From positions 29,844 through 65,028 of the forward strand of contig MU619392.1 of NCBI GenBank assembly GCA_025201805.1: 35,185 nucleotides of DNA, in the 5' to 3' direction. The notes beneath the pieces are model-generated. The model had not been told where the DNA came from. It saw only the letters and a program-made list of their open reading frames with translations, and did no database searches. Each line of letters opens with the position of its first letter. Within the stretch, counting starts at the first letter, position 1. Origin of the DNA: Parasitella parasitica NRRL 2501 (lineage: Eukaryota > Fungi > Mucoromycota). Position numbers and translations under genes: made by a program. Below are positions 1-35,185 of this stretch, piece after piece.

Positions 1-54
1 CTTATATCGTGAATAGCCTTATATCGAACAGCCTTAAATCGAGCGGCTACTGTA
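1..54. mobile_element. Terminal inverted repeat end of a Tc1/mariner/pogo-like DNA transposon or MITE, truncated by the window edge
   Basis: Ends ...GCGGCTACTG|TA (reverse complement TA|CAGTAGCCGC), a CAGT-type terminus with a TA target site. Subterminal direct repeats CTTATATCG/CTTAAATCG occur three times. Confidence 0.6.
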
Positions 55-152
55 CGCTTGTGTAAATTGGAGAATAAAGTCTCTGTTTCAAATCAAGAAG
101 GTTATTCCTGTAAGTAACACAGATCTGAGCACCAGGATAAAGGTTAAGGCTC

Positions 153-381
153 TGTCAGATCAAAGACGTGTAGCCCTTGCTGTATAACCTCATATCGTAC
201 CCTGTCAAGTAAATTGTCACTGTGAATTAGTCTTGTCAATTAGTAATCTAAATAAGTCACCATAAATTTATGTAGTTGTAAAAAGTATAAATAGCAGATG
301 CAATTTCGATCTTAAATAAAGTATCTTTAGTTTTCGTATCTCGTTAACCTTTAGTTTTTTTATTATCTTTTTGATCCAACA
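153..381 (+). mobile_element. LTR of an LTR retrotransposon (family A); left boundary uncertain, could start as early as 61
   Basis: Imperfect inverted termini TGTCAGATCAAA...TTTGATCCAACA, internal TATAAATA and AATAAA, followed by TTTTGGTCC (PBS-like TGG). The last ~50 bp recur inverted at 35135-35185. Confidence 0.7.
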
Positions 382-1015
382 TTTTGGTCCAAAAAAACAA
401 AATTTCGGTTTTTCTATTTTATCCTTTATTTTTCAACACAATTCACTTTGATCTTTGCACATTTAGATAGAGCTCCAACTCCTCCTGTATTAATATGTTG
501 TATTACGCTTGGAGACTTGTGACAAATTTTAGCATTAATATGCAACCAAAGTGTTTTGAAATTGAGTTTTTTTTGGGTAAGTGAGCCATTTAGAACAAAA
601 AAATGCGCTTGCTTCTATAACTTTAGCTGCATGGTCAACCAAAGGCTGTTGAGATACAACTGGTAAAATTTATCACATGATATCATATATTTACACATCA
701 GAATTACATATAATCGATGATAGGCTTGGATAAAGAGCAAAATGAAGTCTGTCTTATGCGCCGTCAAATCAGGCATGATCATCGCTATCTGAGCATTACT
801 TGATTTTCTTTGGGCGATGTGTCTATCAAAAGTTATGTGCAAAAACAGTTTTATTTTTCATATTCTATCATTAATATCAGATATTTGCTTATAACTTTTG
901 CTAAAATGACCATAGAACCATGATCTAAGTTGGAAAACTTGGCGTTGACTTGGCGCTACCTGACAACAACATTGGTATCCATGTTTTTATCGATATCTGT
1001 AAAGTTATCAGATGA

Positions 1016-1433
1016 TGATATGAGGTATTTAACGCCTGATTAGATAATCAGGGACAGAGAGATAACCAAAGATATATTGTTAAGTTTATATACAAGGAGA
1101 TTATTATTAATAAGGGAAAGTGGGGAATTGCATAGGAAAGGTTTCTAGGAGAATGCGATGAGGAGATCTGACGAAGAAAACTCTTTTTGCTAGGCAAAAT
1201 GGTTTTATTTATACTTTTTGCGAGTTATCTTGTTCTCATTTCAGTGAACTAGAATTTATTCAATAATGTGGATCAATCAGGTGAGTATCTAGTGTGGATC
1301 AATAAGGTGATAGTTATAAGTGAATCAGTTAGGTAAGAATGACAATGTGGATCAGTTAGGCAAGAACGAGATGAATTGTCTTTTTGGAAATATATATAAT
1401 AGTTTTTGATTTATGCTTGACAGGTTCATGACA
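1016..1433 (-). mobile_element. Solo LTR (418 bp) with 5-bp target-site duplication GATGA
   Basis: TG...CA termini (TGATATGA...TCATGACA) flanked by GATGA at 1011-1015 and 1434-1438. TATAAATA on the minus strand at ~1206-1213. Four internal degenerate repeats of GTG(G/A)ATCA-N3-AGG. Confidence 0.85.
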
Positions 1434-1812
1434 GATGAATAGCTTTACAGCACTATGATAAAATAATTATTACAGTTAATAGACGCCAATGGCTCTAATT
1501 AATATTATAGTTTTACTCGAATAATAAAAAGAAATCATTAGCAATAAAGCGGTTTAGAGTATATACATGGTTGACTGTTGGAAGGGAAAAATCCAGAGTG
1601 CGAAATGCTTAAAACTTATGTCCTCGGTTTTTACGCAAAAAAAAAAAAGGGTCTCTTCGTTAAAGCCTAGCTTTGCGATACCATTTTTACTTTGTGACGT
1701 TGAGCTACCTCCGAATCATTTTAATAAATGTTGTATCTTTGTCGGTCCTTCTCTATATCAACTTTTTCTACCTCTTCTCAGTTGCATATATAACATTTAA
1801 AACATAAAGTCA

Positions 1813-4800
1813 ATGGCAGAGTGTTTATCAGATCTCACTCAAGAATTTGACGTTGGTCTGCTGGATCAAGTTGTCGTTACCTTTTACTCAAGTACTGGCG
1901 ATGCTGTGAAGTGCTGAGACACTTTTTTTATGCATTGCAATCCTAACCGATAAATATAGAGACGAACAGCAGAAGAAATATTAACTCGGTTACAAGAAGA
2001 TGAGGAAGCATGGAACCGTGTCGATACTATTCTTGAGAAATCAACAGTACCTGAAACCAAGGTGAGTTTACAATGATGCATTTGAGTTCCACCTTTGATA
2101 CCAATATCATGCAGTTTATAGCTTTGCAGATCATGGATAAGTTTATACGGACACGGTGGAATACTTTACAGCCTGGAGTCAAGGATGGTAAGAGATAATT
2201 AAATCTAACTCGTCTGTCAACTTAATGTTCTTGAATTCAGCTACCCGAAATTTTATTGTCGACGTTATCGTCAAAGTGTCATCAGATGAAATTACATTTA
2301 AGAAGGAACACATTTTCGTGGGCAAACTCAACATGGTACTTGTTCAAGTGAGTTCTAGTTTCTCTTTATAAATGGTTCAAGTCATTTAGTAAAGTTTTCT
2401 TTCTTAGATATTAAAGCAAGACTGGCCTCATAATTGGCCATGTTTTATCCTAGAGATTGTTTCTTCCAGCCACGCAAATTTAACATTATGCGAAAATAAT
2501 ATGGCCATTTTGAAGGTTCTCAGTGAAGAAATTTTTGACTATTCCGCTGACCAAATGACACAACTAAAGACGTCTAACTTACGACAGTTGATGTGTAACG
2601 AATTTTCAGAAATATTCAAATTATGCAAAGAGATTCTTGAGAAGGCGACCAAACCAAGTTTAATCAAAGCAACATTAGACACTCTGTTGAGGTTTCTCAC
2701 TTGGATTCCTATCGGTTATATATTTGAGACAAATTTGCTTGATATACTTAAGAACGTTTGTCTTTTATTTTAATATATAGTGAATGCGCTGCCCTAACTC
2801 ACAGTTTTGTTAGATTTTCGAATCGCCAATGTATCGTAACTCAACACTTAAATGCTTGATTGAAATTGGAAGCCTTTCTGCAGTCAGCAATAATTACAGT
2901 CAAAAAATTATCATTTTATTCGCTCAAGTCATATCGACAGTGTACACTGTCATTCCTCCTCATATCGAGATTTCCACTATCTATGAAGAGAGCAGTGATG
3001 ACGACCAAGAATTTGTACAGAATTTAGCTTTGTTTTTGACGAGTTTTCTGTCTTCCCATTTGAGAAATTTGGAACAGTCTTCTGATAAACAAGCATTGCA
3101 AGCTTTACTGAACGCTCATTTTTATCTTCTTAGAATAACTCAAGTGCAAGATCGAGAAATCTTCAAAATTTGTTTAGAATATTGGGCTAAACTAGTTCGA
3201 AAACTCTTCGAAGAAAGTCTTGTACCACTACACTGTCAATCTCGATCTCGTAATCAAGACAATTTTAGCAAAAAGTGCATTACTTACGATAATGTATTAT
3301 CGAGATTACGTGTGATAATGATTGAAACAATGGCGAAACCAGAAGAAGTTTTGATTGTTGAAAATGAAGAAGGAGAACTTGTACGTGAGTTTGTCAAGGA
3401 AAGCGACACAATCGTCTTGTACAAGAGCATGAAAGAAGTGTTAGTTTTTTTGACTAATTTGGATGTTATTGATACAGCAAATATTATGAAAAAGAAATTA
3501 AAAAATCAAACGAGTGGCACGAAGTGGTCCCGGCAGGACATGAATCGATTATGCTGGGCTATTGGATCTATATCTGGTGCTATGCCCGAAGATTTTGAAA
3601 AGAGCTTCTTGATGGATGTCATTAAATATTTATTAGATCTTTGCGAAACAAATAGAGATAAAAATAACAAAGCCGCAATTGCCTCTAACATCATGTATAT
3701 AGTGGGTCAATATCCTCGTTTCCTGAAGACACATTGGAAGTTTCTCAGGATAGTCATTAATAAGCTAATTGAATTTATGCATGAAGCTCACGACGGTGTT
3801 CAAGATATGGCTTGTGATACTTTTCTTAAAATATCTCGAGAATGCAAAAGATGTTTTGTTACTACAAGTGTTGGGGAAGTTCGTCCACTTGTTGTTGAAA
3901 TCATTGAAAAAATTTCTCAAACTACATCCGAACTCTCCCCTCAACAAATCTATACTTTTTACGAAGCAGTTGCTTATATGGTTTTAGCAGAAATTGATAA
4001 AACTAGACAAGAGCAACTGATACACATGCTCTTGCAAATACCCAACGGATCATGGTACCAAATCATGGGCGACTGCAAGAATGGCATCGATGTTTTGAAC
4101 AATGCTGGCCAAGTTAAAGTATTATCACATGTGCTAAAGACAAATGTCTCTGTATGTGTGGCAATCGGACCAGGTTTCGTCAGTCAATTAGGCAAGATAT
4201 ATTCTGACCTATTGGCTTTGTACCGTGCTGCTGGTGTCATTGTGTCAGATTTGGAAATTGATCAAGGTAAACTTTTATGATGCGCACTTGTTAAAAATAT
4301 GGCTAAAATTTTTATGGTTATCGTAGGATTTGTTGCTGTGAGAACAACCAAAGTGCGCGCGTTAAGAAGTATCAAAAAAGATGTTCTTAAGTTGATTTAT
4401 GCTTTTATTGAAAATGCAACGGATTTAGCCTATGTTGCTGAATTCATGGTCAATCCCTTTTTATATTCAGTGTTATCCGATTACAAAAATACTATGGATA
4501 TTGCTAGAGATGCAGAGGTCTTAACTTCTTTAGCTATGATGATCACCAAATTAGGGGTAAACTATATGCGTCTGATCCATTGAATTGTACACTAATCGAT
4601 ATCAAGCCTTTAATGAAACCGTGTATTTCATTAGTGTTTGAAGCTACATTTGAACCTACTCTTAATATGATTACAGCGAATTTCATAGATTTTCCCGAGA
4701 TTCGAAGTGGATTTTATAAATTATTGAGGGCTGTCAACGCCAAGTGCTTTCCAGGTATATAGAGGTTATTCTTTGTTGAATGGTTTAGCTGACTTTTACA

Positions 4801-5526
4801 TAAATTCAACTTAGCTTTATTAGAACTTTCACCTGAACGATTCAAACTGTTTATCGATAGTATAATTTGGGGCTTCAAACATACAATGCGTGATATTGCA
4901 GACATAAGTCTTTACACATGTGAAGAGTTGCTTTTAAATGTTCGACAAACTGATGATATCAATGCCGGTGCATTCTTTCGATCATATTATCTCACTATTT
5001 TGCAAGACGTACTCTCTGTATTGACAGATTGTGATCATAAAAGCGGATTCAAAGGACAGACAGAAGTTTTGGCACAGCTGTTTCAACTAGTTGCTAATGA
5101 CTGCATCAAAATAACTTTGTTTGATACCTCTCAAACGACTGATCCCTATATGTCAAATGCTCAATTTTTGAATCAATATGTATCAGCCTTGCTTCAAAAT
5201 GCATTTCCACATTTAAAAAGGTAACCATCAACTAAGTATGCCACATAAATCTCCTCTAATTTACAAGAATTAGCAAACAAATTAAGAGTTTTGTTAAGGC
5301 CATGATGGAATACAACATTGTATTGCCAAAATTCAAGTTGGAAGTTCGAGATTTCCTTAATCAGCTGAAAGAATTTACAGGTGAAAATGCAGAGCTGTAT
5401 CTGGAAGAAAAAAAGGCCGAAATGAACGAAAAGAAAAGACAAGAGAAAGAGAAAGTTCTGCTAGTCCCTGGTGTGATCAAACCATCTGATTTGACGGTTA
5501 AAGAAGTAGATGTTTCGATCAAATGA
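1813..5526 (+). CDS. CRM1: Exportin-1 (CRM1/XPO1), multi-exon
   Basis: ATG at 1813 (MAECLSDLTQEFDVGLLDQVV). Hallmark motifs QILKQDWPHNWP, LSEEIFDYS, KPEEVLIVENEEGELVREF, LCWAIGSISGAM, NIMYIVGQYPRFL, HWKFL, GVQDMACDTF, VRDFLNQLKEF, VPGVIKP. About 9 short GT-AG introns; stop at 5524-5526. Confidence 0.97.
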
Positions 5527-6253
5527 GAATGTAGGGCATTGTAATTACGCTTATGTTAGAACATAAAGAAATGCATATTCTCTATTTAAACAGATAAGCG
5601 CTGCTTATTATTATTATGAAGTTGGTGATGGAATAAAAAGCAAAATAAACAAGAACAAATAATCAGAGATTACACAGGGGCGCTTTCATTCATCTACTAT
5701 AATTCCAATGATTATAGTTTTGTTGATTTAATGCCTAAGATTAAATGTAAATTTATAAGAGCCATTGATCTGTATTATATTATTTAACGAATAACATTAG
5801 TAAACATCAAATTACGATTTGTAATATAGAAGAGATCATTGTCATTTTATTCAGTGCCAATTTTATTTTTTTATGAATTTCTTTAGCAAATGAATCGAAG
5901 TGGAATAGGGTGAAGCGGAGTCGAGCACCTGGTAATCGATCTAAAAGAATCTGGAACATTTCTATTTAAGACTAATTGCCGTTTTACAGACTAGGAGAAT
6001 TCTTTATGCATTGGATGCCAGTTTTTTGTACTATACTATACATTTGATGAAATTATAATACTACAAAAATCTATTTTAAGGTTGGGAAATGCAGCCCACA
6101 TCATACCATTATCATGATAATCAGTATTTCCATTTATTTATGAAGATTTTTAGTGTATATTCTAAACCATATATGTCAAACTACCCTGCATGCCACAAGA
6201 GAAAGATCTCATCTACGAACTGCAAAAAGTCACAGAAAAAATTTCTGTTCTAG

Positions 6254-6261
6254 TATAAATA
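6254..6261 (+). promoter_or_regulatory. Candidate TATA box of SPE2, implying a 5' leader of roughly 350 nt
   Basis: TATAAATA about 415 bp upstream of the SPE2 ATG, followed by a pyrimidine-rich tract. Confidence 0.45.
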
Positions 6262-6430
6262 CTAAATGTGAGAACAACATGAGTCTTCTTCATCTCATCA
6301 ATAATACTCTTCATTTTTTTTTTATTCCTTTGTCTTATATTTCACAGTATAGGAATGAGTATTTATTCCAAGCACACCAATTCTTCGAATTCAAATCTTT
6401 AATCAAACAAATCCCTGTTATATACTTGCT

Positions 6431-6517
6431 ATGCCAATAGATTATTATACAAATAATTTAGTCCGTTACTTGATCAGCTTACCTTTCCGGCTCCATTTCT
6501 CTAACTTTTGGCCTTGA
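6431..6517 (+). promoter_or_regulatory. Upstream ORF (28 aa, MPIDYYTNNLVRYLISLPFRLHFSNFWP*) in the putative SPE2 leader
   Basis: Open frame from ATG 6431 to TGA 6515-6517, ending about 150 nt upstream of the main ATG; the last codons are Trp-Pro-stop. Confidence 0.55.
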
Positions 6518-6668
6518 CATATATCACTTCCAAATCAACCTCCTAATTAATTAATTATTTCAACTATTTCTTATTCAAAAAAAACCTTCCAAAAACTTAC
6601 ATTTATTAGCACCTGACAATCCAGATTTTTTCCTATAAACCCTTATATTCAAACTCCCATATTTTGCA

Positions 6669-8327
6669 ATGGCCTACAACTCGCTTCCTCAACCTCCTCC
6701 TGCTCCTCCTCCTGTCTCAGGAACGAATTATTCAGCCGAACATGGCTGCTTTGAAGGACCAGAGAAATTACTAGAAATATGGTTCTCTCCCACGCCTTCT
6801 TTTGGTCGTTTCGATGCCAACGGTGCAGATTCTTTATCAACATCTCTTACAAACTCTGATTCTGAAGAAGTATCAGATGAATCCAATCCAACCACTCCAA
6901 ATGAACCTCAAATGAATCTTTCTTTGGGATATTCTCAAGACCTCCGAACCGTGGAGCGCTCTTTATGGGACTCTATGCTCGCCACTGTCAAATGTACAGT
7001 TCTCAGTGTTGTCAGCAATGGGCATGTAGATGCTTATTTATTAAGGTAAATTTGATATACTGTATCTGTTTTTTTTTTCTTTTTATGCATCTAGGAACAT
7101 ATATTGTGTGTTTGCGTGCTGCTTCTTGGCTTATTTTTTAATCAAAACAAAAATCAATGTCGCTCATACCCAAATCTTCTTCCATTCTCCAGTGAGTCCT
7201 CCATGTTTGTATTTCCACACAAGATCGTGCTCAAGACTTGTGGTACTACCACTCTTCTCAAGGCTGTACCTTATATCCTGGAAATTGCAAAAACTCGTTG
7301 TGGATACGAAAGTGTCTATCGTTTATTCTATTCCAGAAAGTCGTTCATGTTTCCTGAAAAGCAACTAGGTCCTCACAGGAGTTGGGAAGAAGAAGTTAGC
7401 TATTTGGATAATCACTTTGGTAAGTCTATGATAAACACCTAAAAAGGAGGGAATCTAATACTGGGTTTAGACAATGGCGCTTCTTATGTCATTGGCAATA
7501 CAAACGCTGAAGAATGGTATCTCTATTTGACCTCACCCGCTACAACCCAGCATCAAAATCATCTTATTGAAAACTTGACTGATATGAGACAGTTGATAAA
7601 GGAAACTGAAGGTTTATCTTGGATGAGCAACTCTGTGGATGAATTTGCTCCTTGGAACAATACACCAAATATTGGTGAAACTAAATCACCAGTTGCTGCT
7701 GCTACTACCAATGCACCGGGACATCACAATGGTAATGGCAGTAACTTCTATCATAAAGCGTCCGCTGTTCATAGTTACCGTACATATGATGAAACTATTG
7801 AGATACTTATGACCAACTTGGACATGAAAGCCATGGAAGCCTTTTATCAACGTTGCGATGAGCCTAGTGGTCTTGTAGGAGGTAAACGTATTGATTCGGA
7901 AACTGGCCTCGATCAACTTTACCCAGAAGCCAATGTCGATTCTTACATGTTTGAGCCTTGTGGTTATTCTTGCAATGGGTTATCTGAAGATGGTTATTAT
8001 ACAATTCATTGTGCTCCTGAGGAACAGTGCTCCTATGCTTCATTTGAAACTACAATTCCTGTCAAACCTGTAGATACCCCTGGTAAGAATGGTCATGGCC
8101 ACGAGGAGGCTATTCGCAAACTTATTCGTCAAGTTGTGGATATCTTTCAACCTGGTTCCTTTACTGTTACTTATTTCGCTTCTCATTGTGACGTGAACCA
8201 ACAAGTTGATAATGTTAGTAGACTTGTACGTACTGTCGATCAGTTTGGTGGCTACAGACGTAAAGATAAAATTCTTCATGAATTTGAAGGTTATGACCTT
8301 ATTTTTGGTCATTTTACAAGACTTTAG
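6669..8327 (+). CDS. SPE2: S-adenosylmethionine decarboxylase proenzyme; exons 6669-7045, 7193-7419, 7471-8327
   Basis: Motifs [12 protein letters not shown], spliced AYLLSESSMFV (pyruvoyl self-cleavage E|S), [41 protein letters not shown]. Confidence 0.97.
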
Positions 8328-8784
8328 TTTTACTTTCGATGTTCCATTTGAGCATCGCATATATGATTATACTCTTTTATTTCTCTCTATTCATACTTAT
8401 AACAATAAACAAAGACCTTTTAACTACAACACTTGATGATGGATACAAATTAGACAAACTTCTGCAGTACCAAATCAGTGTCGATGGGCTCTGGTTGGCA
8501 CGTAAAGCGTAAAAACTTGCGCGCTTTGTGTAACAACATCCTAAAATCCATGCAAATCATCTTAGCCTCCATAAAAGTGTGCCATGCTATTTCTTTCGTC
8601 AAGAATATTTGATGTTATGCATCTATAAGCACTCTTTATTAAATTTATAGATATATTACTGTCAGAACCTGACAAAATCACTGCGATTATTCAACCTCTG
8701 ATATTTTAATTGCAGCACCTTGCTATAAAAAGTTACCAGCAGAATACTTTGCTGGACCTTCTTTTCATTGAAACGCATACCATA

Positions 8785-9438
8785 ATGGACGAGTTTCCCT
8801 CAGGATATTTTTACATCAAATCTCGTACCTCTGGGAAAGTGATTGATGGTAAATTTGATGATAGATTGTAAGTTGATATCTATTAACTCATGTACTACTT
8901 GTAGTCGACGGGGCATCCACAAAAGTAAGATATTTTGTTTATCAACGATATGACGATGGCTTAACAATTCGCAGAACGATGGGAAAATACTAATATGGAC
9001 ACCCAAGCACAACGACGATCGAGACAACCAACTATGGTATTATCAGGTATAAAAAAATCTCTGAAAAACTCTAGTATATGACATGTTGAATTAAACAGGA
9101 CAGTCCAGGATGGATTTATAGTGAATAAATGCTCAGGCAAAGTGCTGGATGTGCGAGGTGGCCCGCTTGCAGACGACGCTTGGATTTGTCAATACGATCG
9201 TAAAAAAATTAGCGAAGCTCAAAATCAACGTTGGGGGTATGAAGATGGATTCATTTATACGCTAGCAGACCCTCACATGGTGCTTGATGTGCGTAATAAT
9301 TCAACAGCAGACGGGACACGAGTGATATTACACCACAAAAAGTTTAGTTATGACAATATGGATCAACTTTGGGATTTGACACCTGCTGGTCAAGTGAGAG
9401 CAGAGAGAGAAGTTTTATTCGAAGCAGATTTTGAATAG
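8785..9438 (+). CDS. Small ricin-B-type (beta-trefoil) lectin-domain protein, 4 exons including a 20-nt exon at 8905-8924
   Basis: Spliced product MDEFPSGYFYIKSRTSGKVIDVDGASTKNDGKILIW..DNQLWYYQDGFIVNKCSGKVLDVRGG..NQRW..VLDVR..DQLW, with three QxW repeats and no signal peptide. Confidence 0.88.
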
Positions 9439-9459
9439 CAATGATAATAAAGGGAGAAA

Positions 9460-12400
9460 TCAGTGCAATGCATATGTCTTATCGCTAGTAAAGCAACGAC
9501 GAAGATCATCATCATCGACAAACTCACCCCCACCGTCAGATTGCTTGCTCATTTGTGCTTTTTCAATATCTTTTGTTGCATTGTTATTTTTGTTGTGTGA
9601 ACGCTTGATATCATGAATGGCATGGATGCGTTCTTCAATAGTGTCTTGAACAATGTACCAATATACAGCTGTCTAAATGAAAAATGAGTATTTCTAGTAA
9701 TATGCTGTACAATCTTGTCCTTAGTTTTCGTACCTCTTCTGTTTGGCCAATGCGATGGATACGATTAATAGCTTGCTTCTCCAAGGACTCATTGATAACA
9801 GGTTCCACAATGAATGCTGTATGCGCTTCTACTAGTGTCAATCCACTTGACTGACTTTTGGCATCCAGCAAAATCACATTGATGTTGGGATCTTGCTGGA
9901 ATTTAGCTACTTTATTCTTGCTAGCAGCGGATCCAGCACCAGCATCGACAGTTGTGCATTGTATACCGTTCATATGAAGCCCGGTCTTGATCATAGTGAG
10001 AACTTTGGACCATTGAGAGAACACGACGCATTTCCCGTTGTTTTCAGTTTTGATATGCTTAATGTGTCGCACTATACTATCAATCTTAGCACCCTGACTG
10101 CTGCTAATATGCTGCCTTTTTATCTCTTTGATGAGTTTCTCGATTCTGTCGTCTCTTCTCGTGATCTTTACGGAGGTGATTTCCGTTGCGCTTCTGCCAT
10201 CAATACTATCAATGCCGTTGCGAAATTCCTCGGACTGATCTCTATCATGCATTACCATTTCATTATAAGATACTCGGTACCACTCGAAAGGTTTAACGGA
10301 TGAATTGCAGGTATGACATCTTCGACTTGTTTTGAACCACTGTACTCCACAATTGTAACAAGACGAATGTCCACAATACGTGATCATACCCTTTTCAATA
10401 GGGTCTTGGCAAATAAGACAATCCCTGGGCTTTCCCTTGCTACTTTTTCTCGTCTCTTGCTCCTCCACTAGGGCCTTGAAATACATATCTCGAGATTTGT
10501 TTTGAGATATGATTTCTGTCAGCTTTTCTGTTTCCGTATCAATCTTTTCGATTTCTCGCCGAGGATTATCACTCTGCCATTCGAGCAATGTATCAGAAAT
10601 AGATTGTAGATACTTGTAATAAGCAATTCTACTATTAAAGAGTTGAGTCAGTTTTTTGAGGTCGTTATCCAAATCTTCCACAAGTTTAGTTTGCGCTGGC
10701 ATCTTTGATCTGATATAAGCTTGCTCATCGTTCAAAATGCTGGTATTTTTTCGTCTGTTTACTTTGATTTTTCGTTTAATATCTCTGGATTGTACCTCAA
10801 CATCGCGAAGACACTCAACTTTGAAATTAGCAGGGGCCATTAATTGGTTTCTAAATGCCTTTTCGGCTGCTTCTATCCGAGTTGCTTCTTTGCTTTGAGT
10901 CTCTTTTTCTTCAGCGTCGTCGTTACCAAGAGCGATAATATCTGCCGAAACTGTGGTTCCATTAATGATGAATTTTCTATCCTGCAAGAGTGATTTATAA
11001 GCTGAAAGATAAATTTGGCAAATTTCTTGTTGTGCTAACGAATTATCGTATTCTTGGCCGGTAGCTTCTGCATTTTTATCGCCATCCACAAGGCTTTTCG
11101 TTAGAATAGGCATGATCTTTATGCGCAAATACAATATTTTTTCAAGTTGCTGATCTAGTATATAGCCTACGCCTTTCATGTTTTCTACTGTATTTAAATC
11201 CTCTTGTGTCTGGCGATGATCGACATACTCTGGTAAATTACCGTCTTCTTCCCTTGCGTTTACGATTGTTGAGAAATCCAATTCAAAATTTCGAGAACCA
11301 TACAGATAACCAGGATCATTGTTAATATTATTTGCAGCCCTGCGCATTTCGAATGTATGTGTCTTGACTCTGTCAGTATACGACTCTAATAAATCTCGCC
11401 GAATATCACCAGCTTTATTGTAGAAGTCAGTCTCCTTGTCTTCCAAACTCATGGCATGATAGACACCGGCCATGTAAAAATAATATCGGTGCAACAGTGT
11501 TTGCCATTTTGTATGGCTTTTGGACTCGGACATATCCAGTGTGTCCCTTACAGAGCTCCCTGCCTTTTCCAACACTTTTGCTTTAGCAAAGTATCTACGA
11601 CTATCCTCGCATCGAGCCTCCACCAATTCTTCCACATGTACTACATTTTCACTGTAAATTTCAATTGCCTTATGTAAGTCTCGTAGCACCTCAAACATTC
11701 CGCCTTTACTGAGCTTTAGCTGATAGTAGCCATACTGGTTATGATCCAGGTTAATCCCGGCCGTTTTAGCCATGTCGTGCAATACTTCGCTCATTGTCTG
11801 TACTCCATTTGTTGTTGTCTTTGATGATTTGAGCCGTAAAGATGTATTAGCAATCAAAGATGGATGAATACAGCCTTGCCGCAATGCCACCAACTACGTC
11901 GAGACTATTAGTAATACATATATATAACGTGTTCTGCAATGCATTTACCCAATTTCTCATGCGAGACCGTAGAGTATCTTTTGACTCTAAATTCAAGCTC
12001 CAATTATTGTTGTCTAGTTCATCTAATCCAATGTTACTTTTACACTCTCTCCAAAGATCGTCGTAATAATGCTGTTCAATTGTAGTGAATGGAAAGCGTA
12101 CCACATGGCGACTCTGTTTTGGAATGTGCACTTGATTCTCTAGTGAATGCTTTGTATTTCTTCTGATCGTGCTGCAGGCAAAATCATAGAATACTGACAT
12201 ATAGTTGGGATCGTGGCAGAAAGCAGCAAATATGTCGGGTGTCTTGATAATTGAAGGTGCAATTGAAATAAAGTCATAAAGGCCATGCAAATCGTTAAAA
12301 TCGCTCTTGATCGGTGTGCCTGTTACGGCCCAGGCATACCATCTGGGGATTTTCTTAGCTACTGCAACCACGGCTGATACATGGCCTTCTATCATTTGAG

Positions 12401-14232
12401 CCTGCATATAATTTATATTTAAGCACAATTGTCCAGCCCGCCAGATATGCACACAATTTACCTCATCTAAAATGCAACGAAACCAAAATGTAGACACCAA
12501 AGGACTCTGGTTGAACTCACGATTGCGATTATAAGTGACACCTAATGGAGTTGACGCTAGTGTTGGTATATTTACCAAAATACAGATCATTTGCACACGT
12601 ACCGTTCCTCTGAGGCCTCTTTCGCGGAGGTTCTGAATAATAAATTTCTTGTCGAAAGGCCTGTGGTTGCAAACTGTTGGTCCTGTGATGTCTGATTTTT
12701 TTCAACCGACTCTCTCGGGGCTTACCTCGTAATAAACCAAGACGATGTCATATTGGGCAAGGTCTTGGGCATTGGTTTCTTTCTGAAATCGACGACCTTC
12801 ATAAATAAAAACAGATAGTTGTGGTGCATGCTTTTTAATTTCGGATTGCCATTGACTGATGATAGAGCCAGGAGTGACGATCAGCGTTCCTTTCGAGAAT
12901 GTCAGTGCACCAACATCCTCAGCTCTGGGATGAGAAGGGTCTTTAGGGTTATAAGTATGCTTAGCAATCAAGTTTAGCACACTGTATTACAAGTCTGTTA
13001 GAGCCAGTTGCTCATAAAAAAACATTTTATATTATATATATTTACCTTACCGTTTTTCCTAACCCCATTTCGTCAGACAAAATACCACCTGAATAAGACA
13101 GCTGAATCAATTTCGATATCTGAGCTCTGCTTGTACTTGTTTCTCCGGTAATGCAGTCGATGTAATTACCGGTTTCATCTGTCTCATGAGCGCCAGTATA
13201 CAAAAGTGGAAGGCATGCAAATATACTTGGATCTGGCTCGACACCTCCTTGCTCATTGGCAACATGTCCCTCTCGGGAAATCATCCATTTGACATTTTGC
13301 AGTTGAAACGGTGATAATTTGGCAGTTATTTTAGCCGTAGCGTAATTTTCAGGGCGATATTCGCTGACATCTGGCTGAATGTAGCCGTAAAATGTTTCCA
13401 GAGATGAAACTGGAGGTACAGGGCGTCTTTTTCTTTCTAATGTTGTTGATGCAGGATAAAGAGTCAATGCCTTTTTCAATAATGGCACAGAGATGTCGGG
13501 CTGAGAGGAGCCATCTCTTTTGCGTTTGAATTGTGATGTTGACATATTTGTGTTTTTTGAGTCTCCAAGCAACCGATTAGTAGTGTTTACTTCCGAGATT
13601 GTGTTTGTGGCCAAACTCATGTTTCCAAGCTTAATATCAAACTTTCTGGATAATGCATCCACCAGCGATAATTTTGATCTACGATTAGCATTGGCAGTGA
13701 ACTTTAGTTGGACTAGTAAAGTCAAGGTTTGGTTGGGTCCAGTTGGCCGGATTACCGCATTTGATGCATTAATCAGAGATGATTGAATCGCATAGGCAAG
13801 CGATACGAAAGATTGGTCAAGACCTATCAGCTCCGTGGCATTATCCTCCTCGAAATGATCAGCATTAATAACAAATCGATGCTCCAGAAGCAGCTGATGT
13901 TTAGATGCTGAATAAACTTTTAAAGCCGTCTTGATGGTGCCTCGAACTTTTGCATATTGCCACTCGAGAGATAAACGCTGTGTTTTACAGTTTTTATGTC
14001 CAGCAAGTAAGTATCTAGCCTCCACATCCTTCAACCCTGGAAGCGATAATGGAAACGCAACATTGCTGTTAGAAAAGTTGATGCTGCGGCTGTCATTTTT
14101 ACTAGCGATTTCAATCGTTTGTAAAGTGCTGTGGCATCTGTTGCTGTTGCCGGTTTCTTGCAATTTGAATTCATGCAAGTAGGAAAGCAAAGCATCTTCC
14201 TTTACTAAAGCTCCATTTACAACCACGACCAT
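9460..14232 (-). CDS. SNF2-family ATPase with C3HC4 RING (SHPRH/Irc20-like E3 ubiquitin ligase-helicase), multi-exon
   Basis: GGILSDEMGLGKT (Walker A), TLIVTP..IISQW, spliced ILDEAQ, WAVTGTP, LRQGCIHP, RING CLIC...CGHSSCYNC...CHTC, VVFSQW, QAINRIHRIGQ. The last exon (TAVYWYIVQDTIEERI...) ends at the stop at 9460-9462. Confidence 0.92.
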
Positions 14233-14379
14233 TTGAAGTATTATACAACAGAAAAAGAAGAAAAAGAGTGTTTATTGTTTTCATCGATGTTTGAAAAAAT
14301 TTTATGTAGTTGATTTACGCCGTTTTCGTAGCATGAAACCCTGATCAGCAGGAAATGCAACATGCTATATTGCATATTT

Positions 14380-16508
14380 CTAGTCTTTTTCCTTGTTGGT
14401 ATGGATATTCTTTTCGTCAATCGTCATGCTGTCAGTTGGTAGGATTGATTTGTTTTCGGTATAACCAAGTCCAATGACAATTGCTTTGCCATGAAGAAAA
14501 ATCTGTGCCATGAAAGATAGGTTGAGAAAACCCAAAGAGATGAATACAACAACTTATAAAACTTACTTCGTCCATTTCTTCCAATGTCCTTCCCTTGGTT
14601 TCAGGCAAGAACACATACACGATTATACCCATTGTAAGGCAACAAGCGCCGTAAAAAAAGAATGTGCCATACGAAATATCGGCAATCATTAGTGGTGTGA
14701 TTTTTCCTATGATTGCGTTCATTGCCTGTATAAATAGTCTAGTTAGTATTATGGATATATACGTTATAAAACTTGTCTCGAATAGATATTCACCCAATTC
14801 ATTGCTACAAAAAATGTTAATCAAAGGCATGTTTTCTCAGTTCTACATAGAGACTTACAAGTAGTTATCGAAATACAAACAGCTCTAATTCTATTAGGAA
14901 AGATCTCTGAGCATACAATCCATGTTAATGGTCCCCAAGACCACTCGAAACTATCAGCTAGTTAATTTATGTACGTGAACTTGAAGTATAATTTTCACTT
15001 ACGAAACGGCGAATAGATAAATCATAACCATCGCAACATAGCCTTGAGCTGCAGGTGCCGGTGAGCCATTAGCGATGGCTTTTTCAATACTGTAAAGCAT
15101 TCCGCCAAGCACAAAAAAGATGATAATATTAGCTAGTGAACCGAGTAAAAGCGTAGGTCTCCTTCCTACAGCTTTTTTATCCAAAAAGAAGAATGATGCC
15201 AATACAAAGAATACTTTAACACAGCCTATTTAAACATATATCGATGATGACAAGAGGTTAGTAATGCATATACAAGGGCGCAATTTCTGACATATGATAT
15301 ACCATATACACCAGTCATTAATACAGACATGCTGCTATTTAGCCCAATAGTTTGAAAAATTAAAGGGCCATAATAATTCTATGCGTGCAAGTCCTTTAAA
15401 AACGTGTATGCATTCGCATATGATCCAGCAACTTACAATAGCATTCGTTCCAGTCCATTGTTGAGCAATTTGCATAAAACAGCCTAAAGCAAGTCTGCGA
15501 ATGTTATGGGGCTCCATAAGTTCCTTCCATTTTGAGCCATCTTGTTGTTTTTCCATTGTTACAGCATTAGTGATTTGGTCAAATTCATTTGTAATATTAG
15601 GATGGTCTTGTGGCAGATTCCTTAGCCTACATAAAACATCTAATGCATCATCAAATTTATCTCTGTGCAATTTGTTGAATATCTTTTGAATCGTATGCAG
15701 GATTATCACACACACACAAAAAAACTTACTGAAGAGCTAACCAACGAATAGATTCAGGTAAAAACAGCATACCAATGCATAAAATAAGTCCTGGTACAAT
15801 CTGAAGGCCCAAAGGGAGTCGCCATTGAATATCTCCAGTTTTTAAACCTACTAAACAGCCATAATTAACCCTATTTTTGGCTTGTTAAAGTGTGTGGATA
15901 AATACATTTGTATACGATTTTTTTTTACCAGAATGCCAACATCATTCCTACGGAAATATTCAACTGCCACAAAGCGCCCATACGTCCTCGGATGTTCAGA
16001 GGAGAAATCTCTGCAATGTACATTGGAACAAGCATTGAGCATGATCCAACACCCCCTATGTAAACTGTCATCAGTAGCAAATTAGCTGTATACAATTGAA
16101 AGTTCTCATTACATCCACCAGCAAACCTCCCAAACAAAATCATGGGCAAATTTTTAGAGCCTGTCTGAATGGCACTGCCAAACATAAAGATCAATGTGCT
16201 CACAATAATCGATTTTCGACGTCCAAACCTATCTTTTTGAAACATTTGAAATCAATTCCTGTGTATGAAGAGTAAGTCTGCGTACCTGCATAGAAATTCG
16301 CCGTTAGAGCACCAATACAAGCTCCAGCCTGCAACAAAGATACAATATCTCCTTGGATCTGCTTTGCTTCGGATGCATCTCCGTCCATTCCAAAAAAGAC
16401 AGGAAAGGTGGGCGTTGAAAATACTCCACTGATGATGCCAATGTCATACCCGTAGAGTAACCCACCTATGCTCGATACAATGGTTGTTATGGGCGTAAGG
16501 AATTTCAT
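14380..16508 (-). CDS. MFS sugar porter (hexose/quinate transporter family), many introns
   Basis: Motifs GGLLYGYDIG, DRFGRR, PMYIAEISP..IRG, WRLPLGLQ, PESIRWL, QQWTGTN, VGRRP, WGPLTWIVCSEIFP, LPETKGRTLEEMD; stop at 14380-14382. Confidence 0.93.
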
Positions 16509-18260
16509 GGGCAGGTCAAAAATTAAAAGAGGGAGGGAAAAGAGAAGGGATTTTTAATGTGGGGTAATGAAATATAGGTCCTTTTGTATCACTGAAAGTC
16601 TACTTGCTATGCCAATCATCTCTGGTTGGTAAGAAAGTGTCATAATTTTAGTTTTCCTATTAGACCCATCCCCAAATTTTAAACTTTTTGGATCTTCTTG
16701 TGTGTCTATATTTGTCTTGTGCATCTCTTTTTAATATGGTCTTCAGGCCCTCTTGCTAATATAAGTAATATTGTAGAGTAGTGTTTATTTGCTCTGTGTC
16801 TCTCTCCCATTTCTCGTTTTTTGGATTTTGGAATCAAGGTTACATCAAAATCTAACTGGAGCATCAATTGCTAAAGTAGATTATCCACAATCGTTTTCAT
16901 CGTTCTAGTTTTTTCGAGATCTTCTATGTTTATTGCATGTTTCTAAATCAATATATTTAGAGTGGAACATATTTTATACAATCCATCAATTACTACAAGA
17001 CGATAAAAATGCTTTTTTTTTTATCCAAAGTGTATACGTAAAGTTTACCAGCCTGATTGAATGAAAATCGGAGCCGACCGAAATTCGATATTATAGTCTA
17101 ATATGCGTAAATCAAAATTTGATTTCTTTGAAGATATTTTTATTGAGATACATCATGTATAATCAGATACGTGGTGGATCCAAATGTTATAATGCAATGT
17201 ATAACAAAAAGTGATATTTCGCACCCAAAATTACTCCTATTGGGTAATTATTCCGGATACACAAATTCCACTTATACGAAGCTGTATGGACACAGGCAAA
17301 CTGAATTACAACTTTGGGATCGCCTTCAATGGCAAGCATTAAGAGGCGCTACTATGATATTTCTTGAATAAAAATCGCAATTTTTTTGCTACTAACTCTG
17401 GATAGAATTTTTCACCCTTTCACAAATTGTACAGAAGAATAGAGGTAATATAGGCAAGTACTGCATCGAAGTTTGATGGTACATGGTCTCGATTCACCTA
17501 AGATATGGCAATTAATGTACTTTTTCACATTCAAAATGTCTGCTTTTTGCTGATTGCTCTGGATAGAAACGTCATCCTTGCACATAACAACTGGGAGAGT
17601 ATAGTCGCAACCTTTGTGAATTCAGCAACCTATTTTGAACCTTTGGAAGTCTTATGGTATGTTGTGTGCGGTAATTTCAGTGAATATATGAATGTGTATG
17701 TAGTTAGAAAGGGATTATCAGCAGTAATGGGAAAAAATGGCGAACTTTTGATTGTACTGTTCATTAATATTATTCCATCTCATCCGCTAAGATCTATGTG
17801 TTTTTATGTCAAGTTGAGTTTTTTAATGTCATGTGAAATGAAGCAACATCATTTAATTTGAATTACAAAGTATTGGAATGTTCTTTTCTTTTGAAAATTT
17901 TGGACTAGAAATACATAAGTAGTTAATTTGATAATTGTGGCAGATTTTCAAAAGTTTATGTAGTCAAAAATCAATGTATTTTATTCATTTTCCATGACAT
18001 AAAAGTGCTATTGCCAGATGCATCAAATAATGCTTTTTTTTTTTTCAGAAAAAAAAGGAATCTTTAATCATGATACATACAATCAAGTTTTTAACTGAAT
18101 AACACCATCTCAGATAGCATAATGATTAAAGATCAGTAAAATTTTATCATTCGATTTTGCGACCCTGAAGATTGCATTTTTGCATGTGATGCTTTCAAAA
18201 ACACAATAGCAACATTTTCAATGTCAGAATTAAGACTATATAGTCAGTTTCATTTTTTCC

Positions 18261-18344
18261 CTCTCTCACTCACTCTCACTCTCTCTCTCTCTCACTCTCT
18301 CACTCTTACTCTCTCTCACTCTCACTCTCTCTCACTCTCTCACT
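18261..18344 (+). repeat. Compound (CT)n/CACT microsatellite immediately upstream of ERG1
   Basis: About 84 bp of CT repeats interrupted by CA, ending about 40 bp before the ERG1 ATG. Confidence 0.9.
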
Positions 18345-18384
18345 TTAACCAATAAATTATCTCCACTAAAGAACGAAAAAAATC

Positions 18385-20170
<1,786 letters not shown>

Positions 20171-20569
20171 AGTTCTGATCTCCGTTTTGTTATTTATTCA
20201 TCAATTAATTTCCCTCTAGTAGTTTTACACAAATTTTGCATCATAATCACCACAAAAACCTAATAAATCAAAAAAGCAAGTTAACTTGATTGATGGACTG
20301 TAGAAGAACCATGTAAATTTCATGCTAAACTTTAAAGCTTTTCATTGTCTGTGCACCCCCTGAAATGCGAATCTTCTAATGCAAAACTTTAAGGAGAATA
20401 TTTCATTATACAGGTGCTAGGTGATTCGGCAATATGTATTAGCTTCCAATAGCATGTGTGTATTTAGGCAGTATCGTCCAAGTTTTTATGCTTTAGAGCG
20501 ATCAGCATAAGCTGGGAGGCACAAGTTAAGAGTGCGACTCCAAAATCTTATTTTCTCTTTCTCATAAAA

Positions 20570-20593
20570 ATCAGCATATCAGCATATCAGCAT
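20570..20593 (+). repeat. Three perfect tandem 8-mers ATCAGCAT just before the SAPS gene start
   Basis: ATCAGCAT x3, directly visible. Confidence 0.7.
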
Positions 20594-20602
20594 AATAGCA
20601 AA

Positions 20603-22823
20603 ATGTTTTGGCGTTTCCGGTTTAACAACACCTCTAGTCTCAATAGTTTACTTGATAAACCAGATATGAAACTCGAACAAATCTTGGGTAACCAAGATAT
20701 TGTCCAAGAAGCAAAGTCGCAAAATCCCAAATTAATTGCATTGTAAATTGTAAAATACATGAAAACATCTTGTTTTCATTAAAATGTTCGAACTTAGCAT
20801 CATTTCTGAAACGTTTTCTTTAGCTTATTGAAAAAAGAGGTTTTGTTTCGATTAGTTGATCTATTCTATTCTTTAGACGCTGATAAAGAACGGTAAGTTC
20901 TTGTCTATCTTTCTTCAGGGATCTTGACTAATATGTCAGCAGAATGTCTTTAATAGCTTGCGAATTATTGGCAAGCGAAATACCCCAGTTGATAGATGCA
21001 ATAGTCCTTGATAACCAGGATGTATTAACGAAATTTTGGAACTTTTTAAACACACCATACTCGGCTGAGCCGTCGTTTTCTTTCCAAGCGGCCTATTTTT
21101 GCAGAATCATTACCATATTTTTGGCTAAAAGAACAACCGAGATGTTGAGATTCATTAAATCCACGCCTGATAATCTTAAATTGATACTATCCAACTTGCA
21201 AAGCTCTGCCATCACAGACCTATTACTGACTCTGATAAGGCTGGAAGAAATACCAGAAGGCAAAGGCATTGTTCAGGTATGACTAGATTTGAGCATGCGG
21301 TGATGAAATTAACAATACACGTGCAGTGGTTTAGCAATAATGGGCTTATGACCAACCTGATTTATCGCCTAGATCCAAATCAAAGTACAGACGAGCATTC
21401 AATTGCTCAACAGTGTATTTGTGACATTGTTAGAATTTCTCAAACAAGCTTAGTGGAGTCGCCTAGTTTGGGCGGAAATAACATGATCAAAACTTTGACA
21501 AGTAGAGAAATGGTGCAAACAATGATCGATTTCATGGTGGATACTTGTGCGCCCAACTCGATTTCTAGTTTGATCAACTGCGTTACTATTATTATTGACT
21601 TAATTCGACACAACAACAGCGATTTAGATCAAGAAACCTCGTTTGCCACTGTCCTGGGGTATCAAAATCAAACAGTAAAAAGACCAAGCGTATCTCTAAT
21701 CAACTTGCTGTCTGTATTGACAGAGAATATCGAAAAATTCGTTGGCTTACTTTCAAAGCCAAAACAGGTCGGCACATCGCGTACAGCAACATCACTAGGC
21801 TTAGAGAGACTCAAAGTTTGTGAGTTGTTTGCTGAGCTATTACACTGCTCAAATATGACAAGCTTAAATGTCATTGAATTGGACGGAAAGAATAGGCCTA
21901 CTTACGGAGACTTACTAAAACTTGAGTTTGTTAAACACAAAGTGCTTCCTGTCAGTATAGTAAGTTATTGGCTAGTATCGTATATATAAAGTGTCTATAT
22001 GCTGATTTTTCTTTCTTAGGACTTATTCTTTGAATTTCCTTTGAATAACTTTCTTCACTACGTTGTGTACGATTCACTCCATCAAATTTTCAATGGCCAA
22101 ATGAGCAGAGAACCAAACAGACAACTTGTCCTATCTATTTTCAATGACGGGCACTTGACTGATAGAATTGTGAAAGCGCAAGAGCTAAACGACATTGAAT
22201 GGTATACTGCGGATATAAATAATATGTTACAACTTACTCACACTCAAATAGCGCAAAGCCTAAAGGTACACGATTAGGCTACATGGGACACTTGACATTT
22301 ATATCGGATGAGATTATCAAAGTCTTTGAAGGGTATCCTGAAAGTATCATTTCGGCGTTAGATGACTCTGTAGATTTAAACAAATGGCACCAATACTGTA
22401 TGAAACAATTGGTCGAGACAAAGAGAAGAGATAGATATCCTTTAGGTGACACGAGAACACACAATACGCTTGCTATGATTGCAAACCAGAATGACAACGA
22501 GCCTGCTAACGATGACACCAATATTGATGAAGAAGAGCTTAATGCTGAAGAAGCCATCAGTAATAGGTTTGGCCTATTTGAAAGTACAACTGATACTGAT
22601 GATAGTAACAATGAGAAAGTGTAAGTTATCTAGTTGATTTATTCGTAAAATCAGCAATATAACGCCTTTGTGCACTTATTACAGCAATGGCAACAAGGAA
22701 ACAGCTGAAGATCATGGTATAGTTACAAAGTACCATGAGAAAGATGATATTGACACTTGTGCAGAAGAGAAAGAGGAGCCATATATAGTGTTTTCCAAAT
22801 TGTTGCGTCTTTCTTGTGAATAA
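20603..22823 (+). CDS. SIT4/PP6 phosphatase-associated protein (SAPS domain; SAP155/185/190, PPP6R family); 3' end uncertain
   Basis: MFWRF N-terminus, IACELLASEI, IIIDLIRHNNSD, LGLERLKVCELFAELLHCSNM, FFEFPLNNFLHYVVYD, RLGYMGHLTFISDEI. Confidence 0.9.
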
Positions 22824-23869
22824 AATCTATTTTTTAAGGTATTTGGGAGAGCTTACAATATATCGAGAATTGTTTTAGTCTGCGAAAGCTCTGGTAATAT
22901 AAAATAAACATGTTACAAAATGTCTGAATGGTTGTTTTTAGCTTTTGATACCGTGCTTCCACTCTCAATTTACCGACCTTTCAAAAAAGTTGCCCACTTG
23001 TGTGAGGCTAATTTGCTCATATAATTTGTCCAGGTTGCGAGAATAAATTACCCACTTTTTGCAAATAGTCTCACCAACTTTTGATATTCCTGTTTCTTTG
23101 ACTAAAATAGTAGAGGTAGGATTGTAAATTAGTCTGGTAAAGAAGCGTTGGCCTTTTTTATTGTAGAATATTCATTTCTACTAATGAATCTCCACCAATG
23201 GGTGGAGTTTAATGTGAACCTTCAGGTACAAGTGCTAGGGAGATACACAAGGAAAGATTCTGATCATTATTTGTGGGTGATACTCATCAGAGCACAATGA
23301 ACCATTTCCAAAAGACAAAAGACAATGTTTAATTCAAGCCTGCATCAATTACAGACGATACAGAAAATATTCACTCGCTATCATCATACAAGGTAATTTA
23401 TGAATGTACTGTTTCAAATCAAAAAGTCTATCCATACAAACTCATTAATGTAAAAAATCTCAAAGGAATCGTGCGTTAAGCAGTGAAATTTGTGGATCTA
23501 ACACAAGCGAGACCGCTGAAGAAAAGTACCAGAAAAAAACGTCCTTTTTTTTGAATCTGTATATCTCTGCAAATATGCAAGAATGCTAATATGGCATTAT
23601 AAGTACTCATGTCTCGTCTATAAAATTGCATAATTTGCTTCTATCTAAAGATTATTGAGGGTTTATGGCTGTGTTGTTTACATGAGCCAATAGACCCATT
23701 TCATAAAAATAATATAGTATCATTAGTTTCTATAATGAATGAAAAGGTTTGCCATGGGCAAATGATGCTATGGATAAAGTTTTTTGATTTAGTTTCGCCT
23801 CAATTTTGCTTTGGTTTAAAGATTTTAAAATATATTTTTTTCGTTTTTCCGAAGTTTTTGCATCCTGGA

Positions 23870-24521
23870 ACAGACAAGATGTCGAAAGCCATAGTTCACA
23901 ATTCTAAATAATCAATATCATTACAAATACTCTGTTGACTGTTCAAAATGATTACATAGTAGTCTATCCTGACTGGAGCAACGGTACACGATCTGATGTA
24001 GTCCTTGAAACCTCCAATAGTCGTAGAATTACAGAATAGAGTTGACAAATTTTTCATGAAGAGGCTCATAAACTACATTCTTCAAGCTTTCAAACGATAT
24101 GAATTGAACTCTATTGTTATCGTCATTTGCACAACACTTTATCTGATTATGTCGCTAAAAATGTAGAGGCCAGTGCTTTTTCCTACTTGCTGTAAGTTTT
24201 CTTTTACAGGATAGACTTCTATGTGTCTTATTGTGTCTAAACCACGCGTCCAAAAGTGTATTAGTACCATACCTTTGGATCCATTCGTCGCTCTTGGTTT
24301 ATATCCCACCAATCAAGCTGCTAAAATAAACGACATACTTTGCCCAGATGATCCAATTATCCAATATTTATACATGTTAGCATTACAAAGACATAAAACT
24401 CGACTTGGAGATCAACACGCTGCTAACACTTTAGTACAAATACTCAAGAATCAAGATCATCAGCATACCAAAATACTGGAACTTATTGTCAAACAAGCAT
24501 CATCCGAAATAGTGGTCAAAG
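23870..24521 (+). pseudogene. Decayed PD-(D/E)XK-like (D...ExQ) nuclease/transposase-family gene
   Basis: Across a frameshift it reads DWSNGTRSDVVLE / PPIVVELQNRVDKFFMKRLINY..AFKRY, then CLIVSK..IPLDPFVALGLY...DDPIIQYLY. It has stops and frameshifts and is cut at ~24522 by retroelement DNA. Confidence 0.55.
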
Positions 24522-24522
24522 C

Positions 24523-25885
24523 CACACAACACCTACAACCACAAAAACACCAACATCTATTACTCCTTTCTCAGCCAATCAAGCTACCGTCATCAATCAA
24601 GCCATGCAAGACCTTTTAGACAAATCAGCTATCAAGAGGGTGTCTCTTCAGCAAGGACAACGGACTCACGGCTTTTACAGCTTAATGTTCGTCAACTCAA
24701 TGAAGAATGGCGGCGTTCGTCCGGTCTTCAACTTAAAGAGGCTCAATCCGTATCTCGAAGACCCCACTTTAAGATGGAAACAGTCAAGGACATATCCCTT
24801 ATTAAAAGAAATGTGATAACCGTGTTGAACAGTGTTGATAACGAATGAATTGTTGGTGATATTTGTCCATTGTTTAAAATACTTGCTGAGCCGACCTCCC
24901 ACTGGGTCAGATGTTGTGTCGTTGAGTTGAACTGGTGAAGATGTTGTTATTGTTGTTGTTGATTCTACTGACGAAAAAGGTTGGTGTTTTTCTTGCGGTT
25001 GTTTTGTTGAAGTTTGTTGTTGCTGTTGGTTCTGGTATTGTTCTTTTAGTTGCTGTTGTTGCTGAAACCACCCTGCTGTGAGAGTGTACCTGATCGAAAA
25101 AAACGAGAGTTTTGAACCTGTGGATGGAGAGCCAGAGTTGGATGAGATACAATTAAAGCGACGTTGCTCACGATTAACTGTAGCCTCAGGAGTTGCTTTT
25201 CTTGCCACCGTTTGTTGAACGAGAGTTTGTTGGGACTTGTCCAAAGGAAGAGTGTAATTAATCTCTGCATCATTATCAAGGCGAAATGATGGGTTAATGG
25301 CACGGAGAGCAATATTGCTTCGTTGCTGGGTCATCGTCGAGCAGACAAGAACAAGGAGGGGGGCGTACATCACGCAACACGGTGCTATAATGCTCCAAGT
25401 TGGGATTCCCGGTTTCGTGGGTGAAAATAATATGAACGAAGATGTCCAAATAACAAAAAGTAGCTCACAAAAGATACTAGAGATGCTTAAAAGCGCGATC
25501 CTCATGCTTTTGTCCACGATTCATGACACATTCAGCTGCAGGAATAGTAGCAGGGGTTCGATAAATCCAGATGGGCCATTAGAGGATATGCTTCGATGAT
25601 AGTCTTGGGTTCTGAGTCAGGAATAGGCTTGGAGTGATAGATTGGATTATCTAATTCTGTGAGTTCCGTAAGAGCATCCAAGAGGGACCAGTCATATTGA
25701 GGTCGAGTACCGAAAAAGTGGAGAAGTGGCATAATCGCAGTGATCTCTTCTGACTGCATTGGTGTAGACATGGCAATGACATCCGCTGACTGCATAGGAG
25801 TAGGTACGGAAGCCGCATGTAGCTGGGCCTGAAGCGAGGCAAATTGTTGCTGTAAAGCCAAGAGTTGTTCTTTAATAGTAGACAC
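24523..25885 (-). mobile_element. Degenerate DIRS-type (tyrosine recombinase) retrotransposon fragment: gag-like region plus RT N-terminus, with 24523-~24812 inverted; the terminal repeat may extend to ~26220
   Basis: Minus strand: gag-like QLLALQQQFASL..RPQYDWS..IIEAYP, then DPVGGRLSKYFKQWTNIT..VINTVQHGYHI (pre-RT motif). Plus strand 24523-24812: QDLLDKSAI..GFYSLMF..KNGGVRPVFNLKRLNPYL/PHFKMET (RT motifs). Frameshifted throughout. Confidence 0.85.
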
Positions 25886-26349
25886 CCGGTTAAATTGTAA
25901 ATGTGAAAATAAAAGCTGGTAATGATCGAGCGAAAAAGGAGATCGACACTATAGATAATGTCTTTAGTGCCTTTGTATATCTTTGGATTTGCTTAAAATA
26001 AAACTTCAAAAAGATTCTAGTCTCAAGAAGTTCTTACGAGAAATTTCTTTTAACCTTGAATTTGACTTGTTTCAAGAAATTATTCTTCTCTGGCTTTGTG
26101 AGCCTCATATCGTTAGCGTTTCAAGCATTTTAATTTTACATTTAGAAAGACTTCTCAAAACAAACTGAGAAATAACCAACATATGAAGAGTATAGGCTTT
26201 TCAGACCTTAAATTATATCAAATTATCATAAGTTGTCTTATTATTTTTAATTCATAATAAAATGTTGGCTGTTATGAAACTCACTAACTGCGTATATTTG
26301 TTTGATTTGGTTGTACATTATTATATGAAAATGCATGCAGATGATCTGT

Positions 26350-28307
26350 TTAAAGTTCACAAGGGCGAATACTCCAAACAGTGCCGAATATAGCCAAAAG
26401 GATGGATACTACCAACAGAAACCAGTTCATGAGCGTTTCATGTATGGACATCTTTTCTTTAAATAGCCGCAAATGGCACACGAGTGGAAAGATGATTGAT
26501 ATAGTGAAACTAAACAAAGCACCTAATAAGGACTGTTATACAATAGCTTAGTATAAGTACAATGTATTTATGATAGGATCAATAAGGATTTACCATGACT
26601 TTGTCGAATCCAGGAAATACGAGAGCAATGTATACTAATAAAGCCGTAACCAGAGATCTTCCAACGATTGTTAATGCATTTTTTCTCCAACTGACACTTA
26701 ACCATGATTCAAACTTAGGGTTGCTAAACAACGCAATCTCCCAGCTCATATTTAATGGCTGCATCATCAACCCATATTTTGCAATGGGTGTCAAGACAAG
26801 CAGCCAAATGGCAAATCGATTCAAGAGCTGACTGTAATCCTCTATTAATGCCAAGTTCTGAGTGATTTCCTGAAGCGCTTCCTGGCCAAACATGAGATAA
26901 CCTACTATAGCCATCAAGAAATATATGACAGCAGTGATTTGGTAAGTTAAATCAACCATACGATTGTATTGTTTCGGATTCTCCATGTCGCGGTAGATTG
27001 AGGGAAACACCGCATGGCCAGCAAAGCCAGACATAATCAATCCAAAACTCAGGGGTAAATTTGAAATATCATTGGGGATTATTTCGGTATCCTGTACTTT
27101 GATTTAGACAAATATGTGCGAGTGTAATATATAACAAACAATCAACTCACCATGGGGTCAAAAAGACTGCCAGGCCTCTGCTCTTTCGACAATCCATCAT
27201 ACAGTACGATAATCACAAGGCTAACACAAGCTATAATACCAATAAGGCTTGTATAGGCTAGCTTTTTTATGGGAAGGAATACAGTAGGCGTAAGGATGCA
27301 GAGTGAAAGTATTCTCGTGCTAATAAGGTCTAATTCTGGAAACAAAGACTGAATTCCATCTCCTAACAGCACAATCATTGCCACACTATTGAATTAATAT
27401 GTATAAATTTAGCCATTTCTGCCACTTGAGATTAGCTCAGATCATATATAGTTACCCGATAGTGATAAGCTCAATAACAAACACTGTACTTATCAGTGTC
27501 CGTCCTTTATCTCCAAACGCTACTTGGCCCATATCTCCATACGTTCCTCCGCAATCTGAACTGTTTGCATTTAAGCATTTGATAATGATCTTGGCCGTGT
27601 AATTTGTGGCAAAGCAGCAGAAAAAGAAGATCAGCGATCCATATAGCCAACCAGCCAACCGCAGAGAAAGAGGCAATGCTAAAATACCCACACCCACAAG
27701 CACATTGACTGCATTGAATACAGATTGCAAAAAGCTGCTCTTGCTCACAAAGCACACTTCGCCCTGAGGATGTTTTTGATCAGTGCCTGAAGGGACCAGA
27801 CAGAGCTGCTGGGAAATTATGGAAGCTACTGTAGCATGGCGAGAGAGAGGCTCAAAACTACTGTAGCCGGTATGTTGCACCATATCTGTCTGTTGAGAGA
27901 ATGTACGATAAGCTTTGTTGTTTTCCAGATTTGCATCACTATTTAACAAAAGATAATGTTATTTTTTGTATGAGTTGTGAGTGTCACCCATAGTAGCTTT
28001 ACTTTTGTTTGAATAGGAACTGCTCTTCATCGTCCTGTACAATGATCGGTATATCTGACACATTGGTATGGCTGTTTTGAACAGATATGCCGTCCGCCAT
28101 GTAAAGAATAGAGGCACGAGAGTATGAGCCAGCAAAGTTCTGGATTGAAGCTCTGATGGATTGAGGTCTTGAATTGGGGGTTCCCTGTGCAGAATAGAAG
28201 CGATCCTCATCATCGTCCTCATCGGACAGGTAATGATTGGGTCGTAGACTATGCGACGGATGAGTGTTACTAGGTACTCGAATGCTTTCAGTCTGCTTGC
28301 TGTACAT
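26350..28307 (-). CDS. Amino acid/auxin permease (AAAP) family transporter, AVT1-like vacuolar type
   Basis: SSFLQSVFNAVNVLVGVGILALP, TYGDMGQVAFG, LAYTSLIGI, GFAGHAVFPSIYRDM, GYLMFG, PGFDKVM-SLLGALFS. Acidic/Ser-rich N-terminus; stop at 26350-26352. Confidence 0.92.
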
Positions 28308-29262
28308 ATGCGCAGTAGGAAATCTGATGAATGAAAAGAAGGATGAAGCAGTGCAAAGACAACATCAGATTGTTAAATAGCTTATTTGAAATTTTGAAAC
28401 ATATACCGAGATATCAAACACTTGCAAAAGTAGGGGGGGTACCTGAATCAAGGAATGTGAAGCACAGACTTGGCTTCAAGCACGATTAAACGGCATATTT
28501 TCTGTTACACCAGCGTTATGTACATAATAGATTCGCCTGTATCAGAATACGGCTTTTACAGAAATGTGAACACTGAAAAGTGAATTTGTATTATGTTCAC
28601 TGCTGATGCCTATCTGTTTCAAGATAAAACACTGAAATGCGTGAATATACAAGACTTAGTCAATTCAAAGTAAATAAAGTTGGGGGATTTTGACTCTCAA
28701 GAAGATGATGTATACATGTTTTTTCATCAACTAACTGCCAGGATTTTGAAGCTGATCCAACAACATAAGAATGAGACGGACTAAACCATGCACAGGGGGT
28801 CATTTAATGGCTTAAACATATACAAAGAATATCCAAATTGGTGTCACCAAGCATCCATACTCAATCTTGGTGTAATCAATTAGCGCGGCTACTGTATGAG
28901 AGCAGAATGCTTTGTTTATCGAGTCTTTGTGTCTCTAAAGTATGGGATTCAATTTATTTCTCGGGTCAAAACTACCATACTTGAAGTGGCGCTACAAAAC
29001 ACCTCCAGTGTATCACCTGCAAACTAGCCTGGTCTCTCCACATTTGGCTAAATATTCTTTCAAACATGATTGTTTCTTCTTGATCAAAGTTGACATTGGA
29101 GAGATCTGATGCTAACTTGACCTTGAATTCCCGGCGTCTTTCCTCGAAAGAAATGGCTCAATGCTGAGTTGTAAGCTTTTGGAGCACGTAGTGACATGTT
29201 GTTGATGGAAAGTAAGCATCCCTTTCATTTACTCACAAATGCAACATCTATTTTAGGTAAAT

Positions 29263-29290
29263 ATGACGTAAAGATTACAGATATACGTCA
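29263..29290. promoter_or_regulatory. Pair of inverted CRE/ATF-type sites upstream of the Atf1-like gene
   Basis: ATGACGTAA at 29263-29271 and TACGTCA (TGACGTA on the minus strand) at 29284-29290, just upstream of the pyrimidine-rich putative TSS region. Confidence 0.55.
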
Positions 29291-29754
29291 GCCAACCTGC
29301 TATTTGATTGAACAAGCGGTTTTTTGTACTCTTTCTTCCTCTCTATCATTATTATCTCTTTTTCTACCCTTCTTAAAACTTTTCCATTTCACCGTTTGAT
29401 TTAACATTTGTTGAGATACATAAGCATTTAAAAGGAAAATATTAATTTTGTACAGTCAATTAAAGTAAACCTAGAATCAAACCTACAACTCGAAGAAGAA
29501 ATACCAGAGTTGCCAAAAAATAAACACACACAAAAAGGTAAAACCGCAATTACTAATATAGATGATCATGGAAAAAATTGCTGGAAAATTGACACTTTCT
29601 TTTTTTTTTTTCTTTTTCTAGCTTTGCCATACACTACCTTTCACACTTTTTGCACTCAATAAATCTGTAAGCAAATCATCTCAATCTAGATATATTAGAA
29701 AATCGATTCCCTAATCGTATCGTAAAAATTTTAATTAGGAAATCAACATTTTAA

Positions 29755-31224
29755 ATGACTGGCATCGATCATAAAGGGAAGAAAGAAGCAGCCAATGCTG
29801 CCTCCAAACCAGTTGATGAATCACAAGTTGAAAATCAAACCAAGCAATCAAACGCTCCAGGTAATTCCACTACATGCTTTTTAGATTAAAAGGTTCATGA
29901 AATGCTCACCATCATGGCAGGCGTAGACACAGCTCCAATGGCCGTATTACCATTGAATTCAAGCACCAAGTTGGATCAAGAGCCAAATCCTTTCGAACAG
30001 AGTTTCTCGGGTGTCGCTGCCGATGACAAAATAAAGGACAAACTCAAACTGCCTCCAGTTGCTTCTATCACAAGTCCTTCCCCTGTAATGGGCTCTTCAT
30101 CAAATAATAACAACACAAGCAATGTTATAGGAGGCGGCGTTTTACCAAAGGAGGTCTCGAATCAGTTTACTTGGGATACTCTTCGTACTGGTCCTTTATC
30201 TCCATCCATGCTCCAAGGTCCTGCCAACCCTGACGAGTACTATCCCAAAAGCAATGGTCAATTGGGCCTTCCAATGTCTTATTCAGCTAGAAGTTCTTTC
30301 TCCACAACTTCAAATGATGTACAATATCCCATAAAGGTAGAGCAGCAACAGAATATGTATTCTCATCCTGCCACTGTTGCTGCTGCTACTCCTTCTCAAC
30401 CATCGAAGCGCACTCGTCAGCAATCGTCTAGCAGTGCAAGTCGAAAACGATCAGTTTCCCAACAGGCAGATGACGACTACCTATCTATGGATAGCAACGA
30501 ATCAAATGGCCATAGTAAATCCCGCAGAAGGTCATCCGCAGTAACAAATGACTCTGAAGAAGATGATAGCGCTGCTATTAATGGAAACAGCAGCAAAAAG
30601 AAGTCAAAATCAAACAGTAAAGACCCTGAAGACGACGAAAAGAGAAAGAACTTTTTAGAAAGAAATCGAATTGGTAAATTAACAATTTTGCATATGATCA
30701 CGTACATGCTTGGTTGACACTTATATGTAGCTGCATTGAAATGCCGTCAAAGAAAGAAGCAATGGCTGAACAACCTTCAGGCAAAAGTTGAATTTTTAAC
30801 AAGTGATAACGAAAGGCTCCAAATTCAATCAGAAAGTTTAAAAGAAGAAATTGTTAATTTGAAGACGTTACTTTTGGCTCACAAAGATTGCCCTGTTGCG
30901 CAATCAAATGGTTTTCATCCTAATTCTATACAAAAATCCATGCCCTCTATGATGTCAACGCAAATGATGCGACAAGGCATCCCTTCTTCTATGGGCATGA
31001 TGGCCCAGCAACCCTCTTTTCTCAATAGAAACTCGACATCGACTTCCAACTCGGCATTGTCTACTTCAGGTTCAGGAACCTCCAATTCAACAGTGGCTGC
31101 CACTTCGTCTTCATCCACCTCCATCCCACAGTATCAACGTGCAAATATGATGACTGTACAACCGCAACAATCAAATCAACAAGGCATGGTTGCAGGTGGT
31201 TCTTCTGGAGTATTGAGATTTTAA
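29755..31224 (+). CDS. atf1: ATF/CREB bZIP transcription factor (Atf1/AtfA-like); exons 29755-29860, 29921-30673, 30731-31224; probable 5'UTR introns ~29538-29620 and ~29667-29738
   Basis: KLDQEPNPFEQSF, LPPVASITSP, LRTGPLSPSMLQGP, bZIP KRKNFLERNRIAALKCRQRKKQWLNNLQAKVE..LKTLLLAHKDC. Confidence 0.93.
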
Positions 31225-31390
31225 GCAGTAGCAAACAATGCTACGCAATTGATCAGCGTTACAATCTCGATTGAATTTACCCATATACACACGCAGAACT
31301 CAACTAAATGCCTCGTTTTTTCCTTTTTCTTATTTGTACGATATCAACACAACAAATCCCATATTTTATATTTACATTTTATTATTTGAC

Positions 31391-31416
31391 TTTTTTTTTT
31401 TTTTTTTTTTTTTTTT
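31391..31416 (+). repeat. 26-nt poly(T) tract between the convergent atf1 and PHF5A genes
   Basis: Homopolymer run, directly visible. Confidence 0.85.
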
Positions 31417-31501
31417 CTATTTTCACGAAATAAAATCCAAACATTGCGTCTAATCGACTACAAAATAGTTTGAGATGAATTGCTATGAGGTGAGGTAAAG
31501 G

Positions 31502-31896
31502 CTACCTATTTTTGAACCCAAACTTTTTCCGCTCATAGAACAAGTCTGTTTTCGAAGACCCAAGGTTGATAATCTTTGGGCATCCTTCACGGTCCTTTTC
31601 TAATCGAGTGCATTCCACACAATAATAAGCGTCTGAAACACCTGGGCCACTACAAATAACACAGCGACCTTTAAACGAGCCTATGTAATATATTCATTAA
31701 AATAAGACTATATATGTCAATTAATCAAACATCACAACTTACCAAAATCGCACTCATCACAGATGCGAACTAAGGTTGCAGGGCGAACATACGAATCGCA
31801 GATAATGCAACGGCCATCACATGTTTGGCACAGTCTTCCTAAAACAATGCCACTTTGTTTTCTGCAAAAAATTAAATCAGGATGATGTTTTGCCAT
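31502..31896 (-). CDS. RDS3: PHF5A/Rds3 SF3b spliceosome subunit, 2 exons; not in the ORF track
   Basis: Spliced product [110 protein letters not shown], with one GTAAGT..TAG intron. Confidence 0.96.
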
Positions 31897-33864
31897 CTTG
31901 TATAATATGTATAACTGAGAAAGAAGAAATGCGAAAAGAATTTTGGCTTTGCGCGCAGTATTTTATGTGAGCTTTTAGTGGACCGTGACGTATATTACTA
32001 ATGCAACATCCCGGCCTTGTGAGGGCAATGATGAAAGATAAGAGATACTGCTATTGTTGAGTTGCTTACACTACTGTAAGGCTAAGTCTCTCCAATGAAA
32101 CTCAAAAACAATATATTCAATTCAACAAAAGACATAATCTGTATTTTGTAATATATCGTGCAAAATCATTTGTTTCTCTGGATAGTCCAAATAATTCCAA
32201 GAAGCTGTTGTTTATAATTTTACTGCTCAGCAGTTATATTCCCTGTAATTTTTACATGTCGGTTAAGTTGTTGATACAAGCAGCACAATTGGCAAACAAT
32301 AAAGAAGTTGTTAATCACACATACATCTCTACACATCAATATCCGATGTCGTTGGGATTTTTTTATCATCAAAGCGAGTAGCAACAATTCACAGGGAATG
32401 GGCTAATCAATGAGCTAGCAGCGTAGATTTAAGTAATAAAAACTTGTGAAGTACGTTTTTGCACGCAATTAGTGATACCAAAAACAGCTATCGAATAGTT
32501 TCGTTTTAAGCATAATCTTAGGCAAAGAAAAACACCGGGTCAACTTAATGGAGGTGGAAAATTGTGATTTTTGGCATAAATGCTTTCGCTGCTTGTACAA
32601 TGAAGTGAAGATGTTGTGTATGAGTTGGTGTCTGCACATACATAGGTAATTTTTGCAAAAAAAACTTCTCAATGTTTAACAGTTTCTAGTAGAGATGATA
32701 ACTTTAAAGCCTTGTAGCCTATTCGCTTTTAATATAAACTGTATTGTTTCAAACAAAACATTAAGTATGTATTTTGGATATACCTATTGCTCTCATTTCA
32801 AATGGAAATACACTGCTGAGATTCAATCTACAGTCAATTCTGTGGCTGTAAATGAGGGCACTAACTATTTTCAATTCTAGAGCGAAGTATGATTCTACTA
32901 GGTAACGTGGGTATGTCTTAACATGAATCGATAGCTGAGATACTGTATAATACGGGCTCAAAAACCATTTTTGTATACCTTCATTTTTTTGCTAAAGTAA
33001 TTACCACCAAATCTGAAATATCACCTGTTTCCCCGCCTCAAGGCTTAATTTGCAATCTCTAATATCTTTACAAACTATTAAGCAATAGATACACGACCTT
33101 GAGCCAAAATCTAGTTCTTTTAAACCATTCTACAACATACCCAAGTCTCATTTACTGATCACCATTTTTCTCATATTTTGCTTTGTTTGGACCCCAAACC
33201 TCGTATTCGATTTTCAGTTTTCAACTTTGGATCGACCTTCAGGGTCATTTTCAGGTACGGATTTGGGGTCCAAGTTAAGTATACAGGCTAGTACTAGTAT
33301 GATTACTGTACCTCACTAAGTCTTTTGATTCTCGATATCTATCTTTGCTGTCGAGATATTGTCAAAACTAGATTTTGCGGATTTTCCAAATTTTACAGCA
33401 TTTGTTCCCATACCAAGTATCATATTTTGCAACTAAACCAAGTTCAAGCTCCTAAGTAAAATGTTAAAACACATTTTGTTACACTTACTGGTATTAAACA
33501 TGTTGTACGTAAGCTCGATTTCGGCAAGCTAGAGCCAATTTGGTCTTACCACGTTAAACTTTGTTTCTCTGTTTCTGAAGAAACCACTATGGCACTTTGG
33601 CTTGAGTGATTATTCAAATCTTTTTGAAACCTAATTCTCTACTAGATGTATTATTCTTTAGATAGATATGTCGAAAAAAATATTTTTTCACTTGTTTTTA
33701 GCAGAGGCTTGACTTATTTTCATAACTTTCAGAGCAATAAATAGTATATAAAAATGCATGATATTGCAATCTAAAAATAGACCTACAACATAGCTACTGA
33801 ATTAAGCTAAAAACAGTATCGTTTTTTAACCTTTTGAATGGCTCCATTTTCGCCCTATAAGTCT

Positions 33865-34276
33865 AGGGCCGGAAAATTGTAGACTCATTTTGGTCGAGAC
33901 AAGATTTTGATTTTTGGCAGAAAAAATCAAGCCACACAGTTGTATACAAAATATTGATTTGTAGGTATGGACATGATGGTTTGTTTGGTCAACTTTATAG
34001 AGCTAAATATGCTCAAAATATGCTTGATTTTACTCAAAAACTATCAAAAAGGGCGTTTTTTGAATATTTGAAAATTGGTAATAACAAAAAGTGTTTCTAT
34101 AGCCTTGTAATCTATATGGTTGGATGCAAAATTTATTTTCTGTCATAAAACACTTAGTACGCTATCCAATATACATATTGCGTTTATGAGATATCTAGCA
34201 ATGAACTATGCAAAAAAAACTCGAAACTGATTTGGGTCAAATGTAAGCATAATGCTGAGATTCAATCTACGGCCCT
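33865..34276. mobile_element. Possible non-autonomous DNA transposon/MITE (PIF/Harbinger-like GGGCC termini)
   Basis: Imperfect terminal inversion AGGGCCG...CGGCCCT; an 18-bp subterminal motif is repeated at 32814-32831; no clean TSD. Confidence 0.35.
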
Positions 34277-34709
34277 TTTTTTTTCGCTGTAAATGAGTGT
34301 AGCTTCACCTACTCCAAAAATAGAAGAGCACAGCATAATTTGAATAGTTACCTTGCGTATGTCTTTATATGAATGGATAGTTGAGATACAGTGTATTGTT
34401 GTAAAGTAACATAACGCCCAGGAAATTATGTGAACCCAGCAATCCCTATTGAGCATTATCATATAAATATCCCAAACAAAATATGAATAGACAGACATCT
34501 TTATCCCCGTTAGTTATTCTTTATCAGTTTTAGTAACTGAGCAAGACGTTGTTAGAGTTTTTACTGTCAAATAACCAATTCCTATTTTATATCTATTTAT
34601 TTTCTTTCCTATATTGTCAAGTAAATACATAGACCCACGCAGCAGTATAATACAGGTTGTTTGAGGAACTATGTTTGTATGTTTGTTCCTAATATAAACT
34701 ATGTTCTTG

Positions 34710-35134
34710 TGTTTTAAATGATCCAACTTTATTATATATTAGTAAAGGTTTGTTGACATAGTTATTATTTATTTTACCAGAACTACTGTTGTTGGTGTTA
34801 GTTATATTATTACGGGTAGGTTAAGTAACACCATCGTGATGTGTCGGTGTTTATTTGAAAAGAGGCTTGCCTCAAAACACTCACCCTTCCCAGATTAAGG
34901 GTTACGTGCTCATTGATTGCGCGCAATGAGGCTACATTAACTCGTCTCTTGAGGGGGCAGCCGATTTTATCCTGAAGTTGGCAAGTTCCGTGTTGAAGGA
35001 TGCGACCACGGTGCAAATTTCTGTTTTGTAATTGGAGTCCATCTTGGAGAATTTATTGTGCCTAAGGCGCACAACCTTGGTTCCTGGTGCAAAACGCTTG
35101 CGCCTAATCAGTTGCTTTTCTTGATATTCATTTA
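34710..35134 (-). mobile_element. 3' remnant of a Ty3/gypsy retrotransposon: integrase C-terminus, PPT and 170-bp 3' LTR
   Basis: Minus strand RFAPGTKVVRLRHNKFSKMDSNY../GTCQLQDKIGCPLKRRVN (frameshifted integrase tail), PPT GGGAAGGGTGAG at 34880-34891, then LTR TGTTTTGAGG...TTTAAAACA at 34879-34710. Confidence 0.8.
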
Positions 35135-35185
35135 TGTTGGATCAAAAAGATAATAAAAAAACCAAAGGTTAACGAGATACGAAAA
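35135..35185 (-). mobile_element. 3' end of a second family-A LTR, truncated by the window edge, abutting the gypsy integrase
   Basis: Reverse complement is nearly identical to 331-381 and ends in ...GATCCAACA. Confidence 0.8.

Follow-up and report, generated by a model that had tools for sequence, protein, structure and literature searches.

AdoMetDC catalyses the committed step toward spermidine and spermine. The leader of the AdoMetDC gene described here carries a 28-codon AUG-initiated ORF, called uORF2 below, that raises two questions: whether the encoded peptide controls translation of the enzyme, and, if it does, what it responds to. AdoMetDC translation is under the control of peptide uORFs in vertebrates and plants (PMC2811004). 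By itself, a 28-codon ORF is not improbable in an AT-rich leader, with roughly 0.2 expected per AUG as estimated from composition; what exceeds chance for uORF2 is its conservation in relatives. The window, that is, the whole stretch of 35,185 nucleotides that was analysed, contains the gene together with its leader and promoter. A preliminary description had proposed that uORF2 encodes a polyamine-sensing arrest peptide ending in Trp-Pro-stop, and we examine here the gene, the conservation of the peptide, the organization of the leader, and the alternative explanations.

The ATG at 6669 opens a three-exon AdoMetDC gene of the SPE2 type, with the PF01536 domain, on the + strand, and the assignment of this ATG in the preliminary description is borne out by a PF01536 match in each exon. 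The exons were searched one by one, not as a joined protein. Exon 1 (6669..7045, E 4.1e-15) is followed by a GT at 7046, exon 2 (7193..7419, E 3.2e-34) is flanked by an AG at 7191-7192 and a GT at 7420, and exon 3 (7471..8327, E 6.6e-51) extends to the stop codon. The proenzyme cleavage motif LLSESSMF straddles the first intron, so that exon 2 starts inside LSESS. Exon 3 is 83% identical to the AdoMetDC of Parasitella parasitica and 80% identical to that of Mucor circinelloides, which places the window in a fungus of the Mucoraceae. A second, divergent AdoMetDC paralogue is present in the same genome at G000:C4:133,730-135,160 (loci L015, L018, and L019), and other Mucorales also have two AdoMetDC paralogues, with ~39% identity. 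The leader of the C4 paralogue has no ATG in its last 220 nt and lacks a copy of uORF2.

Upstream of the gene, the sequence TATAAATA at 6254..6261 (+ strand), read directly, is the TATA box of the AdoMetDC promoter, at the position given for it in the preliminary description. An aligned (G/A)TATAAA(T/A)A is found in Parasitella, M. circinelloides, M. lusitanicus, M. mucedo, and Rhizopus. Because the G content of the + strand drops to 0-12% from about 6300, ~40 nt past the TATA box, the sequence fits a transcript start shortly 3' of this element, and we place the inferred TSS there. Two blocks just 5' of the TATA box, AGATCTCATCTAC (6205-6217) and GTCACAGAAAAAATTTCT (6230-6247), are candidate transcription-factor sites; both are common to Parasitella and partly to M. 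circinelloides and M. lusitanicus. A 53-codon AUG ORF in another frame (6279-6441) spans the first uORF of the leader and overlaps the start of uORF2 by 11 nt. It is probably untranscribed or fortuitous, since its AUG lies 18 nt past the TATA box and is missing in Parasitella.

uORF2 occupies positions 6431..6517 of the + strand, ~175 nt 3' of the TATA box and behind a first uORF. Read from the sequence, it has 28 codons, MPIDYYTNNLVRYLISLPFRLHFSNFWP, followed by UGA. The stop codon is the TGA at 6515-6517, with a C next at 6518, and 151 nt separate it from the main AdoMetDC ATG; the ATG at 6431, the 28 sense codons, and the TGA followed by C are all as first described. The conserved core of the peptide comprises codons 9-28 (6455..6514) and reads NNLVRYLISLPFRLHFSNFW followed by a variable last residue, which is encoded at 6512-6514 and is Pro in the window. 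The initiation context is weak, and the weakness is itself conserved: T at -1 and C at +4 are found in all 13 leaders that were compared, and position -3 is G, C, or T and never A. The main AdoMetDC AUG, for comparison, has A at -1 in all leaders and A at -3 in most. In Backusella, the canonical uORF2 ATG is changed to ATA and an in-frame ATG is present three codons upstream; both ATGs are found in several species. The termination context, UGA-CAU (6515..6520), is likewise conserved, with TGA in 12 leaders, TAG in Umbelopsis, and CAT next in all 13. A C at +4 is the least efficient termination context. Past the stop-CAT, the frame shows no conservation and runs for 4-23 codons before it closes. 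A read-through product had been given as HISLPNQPPN-stop, which is the correct continuation in the window; the extension is not conserved beyond its His, where the frames differ between species, and read-through was rejected as a candidate on that account. A Pfam search of the uORF2 peptide returned no match, and a degenerate pattern of the core occurs once in the genome (32.8 Mb, 450 contigs), with no second copy.

Orthologous loci from 12 named species were compared, with M. circinelloides represented by two assemblies. The resulting set of 13 leaders comes from nine genera of Mucorales, from Umbelopsis, and from a single metagenome contig: Parasitella, M. circinelloides, M. lusitanicus, M. 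mucedo, M. hiemalis, Rhizopus delemar, Thamnidium, Backusella, Phycomyces, Cunninghamella, Lichtheimia, Umbelopsis, and the Rhizopus-like contig. The same uORF is found in 13/13 leaders, 75-350 nt 5' of the AdoMetDC start, and it is 28 codons long in 12 of them. The family consensus is M-x-[IL]-D-Y-Y-T-NNLVR[YF]LISLPFRLHFSNFW-S-stop, in which the C-terminal 20 residues (NNLVR[YF]LISLPFRLHFSNFW and the last position) are nearly invariant; Phycomyces has a more diverged form, ending SVPFRLHCDYWS-stop. A metagenome scan with the degenerate core retrieved the Rhizopus-like contig alone, which is genomic, and yielded no further lineage and no transcript evidence. uORF2 remains linked to AdoMetDC despite a change of flanking genes from family to family: the gene upstream of the locus is CRM1 in Mucoraceae, an eIF5/eIF2B-family gene in Lichtheimia, and MTP18 in Umbelopsis. 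The order CRM1/exportin-1, AdoMetDC, RicinB-lectin, SNF2/RING helicase is common to Parasitella, M. circinelloides, and M. lusitanicus, and the ORFs of the window at about 2800-5530 and 8700-9000, judged as ORFs alone, are compatible with the CRM1 to SNF2/RING helicase order. The lineage-wide element that had been anticipated is thus found across Mucoromycotina, and its presence in both Mucorales and Umbelopsidales suggests that uORF2 is very old.

The pattern of substitution in these leaders is that of a constrained peptide. Among the 20 core codons (9-28) of 12 species, 5 vary at codon position 1, 2 at position 2, and 17 at position 3; for position 3 to take at least 17 of the 24 variable sites by chance has a binomial probability of 2e-4. 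The mean pairwise pS of the core is 0.535 and the mean pN is 0.030, for a pN/pS of 0.055, compared with 0.36 in codons 2-8, where the N-terminus is relaxed. Between the window and Umbelopsis, the core shows 13 synonymous and 3 non-synonymous differences, and the synonymous sites are essentially saturated. At the nucleotide level, identity averages 0.85 across the core versus 0.36-0.38 in the 60-nt flanks (anchored, ungapped), and the leader around uORF2 is unalignable, at about 37% identity. Frame 0 is the sole frame open in all species. Conservation rises toward the C-terminus and ends exactly at the stop codon. The core even surpasses the enzyme it precedes: 18/20 residues are identical between the window and Umbelopsis, against 36% for exon 3. 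In the general sense of the term, uORF2 is a conserved-peptide uORF (CPuORF), and, on the pattern of its substitutions, it is under peptide-level purifying selection that is concentrated on the C-terminus and stop context. The arrest-peptide-like constraint anticipated in the preliminary description is thereby recovered, and the alignment of the leaders yields amino-acid-level conservation of the C-terminus with a synonymous bias; a fixed Pro before the stop, which had also been expected, is not found.

A few codons of the core vary less than their neighbours. The Arg20 codon (6488-6490) is CGG in 12/13 leaders, although a crude sampling of long ORFs of the window shows CGG to be the least used Arg codon (7%). 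Phe19 (TTC, 6485-6487) and Asn25 (AAC, 6503-6505) have no synonymous variation in any leader. These frozen codons leave room for an added nucleotide-level constraint, and the three positions could reflect either such a constraint or a conserved slow codon. A leader intron starting at the GTCCGT at 6461 had been raised as a possibility and is unlikely: the hexamer corresponds to Val-Arg codons that vary only synonymously (GTC/GTA/GTT and CGT/CGA), and the intron would remove the best-conserved residues of uORF2.

The last residue of the peptide requires separate treatment. It is Ser in 11/13 leaders, Pro in the window, and Arg in Umbelopsis, whereas the penultimate residue is Trp in 13/13. The Trp-Pro-UGA-C ending emphasized at first is therefore real in the window and is not a feature of the family, whose members end W-S-stop in 11 leaders and W-R-stop in Umbelopsis. 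The terminal Pro is absent from the other 12 leaders and known from one assembly. The uORF of the window and that of Parasitella are identical at 86/87 nt and differ by a single T-to-C change (TCT to CCT), and the terminal Pro is, judged by the aligned leaders, a lineage-specific replacement of the usual Ser. Because W-P-stop is private to one genome, the argument built on eIF5A and proline has no comparative support. Since Ser, Pro, and Arg all occur at this position, the exact identity of the last residue is not critical. Since peptidyl-tRNA(Pro) is a poor release substrate, the terminal Pro should keep or strengthen a termination stall. The natural S/P/R variation at the last codon provides a ready-made allelic series.

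uORF2 does not stand alone in the leader. A shorter uORF1 (6355..6402, + strand) encodes 15 codons, MSIYSKHTNSSNSNL, and ends with a TAA stop; it is separated from the uORF2 AUG by a spacer of 28 nt (6403..6430). A homologous uORF1 of 15-22 codons is found in nine species from Mucoraceae to Backusella, and in all nine the gap to uORF2 is 17-43 nt. Its start context is near-invariant, a(g/c)gaATG(a/g), and its peptide is partly conserved, M-x-I-x-F ... LNS-x-L-stop. In more distant taxa some uORF, at most a possible homologue of uORF1, lies upstream of uORF2. On the other side of uORF2, the 151-nt spacer to the main AUG (6518..6668) is G-poor (3% G) and contains neither ATG nor GT; eight relatives also have no GT in this interval, a further point against the leader intron. 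The spacers of 13 species contain 0 ATG in 2,590 nt, where 11.0 are expected from composition, and shuffles of these spacers matched zero ATG in 0/2000 cases. The G content of the spacer is 1-5% across species and 12% in Umbelopsis. These AUG-free, G-poor spacers resemble a scanned, unstructured leader, which argues that uORF2 and the main ORF lie on one transcript.

Conservation of the peptide throughout Mucorales and Umbelopsis, exceeding that of the enzyme, makes uORF2 very probably a ribosome-stalling translational switch. The relaxed N-terminus and constrained C-terminus form the gradient that one would predict if the peptide acts in the exit tunnel. The tunnel has room for 30-40 residues, and in the gpUL4 and arg-2 peptides it is contacted by the last 16-19 residues (PMC5587730). 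From the C-terminal gradient, the fixed length, and the invariant stop-CAU, we infer that stalling would occur at termination; for the AdoMetDC of mammals and plants, the established mechanism is a peptide-dependent, polyamine-responsive stall at the stop codon of the uORF, according to PMC2811004 and the literature cited in PMC5587730. We consider it likely that uORF2 is translated and acts in cis, as a conserved-peptide uORF of the AdoMetDC mRNA that arrests ribosomes at its own stop codon.

In the mechanism that we propose, some scanning ribosomes would initiate at the weak-context AUG of uORF2. Upon reaching the stop, the last ~20 nascent residues (NNLVRYLISLPFRLHFSNFW-x) would fill the exit tunnel and slow peptide release, with the help of the conserved poor terminator context UGA/UAG-C-A-U. 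The stalled 80S would block later scanning ribosomes, possibly trigger mRNA decay, and lower initiation at the AdoMetDC AUG 151 nt downstream. If uORF2 behaves like its counterparts in the AdoMetDC mRNAs of mammals and plants, spermidine or spermine would be expected to strengthen the stall, resulting in feedback control. uORF1 would have an opposing role: it has a better start context than uORF2 and ends 28 nt before the uORF2 AUG, a distance that would be too short for efficient reinitiation at uORF2. Ribosomes leaving uORF1 would probably rescan, pass over uORF2, and initiate again at the main AUG, a further 240 nt downstream. uORF1 may thus shield uORF2, resembling the plant 'tiny' uORF.

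A polyamine response of uORF2 is probable given the gene that it controls (PF01536) and the mammalian and plant precedents. The uORF2 family is devoid of the PP, PPW, and PS motifs tied to eIF5A, and it lacks the penultimate Pro noted by Ivanov et al. in nearly all AdoMetDC uORFs. A more specific reading, which we put forward tentatively and as somewhat short of probable, is that uORF2 is an independently evolved, very old nascent-peptide sensor of polyamines without the proline/eIF5A motifs that mark all other polyamine-pathway uORFs described, gated by a shielding uORF1, in which an aromatic, Trp-terminated tunnel segment (LPFRLHFSNFW) would act together with a hard-wired weak terminator, UGA-CAU.

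Comparison with known systems helps to define what is particular to uORF2. The closest parallel is the pair of 'tiny' and 'small' uORFs of plant AdoMetDC (CPuORF homology group 3), located in the leader of the same enzyme, where the 3' uORF is peptide-conserved and the 5' uORF is short and poorly conserved, as are uORF2 and uORF1. The plant model, in which the 5' uORF lets ribosomes avoid the inhibitory uORF (PMC2811004), has the same logic as that proposed for uORF1. The plant small uORF is reported to arrest ribosomes at its stop codon (Uchiyama-Kadokura 2014, as cited in PMC5587730) and ends Ser-stop (PS-stop), as does the Mucoromycotina consensus. The two systems differ in their dimensions: the plant small uORF has 48-55 codons and a penultimate Pro (PMC2811004), whereas uORF2 has 28 codons and a penultimate Trp, and the tiny uORF has 2-3 codons and a one-nt overlap with the small uORF, whereas uORF1 has 15-22 codons and lies 17-43 nt upstream. 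Judged from descriptions and without alignment, no sequence resemblance between the plant uORF and uORF2 is apparent. The vertebrate AMD1 MAGDIS peptide is also encoded in an AdoMetDC mRNA, ends Ser-stop, and causes a stall that is peptide-dependent and enhanced by polyamines (PMC2811004). MAGDIS is a hexapeptide whose uORF lies about 14 nt from the cap and acts in part through occlusion of the cap-proximal AUG; uORF2, in contrast, encodes 28 residues with a 20-residue core, far from the cap and behind uORF1. A peptide of similar size is found in fungi, the arginine attenuator peptide of arg-2/CPA1, which stalls ribosomes at the uORF stop in response to the end-product of the pathway and contacts the tunnel with its C-terminal ~19 residues (PMC5587730). 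It belongs to another gene, has another ligand, and is unrelated to uORF2 in sequence.

Within polyamine metabolism, the upstream conserved coding regions (uCCs) of ODC and AZIN1 and the HOL1 uORF of S. cerevisiae resemble uORF2 in having conserved C-terminal motifs in leaders of the polyamine pathway. The uCCs start at near-cognate codons, and uCC and HOL1 depend on PPW or PS-stop and eIF5A, whereas uORF2 starts with AUG, has no Pro-Pro, and has its only conserved Pro 10 residues from the end. The terminal Ser-stop of the uORF2 consensus echoes MAGDIS, the plant PS-stop, HOL1 (MLLLPS-stop), and the uCCs (PS-stop). The ODC leader of the same genome contains an AUG-less conserved coding stretch ending TASETRLADSLFDRRGFPPWLS-stop, with stop TAA-A (G000:C122, L023 reverse complement, ~885-977). 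This stretch (ending GFPPWLS-stop) is located ~550 nt 5' of the ODC ORF and agrees with the 'Zygomycota' ODC uCC as described by Ivanov et al.; its Trp-Leu-Ser-stop resembles the Phe-Trp-Ser-stop of the AdoMetDC uORF consensus. In Pezizomycotina, the AdoMetDC leader has two uORFs and translational repression (Li & Breaker 2017, PMC5640933), as proposed for uORF1 and uORF2. That system also has an 11-bp SDC hairpin just 5' of the ORF and uORFs with a penultimate Pro; in the uORF2 leaders, we found no such hairpin, no covariation support, and no Rfam match, the presence of SDC in Rfam 15 being unchecked. Compared by described features, uORF2 fits no described AdoMetDC, ODC, or HOL1 uORF family, in agreement with the preliminary description, which had set it apart from MAGDIS, the plant small uORF, the AZIN1/ODC uCC, and HOL1.

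The alternatives to a polyamine-responsive arrest differ in how much of this evidence they account for. All of the conservation of uORF2 fits equally well a peptide-dependent arrest with an effector other than polyamines, be it constitutive or responsive to SAM, decarboxylated SAM, methionine, or putrescine. uORF2 is without any Pro-based motif linked to polyamine or eIF5A sensing, and SAM-sensing nascent peptides exist in plants, where CGS1 is a nascent-peptide sensor of SAM. We nonetheless regard a non-polyamine effector as unlikely, given that the AdoMetDC uORFs examined so far in mammals and plants are polyamine-responsive and that the genome keeps an ODC upstream conserved coding region ending PPWLS-stop; the retention of this uCC indicates that polyamine-type translational control is used in the lineage.

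Two further explanations dispense with arrest altogether. The strong purifying selection on the peptide would be equally expected of a trans-acting micropeptide co-transcribed with AdoMetDC, and cis and trans action are not separable by computation. Such a micropeptide would leave unexplained the stop context, the weak AUG, and the AUG-free spacer, which are features of the mRNA, as well as a conservation gradient that rises to the C-terminus and stops at the stop codon. The peptide, moreover, has no Pfam match, its one genomic copy is always 75-350 nt before AdoMetDC, and the AdoMetDC paralogue is without it, all of which makes a trans role very improbable. The conserved block may instead be an RNA or DNA element that is merely open, such as a spermidine-binding structure, an SDC-type hairpin, or a transcription-factor site. 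The AdoMetDC leaders of fungi are known to contain regulatory RNA elements (PMC6961545; PMC5640933), including a spermidine-binding leader structure reported for S. pombe spe2, and the few codons frozen at the third position (TTC-CGG, AAC) would agree with such an element. The substitutions, on the other hand, are mostly at third positions and almost all synonymous, and the frame is open in 13/13 leaders with the start codon kept or replaced. Folding gives the same answer: the RNAalifold consensus of 12 leaders has an energy of -1.9 kcal/mol and contains a single covarying pair, the leader folded as a single sequence is no more stable than its shuffled versions (z +0.32), and an Rfam search gave no match at E up to 10. 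We consider an RNA or DNA element the most remote of these explanations, with hardly any likelihood.

The reading of uORF2 as an arrest peptide of AdoMetDC mRNA can be set against what is known of such elements. AdoMetDC uORFs are known in metazoa, Pezizomycotina, plants, algae, and diatoms (Ivanov, Atkins and Michael), and only the ODC uCC is mentioned there for Zygomycota. In the literature searched, which left many subscription papers and the supplements of Ivanov et al. outside, the string LPFRLHF was not found, no uORF was described in Mucorales, and the only papers in which uORFs appeared alongside Mucor or Rhizopus as well as polyamine or AdoMetDC terms were general reviews. uORF2 would add a further independent origin of AdoMetDC peptide uORFs and would break the 'penultimate proline' regularity of Ivanov et al. 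Its compact, well-defined 20-residue core is an arrest candidate for studying the mechanism by which ribosomes sense small molecules, and the polyamine-sensor reading, if true, would define a new class of eukaryotic arrest peptides that respond to small molecules. Mucorales include industrial species and the agents of mucormycosis, and uORF2 offers a testable handle on polyamine homeostasis in these fungi.
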